Shown here: positions 1 through 64,000 of the stretch, one piece after another
Layout of the letters: every line of letters starts with the position of its first letter
Numbering within the stretch: the first letter of the stretch is position 1
NCBI GenBank assembly: GCA_000146045.2
Contig: BK006949.2
Coordinates: 448,001 to 512,000, forward strand
Source of the DNA: TPA_inf: Saccharomyces
Lineage: Eukaryota
DNA length: 64,000 nucleotides
Direction of reading: 5' to 3'
Program-made: the position numbers and the translations under genes
The notes under the pieces: generated by a model
What the model was told of the DNA's origin: nothing
The model's input: the letters and a program-made list of their open reading frames with translations, nothing else
Databases searched by the model: none

Positions 1-2377
1 CTCCTCCCTCAACAGGTTTCAAATATTCTGATAAGATGACATTGAACACAATATAACCAAAAGTCCACACAATGTTCACACCCCAATTTCTCCAAGCATG
101 CTTATATGCGAAATGATATTGGTGTAAGATGTAAGAGTCACCGCTAACATACAAGTTACCCTTAACCGCACCAGCAGCATCACAGACTTGGTTAGCAATA
201 GAAATACCTTCATAACCAGGACCAGATGGGACTAAGGCGCTACACAACATTTCCCTGTGGTGAAATTCAGTGGAAACTAAACTTTCAAAAGCATAAGTTA
301 AAGGATTAATGAAATGAAGCCATCTAATCCAATGATGCATTTCACCAATTGGCAAGACAAAACCAGCATAAACACAAAGCATCAGGACCCATAAACCACC
401 GACGGCATGGGCATCCACACCAGATTTACTCATAGTAGCAACAAACTTGAAAATGAAAGAAGTACATTGTTGCACAGTCAGTAGATATAAAATATACTGG
501 AAGAAAGCACCAGCTTCATATTTCATAAATGGAATCCAGTAAGTAATCAAACATAGTATCACAATAGCGACAAATTTAGTAGGGAACTCAGTGATAATCT
601 CTTGTAACGATTCCGCAGACAAATGGTACATGGAATATGATTTGTGTTTGACAATAACAGGTCTACTAGAAAAAGAGTTACCAATTTCGGCCAAGGAAGT
701 AACAGAAGCGAACAATAAAACATAGAATAACATACCACCACGAGAATAAGCACCTGCCGTGGTGGATTGACTTTTGTCATCAATTTTGTGGAACATAGAA
801 CCGATAATCAAAGCTTTGATCAAAAAAGAACTTAAGTAGACCTTAGTATACGTTGAATCACCCTTAACCCTTTGAAAACCACGAATCATACAATAATAAA
901 CTTGTGTCCAATAATTGACAACATATTGAGAATTTTCTCTTTGGCCTTGTTGCAGTCTTTGCTTCTTGGCCACATCCAGTCTATCTCTCGTTTCATTAAC
1001 AGGGTGTCTACTTTGATAATCATCATAAGTTCTTAAAAGTTCCTGATAATCCTCAGAGTTCAACCAGTATTCCTCAAACTCTGAACTAGATTTTGGAACT
1101 TTATCTTCATAGCCAGGTTTAATATCCAATGTCCTATTTTCAAAATCGACCGTGACGGATGTTAAAAATTCCGCAGAGGTCATTCTGTTTGGTTTAACCC
1201 AACCCATTCTTTGGAAATATCCAACAGCTTTATCAGCAGGACCGAAGTAAATCTGTCTACCGTTATATAGAACAGTAGTTTTATCAAATAATTCATAAAT
1301 ATTTTCACCAGCTTGGTAAATAGCAACAATAGCAGAGTTGTTTACCATATTTGTAGCCGTTCTAATGGCTTGGGCAAACTCTAAAGCAGTAGAGGCATCC
1401 AAACCTCTTGTGGCGTTATCCCAAGAGTAGATGGAGGCATTCATTGCCTGAGCTTCAACCAAGGAAACACGCTTACGTTCACCACCAGAAACACCTCTTA
1501 CGAAATCGTTACCGACTTTGGTGGCATATGTGTGTCTTAAACCAAAAACGGTACACCACATATCTCTGATGTTATCAACGTATTGCTTTCTCGTCATTTT
1601 GTCAATTCTAACACGAGGAGTCTTACATTTTAGGGCAAAATCGATTGTTTCCTTCACAGTAATTTTTGGGAAATGGAAATCAAGCTCGGGACAGTAAATA
1701 ACGTAACCTTTATACTTAGACATCATTTCGCTTTGGTCCAGACCATCATAGGAGAATTCACCTTGTACATCAACTAATTCTGAAGTTTCACCAGATAGAC
1801 ACTTTAGGAAAGTGGAGCAACCTGCACCTGGCCTACCGACGACAAATAACATTTCACCAGATTCAACGACACCCGTACAATTTTGAATAATATTCCTTAA
1901 TGGGACATCAGATTTCTTGGTAAATTTACTTATGAGATGTGCCGGTATACTAGCAATATTTCTAAACATCTCTTCAACACTAGGCCCATATGCAGCAGAG
2001 GCATCAACACCGACTGCTGTTAGGTTTTTAAAGGCAATACCAGAATCACCAGGTTCAATTCCCTGTTCCAATTGACGAGACCTCAAATAATGTAATAGTG
2101 AGCGCAAATCAAAATCTAAGTCATTAATTTCAAAAGAGTCCATTTCCTTCTTTGTCTTATGTGAAATGACTCTCGCCATAGACTCCAACCTTTCAATACC
2201 TTCTTCATTGGAAAGAATGTTTGAAAGGTGACGGGATAGCTGAGAAGTGGCTGCCAAATCCTCATTATCAACTTGGCCTTCGGAGGCAGCGTAGGATTGT
2301 ACCGAATTAGCATAATCATCGTCATGGTTCGATCTCGACGAAATGTCTTTCTCAATATGTTCGTCAGTCGAAGACAT
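1..2377 (-). CDS. PDR12: ABC transporter PDR12 (weak-organic-acid efflux pump), N-terminal ~792 codons. The gene runs off the window start.
   Basis: The reverse-strand ATG at 2377..2375 opens a frame that stays open to position 1. I translated it by hand as MSSTDEHIEKDISSRSNHDDDYANSVQSYAASEG.... It carries a Walker A motif (GRPGAGCST) and an ABC signature (VSGGERKRVS). The track omits it because it is incomplete. Its position next to SUR1 fits YPL058C. Confidence 0.85.
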   Translation of the reverse strand, partial: MSSTDEHIEKDISSRSNHDDDYANSVQSYAASEGQVDNEDLAATSQLSRHLSNILSNEEGIERLESMARVISHKTKKEMDSFEINDLDFDLRSLLHYLRSRQLEQGIEPGDSGIAFKNLTAVGVDASAAYGPSVEEMFRNIASIPAHLISKFTKKSDVPLRNIIQNCTGVVESGEMLFVVGRPGAGCSTFLKCLSGETSELVDVQGEFSYDGLDQSEMMSKYKGYVIYCPELDFHFPKITVKETIDFALKCKTPRVRIDKMTRKQYVDNIRDMWCTVFGLRHTYATKVGNDFVRGVSGGERKRVSLVEAQAMNASIYSWDNATRGLDASTALEFAQAIRTATNMVNNSAIVAIYQAGENIYELFDKTTVLYNGRQIYFGPADKAVGYFQRMGWVKPNRMTSAEFLTSVTVDFENRTLDIKPGYEDKVPKSSSEFEEYWLNSEDYQELLRTYDDYQSRHPVNETRDRLDVAKKQRLQQGQRENSQYVVNYWTQVYYCMIRGFQRVKGDSTYTKVYLSSFLIKALIIGSMFHKIDDKSQSTTAGAYSRGGMLFYVLLFASVTSLAEIGNSFSSRPVIVKHKSYSMYHLSAESLQEIITEFPTKFVAIVILCLITYWIPFMKYEAGAFFQYILYLLTVQQCTSFIFKFVATMSKSGVDAHAVGGLWVLMLCVYAGFVLPIGEMHHWIRWLHFINPLTYAFESLVSTEFHHREMLCSALVPSGPGYEGISIANQVCDAAGAVKGNLYVSGDSYILHQYHFAYKHAWRNWGVNIVWTFGYIVFNVILSEYLKPVEGG

Positions 2378-2839
2378 TTTTTTATTAATAAGAACAATAA
2401 CAATAAATCTGTAAACCTTTTTTTTAAGTGAAAATTAGTAACTGGGAAAACAGAGAGAAAAAAAGCAGAAGAATATATTGATTGAAGAATAAAACTGTTT
2501 AACGTTCCCGTTTATTTTTCAGATTATCCTATTGTTATACTATTATCGTTCTTAGTCTTTTCTTTATATGATAAAGAGAACCCCAAAAAGAGAACTACCT
2601 TGTACCATGGTTGTTAATAAAATTGGATTTGTTGATATATTTATATGATTAACATTTCATTCAGGATAGAATTGCCTAAAAGGTAAGAAATAATCATAAG
2701 AACCGTCGAGAAAATGTGATACCGAATCCCTGCGGTGGACGTGGCTAAAGAATAGTGAAGAAAAACCGGCTGTAGTGTATGTTTTGTATGAGCCATAGCC
2801 GAAAGATCGAAAAAGTAGCAGATCCCAAACACTTTACGG

Positions 2840-3060
2840 AAAAAAATCGAGAAATTCCGGCGAATCGGCTCTTAACGGATGCAGGGTGTCAGTCTGATGA
2901 GCCATAAAAAGAAAGATGCACCATTGCCAAGCTGCCCTGAGGAAGGGTTTTGGTTACCCTGTGAGATGGATGCGGTAAAATGACCAAGGGACCGGTTGGT
3001 AAGGGACCAGGTTAGGAACCGTGAGCGGCGAAAAAAGCGCGCATTTGCACAATTATATTA
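2840..3060 (-). promoter_or_regulatory. PDR12 upstream region with clustered CGG/CCG triplets, e.g. ccggcgaatcggctcttaacgg and ccgtgagcggcg. This is a candidate War1 (Zn2Cys6) weak-acid response element region.
   Basis: Several CGG/CCG half-sites sit 450-700 bp upstream of the PDR12 ATG. War1 is the known regulator of PDR12. I cannot recall the exact element sequence, so the placement is approximate. Confidence 0.3.
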
Positions 3061-3908
3061 TTAACAGGTGCCTGAATTTTAAGAACCGTCCACCATCACA
3101 GGTGAAACAAATCAACAGAGTCCTGCCGGCTGGTAAACAATCCATCTTTGGTTTAGAGGCCACTATCGTCAGAATAATATAAGGTCTATTTTCGGCGCGA
3201 AAGTCCTGATGAGGTAAATCGTAGTCAGGCGCCTGAAAGTCTAAACTAAACAATTGAAAGCCGAAACCGAAACGCGGAAAAGTAAATGGCACTCTTCGAG
3301 CGGCTACTAGTCGAGTAATTACATTTCTAAATTAGTCTGTGCAATAGGGAAAAGAGAACATTCTTACTCCGTTGCGATGTTTCTGAGCATAAGGCGCGCG
3401 CAAAAGCACGCACGCATTGACCGGAGCGGCGCCCACACACGGTTGTTATCCTAGTTTTTGTTGTGAGGAAGTGTTCATATTCTTTTAGGTTATATTTATA
3501 TATATATATATAAAAGTTGAATGTAAAATGCAAAACAAAGATATCGTAGTATAGAGGGTAATATCACAGTAATAAAACAGGCCTGGTTTGAAGAATGATT
3601 ATGTTGATGCTGGAGGTCGTAAATTGTAACATGAAATAGGGAGCATGCGAAAAAAAAAAATGACGAGCAAAAAAAGCAAGGTAGACAGGCGTGCCAAGCG
3701 GAGTAGTATGTCGTAAGAAGCGAGCAAATAGTACTCCTTGTCTTGCAAAGTAGCGAAGTACAAGACTGGTCTTCAGGCTGCTAGAGATTTGTATCAATTT
3801 TGTATTTTTTTTTCATCCCATGCAATTTTCCTTCCCATTTCTTTTGCTTTTTTTGCCGCGAATTGAAATATAAAGTCTGATATGAATTGTTGGAGTCATA
3901 CCATTCTC

Positions 3909-5057
3909 TTACGAGCTGTTATTTCCCAGTGAGTACTTAGAAGAATCATTCTTTTCTAAATCGTAAACATCACTTTTCCTTGAAGATTTTAGTAACACTA
4001 TGTTTGTATTGGAATCTTTCCTCAATCGTTTCTGCTGCCTTGCCAGCAAAGTGGCACTGGCAGTATCACTGGTACTTTTACTCAACTTTAGTCTTAAGCC
4101 TAATGAATTTAGAATTGTGACAAATCTTACTTTTATAGCATTAAGTTTCCAATTTTTGGTTAGATTACTGAAATTCTTGGAACACAACCAGCAATAGAAC
4201 GTGAATTCACCATATAGGATAAAGAAGCCAAAAATAAATCCGGTAACGACGCAGGATAAGATGTGGTTTTCTAGTGCTTTCATCAATTTTGCATCATCTA
4301 AATGCCATGAAGAGCCTTTAGTAATGGAGAAAAATGAATAACTATGCATCTTGTAGTAAGCAGGTTGTAGGATTCTTACTGTCCCGTTCTTAGGTATGCG
4401 CCATCTTTTGTACTGCTTCCAAATAACACTTAAAAACAACGGACCAGTAGACCCCATAATAGTCATGTAAGGGATAAACCAGTACTTGTCATAGTGTTTC
4501 AAAGACTTTAAAGCCTTTAAAAAGAAGGGATGTCTAGGCACAGAACCCATGACATCGTTTGAGACACCTAAAGGTGAAGTCTTTCTTAAGAAGGCCGGGA
4601 AAGCTAACAAAGGATCTAGTTTCCTTTCGCAGCCGTCATCTAAATCGATGTATACACCACCATAATGGGACAGGATAAAGTAACGAATGGCATCGGCACG
4701 TTCTATGGGGTATTTGTAGTTCTCAAAAGTATCGAGAAACCACGGGTATTCTTCCTTTATAAACTCATAGGCCATCTCGTCCGTCCATAGGATGTACTTG
4801 TAATCTGGATGTAGATCGAGACATTTTTGTCTACCCTCTTTCCAGTGCTCAGGGATGTCTTCCGTTTTATAAGTCTGATGTATGATTTTAGGTATTAGTT
4901 GAGGCTTTGGAGGTGCATCTGGATTTAAGTCTTCCTCAAGTATAGCATCTTTAACAGTATCGTCAATACACAACGTTAGCAAATCGAAAGTGTAGTATAT
5001 TATAGATAACAGGAGGAGTATGTTGAAGCAGATAAGGTATTTTAATTCTTTTCTCAT
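3909..5057 (-). CDS. SUR1: Mannosylinositol-phosphorylceramide synthase catalytic subunit (GT32 family)
   Basis: The 382-aa ORF has an N-terminal transmembrane segment and a DxD-type IDLDDG motif. The length matches SUR1/CSG1 (YPL057C). Confidence 0.9.
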   Translation of the reverse strand: MRKELKYLICFNILLLLSIIYYTFDLLTLCIDDTVKDAILEEDLNPDAPPKPQLIPKIIHQTYKTEDIPEHWKEGRQKCLDLHPDYKYILWTDEMAYEFIKEEYPWFLDTFENYKYPIERADAIRYFILSHYGGVYIDLDDGCERKLDPLLAFPAFLRKTSPLGVSNDVMGSVPRHPFFLKALKSLKHYDKYWFIPYMTIMGSTGPLFLSVIWKQYKRWRIPKNGTVRILQPAYYKMHSYSFFSITKGSSWHLDDAKLMKALENHILSCVVTGFIFGFFILYGEFTFYCWLCSKNFSNLTKNWKLNAIKVRFVTILNSLGLRLKLSKSTSDTASATLLARQQKRLRKDSNTNIVLLKSSRKSDVYDLEKNDSSKYSLGNNSS

Positions 5058-5429
5058 CGTGAGTGCAACAGCGGAAAATCAGAAAAATAGAGTAAAGCAA
5101 ATATGCGAAAATGAAAAGTGTCTTCCGATTTATTGTTTGTTTGTATGTGTTTATTTGAATCCGATGATGAATATTACAACAGGTTAAAGAAAACAAAACA
5201 TGCGAAGCAAAATATGACGGGAATGTTGGCACCTTTTATTTAACTATATTAGAAAAGAAAAAGCAGAAAACGTAAAATATCTGCGTAAGCCTCCTCCCTG
5301 TGTCTTCACTCCTCTAACCATTTTTTCCAAGTAGAAAAGTTTATATATAACAAGAGGGGAAAAAAATGTGGAAATTGGCAGTGGACGTGAGAACAAAAAA
5401 GCACCGCTGAAAGGCTTGGCCAAGGAAGT

Positions 5430-5735
5430 TTAGAAAGGCGATAATAACGAGGTAAGAAGAAAGAAAAAAAAAGAAAAAGATGGCTTAGCAAAAGATTGGT
5501 TTTTATCCCGGGGGAGTTGTTGTGGCCGGGAGCAAGAGAAGAGACGCAGCAAGCGTGGGTCAATGATAATGACGCAGCGCGACGCGACGCGACGCGAATT
5601 CAAAAGTGTGAGTTTGCTCGGGGATAGTAATAATGCGGGGGGGAAGACGAAACAGACCGTGTGTGGTGTGGGTGGGATTTCGTGGGAGCACGTGGCGAGC
5701 AGAGGAAGAGCCTCACACAATGCTGCGTTCTTCAT
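5430..5735 (-). CDS. LCL1: Small putative ORF. If real, it is probably YPL056C (LCL1); the 101-aa length matches when the second Met is used as the start.
   Basis: It is the only ORF of about 100 aa on the minus strand between SUR1 and LGE1. The low-complexity, proline- and leucine-rich product gives no independent sign of coding. I assigned it by position and length alone. Confidence 0.4.
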   Translation of the reverse strand: MKNAALCEALPLLATCSHEIPPTPHTVCFVFPPALLLSPSKLTLLNSRRVASRCVIIIDPRLLRLFSCSRPQQLPRDKNQSFAKPSFSFFFFLLTSLLSPF

Positions 5736-5991
5736 AAAGGGGATCAAAGCAAATAGATAATCGATTCCAAAGACAGATGGCTGACACGCACTTTCACAGT
5801 TTCGCAGTTTTTTCTTTTTTCGTAGTCGCTTTCCTAGTCGCTTTCCTGGCTCTTTACCTAATCGGGCTTAACCTAGCAGTACCTTTTCTCGATTCATGAA
5901 ATCAAAACGCTAGTCACTTCCTTATAATTTCCTTTTTCAATTTCCGCCGCTTGCGTTTACGTAGTTTATCTATTTATAGGTACGGTATACC

Positions 5992-6993
<1,002 letters not shown>

Positions 6994-7690
6994 TTACTGC
7001 GGTTTTTTGGTCACCTCTTCTGCCTCGTAATAAATGTGGTGTTCTTTCCTTTCATCGCAGTTGATTCATTCTCTCTGATGAAAATAAGAGAAAAAAAAGA
7101 ACTTCACAGGGTAATGGCCCGTACAAAGTGTCTTTTTTTTCAATTCGGAACGGCGGAATTCCCCGCCACTCTTGCCCCGCCCCTTAAAACGCCAAGGTGA
7201 AAGGGAGCTCTACTACAGGCCCGCCACAGTATGATGTGGGATAAAAAAGATGATAGGAAGAAAAGGTGCAGACAACATCCTGTATGGGGTGCACGGTGTG
7301 GCAGTGCTAGTAATAAAATGATGTGGAGATTAACATGTTGTGGTACGGTATTCTTATCTTCAAGGTACCACAGTATAATTCTGCCTTTATCATTTTTTAT
7401 TTGTATTATGTATTTTCGTGCTTATCTTGTAATTTTTAAGTTTTGGATTTCGGTGCTTCGTGTAGTTCTTCCCCTATATCTCAATCTAAAGTAAATTATT
7501 ACAAAATATGGTGGTGATCTTTTAATCTCAAAGCTTCTTTTACTCCGGGCATTATAAAAACAGAATCTCTTAGCAGTTACTCTTTTCCCTTTTCTCTTGT
7601 GCCGTCATATTAGAGTAATTATAATTTCTTCTTTTTCGGCTTCCCCTTGTTTCTACAAAATCTCGATTTTATTATCTAACACTATCATAA

Positions 7691-7727
7691 CTACTACTAT
7701 TACTATTACTATTATTATTATTATTAT
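7691..7727. repeat. Imperfect trinucleotide (ACT/ATT)n microsatellite in the LEE1 5' flank
   Basis: The sequence reads ctactactattactattactattattattattattata. Confidence 0.9.
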
Positions 7728-7758
7728 AAATCTTAAAACTATTATTTGCTAAAACAAA

Positions 7759-8664
7759 ATGGATGCTTTTGAGAATATGTCTGTATCAAATCATCCGGGC
7801 GGTAACGCAAGAAGAAACTCCCAATCAGCAAACGAAATGCTTGCATCGCAAATTCAGGATTTCCAGAATATTCCAAGGTCTTTCAATGACAGCAATGCAA
7901 ATGTAAATTTGTCAAAAAATTGTACTGTCGGCAATCAACTGCCTTTCTCATCACGTCAACAAAAAATTATCATGGAACATTTACTGATAACGAAGAACAA
8001 TTCTCAACAGCAGAAGGACTATTCACACGTGCCATGCAAATTTTTTAAGATGGGCAATTGCCAAGCTGGCTCGTCTTGTCCCTTTTCCCATTCCCCAGAT
8101 ATTATCAGTTCTGCGAATAATTTACCTTGCAAGTATTTCGCAAAGGGTAACTGTAAATTCGGTAACAAGTGTGTTAATGCTCATGTGCTGCCAAATGGGT
8201 TCAAGATGAACAGTAAAGAACCTATTGACATCACTCCCCCTTCACAAAACAACTACTTATCCCATGCTAGATCAGCTTCTTTCTCTACCTACACGTCTCC
8301 TCCTCTGTCTGCACAAACGGAATTCTCTCACTCTGCTTCGAATGCAAACTACTTTTCCTCGCAATACCTAATGTATTCGCCTCAGAAAAGTCCAGAGGCC
8401 CTATATACTGAATTCTTTTCTCCCCCTTCGTCTTCTTCTTCGTACATCAACTATAGCTATAATAACTCCAACATTAATGCCTATTCTCCAGTCTCTTCGT
8501 CTTCATCTAACATTTGGCAAGAGCAAGGCCAAACTACGTTATCGAATCCGAGTGTGAATCAGAATTTAAGGTATCGTACAGGCCCTGCAATTCAAGAAGA
8601 ATCAGATAATGAAATTGAAGATTTACTTATTCACAATTTCAATTCCAGATACTGTCATGAATGA
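7759..8664 (+). CDS. LEE1: Tandem CCCH zinc-finger protein
   Basis: The 301-aa ORF has two C-x8-C-x5-C-x3-H fingers (CKFFKMGNCQAGSSCPFSH and CKYFAKGNCKFGNKCVNAH). Its position fits YPL054W. Confidence 0.85.
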   Translation: MDAFENMSVSNHPGGNARRNSQSANEMLASQIQDFQNIPRSFNDSNANVNLSKNCTVGNQLPFSSRQQKIIMEHLLITKNNSQQQKDYSHVPCKFFKMGNCQAGSSCPFSHSPDIISSANNLPCKYFAKGNCKFGNKCVNAHVLPNGFKMNSKEPIDITPPSQNNYLSHARSASFSTYTSPPLSAQTEFSHSASNANYFSSQYLMYSPQKSPEALYTEFFSPPSSSSSYINYSYNNSNINAYSPVSSSSSNIWQEQGQTTLSNPSVNQNLRYRTGPAIQEESDNEIEDLLIHNFNSRYCHE

Positions 8665-9117
8665 AGAGCCGCCCCATCCATAGTTTTTCCTAGTTCAAGC
8701 ATTAATATACCGGACCACTCTACATCTTCCGAAAGCCGGAAAATAAGAACAAAAAATAATAAAAAAAAGCACGTTTAATATAAAAAACATTTCATTGTAT
8801 GAGTTGGATTCTTTTAATTTTATTTTAAAATACGGTTGCATTTTGCATAGTAATATCCAACCAATTATTTACTGAAATTTGAAATTTGATTAAAAAAGTC
8901 AAACCAAAAAAACTACGACAATACATGAAGCTCTGAATCTTCTAGCCTAGTCATTTTATATATATATATTCACCTCCTCTCGATACGTTCCATCATAAGT
9001 TAGTTTTGTTTTTCTCTTTCTCGCGATCCTAATTAAAAATTAAATAAAATAAATAAATACATATGTATATATATTCATATGTAGAAGATTATTGTTCTTA
9101 TACATCAGTGTTTTGAT

Positions 9118-10458
9118 TTATGGTAACCTATCCCAACCTTCTGGCTTATCTTTCTTCATAATGTCGAAGTAATGTCCGCCACATGAACCACTTCTAAACG
9201 TGAAATCGTTACCCTGGTCACAGTTACAATTATATTGGTTCCATATATCATCGTTTAGGGGACAGTTATTGTACTTGTCATAATGGAATCCTATATTTTC
9301 GAAAAAATGTATTTTATCCTTTGGCAACAGCATCGATAACCCAATTGTGTGGATGATGGAATCAGACCATTTCCAGTAGAAAATACCGCCCTCTTCGTCG
9401 ATGTAATTAAAAAATTTCCTGTAAGCTGGCGATCTATAAAAGTTCAAATTACCAATTTCAAAATTTGATGTGAATTCACAGTTGTTAAAATCTTCAGAGT
9501 CCTTTTTTGTAATAAATGACTTGAAATTATTCTCGGAAATAAACTTTGGAAAATCCTTTGCAAATTTTTTCGTAACATCCCAAATCTTCTCATTGGCTTC
9601 CTTAGCTTCACTCATACTCAATGTGAAACCAAACACTTTGCCTTCATCTTGCATCCACCTAAAAAGGTCATGATCAATATCACAGTACAATTTAATACCA
9701 GGGTCTACTCTCCAGTACCAATCAAACTCATCCAGAACTGGATGCCTCCAAAAAAACCCTGCAAAATATCTAGCTTGATATCTTACAGCTCTAGAATCAC
9801 CATCCGGTACATTTGCTAATGAAATTAGCGATTCTGCTGCTTTATTTTCATCAATCCATTCAGGGTATACCCATTCGTCTGCAGGAATTTCAGCAAATTT
9901 AATATTAATTAACTCAGGATCACCATTCATAGAATCAGTTATGGCTTGACGAATCATTTCTTGCTTCATTCCGTCAAGCTCCCCCTGACTAATAAAAACC
10001 CAAGGATAAGCAAAATTTTTGTTAAACTTCACCTGCACTTCATCAATAGATTGTAAGATTTGGGTCATGGAATCCCTTTCAGTAATTAGTGAGACAAAGC
10101 ACGCCTTTGGTGGTGATCCTCTATGATTGATATACGATGGCACCATGAACCCTAGCGTCGTTTCATTACCACCATAAGATTTGATCTTTTCCTTAATGGC
10201 ATTCACGGTGGCATTTCTAATGGCCTCTCCCTCTAAAGATTGCTTCAATTCGGCTTCTTCCTGTTCACTTTGTATACGCCTTTGTTCCTCTGCACTAATT
10301 TTTGCAATAGGTTGCAAAGATTTCGGAAGGTATGGTGTAACATACTGTTCAGACATCTGCTTTGTTTTTGGATGATTTATTGTCACCATTAGCGCAAGCA
10401 CGAAAACAAACGAAATCAACAGAAAGCGTGCTATTTTTTTGCTCAGCAGTACGTGCAT
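9118..10458 (-). CDS. KTR6: Golgi mannosylphosphate transferase of the Kre2/Mnt1 family, a type II membrane protein
   Basis: The 446-aa ORF has an N-terminal signal-anchor and KTR-family glycosyltransferase motifs (YQARYFAGFFWRHP). The length matches KTR6/MNN6 (YPL053C). Confidence 0.85.
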   Translation of the reverse strand: MHVLLSKKIARFLLISFVFVLALMVTINHPKTKQMSEQYVTPYLPKSLQPIAKISAEEQRRIQSEQEEAELKQSLEGEAIRNATVNAIKEKIKSYGGNETTLGFMVPSYINHRGSPPKACFVSLITERDSMTQILQSIDEVQVKFNKNFAYPWVFISQGELDGMKQEMIRQAITDSMNGDPELINIKFAEIPADEWVYPEWIDENKAAESLISLANVPDGDSRAVRYQARYFAGFFWRHPVLDEFDWYWRVDPGIKLYCDIDHDLFRWMQDEGKVFGFTLSMSEAKEANEKIWDVTKKFAKDFPKFISENNFKSFITKKDSEDFNNCEFTSNFEIGNLNFYRSPAYRKFFNYIDEEGGIFYWKWSDSIIHTIGLSMLLPKDKIHFFENIGFHYDKYNNCPLNDDIWNQYNCNCDQGNDFTFRSGSCGGHYFDIMKKDKPEGWDRLP

Positions 10459-10798
10459 CTTACCTTATCTTATCTTCACTAAAGGGCACAAAAGGTTGGG
10501 TGAACGCTTAGTATCCCTCTAGTCTTGTATACTCGTACACATTATAAGTACATTTAACAAATCTCATCCACATTTCTCGAATAAATATCACATGTAACTT
10601 GAAGGTTATTTTTATATTTTTTTTTCCTGTGAAGGAACAACTCGTGTCTCACGAGAGCGCCACTTAAAAAACGAAAAGATAATCGGCGATGACTATATAT
10701 GTATGTGATTGAGAATAAAAATATGGAAAGATAAAAGACCTAGTAACGTTGTATTTCAATAGTGAGGATAACATAAAGAAGTAAAAAGATCTTTGAAA

Positions 10799-11678
10799 AT
10801 GTATGAAGTAATACAGAAAAGGAAAACAAAAATAATAAACGTTTTACAGAGTCCTGAACTCATGAGGCTCATAGAGGACCCATCAAATCTGGGTATTTCT
10901 TTACATTTTCCAGTAAGTTCACTGCTAAAAAGTAATAAGTGCACACCAATGCCTAAACTTTCTACGTATAGTTTGGCTAGTGGGGGATTTAAGGATTGGT
11001 GCGCGTGACATCCCTCTAGACGTTCCACCAGAGATTGATATCATCGATTTTTACTGGGATGTTATTTTATGCATGGAATCTCAATTCATATTAGATTACA
11101 ATGTTCCGTCAAAAAATAAGGGGAACAATCAGAAGTCTGTTGCTAAGCTGTTGAAAAATAAGCTTGTAAACGATATGAAAACTACGTTAAAAAGACTAAT
11201 TTATAATGAAAATACCAAGCAATATAAAAATAATAATAGCCACGATGGTTACAATTGGAGAAAACTAGGCTCGCAGTATTTCATACTGTATCTTCCCCTA
11301 TTTACGCAGGAACTGATTTGGTGTAAACTTAATGAAAACTATTTCCATGTTGTATTACCATCTTTACTGAATAGTAGGAACGTTCATGATAACCACAGTA
11401 CCTATATAAATAAAGATTGGTTACTTGCCCTTTTAGAGCTAACTTCCAACCTGAACCAAAACTTCAAATTCGAATACATGAAATTGAGATTGTATATTTT
11501 AAGAGATGATTTAATTAATAATGGTTTGGATCTTTTGAAAAATCTTAACTGGGTCGGTGGGAAACTGATTAAAAATGAAGATAGAGAAGTCTTGTTGAAC
11601 TCGACCGATTTAGCTACGGATTCTATTTCTCATTTATTAGGTGATGAAAACTTTGTTATTTTAGAGTTTGAATGCTAA
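10799..11678 (+). CDS. OAZ1: Ornithine decarboxylase antizyme. The CDS needs a programmed +1 ribosomal frameshift: ORF1 is 10799..11005 and ORF2 is 11007..11678, skipping U at 11006.
   Basis: Two overlapping ORFs (10793..11008 in frame 2 and 10980..11678 in frame 0) join at gcg-tga-c. The fused product, ...GGFKDWCA/DIPLDVPPEIDIIDFYW..., is 292 aa when it starts at MYEVIQ. That equals the known Oaz1 length. Confidence 0.9.
11003..11009 (+). other. OAZ1: Programmed +1 frameshift site GCG-UGA-C, the polyamine-sensing recoding site of antizyme
   Basis: The ORF1 stop codon UGA lies at 11006..11008. ORF2 continues as GAC AUC CCU from 11007. Confidence 0.85.
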
Positions 11679-11962
11679 GCAGTTATATTCAGTTAGAAGC
11701 ATATATCCCACCATTAAATAAGTTAACATACTACTGCATTTTTATTTTATGTTTAAGAGCAGATACGTCAATGTAGCTTGCATATGTACGTATCCTCCCC
11801 CACCTCCTATTTTCTACTTTGAACTTTATGGGAGTGTTAGTATAAGAAATATGTTTACACCTTTTTCAGACAAATGTAAACGGAAAATTAAAAAACGAAT
11901 TCAGATCGATGTGTTAATCAAGTAGATGAAGGAGAATAAAGCATATAAAGCGCACCGCACAC

Positions 11963-12559
11963 ATGTTTCATTTAGTCAAGGGACTTTACAATAATTGGAA
12001 TAAAAAGGAACAATATTCAATTCTAATATTAGGTCTAGACAATGCAGGCAAAACGACGTTCTTGGAGACATTGAAAAAGGAATACTCTCTGGCGTTCAAA
12101 GCCTTGGAAAAGATACAGCCTACGGTAGGACAAAATGTGGCGACAATACCCGTTGACAGTAAACAGATCTTGAAGTTTTGGGATGTAGGTGGTCAAGAAT
12201 CACTGAGATCAATGTGGTCCGAATACTATTCCCTATGTCATGGTATAATTTTCATTGTGGATAGTTCAGATAGAGAACGATTAGACGAATGTTCCACGAC
12301 CCTACAGTCAGTTGTAATGGATGAAGAAATTGAAGGTGTACCCATCTTGATGCTGGCCAATAAACAAGATAGACAAGATAGAATGGAAGTACAAGATATA
12401 AAAGAAGTATTTAATAAGATTGCGGAACATATAAGCGCTAGAGATAGTAGGGTTTTACCAATAAGCGCATTGACTGGAGAAGGTGTTAAAGACGCTATAG
12501 AATGGATGATTGTTAGACTAGAAAGGAATAAAAAGTCAAGACCACCGATTTATAAATGA
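11963..12559 (+). CDS. ARL3: ARF-like small GTPase
   Basis: The 198-aa ORF carries the G1 motif GLDNAGKTT, the G3 motif WDVGGQ and the G4 motif NKQD. Its position fits YPL051W. Confidence 0.9.
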   Translation: MFHLVKGLYNNWNKKEQYSILILGLDNAGKTTFLETLKKEYSLAFKALEKIQPTVGQNVATIPVDSKQILKFWDVGGQESLRSMWSEYYSLCHGIIFIVDSSDRERLDECSTTLQSVVMDEEIEGVPILMLANKQDRQDRMEVQDIKEVFNKIAEHISARDSRVLPISALTGEGVKDAIEWMIVRLERNKKSRPPIYK

Positions 12560-12778
12560 TAAAGAAGCACCAAAAGAAATAAAATGTGAATGGTTTATTC
12601 TCAAGCTCAGAAATTAGTTGTTGTAGCACTTTTTATTCGGCATTTTTTAATATACATGTGTAAATTATATATATATATATATGAATATATATCTTGTTTT
12701 GTTTATTTTCAACTAATAATCGCAACAATATTATCTTTCAATAACGCTATAGCTTCTGTATGCTTTTTGCTCAGTTGC

Positions 12779-13972
<1,194 letters not shown>

Positions 13973-14244
13973 CTAACTTTTTATTCTAGCTCTTTTAAAT
14001 TCTTCTGTTTGAAAAATACTAAAATTGATGCTATTCTCTTCTTACTTTCACAAAGTGCGGAAGGAAAAATAGGTTCAGAAATAACGGGTCCCAAGAGCGG
14101 CTAACAGAAAATAATAAAAGCTTTTCTACCAATTGAGAATCCGCTTGGTTGACGACTTTTCCTCCTTTATTATTCTTGATTTGGTGTTCTGTTTTACTTA
14201 TATCAAAATACTTCAACGCCAAATCCGCTACAACGATGGAAAGG

Positions 14245-14267
14245 AAAAAAAAAAAAAAAAAAAAAAG
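14245..14267. repeat. Poly(dA:dT) tract, A23, in the MNN9 promoter and DIG1 3' region
   Basis: A homopolymer of 23 A. Such tracts are nucleosome-excluding in yeast promoters. Confidence 0.9.
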
Positions 14268-14384
14268 ACAAACCAATGCTGTCGTGTCTAGTGACGATAA
14301 AGGCTGTAACTATTAATAAGGTGAATACTCACCCTCATCTTTTAGTTTATCAAACTTATATAAAAATTGTGTATGTACTGAATT

Positions 14385-14478
14385 GTCCTTGGTGTGCGAG
14401 TGAGAGTGTGTGTGTGAGTGCGTGTGTGAGTAGGTGAGTGTATGCGAGTGTATGTAAGTTTATAAGTGCCTGTGTGGC
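14385..14478. repeat. TG/GA-rich simple-sequence tract (gtgtgcgagtgagagtgtgtgtgtgagtgcgtgtgtgag...) immediately 3' of the DIG1 stop codon
   Basis: About 90 nt on the plus strand are almost entirely G and T (with some A). In the DIG1 3'UTR this reads as a CA/CU-rich element. Confidence 0.85.
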
Positions 14479-14480
14479 TA

Positions 14481-15839
14481 CTATTTTCCGGTTCTGTGAT
14501 GTGATGATGATTTTTTTGTCAGCTCCTTTGATTCATTCCATACTTTATTACATATGCTCATAAACATTTTCTTGTCTACATTGCTAGAGCTCAGGGGGAA
14601 CTCGAAGGCAAAAATATGCGATGAGAGTCGGATTTCGCCTTGAAGAAGACTAGGTGATTGCTGCTGCGGCTGCGAGGTCCGCTGGAACGTAGTAAAAGTG
14701 GGAGTGGGGACCGCTCCGTCCTCGATGGCCAAGTCCGTACCCTCTTCTTCGTCTTTATTGGGTTCTGCCTCATGCCATGAACTCCTGTCCCGGTTTGTGC
14801 TTGTGCTTGTACTTGTGCTTGTGCTTGCGCTTCTGGCTTTCGTGTTGGCCGAGAGTAATGCATCCCGTTCAAAGTGGTATTCTTCAGCAGGTATCATATC
14901 TGCTGGGCGTAGATCCGCGCGCTGTTGCGTAGGACCGGCATTCGCACTTGATCCTACGCTAGAATTTCTTGAGCCTTCCTCGGATCGTCTGGTTTTCCCA
15001 GTGGAAGCGGTGCCACTCAAAGGCGAATCATATGAGTCGTTAACCCTCTTGTTTCTGTAATTGCTAGCACTATACTCATTTTCTTCGTAGGGCCTAGCGT
15101 TGCCACCTTGCATAGCATAAGGAATGGAGGTCCGCGGTCCCATTGGATATGGATACGACACGTAGGGTGTCATTATGGGCTTGTTCAGCATGTGAGGTGG
15201 AGGGATACCGTACGGATTATAATATGGTGACATTATGTAGCGATTCATGGGCATGTAAGGGTTCATGGCGCTCATGATGCCCGCCGAGGGCATGTGTGGT
15301 TTCCCATAACTATTGCTGCTATTATTCACTTGTATAGATTGTCTAGAACTGGCCTTTCCCAAGTATTGGACACGGGGCTGGAACTTGGAATGCTGAGTAA
15401 CTTGTGCGGGCGCGCTTTTCACGTTTTGATTAGCAACAGGAGGAAAATGTGCAGAGTTAGACGAAGCCAAGTTGCCGTCCTTAATATTACCACCGTGTGT
15501 ATTAGTGTTGCTATCCGATAAATTCAAAGGCGCCGGGACTCTGCCCCTCTTCAATGATTTCTTCGGATTCTTCAATGGTTGGGCTTTCCTCTTCTTCGCA
15601 GTGGCTGTCTCAGAATCCTCATGATCTGCTTCCTTGTCACCAGAGTCATCCTCCTCAGGGACATGCTCTAGCTCCGACTCCTGACCAACGCTGTTTCCGC
15701 CTGGCGAATTCTTAATGTTGCTATCGCTGCTGCCCTTAGCATTTGCTACACTGATTTCTGTATCACCAATTGGATCTTGTGTTGATTTAGCAATGGATGT
15801 ATCCTCGGCAGTCGTTCTCAAACGGGCTGATACGGCCAT
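14481..15839 (-). CDS. DIG1: MAP-kinase-responsive inhibitor of Ste12
   Basis: The ORF is 452 aa from the second Met (MAVSARL...). It contains (ST)n and QAQAQ repeats and Pro/Asn-rich low complexity. Position and length fit YPL049C. Confidence 0.85.
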   Translation of the reverse strand: MAVSARLRTTAEDTSIAKSTQDPIGDTEISVANAKGSSDSNIKNSPGGNSVGQESELEHVPEEDDSGDKEADHEDSETATAKKRKAQPLKNPKKSLKRGRVPAPLNLSDSNTNTHGGNIKDGNLASSNSAHFPPVANQNVKSAPAQVTQHSKFQPRVQYLGKASSRQSIQVNNSSNSYGKPHMPSAGIMSAMNPYMPMNRYIMSPYYNPYGIPPPHMLNKPIMTPYVSYPYPMGPRTSIPYAMQGGNARPYEENEYSASNYRNKRVNDSYDSPLSGTASTGKTRRSEEGSRNSSVGSSANAGPTQQRADLRPADMIPAEEYHFERDALLSANTKARSASTSTSTSTSTNRDRSSWHEAEPNKDEEEGTDLAIEDGAVPTPTFTTFQRTSQPQQQSPSLLQGEIRLSSHIFAFEFPLSSSNVDKKMFMSICNKVWNESKELTKKSSSHHRTGK

Positions 15840-16400
15840 TCTCACTTTCTATTTTCTTCTTTGAGAAACAATACCAAAATTTGTTACTGATTTGATTCTT
15901 TTTAAGTGCGTTTCTTCTGTATAAGCTAAAAAAACGCAAAGCACAAAGCGGAAAAACTAAACCTAATAAACTTCCCCCAGCGAGAAACAGATGTAAAGAA
16001 CAACCGTATCAAGTGGCGAAGCAGCTGCTTATAAGTAAAGCCCAAGGCCCACCAACGCATACATGCAAGGCCTGTGCAAGCCGACTGCTGCTTGTTTCAT
16101 CTTCCGCTCGCGGTGACCCACTCGGGGAATTTCTCACGCTTGCTGCTGCAGGTCGTTGGGCGTTGATTCCTGTTTTTTTCTTTCGTTTTTTCAATCCGCG
16201 GGAGTGAGACATGATTAGTGTAGTCCTTGTAGAGTTCCTTATTTATTTTTTTATTAGTTTTCTTGTTTTCGTTTATCAGCAGGGTTTGGTTGTGTTGCTT
16301 GGCAGCCCGCAAATTGGTCTTCCCTCCTTGTTATTGTATTTTCTGTTATTAGAGCATACAGAACATAGAAACTCAAGATCAGATACAGTTTTTGCACGCC

Positions 16401-17648
16401 ATGTCTCAAGGTACTTTATATGCTAACTTCAGAATTAGAACTTGGGTCCCAAGAGGTCTTGTCAAGGCTTTGAAGCTGGACGTTAAGGTTGTTACGCCAG
16501 ATGCCGCCGCTGAACAGTTCGCAAGGGACTTTCCCTTGAAGAAGGTTCCGGCTTTCGTGGGTCCAAAGGGTTACAAGCTAACCGAGGCAATGGCGATTAA
16601 CTATTATTTAGTAAAGCTTTCACAGGACGACAAGATGAAGACTCAACTTTTAGGTGCCGACGATGACTTAAATGCCCAAGCGCAAATCATCAGATGGCAA
16701 TCTTTGGCCAACAGTGATCTGTGCATCCAGATTGCCAACACCATCGTTCCCTTGAAGGGCGGCGCCCCCTACAACAAGAAGAGCGTTGATTCTGCGATGG
16801 ACGCTGTTGACAAGATCGTCGACATCTTCGAGAACAGATTGAAAAACTACACCTATTTGGCTACGGAAAACATCTCCTTGGCCGACTTGGTGGCTGCCTC
16901 GATTTTCACCAGATACTTTGAAAGCCTGTTCGGTACTGAATGGAGAGCTCAACATCCAGCCATCGTGAGATGGTTCAACACCGTTAGAGCCTCACCCTTC
17001 TTGAAGGATGAATACAAGGATTTCAAGTTCGCTGACAAGCCATTGAGTCCCCCTCAAAAGAAGAAGGAAAAGAAGGCCCCAGCCGCCGCTCCCGCCGCTT
17101 CGAAGAAGAAGGAGGAAGCCAAGCCAGCTGCTACCGAAACTGAAACTTCTTCCAAGAAACCAAAGCACCCATTAGAATTATTGGGCAAGTCAACTTTCGT
17201 TTTGGATGACTGGAAGAGAAAGTACTCCAATGAAGACACCAGACCAGTTGCTTTACCTTGGTTTTGGGAGCACTACAACCCAGAAGAGTATTCCCTGTGG
17301 AAAGTCACCTACAAGTACAACGATGAATTGACTTTGACTTTCATGTCCAACAACTTGGTCGGTGGTTTCTTCAACAGATTGTCCGCCTCTACCAAGTACA
17401 TGTTCGGTTGTCTGGTAGTCTACGGTGAAAACAACAACAACGGTATTGTTGGTGCAGTTATGGTTAGGGGCCAAGATTACGTTCCAGCTTTCGATGTCGC
17501 ACCAGATTGGGAATCTTACGACTATGCAAAGTTGGATCCAACTAACGACGACGACAAAGAATTCATCAATAACATGTGGGCCTGGGATAAGCCAGTTTCC
17601 GTCAATGGCGAACCAAAGGAAATTGTTGACGGTAAGGTCTTAAAATAA
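16401..17648 (+). CDS. CAM1: Translation elongation factor eEF1B gamma homologue (GST-like N-terminal domain plus EF1G C-terminal domain)
   Basis: The ORF is 415 aa from MSQGTLY. It has a lysine/alanine-rich linker (KKKEKKAPAAAPAASKKKEEAKPAA) followed by an EF1-gamma domain. It fits YPL048W. Confidence 0.9.
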   Translation: MSQGTLYANFRIRTWVPRGLVKALKLDVKVVTPDAAAEQFARDFPLKKVPAFVGPKGYKLTEAMAINYYLVKLSQDDKMKTQLLGADDDLNAQAQIIRWQSLANSDLCIQIANTIVPLKGGAPYNKKSVDSAMDAVDKIVDIFENRLKNYTYLATENISLADLVAASIFTRYFESLFGTEWRAQHPAIVRWFNTVRASPFLKDEYKDFKFADKPLSPPQKKKEKKAPAAAPAASKKKEEAKPAATETETSSKKPKHPLELLGKSTFVLDDWKRKYSNEDTRPVALPWFWEHYNPEEYSLWKVTYKYNDELTLTFMSNNLVGGFFNRLSASTKYMFGCLVVYGENNNNGIVGAVMVRGQDYVPAFDVAPDWESYDYAKLDPTNDDDKEFINNMWAWDKPVSVNGEPKEIVDGKVLK

Positions 17649-17961
17649 TCTCTTCGTACTATCCTTCATGTCGCCTTTTATTATAAAGTATGCTAGGTAG
17701 TTTTATCTATATCTTATTTATGACGCAATATAGGGTAACAGAGTTTTTCTGCTCTGAAACTTCCGCAGAAAAAAAATCAAGTTTTCCTTTTCGTATCTTG
17801 GATTATTGTTATATAATAGATGCATGTATTATATGTATAGCAGTGATTTGCTTATTTTCTTGATTCTGAGGAATCGAAGAAGTAACTTAGCGTTTCTTCC
17901 GTTGAGCAGAGCAGTATAATAATCCTTCAAATTCTTTAGGTTACGGGGTTTTCCTGTTGCG

Positions 17962-18261
17962 ATGACCGAAGAAACTATTACTATAGATTCTATTTCAAAT
18001 GGGATACTGAATAACCTGTTAACCACATTGATCCAGGACATTGTAGCTCGGGAAACCACTCAACAACAATTGCTGAAGACAAGATATCCGGATCTTCGCA
18101 GTTATTATTTCGACCCGAACGGATCTCTCGATATTAATGGACTACAGAAGCAACAAGAGTCCTCTCAGTATATTCACTGTGAGAATTGTGGCAGGGATGT
18201 GTCCGCAAACAGACTAGCAGCTCATTTACAGAGATGTTTGAGTAGGGGTGCTAGACGTTGA
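17962..18261 (+). CDS. SGF11: SAGA deubiquitination-module subunit with a C-terminal zinc finger
   Basis: The 99-aa ORF ends in a C2H2-like finger (HCENCGRDVSANRLAAHLQRC). Confidence 0.85.
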   Translation: MTEETITIDSISNGILNNLLTTLIQDIVARETTQQQLLKTRYPDLRSYYFDPNGSLDINGLQKQQESSQYIHCENCGRDVSANRLAAHLQRCLSRGARR

Positions 18262-18643
18262 CACTAGGTGGTGGTTTATGGGTAATTGAAAAGGCACAGA
18301 CAGATTTTAGCCCATTTCTTGTGGGCATAGGTTCATAAAAAAAGCAAGATTCTTACATTTTATGCGGCATATCTGCACATAGAAGTTCATGTAGTTATGT
18401 GGTAACATCTCAAAGAGAGAAGGCGAAAACTGTTTTAGCTATTAACTACATGTTTTTATAATAGCACCTCCCATATATGATGCCAAATGATACCTTGCAT
18501 TCCGTTATGTGGAAGGGTTACACATAAGTACGCTATAACAATGCATTCAATTTTCTACATATCAGAGTAATATGCTGCAACATCACACCCATATAATATA
18601 ATTTTTTGAAAGAGTTCCTAACTCTTTTTTGTTTTTCCTGTAC

Positions 18644-18943
18644 CTATATACTCAAATAGTCCGCCGCAAGTAGCAGCTCTAACGACATTTCTGTCGGTAT
18701 TTCAAACTCTGGAATCTCATCATCGTCCTCGCTAACGCCGCTGTACTTCAAATTATAATTTAAATATTCCACAGCCTTTTCTAGAATATGCGAGTCAAAC
18801 TGCTTGAGCTCTATTCGGCCTTTGCTTTCCCTGAAGGGTCCCTCAATCATAGCTTTTAACGTCGGTGAAATCATCGCAGCAGATCGTGATATCTCATATT
18901 CCTTATCATCTTTTGATACTAACGTAACGAAATCTTGAGACAT
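18644..18943 (-). CDS. ELC1: Elongin C (Skp1-like fold)
   Basis: The 99-aa ORF lies divergent from VPS16. Its sequence is Skp1/elongin-C-like. Confidence 0.85.
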   Translation of the reverse strand: MSQDFVTLVSKDDKEYEISRSAAMISPTLKAMIEGPFRESKGRIELKQFDSHILEKAVEYLNYNLKYSGVSEDDDEIPEFEIPTEMSLELLLAADYLSI

Positions 18944-19259
18944 TTAGTTATGGTTTTTTATTCATAAATTTCTGACAAAAGCAAACAATAGGAAGAGTTT
19001 GTTCTACCTTTGTCTGTTTTCGACTTACTTGTGCTTCCTTTTTTTTTTTACTTCTTGATTTTCCACTTCTTTTTTTTTGATTTTGGGAACGTACAATAAG
19101 GCACCAAATAGTAATATCGCTATTAAAGTCAGCGTAAATACCAAACCTATATCCCTAATGATTATAAGCAATCGTCTCCATATCAATCAATAGAGGAAAA
19201 AAGGAGAGAAAGGAATAGTACAGACGGATAGGCCTCCCTTTTGTTTCGCACTAATAAAA

Positions 19260-21656
19260 ATGAAAAACCCTAGCTTCGACTGGGAAAGATTGAAAGACGT
19301 ATTTTATAGAAGCAGAGCCATTGGCGAATTAAAATGGCCAACTCAGTACGAGGAGTTCAAATGTGCCTTGTCATTAACTGTTATCGCGGTTGAAATTCAA
19401 GACTTTATACAAGTATACAATTATTTTGGGCAGCTGTTAGGCAAGATAAATTTGCAAAGAATTCATGAGGATATAATAAAGTTTGAGTTCGATAAAGACG
19501 AGAAGCTGATATTGGTCACGAAAAGCTCCATCAAAATTGTGAAAGGTTGGTCGCCACTGACGATAGAAAGTGTCCCATTACAGGACCCAACCATTGATAC
19601 TATCTGGGACTATCACAATGGAATCATGTTGTTAGCAAAATCTCGTGATATATACAAGTTAAACGGAAATGAATGGGAACTTCTTTACGAGAACAAAGAT
19701 AAAAAATATAATTTATTGACAAAAAACCACTGGAGTTGCAATGATGACTCCATCATTTTACTGGATGTTGATCATGTATATCAAGTAAGCACCTCGAACG
19801 GGGCACTATTGAAGTTAATCACAGATTCGTCGTGGCACAAGGTAACGATCTCATCTAGAGGATTTATTTGCCTTTATAATATGAAGGACAATAAACTGCA
19901 GATTTTCAGAGATCCAGCAAGAATACTAATGGAACACAACTTGGATTCTACACCAGATGATATATGTTGGTGTGGCAATGATACCGTTGCTTGTTCTTTC
20001 GAGGACGAAATCAAATTATACGGCCCAGATGGTTTGTATGTAACATTTTGGTACCCTTTTACTGTAACTAACCTAAGGGCAGAGGTTGATGGGTTGAAGG
20101 TTATTACCACTGAAAAGATTTACTTTCTATCCAGGGTACAACCTCAGACTTCTAATATATTTAGAATTGGCTCAACCGAGCCTGGTGCAATGCTTGTTGA
20201 CTCATTTAGTTTACTGGAGGATCATGCACCCAAAGCAATTGAAATATTAAAGAATTTTGTCTTAGAGAAGGGTGTACTGGACTGTATTGCTGCTGCAATA
20301 GACGAATTTGAACCTAAACTACAGAAGATGTTGTTGAACGCTGCATCTTATGGAAAAGCTTCTTTGCAGTACAAGTCATTTGACGCTAGTATATTTGTGA
20401 ATGCGTGTAATACGATAAAATTATTAAACTGCTTCAGAAGTTTTGGTATTTTTTTGACTGTGGAGGAATACAGGTGTATTTCTTTGAAAGGTGTCATTGA
20501 TAGGCTGTTGAAGTATCACAGATATTATGAGTGCATACAGATATGCAAATTGGCCAATGAACGATTTCTGTTAGGATACGTGTTTACTGAGTGGGCAAAG
20601 GATAAAATCAAGGGTAGTCCTGACATGGAAGATGATGAGTTACTAGACAAAATCAAATCTCGACTAAGTGTTATAGATATGACGGATACATTACAAATGG
20701 TAGCAGTTGCGAAAGTTGCATATCTTGAAGGAAGGTTCCAGTTATCCCGTAATTTAGCTTTATTAGAGAAAAACGAAGAAGCTAGAATTGAGCAACTGTA
20801 TAATCTTGATGATGATAGTATAGCGCTAAAGGAGTGTATCAAAGTACAAAATTACAGTCTGACAATTTCATTACTGATTGCACTTTCCAAAAAGCTGACA
20901 AACTCTCAACTGACGAAGCTTTTGATCATTGATATGTTCAACAATCCCTTATATCTCTATTATATGAGAATGGATAAAGCATACTTGTACGATTTTTACC
21001 GCCAAACTGACCGATTTATTGACTTGGCTCACGTATTACTGCAGCAGGGAAAAGAACAGCAATCTTTACACAGCTTTTTACCGCAAATTAAGGACCTTTA
21101 TAGCCAAGTTCAAAACAGTGAAGTGGTCAACAATACAATAGAACAACTTCAAAGACAGGAAAAGTTGTGGATATACCAAGAATCATTAGGCAAAAGATTT
21201 GCTATATCATTCACTAATATGACTTTAGATCAAACGCTTTCGAAGTTAATAGAAACAGGGCAAGATAAACAGGTGAAAGAAATAGTTAAAAAGTTCAAAA
21301 TAAGCGAAAAAAAGCTGTATCACCTGAAATGTAAAACGTTAGTCGAAGCTAAGAAGTTTGACGAACTACTACAGTTTGCTCAGTCGCGGAAATCACCAAT
21401 TGGTTACATGCCTTTCTACACATACTTAAAAAGCAGAGGCCATATGGATAAAGCTAGTCCTTATGTTAATATGATACCTGGCCTTTCGTATCAGGAAAAG
21501 AAAAAGCTTTATGTGGAGTGCAGGGGTTTTCGTGATGCAATTCAACTAGCAGGAAAGGAAAAAGACATTCCAGGCTTAAAGGAGATATATAATATTATAC
21601 CACCTAATGAGCCGGAATTAAAGGCATTAGCAAATGAAACTATGAGCAGGATATAG
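19260..21656 (+). CDS. VPS16: HOPS/CORVET subunit (class C Vps)
   Basis: The 798-aa ORF has the exact length and position of YPL045W. Confidence 0.9.
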   Translation: MKNPSFDWERLKDVFYRSRAIGELKWPTQYEEFKCALSLTVIAVEIQDFIQVYNYFGQLLGKINLQRIHEDIIKFEFDKDEKLILVTKSSIKIVKGWSPLTIESVPLQDPTIDTIWDYHNGIMLLAKSRDIYKLNGNEWELLYENKDKKYNLLTKNHWSCNDDSIILLDVDHVYQVSTSNGALLKLITDSSWHKVTISSRGFICLYNMKDNKLQIFRDPARILMEHNLDSTPDDICWCGNDTVACSFEDEIKLYGPDGLYVTFWYPFTVTNLRAEVDGLKVITTEKIYFLSRVQPQTSNIFRIGSTEPGAMLVDSFSLLEDHAPKAIEILKNFVLEKGVLDCIAAAIDEFEPKLQKMLLNAASYGKASLQYKSFDASIFVNACNTIKLLNCFRSFGIFLTVEEYRCISLKGVIDRLLKYHRYYECIQICKLANERFLLGYVFTEWAKDKIKGSPDMEDDELLDKIKSRLSVIDMTDTLQMVAVAKVAYLEGRFQLSRNLALLEKNEEARIEQLYNLDDDSIALKECIKVQNYSLTISLLIALSKKLTNSQLTKLLIIDMFNNPLYLYYMRMDKAYLYDFYRQTDRFIDLAHVLLQQGKEQQSLHSFLPQIKDLYSQVQNSEVVNNTIEQLQRQEKLWIYQESLGKRFAISFTNMTLDQTLSKLIETGQDKQVKEIVKKFKISEKKLYHLKCKTLVEAKKFDELLQFAQSRKSPIGYMPFYTYLKSRGHMDKASPYVNMIPGLSYQEKKKLYVECRGFRDAIQLAGKEKDIPGLKEIYNIIPPNEPELKALANETMSRI

Positions 21657-21896
21657 AACTCATAATTTATAGACGTTGTGGATATCTAGCCGCATATCAA
21701 ATAATTAAATGCTGCCATTACGTTTGTGCGGTTATATATGTTGGCTCCCTATAGGGTTACCCATGGAACGGCGAAGGAAAAAAAAAATAATTTTCACTGA
21801 AAAATTTCAAGAGTCTATCTCATCTCATCGTTTATTCTGAATTAAATACTACATACAAAATCTTTTTATTAGTAAAATAGTGAGATTTCTTCGTGA

Positions 21897-23996
<2,100 letters not shown>

Positions 23997-25039
23997 AGGT
24001 AGAACCATATTTATAGGAATTTCGATTTGTATTCTCTTTACGTATGTACATTATTTTTCAAAGAGTAGATAGATGAATCTCTAACGTACTCGAAAGCTTT
24101 TATGTCGTTATTTTAGTACTGTTTTACGAGAAGCGCGAGAAACTCTCTACATATACTGTCCAGCATCTCAGTAAATCATACTGAAACCTTATTACCAGTA
24201 TCGCTCCTAGACGTTCCGTTTGAAGTAATAGGCAAGACGAGAATTATTTATTTCCCATGATATACATAATGGTTATAAGTAGACCGCAAATAAAAGTATG
24301 TAAAATTAGCTATGTTTCTACATTGTTTGTGCAATGACTTTTAGGTTCGGCTGGTCATTAATAACTAGGTGATGCTGAATTCACGTATCTTATTAGATAC
24401 ATTTAGAATTCATGACTTCTCCTTTGTATGAGCGTGTCCCTCCTTTTCTTGATGGTTTCAGCCCTTCTACATACTACACAATGTACTTTGTTAACCGATG
24501 ATAACTCTACTTTATACGTAGTTTAGACTTTGAACGGGATGAACTGGTTGTTTCATCCAATGTTTTCGTAAAGTCATTCTTTTTTATGGAAAATGTACAA
24601 AGTTGTTTATATTTTTTGCTATGGTTATTAACCTGAATACCATTAACAGATGTGTTATAATGGGAACATATTACTATTGCCGATAAGTTACGAACAAACC
24701 TACTACTACCATTATATAAAAATTAAGGGGGGTACTTGAAGTCTTTTCTTTCTTCTTTTTTGGGAATGCATGAGATATTCATATGTTTTAAAGCCCCATT
24801 AGTTGAGATGAATTATGACGAAATTCGCATACATCTGCGGAGAACAGGGTTTTAGCTCGACCTAAAATCAACCCATTATTTTACCTGAATGTTGCAGACT
24901 TGCATTCTTAGTGCCTCTAAAGCGAAAAATTGAAACTGTATGCCGATTTAAATACTATAAAGATAAAAAAAAGTTTAATGAATATAATAGTGACAGTGCT
25001 GTGGAATGAAAAATTCCAAATATATATAAAAATAGAAGC

Positions 25040-26707
25040 CTATCTTCTGTTTTTCTTTCGAGATGGCTCATCTGATGCATTGTTTCCTGACACCGCAGCA
25101 GCGGCTGCTGCTGCCGCGGCCAGAATTCTACGGTTAACACCAAGCCCACCTAACGCATTTGCAGCGGCACCTGCGGTGATTCCTGAAGCTTGTGTATTGT
25201 TTTTCGTTCTTGATCCAAGATTCATGATGTCATTATCGTTCGTGTGAATTCTTCTTGCCGGGTATTTGTAAGTTAGACCTTCAAATACATTTTCACTAAC
25301 AGGAATATCACTTTCTGTGAAGTACTTATGTTCCAACGCATTAAATGCATCTATTCTTTTAATTGGATCATAATTTAACAAGTGGTAAAGTAAGCTTAAA
25401 GCATGCTTGTCCCTTCCTCCCGCGGAATGATACCATGTAGCAAGGTTATCCCTATACTTTGGAAACTTCGTAATTTGATCATATTCTGGATACTTCTCCA
25501 AATAAGGCCAAATTTTTTGATCGGGAGTGCCAAGAACTTCCAAAATTCTCTGTAGTTGATTCACTTGAAATGGAACAGTCTTTTTAGAGTCTAGTTTAGC
25601 TTCTTCACCTTTAAATATGGGCTGTAATCCTATCAGTTCTGCAAAAATGCAGCCAACGGACCATAAATCAACCGCAGGGGTATAGTGCCGTGCTCCCAAT
25701 AGCAACTCAGGTGCACGGTACCATATAGTGACAACCACTTTATCCCCAGTATAGAGGGTTTGCAGCATATTATGAAATTTTCTGGCCAAACCTAAATCAC
25801 CAATTTTAACACATCCATCTATGGTCACCATTATATTTGCGGGTTTCAAATCTCGATGAAGCACCCAATTTTGATGAAGATACGATACGCCGTCTAAAAG
25901 CTGCCACATAATAGACCGAACCATTCTTGGTGGTATCATCCTTTTTTCGGGATGGGAATGGAAGTGGATAATTTGTAGCAGATCATGCTCCGCATATTCG
26001 TATACCATATGGACACATTTCCTTTCCAAAAAAATTTCCACTAATGTGGTTAAATGCTTGTTGTGCAATTCTCGACATAATGCCATTTCTCTACAGGCAC
26101 TCTGAGATATTCCCGTATAATGCAATTGTTCGACGCCATCCTTCTCTGTCTTGAACTTTTTAATGGCATAAAATACCGTCAGCGGTTTTTTAATGAGGGT
26201 TTGTTTTTGGGAATTATAGTGCGGGGATACATCTTCCCTCGTAGTTCGTATTCTTCCGGGGGTCACTCCTTCATCCTTTAACAAGTTTCTTCTTAATGCG
26301 TTTGTATTTGCCTGCATGTCCATTGAAGAGCTTGATTTTGGTTGCGTGCTGTCAAACTGCGGAATTTTCGCATTGGTACCATTCAGACTAGAACCATTAG
26401 CGGAATTGGTACCGGAGTTGATTTGTCTTTTCGCTTTGTAAACTTTACCATATGTGCCCGCAGCAATGTAGCCAATAACTTCGTACTTTTCTAAGACAGA
26501 TACCCGCATTCTATCTTTTCTTGCCCTATAAGGTCCAATAGTAAAAACATCATTATTGGCCATTAGCATCGGGGCTTTTCCATGCACACTTCCGATTGTG
26601 TTTTTCTTTCCAACGAACGATTGAGCTTGCTGTTGTCCTTGTACCTGCATAGGCCTTTGGTACATTGGCTGATAGGAGTTTTGTGCTCTATCCTTGCCAT
26701 TATACAT
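25040..26707 (-). CDS. SSN3: Mediator-associated cyclin-dependent kinase CDK8
   Basis: The 555-aa ORF has a kinase catalytic loop ([10 protein letters not shown]), a DLGLAR motif, a poly-Ala C-terminus and an N-terminal Q-rich region. The length matches SSN3/SRB10. Confidence 0.9.
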
Positions 26708-27117
26708 TTCTCTCTCCTCCCGTCAAAACTAGGCGGCCTTAATTCAATTGGGAAGCAAAATTACTAACTTCAGTATACCCTTCCGCCTTTTTTCTTTCCT
26801 ATAAACCTTTCTTGTATCCTTTTTGTCAGCAGTGATTGTGGGATAACTTTCAAGTATTGAAGCGGGAAAATGAAACGCAACTTAAGCCACACCACGTAAT
26901 TCTTGAAGACTTTTGATGTATGATATTTATTTCACTGTTAAAAAAAGCTATAATTTCCTCTAATCAAAACTCTCTAAAACGAAATCAAAAATATTCGTAA
27001 CACATATATAACGAAGTACAATATATTGGGAATCTATAAATCATATGCCGAGTGCGCAACTTCAACTGAAAACAATAATCCGTCTCTGGGCCAGAAAAAA
27101 AAAAGGAAAAAAAAGCT

Positions 27118-27741
27118 TTATTTCTTAATAAGGTGCTTTAATTTTTGAAAGGGAAGAAGCAACCATTTCCCAAAATATGGTGCTCCCCAGATACTAATGA
27201 AAATGCGTACCGGATATAGTAATTTTACTGTAACGTAGGCTACTGTGCCAGATAAAATCAACTTGTTTTTGTTGAGGCATTCCTGATATCTCTTACCAAC
27301 AAATTTCTCCATAGCTGTATGACAGCTATCCATTAGGCCATTTAAGAAGTTTGGGAGCTTAAAATCATCAGAAAGATCGAGGTTATAAAGTAACCACCAT
27401 AGTAGAAACAGTGGTAGTATGGCAGTTACCTCATGCAAGATGAAGAATGATGTAAGTGTTGGAACCGTGCCGGCCTCACTGAGGCGGTCGAAATAGTGTG
27501 AAAATTTAGGATTCTTGTTTAACCTTGTTAAAAGTCGTGACTTGGAAAATATTTTACGTAGTCTATCCTCCCTTCTTTTCACTGGATCTAAATTTCCCGA
27601 TATGAATCTAATTTGGGTTGATCCGCCGGGCCTGGTGTTCATAAACGTGGTCAATTGCGTTGGCCTTTTAAGCATGAGCTCCAACGGTCCAGAGCCCATC
27701 TGCAGTTGACAGGGCCTGAAGAAAAGATTCATGACAGTCAT
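27118..27741 (-). CDS. Mitochondrial membrane protein of unclear function (YPL041C/MRX11-like)
   Basis: The 207-aa ORF has predicted transmembrane segments. Position and length fit YPL041C. Confidence 0.65.
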   Translation of the reverse strand: MTVMNLFFRPCQLQMGSGPLELMLKRPTQLTTFMNTRPGGSTQIRFISGNLDPVKRREDRLRKIFSKSRLLTRLNKNPKFSHYFDRLSEAGTVPTLTSFFILHEVTAILPLFLLWWLLYNLDLSDDFKLPNFLNGLMDSCHTAMEKFVGKRYQECLNKNKLILSGTVAYVTVKLLYPVRIFISIWGAPYFGKWLLLPFQKLKHLIKK

Positions 27742-27992
27742 GTTCCTGGTGAGGGTGCCTTGGGTGTAACACTTATCCTTACACGGTCTCTCAAAAGCAA
27801 TATTTTTACATTTCTCTTCTTTGCTTCCTGTTCGTATAACGCGCTGAGAGCTGGTAAGAACAATAGGCCGAGGCCCTGCATCAAAATGTCAGTAGGGGAC
27901 CTGTTAGGTACCCACTAATAAGTACAAGAGGGTTTTTATTTTCTAAGAGCCAATAATTGGCATTCTTTATATACAGGAAAGGTACATGTCAT

Positions 27993-30900
27993 TCAAGACA
28001 TGAGATGATCCACAGCTTCTTTACATCTGTCACACAATTTATCCTCTTCGGCTGAGTTGGCCTTCCAACATCTGGGACAGTTGTGCCTTTTGCTTCGTTC
28101 AACCAATATTTGAACGTTTATTCCGCTTCCCAATTCAATAGTTGGTAGACTGTTATTATTATCGTCCATTTGCAATATATCAACAGCAGATGATTGCAAT
28201 ATGTCGCAAAGCTCGTCAGAACTGAATGGGAGGTGATGCTTGGTGAAAATGGTAACGTGACTATGTGTTGTTTTGGTGACACCTTCTTCTAGACTTAACC
28301 TCTTGAATTCCTCCTGGAACTGTTTTAGAATTTTTAGTTCAAAGTTTTCAAAGGAGGTGACGATTTCCGTATTTGAGTCCAAAAACGGCCATTTTCCACG
28401 CATCGGATTAATGTCTATATGTTCTTGTCCTTGTAACCATCCTTCTGGTATATACTTCCATACTTCTTGGACCATAACGGGTAATATTGGTGCAAGAATT
28501 GCCCTATATGCATTTAGTATATGGACAAGCGTTGTTTGGACCTGCCTTCTTGCCAATGACGATATTTGGTTGGAATATAAAATATCCTTTGAGATATCAA
28601 AATAAAACGCCGATAGCTCGTTATTTAAATGATATTGTAGAGTAATGAGAACCTTGGAAAAGTTGTACTTTTGGTAGTGTTCTCTCGTCGTTTCCAGCAG
28701 TTCGTTTATCTTATACAAGGTATATTGATCAACACGGCGTAATTGTTCAATCGGCAAAAGGTTGAAATCTTGGGACTTCTGTAAATTACTCAATAAATAG
28801 CGAAAAGTTAGTCTAACCTTTTTTAGAGCTTCTCCTACATGTTTCATCACAGTCGGGCCAGCAACTATATCAGTTGTGAAATTCGATTGTGCTATCAGAT
28901 ACCTCAAGCCATCAACACCCAAAGCTGGTAAGCCTAAGTTTTCATCGCCTCGAATTATTGCTTCGGGAGAAATTGTATTTCCCACAGATTTTGACATTTT
29001 CAGACCATTCTCATCTAGGGTAAAACCATGAGTAATCACTTCTTCATATGGTGCAACAGGGACATTACTTGATGCTACTTTTGTTAGCAGTGAACTTTGA
29101 AACCATCCTCTATGTTGATCAGATCCTTCTAGACAAACTTGGTACAGGGGGGATGGGAGTTTTGACAACTTTAAGCTTTTTTCATAAAAGTCTTTGATCA
29201 CACTCCATGACGACCCACTATCAAACCACACATCCATAGTATCTTGAGAACGACAGTATTCATGCGCTACGTCGTGATATTTTTCTGGCAACCATTCTTT
29301 CATGTCATTATCTTTATCGTTAAACCATGCATTAATTCCTTTTTGTTTGATTTTTTCTATGGCATGTGCCAAAATTTCTGAATTCATCAAAACAGAATCC
29401 GGTTCGCTCTTCTTGTAAAAGCTTAATATAGGGATACCCCATGAGCGTTGCCTAGATATGCACCATTCATTTCTGCTTTTCATAAAGGATGAAAGTCTTG
29501 AATAGCCTCTTTTAGGACAAAACTTGACGCGGCTGATGCTTTCCAGAGCCAAGTTTTTTACATCGTGTAAATCTGCAAACCACTGTGGAGTAGCTCTTAT
29601 TATGACAGGTTTCTTGGATCTCCAGTCGTACGGATAAGAATGCGTGTATTCGTGAGATTTGTAAAGTAAATTAAGGTCGCTTAACTTACATAGAATGATT
29701 TTCGCGGTTTCGGCATCCAATACTTGCCTACCTTTTGTTAAGTCTCCTTCATCTCTCACGATGGATCTGACGGACTGAGGAAGTTCATTTAATTGGTAGC
29801 GGCCCTGGTGATCCACGGGAGAATAAATTTCAAGACCATTTTGAATACCAATGAGATAGTCATCCTGTCCATGCCCTGGTGCTGTATGAACCAATCCAGT
29901 CCCTGTACCGCTGGTAACGTGTGCACCATGTAATAAGGGCCTGCCAACCTTATCGTCTACTAAGAGGTTTTGATAATATAGCCCATTTAGATGAGTTCCT
30001 TGAAACTGTTTGATAGTCTCAAATGAGTTAGTTGTTAGGCCCAATTTATCAATGGAGCCGGTCTCTACAAGGATAAGTTCACTATTTAAGCGTAATAGGG
30101 AGTAGGAAAAATCCTGATTGAAACAGATTGCTCGATTAGAGAGAAGAGTCCATGGAGTACTGGTCCAAATCAAACAGTATATAGGCAAGTTATTCGTTAT
30201 TCCTAGTTTTTTGCACAGATCCATCTGGGATTTCTTTTCAAGAGGAAATTTAACATAAGCAGCGATGGATTTATGGTTTTCATTATATTCTAATTCGCCC
30301 TCTGCTAACGCTGTTCTAGTTTCTGTACCCCAGTAAACCGGTTTGTTCTGTCTCTTAATCAGTCCTCTTTCGTACATTTCTTTAAAAATATTTAGCTGAT
30401 TAATTTCATAGTCTTTATCCATTGTTAGGTATGGTGTTTCCCAGTCCGTTAAGATGGCAAAATGTTGGAAAGTTTCCCTTTGCCTCTTGATTGCCTTTTG
30501 TGCATGTTTTAAAGCCATTGACCTGATTTTTAAAGGCGATATTGACTCGATCTGTTGCGCGCTTAAATCTTTCAAAGCTTTAATCTCGATGGGTAGTCCA
30601 TGACAATCCCAGCCAGGCTTATAAAAAATGTACTTCCCCTGTGAAAGTTGATATCTGTTTATGATATCTTTCAGAATTTTATTTAGAGCATGACCGAGAT
30701 GGAGCTCGCCGTTGGCATAGGGCGGTCCATCATGTAAGATGAACAACTTTTCTTTAATGAACTCTAATTTTTCATCAGTCGTATTAAGCTTTGAAAATTC
30801 TTCGAAGAAATCACGTAGCTGCTCCTTGTAAACTAACTGCGAAGATTTTGGTATTAATTCCCTCAATGTAATCTCTAAGTTTGATCTATTAGGGAATTTG

Positions 30901-31001
30901 GTCTTGGGCAAGTTTAATGTTTTTTGGTAGGCATGTTTGGCGAGATATCGCTTGCTAATAATGCTAAAGATATGTTGAGGCACAAGCCTGGAGCGCTTCA
31001 T
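27993..31001 (-). CDS. ISM1: Mitochondrial isoleucyl-tRNA synthetase (class I aaRS)
   Basis: The 1002-aa ORF has a HIGH motif (PPYANGELHLGHAL), a KMSKS motif (GLKMSKSVGN) and a C-terminal Zn-binding Cys cluster. Confidence 0.92.
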   Translation of the reverse strand: MKRSRLVPQHIFSIISKRYLAKHAYQKTLNLPKTKFPNRSNLEITLRELIPKSSQLVYKEQLRDFFEEFSKLNTTDEKLEFIKEKLFILHDGPPYANGELHLGHALNKILKDIINRYQLSQGKYIFYKPGWDCHGLPIEIKALKDLSAQQIESISPLKIRSMALKHAQKAIKRQRETFQHFAILTDWETPYLTMDKDYEINQLNIFKEMYERGLIKRQNKPVYWGTETRTALAEGELEYNENHKSIAAYVKFPLEKKSQMDLCKKLGITNNLPIYCLIWTSTPWTLLSNRAICFNQDFSYSLLRLNSELILVETGSIDKLGLTTNSFETIKQFQGTHLNGLYYQNLLVDDKVGRPLLHGAHVTSGTGTGLVHTAPGHGQDDYLIGIQNGLEIYSPVDHQGRYQLNELPQSVRSIVRDEGDLTKGRQVLDAETAKIILCKLSDLNLLYKSHEYTHSYPYDWRSKKPVIIRATPQWFADLHDVKNLALESISRVKFCPKRGYSRLSSFMKSRNEWCISRQRSWGIPILSFYKKSEPDSVLMNSEILAHAIEKIKQKGINAWFNDKDNDMKEWLPEKYHDVAHEYCRSQDTMDVWFDSGSSWSVIKDFYEKSLKLSKLPSPLYQVCLEGSDQHRGWFQSSLLTKVASSNVPVAPYEEVITHGFTLDENGLKMSKSVGNTISPEAIIRGDENLGLPALGVDGLRYLIAQSNFTTDIVAGPTVMKHVGEALKKVRLTFRYLLSNLQKSQDFNLLPIEQLRRVDQYTLYKINELLETTREHYQKYNFSKVLITLQYHLNNELSAFYFDISKDILYSNQISSLARRQVQTTLVHILNAYRAILAPILPVMVQEVWKYIPEGWLQGQEHIDINPMRGKWPFLDSNTEIVTSFENFELKILKQFQEEFKRLSLEEGVTKTTHSHVTIFTKHHLPFSSDELCDILQSSAVDILQMDDNNNSLPTIELGSGINVQILVERSKRHNCPRCWKANSAEEDKLCDRCKEAVDHLMS

Positions 31002-31224
31002 AAGTAGCTAAAGATCGTTCTTAGTATACTGTGTTCCATAACTTCTAGCCTTGGTCCTTTATATTTGCTGTTTTTCTGCGTTTCTTAACTCGCTTGCGGA
31101 AAAAGAATCGACATTTTCAGAACAGGATTTTATTGTTTTTAAAGTACATTATATGGGGCGACACATCATCGCCATCTATGTTAAATATTTAAAGAATACG
31201 GGGTAGAATTATTCACGCTGGGGG

Positions 31225-32175
31225 ATGCTGAAAGAGGAGTATAATTTGAGCGGTGCTGATAACATGGCATCTGCTGAGTTGTCATTTAAAAAGCAAAAAG
31301 TGGTATTGAAAAAGTTCATGATAGCGCAAGTGACTAAGGGGATTATGCAGCGGTATGCGAGCCTATTAGTTACCATGCCTAGTGATGATGACAATGCAAT
31401 TATTGGCACAAATCATTTGAAAACAACCAAATTTTTAGAAATAATCCTACACAGAGCCAAATCATCGCATTTACAGTTCAAAAAGGTCTGTTGCATTGTC
31501 ATCAAGTTTCTAGATTGCTGCTCGAAGGAAACTAACTACATGAAGTTTTTAAAGTTCAGCTTACACAAACTATTTGTAGCTGCTTTCATCTTAAGTGTGC
31601 CAAATGTTGTAGGCGATGACCGCGACAGGATTACCACGAGGGATGAAACCTATCATCTCTATTCCCAGATAACAGGCTTGCCACTGGAAGAAGTGATAAA
31701 TTGTTGTTCTATTGTGAGGCCTGTACTTATTCGGCGGAGTAGACAACAACGCAGGCAAATGTTATCTCGACGTGAACAACATTCGTACTTCCTCAGAAGT
31801 TCTTTTATGAACTCCAATTCATCAGCATCACCTTTTTTCTCTACCAATAGGTCAGCTGATGATCTACATGTACATACAAGGGCATACTCGCTTCATAGCC
31901 ATTCCGATGGGGAAGGCCAAGATAGGCGGTCGGAACATGAAGAAACGCATAGCATGGGGGCTGATGCCGATACATATCGACAAACTACGTTTATCCCAGA
32001 CACACCAAATGGTTTGCATTCTAGATCATTAATTGAGTGTGGGATCGAACCCACCCAAGTAAGTGACTCTGGTGAATGGTCGGGTCAAAGTAACGGATAT
32101 GTTTTGGTGACAGAATTACAGGAGTTTAACAAAATGGGTAAAAAGTTAGTACAAGAAGCTTTTAGGATAGTTTAA
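31225..32175 (+). CDS. Uncharacterised protein (YPL039W-like)
   Basis: I saw no recognisable domain in this 316-aa ORF. It is divergent from ISM1, with a 223-bp shared promoter. Confidence 0.6.
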
Positions 32176-32534
32176 TAAAGTATGGTTTGTCGTTTTGTTC
32201 ATCATTCAAGGGTCATTTTTATTTCCATTTATGATTTCTTGAGTACAAAAGGCAAAAAAAACATGTATAATTATACACAAGAAAAAAAAACAAAACAAAA
32301 GAACACTTTCACACAAGCAAGTATATATTATGAGAATTTTTTCGAGTCTTACAGAACCATATCTTGCCTCTAAATTTTAGTCTAAAAATTTTGCTAGCCC
32401 ATCAATTTTTTTTTTGTTCTAATGCAAAATATAACATGGGTAAGAAAAAGAAAAAGCCGTTCCTCAGTACGTAAAGAGATTTGATCATTAACAAGTTGGG
32501 CTCAATATACACAGTCGATAGTCTATATGTGCAT

Positions 32535-33068
32535 ATGAAACTGGCGCAAGACATGAATGTAGATGAAATATTTCTCAAACAAGCGGCAGAAGCTATAGCG
32601 GTAATCTCATCAAGTCCCACTCATACGGACCCCATAATACGAGAGCTACTCCACAGAATTCGACAATCCAGCCCATTGAGCGCAGTTATACCAGCACCAG
32701 AAAATGTTTTAAAGGCTGGGGAGCCGGAAAATATGGCTAGAGGTCTTATAAGGATTCCAGAAACACAAACAAAAAGAACAGGAGGTAACAACCATAGCAA
32801 GGAAGGCGCACAGCTCTACAGCTGTGCGAAATGTCAGTTGAAATTCAGCAGAAGTTCTGATCTGAGAAGACATGAAAAGGTACACTCACTCGTGCTGCCG
32901 CATATTTGCTCAAACTGTGGCAAAGGGTTTGCCAGGAAGGATGCTCTAAAAAGACATTCTAACACACTGACCTGTCAAAGAAACAGAAAGAAACTAAGTG
33001 AAGGTTCAGACGTTGATGTAGATGAGCTCATCAAGGATGCGATAAAGAATGGTACCGGCCTGTTGTAA
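32535..33068 (+). CDS. MET31: C2H2 zinc-finger transcription factor of sulfur metabolism
   Basis: The ORF is 177 aa from MKLAQDMN. It has two C2H2 fingers (YSCAKCQLKFSRSSDLRRHEKVH and CSNCGKGFARKDALKRH). Confidence 0.85.
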   Translation: MKLAQDMNVDEIFLKQAAEAIAVISSSPTHTDPIIRELLHRIRQSSPLSAVIPAPENVLKAGEPENMARGLIRIPETQTKRTGGNNHSKEGAQLYSCAKCQLKFSRSSDLRRHEKVHSLVLPHICSNCGKGFARKDALKRHSNTLTCQRNRKKLSEGSDVDVDELIKDAIKNGTGLL

Positions 33069-33427
33069 GGCTAGAGGAAAACGTATTTGTCTCCATCAGC
33101 ACACCTACACATACATATATAGATAGATATATACTTTAGCCATTGAGATAAGTAGAATAAAAAAACGTTGTAATATTCCGATACAGTTAGTGACATGTTC
33201 TCTACTTTTGCCAATTTTTTGCGCACAAAGTGGTGACGTACAAGTTCATCATTTCACGTGTGCAGCATAGTGTGGTATATTGTTTTTTTATATTTTATTT
33301 TTTATTTTTTTTTTTTTGCAGAAAACAGTGTTTGTATTATATGCTTTAGATATGCTAAAAAAAATGAAAAAAAATGGAACAAAATATGTGTTTTTTTATT
33401 TAACGTTAAAATTAAAGATTAAGTTAT

Positions 33428-33901
33428 TTATTCGACGTCAGCATCAAAAGTTTGACCTTCAACTAACTCTGGAATAGCTTCATCCTTCTTTTCAGCATCA
33501 GCTGGAGCCTTGGCTTCGTGCTTTTCCATTTGGGCAGCCAATTGAGACAAGGCTTGGATGGCTTCAGGGCCCAATTGAGAGATAATACCTGGGAACAAAT
33601 CTTGCAAGTTCTTTTCCTGTGGTAGACCGTAGAATACAGAAGTGTTGTGTTGAGCAGCAACTTGGACACCGACCTTGTTGAAGTGCATGACCTTACCGTC
33701 GTCCTTGAAAAAGTTGGCTTCGGCGACGTTGTCAATGGTGACAGCGTGCAACTTAGCTAATTGACTTTGCAACTTGGTGTCATCCTTGTTGGCACCGGCA
33801 GAAGAGCCTGCCTTCTTGTTAAGCTTTCTTCTAGTACCACCAACTTTGTTGTTAGCAGACAACTTTTGTAGCTTAGCTAATTTTTCTTGGTCAATTGGCA
33901 T
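33428..33901 (-). CDS. EGD1: Nascent-polypeptide-associated complex beta subunit
   Basis: The 157-aa ORF begins [14 protein letters not shown].... It has a NAC domain. Confidence 0.9.
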
Positions 33902-34665
33902 TATGAATTATGAGTCGCGTCTGGTGTGAGATGTTCTATTCTTAAACCTCCCTAGAAAGAATATTCGCTCTCTTGTGACAAAGGAGGGGTTACTACTTAA
34001 CAAGCAATTGCAGCTGTTTCCACTACGAAATCTTCCAATGTCAACGAAAAAAATTCAAAAATTTTCTGCTTTTTTTTTCAACATCTGCCGTACTAAATGA
34101 TTCCACAATAATCCATCATATACCATTACCCTGATTCCCATCGAAGAAAAGGCGGTGTCCCCTTACCCGTCCGCTCATGCCAAGAGATTAATTCATAACC
34201 GCTCTTCCTTGGATCAGAAGTGAACATATGAAGTTGCAACTACTACATACTTACTACCGTAGTCCATCATCAAGGACCCAAACATTCACGACTCCAGCGC
34301 GCCACGTTCTTCGCCATACTGCTTAACATTTTGGTACGAGTGCGAATTAGGGAAGTCGATGATAAAATAGAATATGCGAAAAAGAGGAAGAGCAGCCGTG
34401 AGAAAAAAGAAAAAAAAAGGCCTAAGGTATTCTCTACTCCAAAATCGTCGAGGGAGGGCAAAAGAAATTTTTTTTGTTTAAGGGAATTGCGAAGTCAATT
34501 GATTGATGAAGTAGCTTCTCTGGAAAAATGGCGGACAGACGCTGCTCAAATAACCGTCGAAGGGGGAAAGGTTATCGGTGGAAACATATTTGTAAGTACA
34601 TAATAGTGAATTTACTTCTTGTCGGCGTCCCCTAAACGTAATTGGCGGTGTGATGGTACTTCGTT

Positions 34666-34673
34666 ATATAAAG
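34666..34673 (+). promoter_or_regulatory. TATA box (TATATAAA) about 170 bp upstream of the PMA2 ATG
   Basis: An exact TATATAAA lies at the usual yeast distance from the start codon. Confidence 0.5.
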
Positions 34674-34842
34674 GTGTGTAATATCCTCTTTTACCATCTA
34701 TTATTTCTTCCAGCATTTCTTGCTGGATAACCTACTGTATCCAAGCTACTGGGCTTTTTTAAACATACCCATAACTTTTTTTTTTTCATTTTTCGTTGCT
34801 GTGTGCTAGTACAATTTAAGCAAAAGGAAACTGTTTTGCGTT

Positions 34843-37686
34843 ATGTCTTCCACTGAAGCAAAGCAATACAAGGAGAAACCCTCGAAAGAGTACCTCCATG
34901 CCAGTGATGGCGATGACCCTGCAAATAATTCTGCCGCTTCTTCGTCATCTTCGTCTTCTACATCAACTTCCGCCTCGTCATCGGCTGCAGCCGTTCCACG
35001 GAAGGCCGCAGCCGCTTCTGCCGCTGATGATTCTGACTCAGATGAAGATATAGACCAATTGATTGATGAACTACAATCTAACTACGGTGAGGGTGATGAA
35101 TCTGGTGAAGAAGAAGTACGTACTGATGGGGTGCACGCTGGCCAAAGGGTTGTTCCTGAAAAGGACCTTTCTACGGACCCTGCGTATGGTTTGACTTCGG
35201 ATGAAGTCGCCAGGAGAAGAAAGAAATATGGGTTAAATCAAATGGCTGAGGAGAATGAATCGTTGATTGTGAAGTTTTTGATGTTCTTCGTAGGGCCTAT
35301 TCAATTCGTTATGGAGGCTGCTGCTATTTTGGCTGCCGGTTTGTCTGATTGGGTTGATGTCGGTGTCATCTGTGCTTTACTGCTATTAAACGCATCTGTC
35401 GGATTTATTCAAGAATTCCAGGCAGGTTCCATCGTAGACGAGCTGAAAAAGACGTTGGCCAATACTGCAACAGTTATTAGAGATGGCCAATTGATCGAAA
35501 TTCCGGCTAATGAGGTAGTTCCTGGTGAGATTTTGCAATTGGAAAGTGGCACAATTGCTCCCGCAGATGGTCGTATTGTCACTGAAGACTGTTTTTTGCA
35601 GATCGATCAATCGGCCATCACTGGTGAATCCTTAGCCGCTGAAAAGCATTACGGTGATGAGGTGTTCTCCTCATCCACTGTGAAAACCGGCGAGGCTTTT
35701 ATGGTTGTTACTGCCACTGGTGACAATACCTTCGTCGGTAGGGCTGCCGCCTTAGTGGGGCAGGCTTCCGGTGTAGAGGGCCATTTCACTGAAGTATTGA
35801 ATGGAATTGGTATTATCTTACTTGTTCTAGTTATCGCTACTTTGTTGTTGGTCTGGACCGCATGTTTCTATAGAACGGTCGGTATTGTAAGCATTTTGAG
35901 ATATACTTTGGGTATAACCATCATTGGTGTCCCAGTCGGTTTGCCAGCAGTTGTTACCACGACCATGGCTGTCGGTGCAGCTTACTTGGCTAAGAAGCAA
36001 GCCATTGTTCAAAAGTTATCTGCTATTGAATCCCTTGCTGGTGTTGAGATTTTATGTTCTGACAAGACTGGTACTTTAACCAAAAACAAGTTATCTTTAC
36101 ACGAACCCTACACTGTCGAAGGCGTTTCTCCGGACGACTTGATGTTGACCGCTTGTTTAGCTGCCTCTAGAAAGAAGAAAGGTTTGGATGCTATTGATAA
36201 GGCTTTTTTGAAGTCATTGATTGAGTATCCAAAAGCTAAAGACGCCCTGACCAAGTACAAAGTTTTGGAATTCCATCCGTTCGACCCTGTCTCAAAAAAG
36301 GTTACCGCTGTTGTAGAATCCCCAGAAGGTGAAAGAATTGTTTGTGTCAAGGGAGCCCCATTGTTTGTCTTGAAGACTGTTGAAGAAGATCACCCAATTC
36401 CGGAAGATGTGCATGAAAACTACGAAAATAAGGTTGCTGAACTAGCTTCTAGAGGTTTCCGTGCTTTAGGTGTTGCTAGAAAGAGAGGGGAAGGTCACTG
36501 GGAAATCTTGGGTGTTATGCCATGTATGGACCCCCCTAGAGATGACACCGCTCAAACAATCAATGAGGCCAGAAACCTTGGTTTGAGAATCAAGATGTTA
36601 ACCGGTGACGCTGTTGGTATCGCGAAAGAAACGTGTAGGCAATTAGGACTTGGTACAAACATTTATAACGCAGAAAGGTTAGGTCTGGGAGGTGGAGGTG
36701 ATATGCCTGGTTCAGAGTTGGCTGATTTTGTTGAAAATGCCGATGGTTTCGCAGAAGTTTTCCCACAGCATAAATACAGAGTCGTTGAAATCTTGCAAAA
36801 CAGAGGTTACTTGGTTGCTATGACTGGTGATGGTGTTAACGATGCCCCATCTTTGAAGAAGGCTGATACTGGTATTGCTGTCGAAGGTGCTACCGATGCT
36901 GCCAGATCAGCCGCTGATATTGTTTTCTTGGCCCCTGGTCTCTCTGCTATTATTGATGCCTTAAAGACTTCTAGACAGATTTTCCACAGAATGTACTCCT
37001 ATGTTGTTTATCGTATTGCCCTATCCTTACATTTGGAGATTTTCCTGGGTTTATGGATTGCTATTTTAAACAACTCTTTGGATATCAATTTGATCGTTTT
37101 TATTGCTATTTTCGCAGACGTTGCCACTTTAACTATTGCTTATGACAATGCTCCTTATGCTCCTGAACCTGTGAAATGGAACCTACCAAGATTATGGGGT
37201 ATGTCTATTATTTTGGGCATAGTTTTAGCTATAGGTTCTTGGATTACTTTAACCACCATGTTCTTGCCTAATGGTGGTATTATCCAAAATTTTGGTGCCA
37301 TGAATGGTGTCATGTTCCTGCAGATTTCACTAACTGAAAATTGGTTAATTTTTGTCACTAGAGCTGCTGGCCCATTCTGGTCTTCCATTCCATCGTGGCA
37401 GTTAGCCGGTGCCGTTTTCGCCGTTGATATTATTGCTACCATGTTTACCTTATTTGGCTGGTGGTCTGAAAACTGGACTGATATTGTGTCAGTCGTTCGT
37501 GTCTGGATTTGGTCCATTGGTATTTTTTGTGTATTGGGAGGATTTTACTATATTATGTCCACGTCTCAAGCCTTTGATAGGTTGATGAATGGTAAGTCAT
37601 TAAAGGAAAAGAAGTCTACAAGAAGTGTCGAAGATTTCATGGCTGCTATGCAAAGAGTTTCTACTCAACACGAAAAAAGCAGTTAG
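34843..37686 (+). CDS. PMA2: Plasma-membrane H+-ATPase (P3A-type), the minor isoform
   Basis: The 947-aa ORF has the phosphorylation site CSDKTGTLT and the [16 protein letters not shown] motif. Its Ser/Ala-rich N-terminal extension makes it longer than the 918-aa PMA1. Its neighbours, EGD1 and MET31, fit YPL036W. Confidence 0.9.
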
Positions 37687-37925
37687 TAATTTTAAACATC
37701 ATCCATCTGATTTTTTTTCTTATTGATCTCCTTTTTGTTATTCCTCATTTTCATTTCAATTTGTCGATACCAAGGAAGCCAAGACGTTATAAAAGAACAC
37801 GGTCAACAAAAATCAAATTAATGCCTCTTCAATTGTGCTCTGTTTGATACCTTCGATATGATGTTACAGTTTTAAAGTTTACACACAAGTTTTTAGACTA
37901 AGTGGCATCATATCTGTCAATTTTA

Positions 37926-37950
37926 TCACACACACACACACACACACACA
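37926..37950. repeat. (CA)12 dinucleotide microsatellite in the PMA2 3' flank
   Basis: The sequence reads cacacacacacacacacacacacac. Confidence 0.95.
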
Positions 37951-38711
37951 CAAACAAACATATCCACATATCAGAAGTAGGCCGATCTTTTGCTTGATTG
38001 GATGCAAATTCATATGGAAAATTTTTTTCATATTATTTCGTGTTCTTTTGACTATTTTCCTCTCCAAAAAGGAAGAATCATTCCAATAACAACACACGAA
38101 TTCCCATCCAACATGGTGAAATGACTAAATATTTTTTTTTTCGAAACATTAAATCAATCTAATTCTTAATTTTTAATAAACATATAATGCACACTTATTT
38201 ACATACAAGCACATTGCACGTATTATATCAGTTTCTTCTTTTATGTTGATATATTTTTCTAATAATGTTATTATCATGTAGTCGTGTATGTGCGCCTCTC
38301 CCGCGAGAAGTCCAACACCATAAGAAATCAAATGTCAAGAGAAATAAAGAATTGTTTCCCATCATAGATAAGACTATATCAGAAAAGTGCTCATCAAAGC
38401 TAAATCTATTATGAGATGTCTTAGGCATAACAAAAAAGGGAGAGCGGTGCAAGATAAACATACCGTCGGATAAAAAGTACTGTCATTATCATCAGTGGCA
38501 AGATGCAAGGTACACACGGGCACCAAGAGATAATGCGCAAAATAAACCGGGTTTTATTTACATCTATACATACAGTAACCTCTTTGAATCATACATATCT
38601 GAAAAGACGGTAGATTTAAAATGGCTATTTATTGATGAGTCAATAGTTCGGACTAATGGTAAAAAGAAGAGACAATGGGTAGACAGAGACTTTATTCTAT
38701 GTAAGATAGGA

Positions 38712-39209
38712 ATGACCACTCGAAAAACAGTAGATTCAAGACTTTTAGAATGGCAAACCACATGCAAGCATCCAGTGATAAACTTGACTCCAGAGAAAGT
38801 CGATAAATTATACCACTTGAAATTGAAAAGTGAAAGCAAAAATATCAGTTCAAACAGGCTATTGCCCATTTCATTATCAAGCTTACAAAAAAAAATGGAG
38901 AAACTTTTCATCAAAGATAAAAGTCACTCACACAAGCCTTCCCTTCCAGATCCTAAGGTGCCAACCCTACGCACTTATAAAGATGGTGGATTTTTCATTA
39001 GCGGAAAAGGTTCAATGAAACTACCAGATATCGAAAGCGCTATTCATAAATTTTTATGGAAGAAATACGGGAAAGGATTGGTTTACTGTTATGGGTGTGA
39101 TCCAACTGGAAAAAAGAGGCATACAGAGTGGTTCAATGTGCCTGTATTGGAGCTACCATCAGTACTAAGACTTATTGATTCTTATTGCCTTGGAGGAGAA
39201 TCTCGTTAG
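38712..39209 (+). CDS. Uncharacterised protein (YPL034W-like)
   Basis: A 165-aa ORF with no recognisable motif. Position fits YPL034W. Confidence 0.55.
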   Translation: MTTRKTVDSRLLEWQTTCKHPVINLTPEKVDKLYHLKLKSESKNISSNRLLPISLSSLQKKMEKLFIKDKSHSHKPSLPDPKVPTLRTYKDGGFFISGKGSMKLPDIESAIHKFLWKKYGKGLVYCYGCDPTGKKRHTEWFNVPVLELPSVLRLIDSYCLGGESR

Positions 39210-39361
39210 ACTTAAAAAAAATTTTTTGGCCTATTCTGGCCGGTTTATTCAAATTATTTATCATCATAAAAATTGTAGTGTTACCTTTCTTTTCCTTGAA
39301 TTATTTATAGAAATATATGTGCTTAGCAATTTTATCACTGTTACTTCGATTTGTAGTACCC

Positions 39362-40207
39362 TTAAGTAAAAGAGCTTTTGAAACCAGTTATCAAAAGAAT
39401 ATCACCAATTGATCTTTTGCTTTCGAGAATTGTATCACCATATCTTCCCTCAAGTAGACAGTGGACGAGATGTTTCGAGATACTCGGGGAAAGTCTCTTC
39501 CAATGTGCTTCACTTTCAAAACTGGGTAAATATGCAATCAGCGTTTTTACATTCAAATTACTATCTTTCAATTTAAGCTCTGAGGTTATTCCATCGTGGA
39601 AAGAGTTTATACCACATTTCGATGTAATAAAATGTGTTCCTGATTTGCACGGTTTTAACGTCAATACCGATGATATGTTGACAATATAGAACCCCTTTGC
39701 TTTTTCTTGAGCTTCAGCTTGAACCTTTGGAAAAATGTTACTCAAGCAGAACTTAGTTATCAATATTACACTTTGTAAATTATACCTCACGATTTTCTCG
39801 AATTCATTTAAAGACTCTTCATCAAGTCTCAAAAATTTGTCTTCTTTGAGAAGAGTCGATTCGATTCCCTCCTGCATGTTGTTAATGAGCACTGTAGGAA
39901 TTATTTCTAAATTTTGAAGGTAAAGCATGGATTCCTCAAGACATTTTATGTCACTGAAATCTTTGCAAGAAATAAAAGTATACAGTTTTTCACTTCTCCT
40001 TGCGTTTTTTCCATTAATACTGTCTATAGTGTCAATATTTATAACCTTTGTATGATAATCTTCTATAAATGTCTCGCAGAGCTCGATGCCTAACTCATTT
40101 GAAGAACCGCCAATAATTAATACTGTATCGTGGCTAGGATGGAACTTTTTACCTAAACCGACATATTGATAAAAACTTACGAGGACTTTGTAAATTGTTT
40201 TCTTCAT
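39362..40207 (-). CDS. SRL4: SRL4 (suppressor of rad53 lethality); function unknown
   Basis: The 281-aa ORF has the length and position of YPL033C. Confidence 0.75.
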   Translation of the reverse strand: MKKTIYKVLVSFYQYVGLGKKFHPSHDTVLIIGGSSNELGIELCETFIEDYHTKVINIDTIDSINGKNARRSEKLYTFISCKDFSDIKCLEESMLYLQNLEIIPTVLINNMQEGIESTLLKEDKFLRLDEESLNEFEKIVRYNLQSVILITKFCLSNIFPKVQAEAQEKAKGFYIVNISSVLTLKPCKSGTHFITSKCGINSFHDGITSELKLKDSNLNVKTLIAYLPSFESEAHWKRLSPSISKHLVHCLLEGRYGDTILESKRSIGDILLITGFKSSFT

Positions 40208-40886
40208 GTCAGATTTTTGGGCTCTATTACTAGTGGACCTGTGCTTCGGACATACGCAGTTTTTCTGTGGTTTCTTTATACGTCACAAATCTGTATTATT
40301 ATTGAGTCACTAATTCAAATGCGTGTGACAATATAGCGACGGGGCCGTGCAAAAATAAGAGATACTGCACTTGCGCGGCTGATAGAGATTTCTTTCTTTC
40401 TACGCTGGGATAGTTTTCTTAGAAGGTTTTAGCTATTCTAATTAAAATGTTGTTCCCACCAGTATTTATTGGCACCTTGGACAATTTTAAAAATCACTGC
40501 TAAAACGGTGCTATGACACGATTTTCTGGTACTAAAACGTGTTTTATGAAATTAACAGTATATACAAAAAGTAAAAGGTATGGATAGTTAAATATGTGTA
40601 AAGCTATAATACAAAGAAATAACACAAGATAGTTGAGTTTATTTGGTCAAACTAAAAAGAGGAAATAATTATAGTGAATAATTCCAGATTTTGTTAAACA
40701 CCAATTCAAACAAACTGAAAACAGGGAGAAACCAACCCAAAAAATAAAATAGATTCAGTGATAACCCAATTCTACCGCAAAAAAAAACTAAAAAAATAAA
40801 TAATAGAAAATTAACAGATACAAAAACGAAAAAACAAACTGTTTACAAAACATTTACATGCGTGTTCATTAAGCTGTCGAAGGATA

Positions 40887-43364
40887 TTATTTCTTTGATT
40901 TATTTTTTTTTTTGAATAGGCCAAATCTCTTCTTCTTACCACCATTTTTCTCCTCATTGTCACCATTATCGGTACTAGGCGAAGCCATATTCGCCATTTG
41001 ACTTGATGAGGACAAGGTTGGAGTGCTTGGGGCTGAAACAGAGGTTGTAGGAGGGGGTGCAATATTTTTGGGATCGTTTATATCCACAGTGCTACTTGTA
41101 TTGTTGTTTGTATTTGTAAATTGCATTGCGTTATGAACTACCGAGTTGGTGGAAATATCAGGGTTGCTACTACTGTTATTAACTTTGTTGTTATTATTTG
41201 TAACTTCTATCATGGTACTGGAGCTAAATTGCCTTTGTGTGGGAACGTGATTGTTTAAACTAGGAGCAGGGACTTGGTTAAAAGTATTGTTTGGGTTGGT
41301 GGCATGTGGCATATTCAGTTTGTTTTTCGATTGTTGTGATCTCAATCTATTCTGGTTTACGATGCTATGCGTTGGCATGGAATTTAAGCGAGTTTGACTT
41401 GAATTGTTCGGTGGTCTGCCAAAATCACTCATATTTATACTGGAAGGATTACCAATATTAGGCATATTACTATTTCTATTCTTCCTACTTGTGGGCTTGA
41501 TAGAGTGTGAGTGAAAAGGTTGTACTTGTACCGATTGTTGTGGCTGCTGTAGGGGTAAGGAAGGAGGTTGTTGCGGGTCATATGCAGCGATACTTGAAGA
41601 AATTGGGTCTACAAAATTTCCGGCGGATGCAGGTTGAGACATAGCGCCATTGGTGCCATGCATTCCTCTGCTGTTAGAACGAACGTTTGCAGACTGCTGT
41701 AATTGAGGGAAGGAAGGCTTTCTTGGAATTGAATTATTGCTATTATTAAATCTTTGTTGCTGTAATGCTCTTTTCTGGAACTCCAGTTCACGTTCTTGTA
41801 GCTCTAATTCCTTTTTACGGAGTTGCAATTCGCGTTCTTGTAGTAATTTGTCATTCGTGCCATTATTCTCTCCGAAAGTTTGTGAATGTGAGGATAATGG
41901 TGAGTTCATTTGTGGCTGAGAGCTTACAACAGGTGGTGGAGATCTCACTGGAGAGTCTCCGTAGTTTACACTATATAGTGCCATATCTTCGATGTCCCTC
42001 AAATTCGGAGTTCCTGTTGCTTTATATTCATTTGTATCGGATTGGTTTGTTGCTTCAGTTGGCGTTAGTGCTTCAATTGATGTTTGAGCTTGAGATTGGG
42101 CTTGAGCTTGGGCTTGGGCCTGGGCTTTTAGAGCGACTTGATGTTTCTCCTTTAACTCATTAGTTTCCATTTCATGTTGCTTGGCCTGCATAAGCAACTC
42201 TTGTCTTAGTTTACTAATTTGACCTTGTAAGGAGGTAATTTGAGTCTGTAAAGCAGATTCATTTTTTTGTGATTTTTGCAAGCTTTGTAAGATTTGAGTT
42301 TTTTCATCTGACCTAATAAACCATTTAGATTTGCCACTATTCAATCTTTCAAATTGGGACAAAACAGAGTATAAAAATTCTAAGTACGGAGTTTTGATAC
42401 CAAAGTCATCGGCTAATAAAATAGTTTGTAACAACAGGATATCGATGTTCAAAGGCGTTGTTTGATGAATGAAATGATAAACCAATGCAGGTGGCTTATT
42501 GGTTGAATGATAAGAATTCTTCCATAGAGATAAAAGAGAGTTTTCATTATCATGACTACTGTTTAGTCTGGCTCCCATTGTTTTTGCTACAGTGATGATT
42601 TCAGTTACCAGACCTGATATTAAAGGTTTGGCAATGATCTGCTGGTCTAGATCACTTGGGTTTTCTTGTTCAAACATGATTAACAACGGATCAAAACAAA
42701 TTCTGGAAATCGCCAGCTTCCATTGTTGTGATAGAAACTCAATTGATGAGAAATTGCACAAATTGATTTTTATGTTGGAAAACAATTTAGCAAACAGTTT
42801 TTCAAAAGTGGTTAATAATGTTATAACGCCTGATGAATATTTCTCAGTGCTGGACTTACTTTCGCCGAGGTAAATCGTGTTCTCCTTTGCAGTACTAGGA
42901 AAGTGTTTGAAATGGTTTGGACCGATTTGACGAATATCCAAATCAGTCAAAATACTGAAAACGTTTACATGCGGAGATTCCATCGATAATTTGACAAACG
43001 GTTCCAATTGGATGAAACCACTGCTTTCTAAGAAAATTTTGGTGTTCGAATCGATTATGGACGTTAACTTGGACGCTAACGAGGATAATTCCTGTAAAGA
43101 TGGAGCACTCATGATGATTATGTCGAAGACGGCTTCACTTGATTTGGAGCTCAAAGCTTCAGTCAAGTGCTCGATAGAGGTGAAATGATTTTCCAATTCG
43201 AACCGGTCTTTGCCGTAGTATTCAGTTTCAATTTCAAATTGACATGATTTTGAATCGTTGACGTGGTAGAGGTCTATATTCTTGGCCAGTTGAAACCTTG
43301 AGGTGTAGAACAAGATATTCGGGTTGTTCCCAATAGCTAAAACTCGAAGTGAGGAAGACGACAT
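40887..43364 (-). CDS. SVL3: Svl3 (Pam1 paralogue), a cell-periphery protein
   Basis: The ORF is 825 aa from the internal Met (MSSSSLRV...). It has an N-terminal ApbA/ketopantoate-reductase-like domain, an (AQ)n repeat, Asn/Pro-rich low complexity and a basic C-terminus. Confidence 0.85.
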   Translation of the reverse strand: MSSSSLRVLAIGNNPNILFYTSRFQLAKNIDLYHVNDSKSCQFEIETEYYGKDRFELENHFTSIEHLTEALSSKSSEAVFDIIIMSAPSLQELSSLASKLTSIIDSNTKIFLESSGFIQLEPFVKLSMESPHVNVFSILTDLDIRQIGPNHFKHFPSTAKENTIYLGESKSSTEKYSSGVITLLTTFEKLFAKLFSNIKINLCNFSSIEFLSQQWKLAISRICFDPLLIMFEQENPSDLDQQIIAKPLISGLVTEIITVAKTMGARLNSSHDNENSLLSLWKNSYHSTNKPPALVYHFIHQTTPLNIDILLLQTILLADDFGIKTPYLEFLYSVLSQFERLNSGKSKWFIRSDEKTQILQSLQKSQKNESALQTQITSLQGQISKLRQELLMQAKQHEMETNELKEKHQVALKAQAQAQAQAQSQAQTSIEALTPTEATNQSDTNEYKATGTPNLRDIEDMALYSVNYGDSPVRSPPPVVSSQPQMNSPLSSHSQTFGENNGTNDKLLQERELQLRKKELELQERELEFQKRALQQQRFNNSNNSIPRKPSFPQLQQSANVRSNSRGMHGTNGAMSQPASAGNFVDPISSSIAAYDPQQPPSLPLQQPQQSVQVQPFHSHSIKPTSRKNRNSNMPNIGNPSSINMSDFGRPPNNSSQTRLNSMPTHSIVNQNRLRSQQSKNKLNMPHATNPNNTFNQVPAPSLNNHVPTQRQFSSSTMIEVTNNNNKVNNSSSNPDISTNSVVHNAMQFTNTNNNTSSTVDINDPKNIAPPPTTSVSAPSTPTLSSSSQMANMASPSTDNGDNEEKNGGKKKRFGLFKKKNKSKK

Positions 43365-43804
43365 AACTATAACGTGTGTGAGGGCGAGCAAAGCAATTAA
43401 ACGAAATTGATCTTATTGGTGAGCGTCAGACTGCTGGAGTTGTGTGTTATAAAATGAAAGAAAAAAAAAAGGAAGTAAAACCAGGGAACGAACCGATAAC
43501 TATTTCTCCCCTTTCTGTTTGTTCTTGGTTTTGCTTGCTTTGTTCTGATCAAGACCAAAAATAGCTGGGTGGCTACGAATAAGAAGGCCAAGATTAGAAG
43601 TGTGTTACTCTCACTAATTGACTGTTTAAAAATAAATAAACAAACAGGTTCAAAGAAACGAGAATAAACAAACAACGAACGCCAACGGAAAGAACCGACG
43701 TTGTGTTTGCGTTTACGTTCTGCTCTCTCACTTGACACAACACGAAGACCGAAAACAGCTTGGGAAGCATTCACCGATCGTTATTCGAGAGGTTTCCAGT
43801 TTCC

Positions 43805-43818
43805 TTTTTTTTTTTTTT
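43805..43818. repeat. Poly(dT) tract, T14, upstream of SVL3
   Basis: A T homopolymer. Confidence 0.9.
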
Positions 43819-44017
43819 CACTCGCGGTATAAACGAATGAAAAAAAATAAAAAATTTTCATGTTTTTCCGTTCCGGAAGACAAAGCCTGTCCGCCTTTAA
43901 GGCGGTAAAAGCCGTCGTAAAGGCTGTCGTAAGATGAGACTAAAGTAATAGTAGTGTATTATAGATGATTATTATCATTATATATACATGGCTACGGTTT
44001 TTCGCTGACGGGCTGCG

Positions 44018-44918
44018 TTATGAAGCGTGGTGGTAGTACTCTGCAAACCAAGGGTGATGCAGAGCCTGCTTGGCGCTCAGCCTCATATCCGGATTAAGTT
44101 GCAAGAGTCCGTGTAAGAAATCCATGAGATTCCCGTCTAGCGGTTCTTTGGTGTGTGGTTGCAATACTTGACGTAGGTCTCTTGGTGGTCGTTGCTGGAT
44201 ATTTGGGTTGTATTTGGGTAACTTTGTTACACTGGGCCATAGGGACTCATTAGGAGTGCCCATGATGTCGAAGATCAATTTCAGTTGTTCTTCGTCGTTG
44301 GTGCCAGGAAACAAAGGCTTACCCGTTATCATTTCCGCAAGAATGCACCCACACGACCATATATCAATGGATGTGGAGTACGTCCTAGAACCCATTAGCA
44401 CATCAGGAGCACGGTACCACAACGTTACGACTTCGCTTGAAAATGTGTTGACCGGAATACCGAAAGCACGGGCCAGACCGAAATCACCCAATTTCAACTG
44501 GCCTCTCTTGTTGATTAATAGGTTTTGAGGTTTTAAATCACGGTGGAGAATCTTGTTTTCATGGCAAAAGGCCAGCCCTTGCAGTAGTTGCCACTGGAAG
44601 TATTTAACCAAGTTTAGTTCTAGCCCTCTTGGTGTGTTGCCCACGGTGCGGGAATCCATGTATTTCTTTAAATCGTTGTCCATGAATTCAAAAACCAAAG
44701 TCAACTTGTTCTCTGTGTGAATAACGTCATAAAGTCTAACAATGTTCTCATGTTTCAATTCTTTCATTAGGGAGATCTCACGGATGGCCGTAGAGGGTGT
44801 ACCTTCCTCTGAATCCAGTTTTACCTCTTTCAGGGCAACATATACCCCTGTGGTTTTGTTCAGTCCCTTGTACACTGTGGCATACGTACCATTGCCAAGC
44901 TTTTCTAACTGCTTAAAT
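44018..44918 (-). CDS. PHO85: Cyclin-dependent kinase Pho85, exon 2
   Basis: Exon 2 has the PSTAIRE helix, [10 protein letters not shown] and DFGLARAFG motifs. It joins exon 1 to give a 305-aa product. Confidence 0.92.
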
Positions 44919-45020
44919 CTGTTCATAGAGCTCGAGGTTGATTTTTTCTCGTATATATGTTAGTATTCATCATTTCTAGTTCTTTACTTTCCAATGATAC
45001 TTGACTAGAAAACTACATAC
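44919..45020 (-). other. PHO85: PHO85 spliceosomal intron, 102 nt. The 5' splice site is GUAUGU, the branch point UACUAAC lies at 44959..44965, and the 3' splice site is AG.
   Basis: The reverse complement reads ATGTCTTCTTCTTCACA|GTATGTAG...TACTAAC...AG|ATTTAAGCAG. Splicing restores MSSSSQFKQLEK. Confidence 0.9.
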
Positions 45021-45037
45021 TGTGAAGAAGAAGACAT
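45021..45037 (-). CDS. PHO85: PHO85 exon 1 (17 nt, encoding MSSSS and the first two bases of Q)
   Basis: See the intron entry above. Confidence 0.9.
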
Positions 45038-45542
45038 TGGTATTGCTCAAGTTTGCCCAGTTTGCCGCGCTATATATCCCTTATCTGCAATTATACGCTA
45101 TATGGTAAAACTGGATTCCCTTTGTTATCTTTCAATTAGAAAGCTACGGGCTTACGAGTCTACGTGTATGGTGATTTGTACGGAAAATGAACTGCACACA
45201 GAGGACAAGCAAAGGGTCTAGGATAGATAGAAGTAGCGCATCCGGCCTGTCTATCCCTCCGTGTCTATCAATTCATTTAACGTGTCTGGACGGACTATGG
45301 TAACTACTTTTTGCGTTTTTGCACCTTCTTCCTGTTTTTTTGGTTTTAGTAGTGCACTTATTCTTCACTTTTTTGCTCTGCATTGTTAAAAATTTCATTT
45401 TTTGCATTTTGGAAAACCCGATGACATTATTCTTTGAAATAAACCATATCATTTAGAAAATGCGATTTCCATTACGCAAGATAGACAACGCATTTGGTCC
45501 GATTATATTGCTATCTTGTGATACTTCTCCTTTCTCTCAACA

Positions 45543-47246
45543 ATGACTGGCGACGGTAGTGCACATATTTCTAAAAACAATCAAAATCAACACAAAGATC
45601 GCTTCAAGTTTATTGTGAATGATAAAAGTATTCTAGGACCTCAATGGTTAAGCCTTTACCAAACGGATGGGAAAGTAACATTCGCAAAGTCCCACTTCGA
45701 GCAAGCAATGATGAACGTTATTAGAGAACCAAATATTAACTCTACTGTCATATTAAGAGCGGATATTTTGAAAGAGATCAATCATGCTGCAGAAGCTGGG
45801 TCTGAGCCAAAATTTGACGAGTCCGTATTAAAAAAGTTTGAGATCGATAATGGTAATGAAAGCGGTGAAGAAGATGTCAAGAAGATAAATATTGAAGATT
45901 TAAACATAAGGTCGTGTGAAACATCTGAGAGTTTAAAATTGTCACCCGTTCATGAATTTGTAAGAAGGATCATTCCTAGGAATTTTTACAAAGATGCTAT
46001 CATAAACCAAACATGTTTAATCCTAAATAGCAAAGACCCTAATTTTCAGGAGACCTCATTGATTGTATATACGCCGCACATTAACTCTGAGAAAGACTGT
46101 CCGTTTTATATTCCAAGAACGCAAAGTGTAGGCATTTTGTTACACCAGTCAGTTCTTTCTGTACACTACATTCCCTTCCCCGAGGATAAAACTGCCTTTA
46201 CAGATGAATCTGAGCGTGTTGTAAGAACCGCTTATAGGTTATTACAAACTGCTAACAAACACTCAAAGGGTGTGATGCAGGGTTATGAAAAGAGGGTCAA
46301 TCACGATCAAGTGGTAAATAAAGTCAATTTTCAGAACACATACATTGTTTTGAAGAAAAAATACTCCAAGTTCCTGGTGGAGAATTGGGCAGAGTCTACA
46401 GACCCAAAAAAACATGTTTTTGAAGACATAGCCATTGCCGCTTTCCTGATTGAATTATGGATTAAAGTGTACGGTCCAGACTTCCGTTCAAAAATGCAAT
46501 TTAGAGATTTGGGATGCGGCAATGGTGCTCTTTGTTATATTTTACTGAGTGAAAGTATTAAAGGTCTCGGCATAGATGCAAGGAAGCGCAAATCGTGGTC
46601 TATCTACCCGCCTGAAGTGCAATCATCGTTAAAGGAGCAAGTTATAATACCTTCTATCCTTTTAAGACCCCATCCTGCTTTGAAAAGACAAGTACCTCAT
46701 TTGGAACACAATGGGAGATTTTTCCCAGTCAAGGTGACGCACGAAGTGATTGCCCCCGCAACCGTCGTGTATTCAAGTGAGGACTTACTAAAATCTCCGC
46801 AGGTCAATACAGCAGAGTTCCCACCAGATACTTTTATTATAGGTAACCACTCAGATGAGTTGACTTGCTGGATCCCATTACTAGGTCATCCTTATATGGT
46901 TATACCTTGTTGCTCTCATAATTTTTCTGGCCAGAGAGTTCGTTTTAACGTAAGGAAACGTTCGCCTAGGTCAAATGAAATCAAAAACCAGAATAACAGT
47001 AAGAGCACCTACTCTGGTTTGGTTGATCACGTTGAATATATTTCATCTCGTGTAGGCTGGAAAGTAGAGAAAGAGATGTTAAGGATACCAAGCACAAGAA
47101 ATGCAGCCATCATAGGTGTAGAAAATGCAACCTTAAAGCATTTTCCAACGCAAGCAGTGTACGATATGATTTGGGAAGACGGTGGAGCTGAAGGGTGGAT
47201 TCAGAACACAATGTCCTTATTGAAAAGAAACCCAAGAAACCATTAA
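45543..47246 (+). CDS. TRM44: tRNA(Ser) Um44 2'-O-methyltransferase
   Basis: The 567-aa ORF has a SAM-binding motif (DLGCGNGAL). It fits YPL030W. Confidence 0.85.
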   Translation: MTGDGSAHISKNNQNQHKDRFKFIVNDKSILGPQWLSLYQTDGKVTFAKSHFEQAMMNVIREPNINSTVILRADILKEINHAAEAGSEPKFDESVLKKFEIDNGNESGEEDVKKINIEDLNIRSCETSESLKLSPVHEFVRRIIPRNFYKDAIINQTCLILNSKDPNFQETSLIVYTPHINSEKDCPFYIPRTQSVGILLHQSVLSVHYIPFPEDKTAFTDESERVVRTAYRLLQTANKHSKGVMQGYEKRVNHDQVVNKVNFQNTYIVLKKKYSKFLVENWAESTDPKKHVFEDIAIAAFLIELWIKVYGPDFRSKMQFRDLGCGNGALCYILLSESIKGLGIDARKRKSWSIYPPEVQSSLKEQVIIPSILLRPHPALKRQVPHLEHNGRFFPVKVTHEVIAPATVVYSSEDLLKSPQVNTAEFPPDTFIIGNHSDELTCWIPLLGHPYMVIPCCSHNFSGQRVRFNVRKRSPRSNEIKNQNNSKSTYSGLVDHVEYISSRVGWKVEKEMLRIPSTRNAAIIGVENATLKHFPTQAVYDMIWEDGGAEGWIQNTMSLLKRNPRNH

Positions 47247-47505
47247 ATAGATGTATCATCTATTATTTGTATGTGCGTTCATTTATAGACTAATTAGAAT
47301 ATCATACGTACATATAAGACTATACAATTTATCTAATTTTTTCATTTTTACTTAAAAATTGATGGTCCATCGTAAACAGCGTTAATAATTTCTTCGCCCG
47401 ATGCATAGACAATGAGAAGCCAAAATGCAGAAACTTGATACTTTCAAAGAAAGAGGTTCAACTATGAAAAGAAAGAAGATTTAAGTGCCGATAGAGTATA
47501 CTAGC

Positions 47506-49719
47506 ATGGCACTTGTCAAATACAGCACAGTTTTTTTTCCACTCCGATCATTGCGACTGTTTGTGTCCATCAAGAAAGCATATTACCACAGCGAGCCGCA
47601 TAGCATCGATCTATTTCATGATAAGGATTGGATTGTGAAAAGACCTAAATTCCTAAATTTACCCAAAAATGAACATTCAAAATTAGATATATTCCAGTTT
47701 AATTTTAACAAGTCCGAAAGCAATAATGTGTATTTACAGGATTCATCATTTAAAGATAACCTTGATAAAGCGATGCAATTTATCTATAACGATAAATTGT
47801 CATCCTTGGATGCCAAGCAAGTACCAATAAAGAATCTTGCTTGGTTGAAATTAAGAGATTACATATATCAACAACTAAAAGATCCGAAACTGCAAGCCAA
47901 AACCTATGTACCTTCGGTAAGTGAGATCATACATCCTTCATCTCCTGGCAATTTGATTTCGTTGCTGATAAATTGCAATAAAATCAGCAATTTAGTCTGG
48001 AAATCTGTTCTCAAATATAGCCTGAGTAACAATATAACTACATTGGATAAATTTATCCACGTCCTGCAACAGACCTTCGACCATGTGTACGAGCAGGAGA
48101 TACTACCCATGATGACGAATACAGATGATACAGATGGCGCTCACAACGTTGACATAACAAATCCAGCAGAGTGGTTTCCGGAGGCAAGAAAGATTAGAAG
48201 ACATATAATCATGCACATTGGGCCCACGAATTCAGGCAAAACTTATAGAGCGTTACAGAAATTGAAATCCGTGGACCGTGGGTACTACGCAGGGCCGTTA
48301 AGACTGCTAGCAAGGGAAGTGTACGATAGATTTCATGCAGAAAAGATAAGATGCAATTTACTGACTGGAGAGGAAGTTATTCGTGATTTGGATGATAGAG
48401 GAAATTCAGCAGGGCTGACATCAGGCACAGTAGAAATGGTGCCAATAAATCAAAAATTTGACGTTGTTGTTCTTGATGAAATTCAAATGATGTCTGATGG
48501 GGATCGTGGCTGGGCTTGGACGAACGCGCTTTTAGGTGTCGTTTCCAAGGAGGTCCATCTTTGTGGTGAAAAGAGTGTTCTACCTTTGGTTAAGAGCATT
48601 GTTAAAATGACTGGCGATAAATTAACGATTAATGAATATGAGAGGTTAGGAAAGTTAAGTGTTGAAGAAAAACCTATCAAAGATGGCATCAAAGGTTTGC
48701 GCAAAGGAGATTGCGTCGTTGCGTTTTCAAAGAAGAAAATATTGGATCTCAAGCTAAAGATAGAGAAAGACACCAATTTGAAAGTTGCTGTAATTTATGG
48801 CTCTTTGCCGCCTGAAACACGTGTTCAACAAGCCGCCCTATTCAACAATGGAGAGTATGACATAATGGTAGCATCAGACGCTATTGGTATGGGTTTAAAC
48901 CTGTCTATTGACAGAGTTGTATTCACGACAAATATGAAATATAATGGTGAAGAACTAATGGAAATGACTTCTTCTCAAATCAAACAAATAGGTGGTCGTG
49001 CGGGAAGGTTCAAATCTAGATCTGCCTCCGGGGGTGTTCCTCAGGGTTTTATCACCAGTTTCGAATCAAAAGTTTTGAAAAGTGTAAGAAAAGCTATTGA
49101 AGCACCTGTGGAGTATTTAAAAACTGCGGTTACATGGCCTACAGATGAAATATGTGCTCAACTAATGACACAATTCCCACCAGGAACGCCGACCAGTGTC
49201 CTGCTGCAGACTATTTCAGATGAGCTAGAGAAAAGTTCTGACAACCTGTTCACGTTATCTGATTTAAAGAGCAAACTGAAAGTTATTGGCTTATTCGAGC
49301 ACATGGAAGATATCCCATTTTTCGACAAGCTGAAACTAAGCAATGCGCCCGTGAAGGACATGCCTATGGTCACAAAGGCGTTCACCAAATTTTGCGAAAC
49401 AATAGCAAAAAGGCATACAAGAGGCCTACTGTCATACCGATTACCTTTTAACCTACTGGACTACAATTGCATACCGAATGAGAGTTATTCATTAGAGGTT
49501 TATGAGTCATTGTACAACATCATTACTCTATACTTCTGGCTCAGCAACAGGTACCCAAACTACTTCATTGACATGGAATCTGCTAAAGATTTGAAGTATT
49601 TCTGTGAGATGATTATTTTCGAGAAACTTGATCGATTAAAGAAGAATCCTTACGCACATAAGCCCTTTGGTTCTACAAGAGGTCACCTCTCATCTTCGAG
49701 AAGAAGATTGCGTACATAA
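47506..49719 (+). CDS. SUV3: Mitochondrial degradosome ATP-dependent RNA helicase
   Basis: The ORF is 737 aa from MALVKYS. It has a Walker A motif (GPTNSGKT) and a DEIQ box. Confidence 0.9.
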   Translation: MALVKYSTVFFPLRSLRLFVSIKKAYYHSEPHSIDLFHDKDWIVKRPKFLNLPKNEHSKLDIFQFNFNKSESNNVYLQDSSFKDNLDKAMQFIYNDKLSSLDAKQVPIKNLAWLKLRDYIYQQLKDPKLQAKTYVPSVSEIIHPSSPGNLISLLINCNKISNLVWKSVLKYSLSNNITTLDKFIHVLQQTFDHVYEQEILPMMTNTDDTDGAHNVDITNPAEWFPEARKIRRHIIMHIGPTNSGKTYRALQKLKSVDRGYYAGPLRLLAREVYDRFHAEKIRCNLLTGEEVIRDLDDRGNSAGLTSGTVEMVPINQKFDVVVLDEIQMMSDGDRGWAWTNALLGVVSKEVHLCGEKSVLPLVKSIVKMTGDKLTINEYERLGKLSVEEKPIKDGIKGLRKGDCVVAFSKKKILDLKLKIEKDTNLKVAVIYGSLPPETRVQQAALFNNGEYDIMVASDAIGMGLNLSIDRVVFTTNMKYNGEELMEMTSSQIKQIGGRAGRFKSRSASGGVPQGFITSFESKVLKSVRKAIEAPVEYLKTAVTWPTDEICAQLMTQFPPGTPTSVLLQTISDELEKSSDNLFTLSDLKSKLKVIGLFEHMEDIPFFDKLKLSNAPVKDMPMVTKAFTKFCETIAKRHTRGLLSYRLPFNLLDYNCIPNESYSLEVYESLYNIITLYFWLSNRYPNYFIDMESAKDLKYFCEMIIFEKLDRLKKNPYAHKPFGSTRGHLSSSRRRLRT

Positions 49720-49965
49720 TCTACGATATATCCTGTAAATAGAAACAGCTACACTGCTTGAAAGCCTTAACATGATACATTTCTGGTATGATGCCATTGT
49801 TGTGCCCTGCCGGGTTTATCGTTTCCTAACAGGCACGTCACTTATAACGAGGTGCCTGTCGTTTACCGCCCAAGCCGGTTTTTTCGCTGGAGAGTACGGT
49901 ACTACTAGCCCACCACACGTTCGTGGCCAGGTTGATAGGCCACCGTTGAGCAAAGGGCAGTAAAA

Positions 49966-49973
49966 TATATAAA
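49966..49973 (+). promoter_or_regulatory. TATA box (TATATAAA) about 125 bp upstream of the ERG10 ATG
   Basis: An exact match to the TATA consensus. Confidence 0.5.
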
Positions 49974-50008
49974 AGAGGAACAAGCGCTTCCATTAAGAGC
50001 ACTGCTAA

Positions 50009-51292
<1,284 letters not shown>

Positions 51293-51664
51293 TTACGTTC
51301 TGCGATTTTCTCATGATCTTTTTCATAAAATACATAAATATATAAATGGCTTTATGTATAACAGGCATAATTTAAAGTTTTATTTGCGATTCATCGTTTT
51401 TCAGGTACTCAAACGCTGAGGTGTGCCTTTTGACTTACTTTTCCGCCTTGGCAAGCTGGCCGGGTGATACTTGCACAAGTTCCACTAATTACTGACATTT
51501 GTGGTATTAACTCGTTTGACTGCTCTACAATTGTAGGATGTTAATCAATGTCTTGGCTGCCTTCATTCTCTTCAGGCTCTATTAATTTTAACCGTTATAA
51601 GTTCCTTTTCTCCCTTGGAAGCAAACATCAACTGCCTTAAAATCTGGTGGCGAGGAAAGAGGAA

Positions 51665-52402
51665 ATGGCATGTACTAATGATGGTCCTAATAAATATCCC
51701 GAAATTGTGAGTGTTAAGCACCTGTTCCAACATTCGGGATCCAAGCATGAATTTAGTGCTGGTAAACGATTTTCAAAATCCATTGGTAAAATATTCAAAC
51801 GAAACTCTGCTTTGAAAACTTCTAGAACTGAAACGGCAAATCATAAAATGGAATTGAAAAAAAGAGAGGGTGTTACCTTATTGCCACCTGTCCCAGAATC
51901 ATTATTACATAAACTCAATTCTTGGTTGGAAACTTTTTCTTCCACCAAGAACATGAAAATCGAAGAAAACAAAATTGTTATTAATGAAAAAGAGATTCGG
52001 GATTCAGTCTCTTACTACCCTGATAAGAATGGAGGAAGTGCTGTATTTTGTTACTTGCCCGACCTTGTGCTATATTATAAGCCGCCTATAAAAGTCACAG
52101 GCAAGCAATGTCCAATAAAGAGAAGTCCTTGGGAATCGATGGAAATCCAATATCAAAAGTTTATGTACCCCTTAGAAAGGTTGGAAAGACAGTTTGAGGA
52201 AGTTCCATTTAGGCCCTGGTATTTTGCAATGCGATTAAAGGAACTTTACAGATGCTGTGAAAGGTCTTTTACTAACGCGGCAAATAGAGGAAAGGCAAGG
52301 TTATTGCGGGGGAAGCAAAGGACGAAAAAATCGTATCATAAGACTGTCAACCTGGTATCAGCGAAGATTTCCACCCATTCAAATGCGCCGTCGCCGGGCT
52401 GA
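51665..52402 (+). CDS. SMA1: Spore membrane assembly protein
   Basis: The ORF is 245 aa from MACTNDG. It fits YPL027W. Confidence 0.75.
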   Translation: MACTNDGPNKYPEIVSVKHLFQHSGSKHEFSAGKRFSKSIGKIFKRNSALKTSRTETANHKMELKKREGVTLLPPVPESLLHKLNSWLETFSSTKNMKIEENKIVINEKEIRDSVSYYPDKNGGSAVFCYLPDLVLYYKPPIKVTGKQCPIKRSPWESMEIQYQKFMYPLERLERQFEEVPFRPWYFAMRLKELYRCCERSFTNAANRGKARLLRGKQRTKKSYHKTVNLVSAKISTHSNAPSPG

Positions 52403-52674
52403 GAAACAAAAAAAGTGACTAAGTTCTGTCATTCTATCATTATTGTAATTAGTTATGTAGGACATATATATCCATAGTGATCTCCTTTTGATCAAAGAAG
52501 ACACTGAAAAGTCGTAAGTTCGTAAAAAAAGTATGAAAATCGTTCCAGCCATTGCTTATAGCCATCCTAGTAGGATACTAGAAAAAAAACAAACCTCAAA
52601 GATAAAAAGAAAAGGTGAAGCTATTACCGAATTAGAACATAAGATAATACAGTGAGTATAAAGGTGAGACCTGC

Positions 52675-54183
52675 TCAATAATCTGGTAACCATTTCTCGT
52701 TTGGACCGTCTGTTAAAGTAGAAAAATTCATTTGTAAGCATAATAGCCTATTTCTTAATGTATCTTGTTGGAATTTGCAATCTTTGGAAGCACTAACGTC
52801 ATCGATATCAGATTGGTAAGGTGTACTGTCCATTGAGGAAGTTAAAAAGGTACTATTATTGTGGTTGTTAGTGTATTCATACTTTTCCATACTTCCGTCA
52901 CTATTATACGTTGATGGAATATCACTCTCCGGTTCAGCATCTTCCTCTTCTTGCTGCTGTTGTGCTTGTTCCTGGTTTTGTATTTGTTCTTGTTTTTGTT
53001 CCTGTTCTTGTTCTTGGACTTGCTGTTGTTGTTGTTGCTGTTGTTGTTGTTGTTCTTGGTCTGCAGAAAAATGTGATAAATCGCTCAAAAATAGGTTTTC
53101 ATTCCTTATAATATGCGTCATGTAAACTTCGCTCGATAGGATTGGAACTTGAGACAAGGGCCCTTCCCTGGTGAAAGAAGTAAGAGAGGAAACTTCGGAC
53201 ATCAAAGTTTTCATGTCTATTCTTGTGTATGGATTTAGTTGTAGAATTTTCGTCAACACTGTGAACAGCTCATCTGATATAGGAAGGATTTTCTTCAGGA
53301 CATTATTATCGTTAGCAAAATGTTGAAATGTGTTATCCTCCTTCTGGTGAGCTTTTAACCATGGGTTTCTTATGCAAGTTAAATTAATTAGGATGATGCC
53401 TAGAGACCATATATCTCCTGTATCCGTAGGGAGGCTCGAACAGCATTCGTCGACGTGTATGCCGTTGGTGGTGGTATTCAAACAATACAATATTCTTTCT
53501 GGAGCCATATAATATGAACTGCCAACGCACACATTTGGAGCTAGATATTTAGATTTAGTGGAAAGCCCGAAATCGCAAAGATAAGCGTTGTCATTGCGAT
53601 CCAGTAGGACATTTTCAGGTTTGATATCACAATGATATATACCGAGACGATGACAGTGATCTAATGCGGAGCAAAGCTGCAGAAAAACTTTCTTAATCAA
53701 AATACCATGATTTACAAAATGCTTATCGTCAACTATCGAGGTGAAAAGGTCCCTGTCGTAATAATCCATCACTATAAAAGTGGCAATAGAAGATTCTAAA
53801 ACTTGGTGAATCTTCACGATATTGCCGTGAGACTGCACTCTTAGTTGGAAGGCAATCTCCCTGTAGTGTGGTAGCCTATTTAGTTCATTCTCAGTCAACT
53901 GTAATATCGAGTCTAGATCAACGGAAGGTAAGAACAATTTTTTTTGGAAACTTTTGAAAAAATGATACAGTTGCGTTTGCAGAAGAGTGGTTCGCGCCAC
54001 TTGAGAGTTGTTGTTCAAACCGTTCTTATTATAAAACTCATCCATCGAGGAGGATTTGAAGACCGTTTTCACTGCATATTCACGGCTCGTCAGTATATCC
54101 ACCACATGGAACACTAGTCCATACGCACCCGACCCTATTTGAGCCGTTATTCTGAAATTGTTCAGCAAGCAGTCTGACAGCAT
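52675..54183 (-). CDS. SKS1: Ser/Thr protein kinase involved in glucose signalling
   Basis: The 502-aa ORF has a kinase domain (HCDIKPENVLL, DFGLS) and a C-terminal poly-Q encoded by a CAA/CAG repeat. Confidence 0.88.
   Translation of the reverse strand: MLSDCLLNNFRITAQIGSGAYGLVFHVVDILTSREYAVKTVFKSSSMDEFYNKNGLNNNSQVARTTLLQTQLYHFFKSFQKKLFLPSVDLDSILQLTENELNRLPHYREIAFQLRVQSHGNIVKIHQVLESSIATFIVMDYYDRDLFTSIVDDKHFVNHGILIKKVFLQLCSALDHCHRLGIYHCDIKPENVLLDRNDNAYLCDFGLSTKSKYLAPNVCVGSSYYMAPERILYCLNTTTNGIHVDECCSSLPTDTGDIWSLGIILINLTCIRNPWLKAHQKEDNTFQHFANDNNVLKKILPISDELFTVLTKILQLNPYTRIDMKTLMSEVSSLTSFTREGPLSQVPILSSEVYMTHIIRNENLFLSDLSHFSADQEQQQQQQQQQQQVQEQEQEQKQEQIQNQEQAQQQQEEEDAEPESDIPSTYNSDGSMEKYEYTNNHNNSTFLTSSMDSTPYQSDIDDVSASKDCKFQQDTLRNRLLCLQMNFSTLTDGPNEKWLPDY
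52950..53065 (-). repeat. SKS1: CAA/CAG trinucleotide repeat encoding poly-Q/E (EQQQQQQQQQQQVQEQEQEQ...) inside SKS1
   Basis: The plus strand shows (TTG/CTG)n runs, e.g. ttgctgttgttgttgctgttgttgttgttgttc. Confidence 0.9.
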
Positions 54184-54679
54184 TTGTACACAAAATTTCT
54201 TGTCTGTGTTCTTATTTGATGTTTTCTTTTAAAGAGTTTTGTTTCCGCTAGGGCGATTTAAGTCAATAAGTAAATTTAACAATTTACTAAATATATTTTG
54301 TATAATATATAAGAATATACGCCTTAAGAATGTCCTCTCATGCGAAAAAGGTAGCAAGAGCATAAAAAGGAAAAAGAAAACGCTATAGTCATTTGTAGGC
54401 TCTTGTCTTTCTTCGTCTTCGTCCCGTGAGTGCGGACTCAGAAAACACCGCAATGATGTGGGTCCGGAATATCTATTGCACAGTTTTAGTAGGGTCACCG
54501 ATATCGTTAAGGTTTGTGGTAGGAACAGAAGGTACTGCCGGCCCTGTATACTGCCCTTTTGTTCCGACCATTTCTTTTTTGCATTTGTCCCAAGATTCTC
54601 TCTCCCCACAAAATCTGCTCAAGTATCTGTCCAACGCGCTTTCTTCGGCTGATAGATAAGTTCCGATTTCGTGGGAAGC

Positions 54680-54704
54680 AAAAAAAAAAAAAAAAAGAAA
54701 AAAA
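54680..54704. repeat. Poly(dA) tract, A17 then g then A7
   Basis: The sequence reads aaaaaaaaaaaaaaaaagaaaaaaa. Confidence 0.9.
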
Positions 54705-55385
54705 GAGTCTGTCCGAGAAATGTCCCGGAAAACGTGGGTGTGCGGTGAGGAGATTGTACTTCCATCCCACATTCCTCGTGTTTGATTGGCTGCAAGCCAC
54801 TTGATGCCTAGAAAAGAAACACCGCGTGGTGCATCTATGTCCATATCACGCGCGCTAAAACAGCATGTAGAGAGCGCGAGGGCGGCGTACTGCACCATTC
54901 TAATAGGAAATCCGGGATGAATGCCCTCTCCGGAAATACCTCCACTAAGCCTCAATGGAAAGTTGTTCCGCTCACGCGAACAGGTTTTTCCGGGGAGTCG
55001 AGAACTACAGTGACGTAAATACGACGACATCGCTAGAGCCAGCAGAAGCCTCCATACATTCAGACTAATTAGTTGACGGGCTTGAGCCAACTAGACATAT
55101 TATGTAGGCACATATGCTCCAACCAATACATATGTGTACATAGAGTACAGCTCTTCCCAGCGCATCCGCTATCGTCCTCTTGACAGGTCCGGCTATTTAT
55201 TATCCGCGGCATCCGCGGCCCAGCGCACAATAATAGATTACTTTGCAATGCAAGCGGTCTTGGCTGTTTGCTCTGAGGGTCCATCTTCGTTTATTTCTTT
55301 ATTTACTAAATTAATTATGATACTGCACTCAGGACGGGCCAAGAAAGCATGTAGCGTGAAGAGAAACTAATTATTAAGAAAAAAG

Positions 55386-55408
55386 AAAAAAAAAAAAAAA
55401 AAAAAAAA
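55386..55408. repeat. Poly(dA:dT) tract, A23, about 110 bp upstream of the RMI1 ATG
   Basis: A homopolymer of 23 A. Confidence 0.9.
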
Positions 55409-55516
55409 GAAAAGGAAAAAGGAAAAAGATAAACCAATCATACAATCTTTACAGAAAGGGAGTACTGAGAAGAAGGCCAAAATACTGCAGAGCATACATA
55501 CTACCGAGTGGATGGA

Positions 55517-56242
55517 ATGTCTTTTTCATCTATCTTATCACAGGATATCACAGATGACATTACACCACCAGCGTATTCCGCCACCTTGGGGTCGAGAGAA
55601 CAGATTGTTTTCAGAGCTTACCAAAATGAACCTTGGTTGGCTGGTACTGCTTCGAATCTTATCTTAGATAAAAAACTTGTTATTGTAGACAGAGAACTGT
55701 TGTTCCAGGTGTTGATGGTAGAGAATATCACCAAATCCAAGCTAACACAGATCGATGATATAAAAACCAAGCTGGATCCGAAAAAACAGAAAGTGGATAG
55801 ACTACGATCAGGCGCGCAAGGAAATGGCGCTAAGAAGTACGAGGTCATCACTCAAGTGGACATGGAAGATGACGGGAATGTGGCGGATAACAACTGCGCC
55901 AAGGAAAATAATAGCAACAATAATAGCAGTGCCGCCAAGAATAAAGCAGTGTTTAAATTGACACTACAAAGTAAGTCGGGCGACGTTTTTTTTGCTATCA
56001 ACTCGACTCCAATATCTTGGAGCTCTTGCATGCTGGGTTCTAAAATTGTGATACTGCCGGGAACTGTGTTCAATAGGGGCGTTTTCATATTGAAGGACTC
56101 ACAAGTCATTTTTCTCGGCGGCATTAATAGAGTTTGGAATGAAAATAGAGATCAGAAATTTTGTGATTATTTGGAATCTAAATTACAACGTGACAAACAA
56201 CTTGTAAATGGCGGCTCCAAGAAAAGGAAAGCCAATGATTAG
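55517..56242 (+). CDS. RMI1: RecQ-mediated genome instability protein (Sgs1-Top3-Rmi1 complex)
   Basis: The ORF is 241 aa from MSFSSILS. It has an OB-fold-like region. It fits YPL024W. Confidence 0.8.
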   Translation: MSFSSILSQDITDDITPPAYSATLGSREQIVFRAYQNEPWLAGTASNLILDKKLVIVDRELLFQVLMVENITKSKLTQIDDIKTKLDPKKQKVDRLRSGAQGNGAKKYEVITQVDMEDDGNVADNNCAKENNSNNNSSAAKNKAVFKLTLQSKSGDVFFAINSTPISWSSCMLGSKIVILPGTVFNRGVFILKDSQVIFLGGINRVWNENRDQKFCDYLESKLQRDKQLVNGGSKKRKAND

Positions 56243-56338
56243 CATATGCCTCTTCTTCTTAGAAGGGCGTTCTGCCCGTTATGTATACGTTAAATATTAC
56301 ATTATTTTCGCATTTTTGTATTTATATTCAGTGAAATA

Positions 56339-58327
<1,989 letters not shown>

Positions 58328-58696
58328 TCAACCTGTCCCGTCCAACACGCTTCAAAAAATGTACGAACTTGAAACAAAATAGATGATGTGAGAGCTTAAG
58401 TCCCTCTTCCAATGTAACCAACAACCTGAAGTGTTCTCTGTTTGCCTTTATTTTGCGACTTTTCTTCATCATTGAAGTTAGAAAAAGCTTTACTCGCTTA
58501 TCTCCTGGAGTAAGCTATAGCCACAGTCAATATCGCGTCTAATGAAAAAAAAAAGTCGGGACGAGTAAACTTTTGTCTGCGTGGCGCATAGGAGAGGAGA
58601 GAGCACAGGTGTACTGGAGGGTTCAGGACGTTGGTAGAGCATTTGCTAAATGTGTAAAAATAATATTGCACTATCCTGTTGAAAATATCTTTCCAG

Positions 58697-61600
58697 ATGT
58701 CTCAGTTATTTTATCAGGGCGACTCTGATGATGAGCTCCAGGAGGAACTTACGAGGCAGACAACTCAAGCATCTCAAAGTTCTAAAATTAAAAATGAAGA
58801 TGAACCCGACGACTCCAATCATCTTAATGAGGTGGAAAATGAAGATAGCAAAGTTTTAGATGACGATGCAGTGTTATACCCTCTTATACCTAATGAGCCA
58901 GATGACATAGAAACGTCTAAGCCCAATATTAACGATATTAGGCCAGTTGATATTCAATTGACTTTACCATTGCCGTTTCAGCAAAAAGTGGTAGAGAATT
59001 CATTAATTACTGAAGATGCATTAATCATAATGGGGAAAGGACTAGGATTGCTTGATATTGTGGCCAATTTATTGCATGTTTTAGCTACACCAACATCCAT
59101 TAACGGACAACTAAAGCGAGCGCTCGTCCTAGTGTTGAATGCAAAACCTATAGATAATGTAAGAATCAAGGAGGCCTTAGAAGAGCTGTCGTGGTTCTCT
59201 AATACTGGGAAGGACGACGACGATACTGCTGTCGAGAGCGATGATGAACTTTTTGAAAGGCCTTTTAACGTAGTTACCGCGGACTCGCTGAGCATTGAAA
59301 AGAGAAGAAAGCTATATATTTCTGGCGGAATCTTGAGCATTACTTCTAGAATTCTCATTGTGGATCTCTTATCCGGCATTGTTCACCCAAATAGGGTTAC
59401 GGGTATGCTGGTATTGAATGCAGACTCACTTCGACATAATTCGAATGAATCGTTTATATTAGAGATTTACAGGTCTAAAAATACTTGGGGTTTTATTAAA
59501 GCCTTTTCTGAAGCACCAGAGACGTTTGTCATGGAATTTTCACCCCTCAGGACGAAAATGAAAGAATTACGGCTAAAGAACGTTTTGCTATGGCCGAGGT
59601 TCAGGGTAGAGGTCTCTTCCTGTTTGAATGCCACTAATAAGACGTCACACAATAAAGTCATTGAAGTCAAGGTCTCCTTAACAAATTCCATGTCTCAGAT
59701 ACAGTTTGGCTTGATGGAATGTTTGAAAAAATGTATTGCTGAGTTAAGCAGAAAAAATCCTGAACTAGCTCTGGACTGGTGGAATATGGAAAATGTCCTG
59801 GATATAAACTTTATCAGGTCAATTGACTCGGTGATGGTGCCGAACTGGCACCGAATTTCTTATGAATCAAAACAACTGGTTAAGGATATAAGATTCCTAC
59901 GCCACCTTTTAAAGATGCTCGTAACTTCAGACGCAGTTGACTTTTTTGGAGAGATTCAATTAAGTTTGGATGCCAATAAACCGTCAGTATCCCGAAAATA
60001 CAGCGAATCACCGTGGCTATTGGTCGATGAGGCACAATTAGTCATATCGTATGCGAAGAAAAGAATATTTTACAAAAATGAATATACTTTAGAAGAAAAT
60101 CCAAAATGGGAACAACTTATTCATATATTACATGATATTTCACATGAGAGAATGACCAATCACCTTCAGGGGCCTACTTTAGTTGCCTGTTCCGACAACC
60201 TTACATGTTTAGAACTAGCAAAGGTCTTGAATGCCTCAAACAAAAAAAGAGGAGTACGTCAAGTGCTTCTGAATAAATTGAAATGGTACAGAAAACAGAG
60301 GGAGGAAACGAAAAAATTGGTCAAAGAAGTGCAAAGTCAGGACACTTTTCCAGAGAATGCAACATTAAATGTAAGCTCGACATTTTCCAAAGAACAAGTG
60401 ACCACGAAAAGAAGAAGGACAAGAGGTGCTTCACAAGTTGCGGCCGTTGAAAAGCTAAGGAATGCAGGTACCAATGTAGATATGGAGGTGGTTTTTGAGG
60501 ATCATAAGTTATCTGAAGAAATTAAGAAGGGAAGCGGTGATGATTTGGATGACGGTCAGGAAGAAAATGCCGCAAACGATTCAAAGATTTTTGAAATACA
60601 AGAACAGGAAAATGAAATCCTTATCGATGATGGGGATGCTGAATTTGACAACGGAGAATTAGAGTATGTGGGCGACCTTCCGCAGCACATCACAACCCAT
60701 TTCAATAAGGATTTATGGGCAGAACATTGCAACGAGTATGAATATGTTGATCGTCAGGACGAAATTTTAATCTCTACGTTTAAAAGTCTCAATGACAATT
60801 GCTCATTGCAGGAGATGATGCCCTCTTACATTATAATGTTTGAACCAGATATATCGTTTATCAGGCAGATTGAAGTTTATAAGGCCATAGTGAAGGATTT
60901 GCAACCAAAAGTATACTTCATGTACTACGGTGAAAGTATTGAAGAGCAAAGTCATTTGACTGCTATCAAGAGAGAGAAAGATGCTTTCACAAAGTTGATT
61001 AGAGAGAATGCAAATCTGTCCCATCACTTTGAAACGAATGAAGATCTTTCTCACTACAAAAATTTAGCTGAAAGGAAGTTGAAGCTTTCAAAATTACGAA
61101 AATCTAATACCAGAAATGCGGGTGGGCAGCAGGGATTCCATAATCTTACTCAGGATGTCGTCATTGTGGATACACGTGAGTTTAATGCCTCATTACCAGG
61201 CTTACTCTACCGATATGGCATAAGGGTTATTCCTTGTATGTTGACAGTCGGCGATTATGTGATAACTCCTGATATTTGTCTCGAAAGAAAATCGATTTCT
61301 GACTTAATTGGGTCATTACAGAATAACAGATTAGCCAACCAATGTAAAAAAATGTTAAAATACTATGCATATCCGACACTATTGATTGAGTTTGATGAAG
61401 GACAGTCGTTTTCTTTAGAACCTTTTAGTGAACGTAGAAATTATAAGAATAAAGACATATCAACTGTTCATCCTATATCAAGCAAGTTATCCCAGGATGA
61501 AATTCAGCTAAAACTAGCCAAATTAGTATTGCGGTTTCCCACTTTAAAGATTATATGGTCTTCCTCACCCCTGCAAACTGTAAATATAATCCTAGAGTTG

Positions 61601-61999
61601 AAATTAGGACGTGAGCAACCTGACCCTAGTAATGCAGTTATATTGGGAACGAATAAAGTTAGATCGGATTTTAATAGCACTGCAAAGGGCCTGAAGGATG
61701 GTGATAACGAGTCTAAATTCAAGAGACTGTTGAATGTTCCTGGAGTGTCAAAAATTGATTATTTCAATCTCCGCAAAAAGATCAAGAGCTTCAATAAGCT
61801 TCAAAAGCTTTCATGGAATGAGATTAATGAACTTATTAATGACGAAGATTTGACGGATAGAATATACTACTTCTTGAGAACAGAAAAAGAAGAACAAGAA
61901 CAAGAGTCAACAGATGAAAATCTTGAATCTCCTGGTAAGACCACTGATGATAACGCTTTACATGATCATCATAATGATGTTCCTGAAGCACCTGTGTAA
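58697..61999 (+). CDS. RAD1: XPF-family structure-specific endonuclease (NER 5' incision, with Rad10)
   Basis: The ORF is 1100 aa from MSQLFYQG. It has the ERCC4 nuclease motif ...VITPDICLERKSISDLIGS... and a helicase-like N-terminal region. Confidence 0.92.
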   Translation: MSQLFYQGDSDDELQEELTRQTTQASQSSKIKNEDEPDDSNHLNEVENEDSKVLDDDAVLYPLIPNEPDDIETSKPNINDIRPVDIQLTLPLPFQQKVVENSLITEDALIIMGKGLGLLDIVANLLHVLATPTSINGQLKRALVLVLNAKPIDNVRIKEALEELSWFSNTGKDDDDTAVESDDELFERPFNVVTADSLSIEKRRKLYISGGILSITSRILIVDLLSGIVHPNRVTGMLVLNADSLRHNSNESFILEIYRSKNTWGFIKAFSEAPETFVMEFSPLRTKMKELRLKNVLLWPRFRVEVSSCLNATNKTSHNKVIEVKVSLTNSMSQIQFGLMECLKKCIAELSRKNPELALDWWNMENVLDINFIRSIDSVMVPNWHRISYESKQLVKDIRFLRHLLKMLVTSDAVDFFGEIQLSLDANKPSVSRKYSESPWLLVDEAQLVISYAKKRIFYKNEYTLEENPKWEQLIHILHDISHERMTNHLQGPTLVACSDNLTCLELAKVLNASNKKRGVRQVLLNKLKWYRKQREETKKLVKEVQSQDTFPENATLNVSSTFSKEQVTTKRRRTRGASQVAAVEKLRNAGTNVDMEVVFEDHKLSEEIKKGSGDDLDDGQEENAANDSKIFEIQEQENEILIDDGDAEFDNGELEYVGDLPQHITTHFNKDLWAEHCNEYEYVDRQDEILISTFKSLNDNCSLQEMMPSYIIMFEPDISFIRQIEVYKAIVKDLQPKVYFMYYGESIEEQSHLTAIKREKDAFTKLIRENANLSHHFETNEDLSHYKNLAERKLKLSKLRKSNTRNAGGQQGFHNLTQDVVIVDTREFNASLPGLLYRYGIRVIPCMLTVGDYVITPDICLERKSISDLIGSLQNNRLANQCKKMLKYYAYPTLLIEFDEGQSFSLEPFSERRNYKNKDISTVHPISSKLSQDEIQLKLAKLVLRFPTLKIIWSSSPLQTVNIILELKLGREQPDPSNAVILGTNKVRSDFNSTAKGLKDGDNESKFKRLLNVPGVSKIDYFNLRKKIKSFNKLQKLSWNEINELINDEDLTDRIYYFLRTEKEEQEQESTDENLESPGKTTDDNALHDHHNDVPEAPV

Positions 62000-63100
62000 A
62001 ATATTGTTTAATTTAACGAACCCTGTTAAAACATCAGTATAAAATGCGATTAACTATAGTGAAAATAACAATATTCATTTGGTGACTTCGACCGTATATG
62101 TTATAAGTTAGACATGCTCTTTGAATCTTTTACTTTGATATTTTATTCCGCATATATATTCTTTTTTTCGCGTTCATAGTTTATTCACTCAAATTTTTCA
62201 TATCATCCGCAATTCATCTTCCACTTTTTAGCAGTAAAAATGACCAAATGAAGTTCATTTATTTTTGATTTTTTAACCGTATTTGGTGGAATCTGAGCGT
62301 GGCATTAGTGAATCATTTTAAGCCAAATTACCCGTGAGTTTTTCTTAGAAGCGCACAATCATATTCATTATTAATAAATGCTTCAAATTCATCCTCTTGA
62401 ATAAGGTCCAGAAATAATTTTGTCTCTTTTCCATTACCTATGTGGGTAAAAATTTTCTTTTGCGACTAAGATTCAAGAGACCAAGTTTCTTTTCCACAAC
62501 GATATATAATAAACCAAATGGTACAAAGTAGGAAACAACAAATAAGGAAAGCTTTTTCTTAAGTAGATTTGTATATTTATCCAAGAATGAACGATGTGTC
62601 TCGTAAACAGTAATTCCTTTTAAATTTTATATTTCTTCTATTTTCTGAACTTTTTTACTTAAGAAAAAATTTGGAAATCATTACCTGTAGGATGGCTTAG
62701 CTCTGATAATCAACCTACCAAAGTAGTTTGCAGTTATGTGCACTTTTCCCTTCATGTTAACATTATTCGGGCCGGTCTATTGTTAAATAATTAAGGGTCC
62801 ATTTTAGGCACGGCGGATTCACAGAAAACCACGCAGTGCTCAACGTCATATACCACAAAATCCGTTTTCGTATTAAAAGTGAATGTGTCAGTAAAAGGCA
62901 TTCTTTTTAGCGTTCATTATTTCCTTTAATATGATGTACCAATCTGTCCACTGCCTATGTAAACTTAAAAGGGAGGCATTTATGACTTGAGATTTGGTTA
63001 AATTACCAATATCTCAAGGGTAACAATATTTGCTATACTGGTCATCTAGAATAAAAATACTGCGTTGTAGTGCTGAGTGATAGAACTTTTAAATCATATT

Positions 63101-63664
63101 ATGTTATATAACAAAGAGCAGGGAACAAGCGGCGCTAGTAGCTCTGGTCGTAGAACGAAATTCCACTTCGATCGTTTTGTACAAATGGTTCTGTTCATTG
63201 CCGCTAATCCCAATTATTGCTGTTCAGTAGCCAGTATCCCGAAATCTGGTGTCACGCCAGATTTAAAAAGAGCAGATATTCTTGAACAGAAGATCAAAAG
63301 CTTAAATAGTGCGCTGAGTCCAAAATTGAAGGAAGAAAGTCGTCTTGGTGGGCCTTTGCATAACCCCTCTATTCTACCAGCCCCATCTTTTTCATCACTA
63401 CCAATATCATCCAATGGAAAGAAATCTTTAGCAGGATATAGACCTAAAAGTAGGAAGAAACAAACTATACTCCCCAACGGTCAACCAAAAGAGTGCGCCA
63501 CTTGTGGTGACACCTGGACTTCTCAGTGGAGAAGTGGACCTAATGGAAATGTTGAGCTATGTAGTCGATGTGGCATAGCATATAGGAAAAAAATGGAGAA
63601 AAAAATACGATCGCAACAATCCTCCGATGATGGTACTAAAAATTTTATATTTAAAAATAAATAG
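63101..63664 (+). CDS. ECM23: GATA-type zinc-finger protein
   Basis: The ORF is 187 aa from MLYNKEQ. It has a C-x2-C-x17-C-x2-C GATA finger (CATCGDTWTSQWRSGPNGNVELCSRCG). Confidence 0.8.
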   Translation: MLYNKEQGTSGASSSGRRTKFHFDRFVQMVLFIAANPNYCCSVASIPKSGVTPDLKRADILEQKIKSLNSALSPKLKEESRLGGPLHNPSILPAPSFSSLPISSNGKKSLAGYRPKSRKKQTILPNGQPKECATCGDTWTSQWRSGPNGNVELCSRCGIAYRKKMEKKIRSQQSSDDGTKNFIFKNK

Positions 63665-64000
63665 TTAAGTAGTTTGTAAAGATGGTATATTCAGCGGATT
63701 CTTCCTCTATTTTTATGTTTTTTGAGATATTTCGAGCTTTCTATTTTTTTAAAATGCCTGAATTTCCATCTTCAAAAAAAACATAAAAAAGGTACTTTAC
63801 CACCAAATAAATGATAACCACAATTTACTTTACTTATCCTCCACTATCAAGTATCTTCCTACCAGGAAAAATGAATTTCAAATGATTCGAAATTTACGGA
63901 GGCTCAATATAGAGATAGTGTGACGATGTTCATAAGGGCTTTACCGCTTAGCACGTATCTACAGTTTTCACTCAATAATATATTCTCTAGGAATGATTGC

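Follow-up and report, generated by a model that had tools for sequence, protein, structure and literature searches.

OAZ1 (YPL052W) of Saccharomyces cerevisiae, an ornithine decarboxylase antizyme gene decoded by programmed +1 frameshifting

Layout of the locus

The window, by which we mean the whole 64,000-nucleotide stretch of DNA that was analysed, carries on its plus strand the gene OAZ1, made up of two partly overlapping open reading frames (ORFs). ORF1 occupies 10799..11005 on the plus strand, in what we call frame 0, and runs from an ATG to a GCG through 69 sense codons; in an all-frame translation of 10500-12000 it reads MYEVIQKRK...GGFKDWCA followed by a stop. The stop codon of ORF1 is a UGA (11006..11008, plus strand) followed by a C, which is a weak termination context. 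ORF2 lies in the +1 frame of the same strand (11007..11678) and is made up of 223 codons and a TAA stop at 11676-11678. Its translation from 11007 begins DIPLDVPPEIDIIDFYWDV and continues through all 223 codons to the TAA. The two frames meet at the heptamer GCG-UGA-C (11003..11009, plus strand), in which the GCG at 11003-11005 encodes Ala69, the last residue of ORF1, and is the P-site codon when the shift occurs; the skipped base is T11006. The frame of ORF2 has been open since 10929, giving a zone at 10929..11008 of the plus strand in which both frames are open. ORF2 lacks its own start codon at the junction; the first ATG in its frame, at 11073, gives a product of 201 aa. Two partly overlapping ORFs, a first stop that begins with U, and a second ORF in the +1 frame together make up the architecture of an antizyme gene (PMC2375905 for the rule across the family). 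ORF2 encodes the antizyme domain, which according to published work binds ornithine decarboxylase (PMC9656687, PMC5349141).

Joining 10799-11005 to 11007-11675 with T11006 left out gives 69 + 223 codons, a protein of 292 aa. An earlier note on this DNA, made from the sequence alone, had described OAZ1 as read in two frames through a +1 shift, with DWCA running seamlessly into DIPLDV, and the +1 frame is indeed open from 11007 to the TAA. The length of 292 aa which it gave for the fusion holds when translation starts at the ATG at 10799; from the start that it named, 10793, the fusion would have 294 residues. Position 10793 begins a TTG that precedes the ATG by two codons, and ORF1 was counted as 71 aa because the start was taken there. 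Its ORF2 of 232 aa likewise has to be corrected, as that frame begins at a GTG at 10980, a start permitted only under a bacterial-code ORF rule. The G-rich context that the note saw around the UGA is real: 48% of the 23 bases preceding the UGA are G (the whole window is 39% G+C).

Upstream of OAZ1, on the minus strand, is a Glyco_transf_15 gene; downstream, on the plus strand, is an Arf-family GTPase gene. The chromosomal position of the locus can be fixed from a second +1 frameshift gene in the window, YFS1/YPL034W (38411-39209, plus strand), whose heptamer CTT-AGG-C lies at 38420-38426. The ATG at 38411 opens a 20-codon ORF1 (MRCL RHNKK...) that contains the heptamer; when A38423 is skipped, a 265-aa protein ending at 39209 results, and the annotated ORF of 165 aa starts at 38712. 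This layout agrees with the published one, in which the YFS1 start codon is placed at chrXVI 486,411-486,413 and the annotated YPL034W start at 486,712-486,714 (PMC12719033). These two start codons stand at 38411 and 38712 in the window, which therefore corresponds to chrXVI 448,001-512,000, and this puts OAZ1 at chrXVI 458,799-459,678. Two further plus-strand copies of CTTAGGC do not look like shift sites: the copy at 13935 is antisense to an ORF at 12779-13966, and the copy at 23732 falls within the ORF at 21939-23996 but not in its frame, its CTT starting at codon position 3.

Identity of the fused product

By exact-sequence look-up, the fused 292-aa protein is identical over all residues to NP_015273.2 and UniProt OAZ_YEAST, which carry the curated names 'Oaz1p [Saccharomyces cerevisiae S288C]' and 'Ornithine decarboxylase antizyme'. 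The longest of the 51 contigs from which this sequence has been recorded has 948,066 bases. Comparison with S. cerevisiae OAZ1/YPL052W revealed no difference, with agreement in protein, heptamer, neighbours, and chrXVI coordinates. We put the probability that the locus is this gene, the S. cerevisiae ornithine decarboxylase antizyme decoded by programmed +1 frameshifting, at about 97%. The claim of the earlier note that OAZ1 is read in two frames is thus borne out both by the layout and by the exact match of the fusion to the reference Oaz1p.

The direct sequence evidence that the product is an antizyme is thin. The earlier note had proposed comparing the fused protein with antizyme profiles; the match to Pfam PF02100 (ODC_AZ) falls below the curated cut-off of 24.2 bits, scoring 16.6 bits for the fusion and 17.4 bits for ORF2 alone. 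An exhaustive profile search recovered 22 relatives. ODC_AZ is matched in all six of the six close orthologs and in 19 of the 23 aligned sequences (best E value 2.2e-7), and it is the only Pfam family consistently matched by the relatives, such that the product of ORF2 is homologous to the antizyme C-terminal domain. The earlier note had staked its reading on some resemblance of the ORF1 or ORF2 product to antizymes, and an objection on that ground does not apply here. Taken together, the curated antizyme name and the consistent ODC_AZ matches of the relatives identify the protein as an antizyme despite the weakness of the direct match.

Searches of PDB sequences with the protein alone and with profiles of 6 and 23 sequences returned no antizyme, only chance-level matches to haemagglutinin. 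A first structure model, built with 6 sequences, had a pLDDT of 61.8 and was too weak to be relied on; its top Foldseek match was the AZ1 chain 5bwa_B, with an E value of 6e-3. The product shows the antizyme fold, which it shares with mammalian antizyme; the structural alignment of the two has 14% identity. Sequence similarity to animal antizymes is marginal, and membership of the family rests on transitive matches, fold, and published biochemistry.

Conservation of the site and of both frames

Orthologous loci in S. arboricola and other yeast assemblies were reached through truncated gene products in public databases, and they have the same Glyco_transf_15 and Arf-family neighbours. The exact heptamer GCG-UGA-C is present in L001-L009 and L012, ten loci that represent six distinct sequences, and two more distant budding-yeast loci, L010 and L011, have CCG-UGA-C (1521-1527 in each). 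The conserved core within the clade appears from these sequences to be NCG-UGA-C, because L010 and L011 carry CCG-TGA-C instead of GCG-TGA-C. In every ortholog examined, ORF1 ends at the heptamer and ORF2 is in the +1 frame, so that both the site and the two reading frames are conserved. ORF1 has 69 codons in five Saccharomyces sequences and 62-97 codons in the three more distant loci (L010, L011, and L012); it reaches 115 codons in a homolog that shares 45% identity with the present protein when fused. The fused ortholog proteins align end to end and are 45-87% identical to the protein described here.

The heptamer by itself is not beyond chance, as the window has two copies of GCGTGAC where shuffles predict 2.3; its placement at the very end of a conserved ORF1 with the +1 frame open, together with its conservation, is beyond chance. 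The second GCGTGAC, at 63251-63257 on the minus strand, was rejected as a chance match, since the relevant frames are open for only 12 codons ahead of it and 9 beyond it.

Substitutions were counted by codon position at the variable sites among the five Saccharomyces sequences. Upstream of the site, variable sites in frame 0 number 16, 11, and 49 at positions 1, 2, and 3, respectively (49/76 at the third). In the zone where both frames are open, the frame 0 counts are 8, 3, and 19, and downstream of the site, in the +1 frame, they are 20, 11, and 27. This codon-position pattern indicates that purifying selection on the protein switches frame at the heptamer. Within the overlap zone (10929..11008), it is frame 0 that is under selection.

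Two short stretches ahead of the site vary little even as nucleotides. The codons TTT AAG GAT TGG (FKDW, within 10983-11005 and the matching positions of L001-L009) are almost invariant in nucleotides, even in the homolog with 45% identity, and TAT AGT TTG (YSL) is invariant across the five Saccharomyces sequences. The near-invariance of these codons could reflect a 5' nucleotide element or a constraint on the nascent peptide. A separate observation concerns L012 (Eremothecium sinecaudum, CP014244.1, 1501-2290), whose deposited 262-aa product reads ...QEWLRDTSNE... at the junction. A clean +1 shift at the GCG-TGA-C of L012 predicts ...QEWLADTSNE..., and since the deposited WLRD differs from the predicted WLAD, the annotated join seems to have been placed one or two bases off.

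Frame 0 could also be brought into the ORF2 frame by splicing. Excision of a 40-nt GT...AG intron at 10932-10971 would restore the frame and yield a 279-aa protein, and it reproduces the 279-aa database entries (P0001 has the same length, with 5 strain differences), several of which are in the same 90% cluster as the 292-aa protein. We nevertheless regard splicing as highly improbable. The region has no TACTAAC-type branch point, the sole GTATGT lies ahead of the ATG, at 10701, and an intron of 40 nt would fall below the length of known yeast introns. Its removal would delete 13 codons that are conserved as frame 0 protein and would put part of the later ORF1 stretch, also conserved in frame 0, into the +1 frame. 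The affected stretch includes the YSL..GFKDW.A motif, which is retained even in the 45%-identity homolog, and third-position variation in frame 0 persists right up to the UGA. The curated reference protein, moreover, is the 292-aa frameshift product.

The two ORFs might instead be two genes, with ORF1 encoding a 69-aa peptide and ORF2 being translated independently from the ATG at 11073 to give 201 aa. Gene callers do yield ORF2-only products of 201, 228, and 231 aa, and every ribosome that fails to shift releases a 69-aa termination product (PMC9656687). Against this, the 22 ORF2 codons ahead of Met 11073 encode a conserved stretch of protein (DIPLD..IIDFYWDVILC) and contain no ATG, and the YWD.I motif in this stretch is retained across the whole family. 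The calls of 231 and 228 aa need start codons that are absent in other species, and the end of ORF1 and the start of ORF2 are tied to the same heptamer in every lineage. Separate translation of the two ORFs has, in our estimate, hardly any chance of being right, about as little as splicing.

Equally hard to credit is a different recoding event in the same gene, namely stop-codon readthrough or a -2 shift. A -2 shift leads into the same frame as a +1 shift, and DNA alone cannot tell them apart. However, its junction would contain one more residue, an Arg (...WCARD...), for a total of 293 aa; the curated protein has 292 aa and reads ...WCAD.... Readthrough in frame 0 stops after 9 codons and produces no antizyme domain, and at the OAZ1 stop it is nearly unaffected by polyamines (PMC3113565). 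Deletion of the T is the in-frame control used in experiments (PMC9656687), which also speaks against both events. The earlier note had named a full-length product made in frame as fatal to its reading; there is none, given the short readthrough extension and the lack of yeast intron signals. Least probable of all is that the frame break is a pseudogene lesion or a sequencing error and that no full-length protein is made: a single break in one sequence does resemble such damage, but the same break at the same heptamer recurs in at least eight independently assembled species or lineages whose proteins, at 45-87% identity to this one, are not copies of one contaminant, both ORFs are intact in each lineage with coding-type substitution patterns, the 292-aa sequence comes from 51 contigs, and the frameshift has been measured experimentally (PMC9656687, PMC12661321, PMC3113565).

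Decoding of OAZ1 and its place among frameshift genes

With programmed +1 frameshifting as the preferred reading, expression of OAZ1 would proceed as follows. Translation would start at the ATG at 10799, and after 69 codons the ribosome would reach the site, where its P site is occupied by GCG (Ala) and its A site by the weak stop UGA-C. The majority of ribosomes would terminate at the UGA and release the 69-aa product, while a minority would skip the U, decode GAC (Asp) in the +1 frame, and read on to complete the 223 further codons of the 292-aa antizyme. A rise in polyamine would increase the yield of the full-length protein, which would bind ornithine decarboxylase monomers and deliver them to the proteasome. 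The degradation of ornithine decarboxylase would then close a negative feedback loop on polyamine synthesis.

Frameshifting in yeast OAZ1 was reportedly first described by Palanimurugan et al. in 2004 and has been dissected since. In the present account, layout, identity, conservation, and fold come from the sequence, while efficiency, polyamine response, the parts played by the nascent peptide and hypusinated eIF5A, and tRNA mechanism are taken from the literature. The heptamer at 11003..11009 that the earlier note picked out as the shift site can be seen in the sequence and is named in papers, as GCG_U.GA_C, as the shift site of OAZ1/YPL052W (PMC12661321, PMC12719033, PMC9656687). The T is skipped and decoding resumes at GAC (PMC9656687). 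The bare heptamer supports about 3% frameshifting, and the native 200-nt context about 8% (PMC12661321). Ribosome profiling of OAZ1 is reported to be phased in frame 0 as far as chrXVI 459,005, where density falls, and in the +1 frame from there on (PMC12661321, Fig. 3). Spermidine and spermine raise it several-fold, to a maximum of 27.6%, and scarcely alter readthrough; UGA-C is a poor stop context in OAZ1 (PMC3113565). Binding of polyamines to the nascent Oaz1 chain relieves ribosome stalling, and the Oaz1 shift is promoted by hypusinated eIF5A (PMC9656687). Ornithine decarboxylase bound by antizyme is reported to be sent to ubiquitin-independent proteasomal degradation (PMC5349141, PMC9656687). 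Published work also reports translation across the ...DWCA|DIPLD... junction, loss of the full-length product when the +1 frame is closed, and an effect of oaz1 deletion on the stability of ornithine decarboxylase and on its response to polyamines.

Downstream of the site, a candidate RNA hairpin is predicted at 11019..11063 on the plus strand, starting 13 nt after the UGA. It is part of the predicted fold of the 100-nt segment that begins with the heptamer, which is more stable than that of shuffled sequence (z score -2.79). When the hairpin at 11019-11063 is imposed on six orthologs, 80% of cells pair and 2 pairs are changed on both sides, and the minimum-energy fold has 85.5% of cells paired with 4 pairs changed on both sides; both counts are confounded, since one of the six sequences itself supplied the structure and the stretch also codes for a conserved peptide. 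In the RNAalifold consensus of the orthologs, the heptamer pairs with bases lying 60 nt downstream, and no compensatory changes are present. That the predicted hairpin acts as an undescribed 3' stimulator is an unlikely proposition. If true, the hairpin would explain the roughly three-fold gain of the native 200-nt context over the bare heptamer. A permissive Rfam scan of 10400-12000 (E values up to 10) gave five chance-level matches to unrelated families and no antizyme element, which places yeast OAZ1 outside the vertebrate-type antizyme pseudoknot RNA family. This fits with the report that antizymes as a whole have no stimulator in common (PMC2375905).

Outside the yeasts, the gene can be compared with human OAZ1 (mammalian antizyme 1), which likewise has a short ORF1 ending in UGA and its main ORF in the +1 frame. 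In both, the shift responds to polyamines, and ornithine decarboxylase is bound by the product and directed to degradation. The human site differs, however, in being UCC_UGA_U and in having a conserved 3' pseudoknot (PMC9841425), in contrast to the GCG-UGA-C of yeast. The earlier note had called the motif conserved from yeast to mammals; this is true of the layout and of its logic, but not of the heptamer. The only feature universal across antizyme shift sites is the U of the stop codon (PMC2375905).

With respect to the site itself, OAZ1 resembles the retrotransposon-type signal of Ty3 (GCG-AGU-U), as GCG is the P-site codon in both. The GCG at 11003-11005 is followed by UGA-C, and the P-site position is taken by CCG in L010 and L011. 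OAZ1 has been placed in the Ty3-type mechanistic class, in which the shift at the GCG P-site codon is thought to take place without re-pairing of the tRNA (PMC12661321). The two differ in that the A-site codon of Ty3 is the slowly decoded sense codon AGU, whereas the shift in OAZ1 competes with termination at a stop, and in that OAZ1 has a regulatory role in the cell and is subject to metabolite feedback. [quoted passage not shown] Their reported efficiencies are much higher, and polyamine feedback has been described for antizyme only (PMC12661321, PMC12719033).

Both the gene and the way it is decoded were known before, and no new biology comes from the locus. What it does provide is a view of how such genes fare in annotation. 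Wrong OAZ1 models have been deposited (P0001, P0005, P0006, and P0038 are examples), including a 279-aa model with an invented 40-nt intron, an ORF2-only model of 201 aa, and one of 184 aa. The 279-aa intron model is common in annotations of population genomes, and the 90%-identity cluster of the correct 292-aa Oaz1p also contains models of 279 and 201 aa. The 'YPL052W' entry of S. arboricola is a 201-aa fragment, and the flag 'LOW QUALITY PROTEIN' is attached to RefSeq orthologs from Naumovozyma, Tetrapisispora, and Henningerozyma. The prediction of the earlier note that ORF-based pipelines would mis-call the gene is confirmed by the false-intron and truncated models in public databases. Pipelines that demand uninterrupted ORFs get OAZ1 wrong, and the gene is a documented example of systematic mis-annotation. 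The true recoding site can be recovered from raw sequence alone, and the locus can be used as a positive control.
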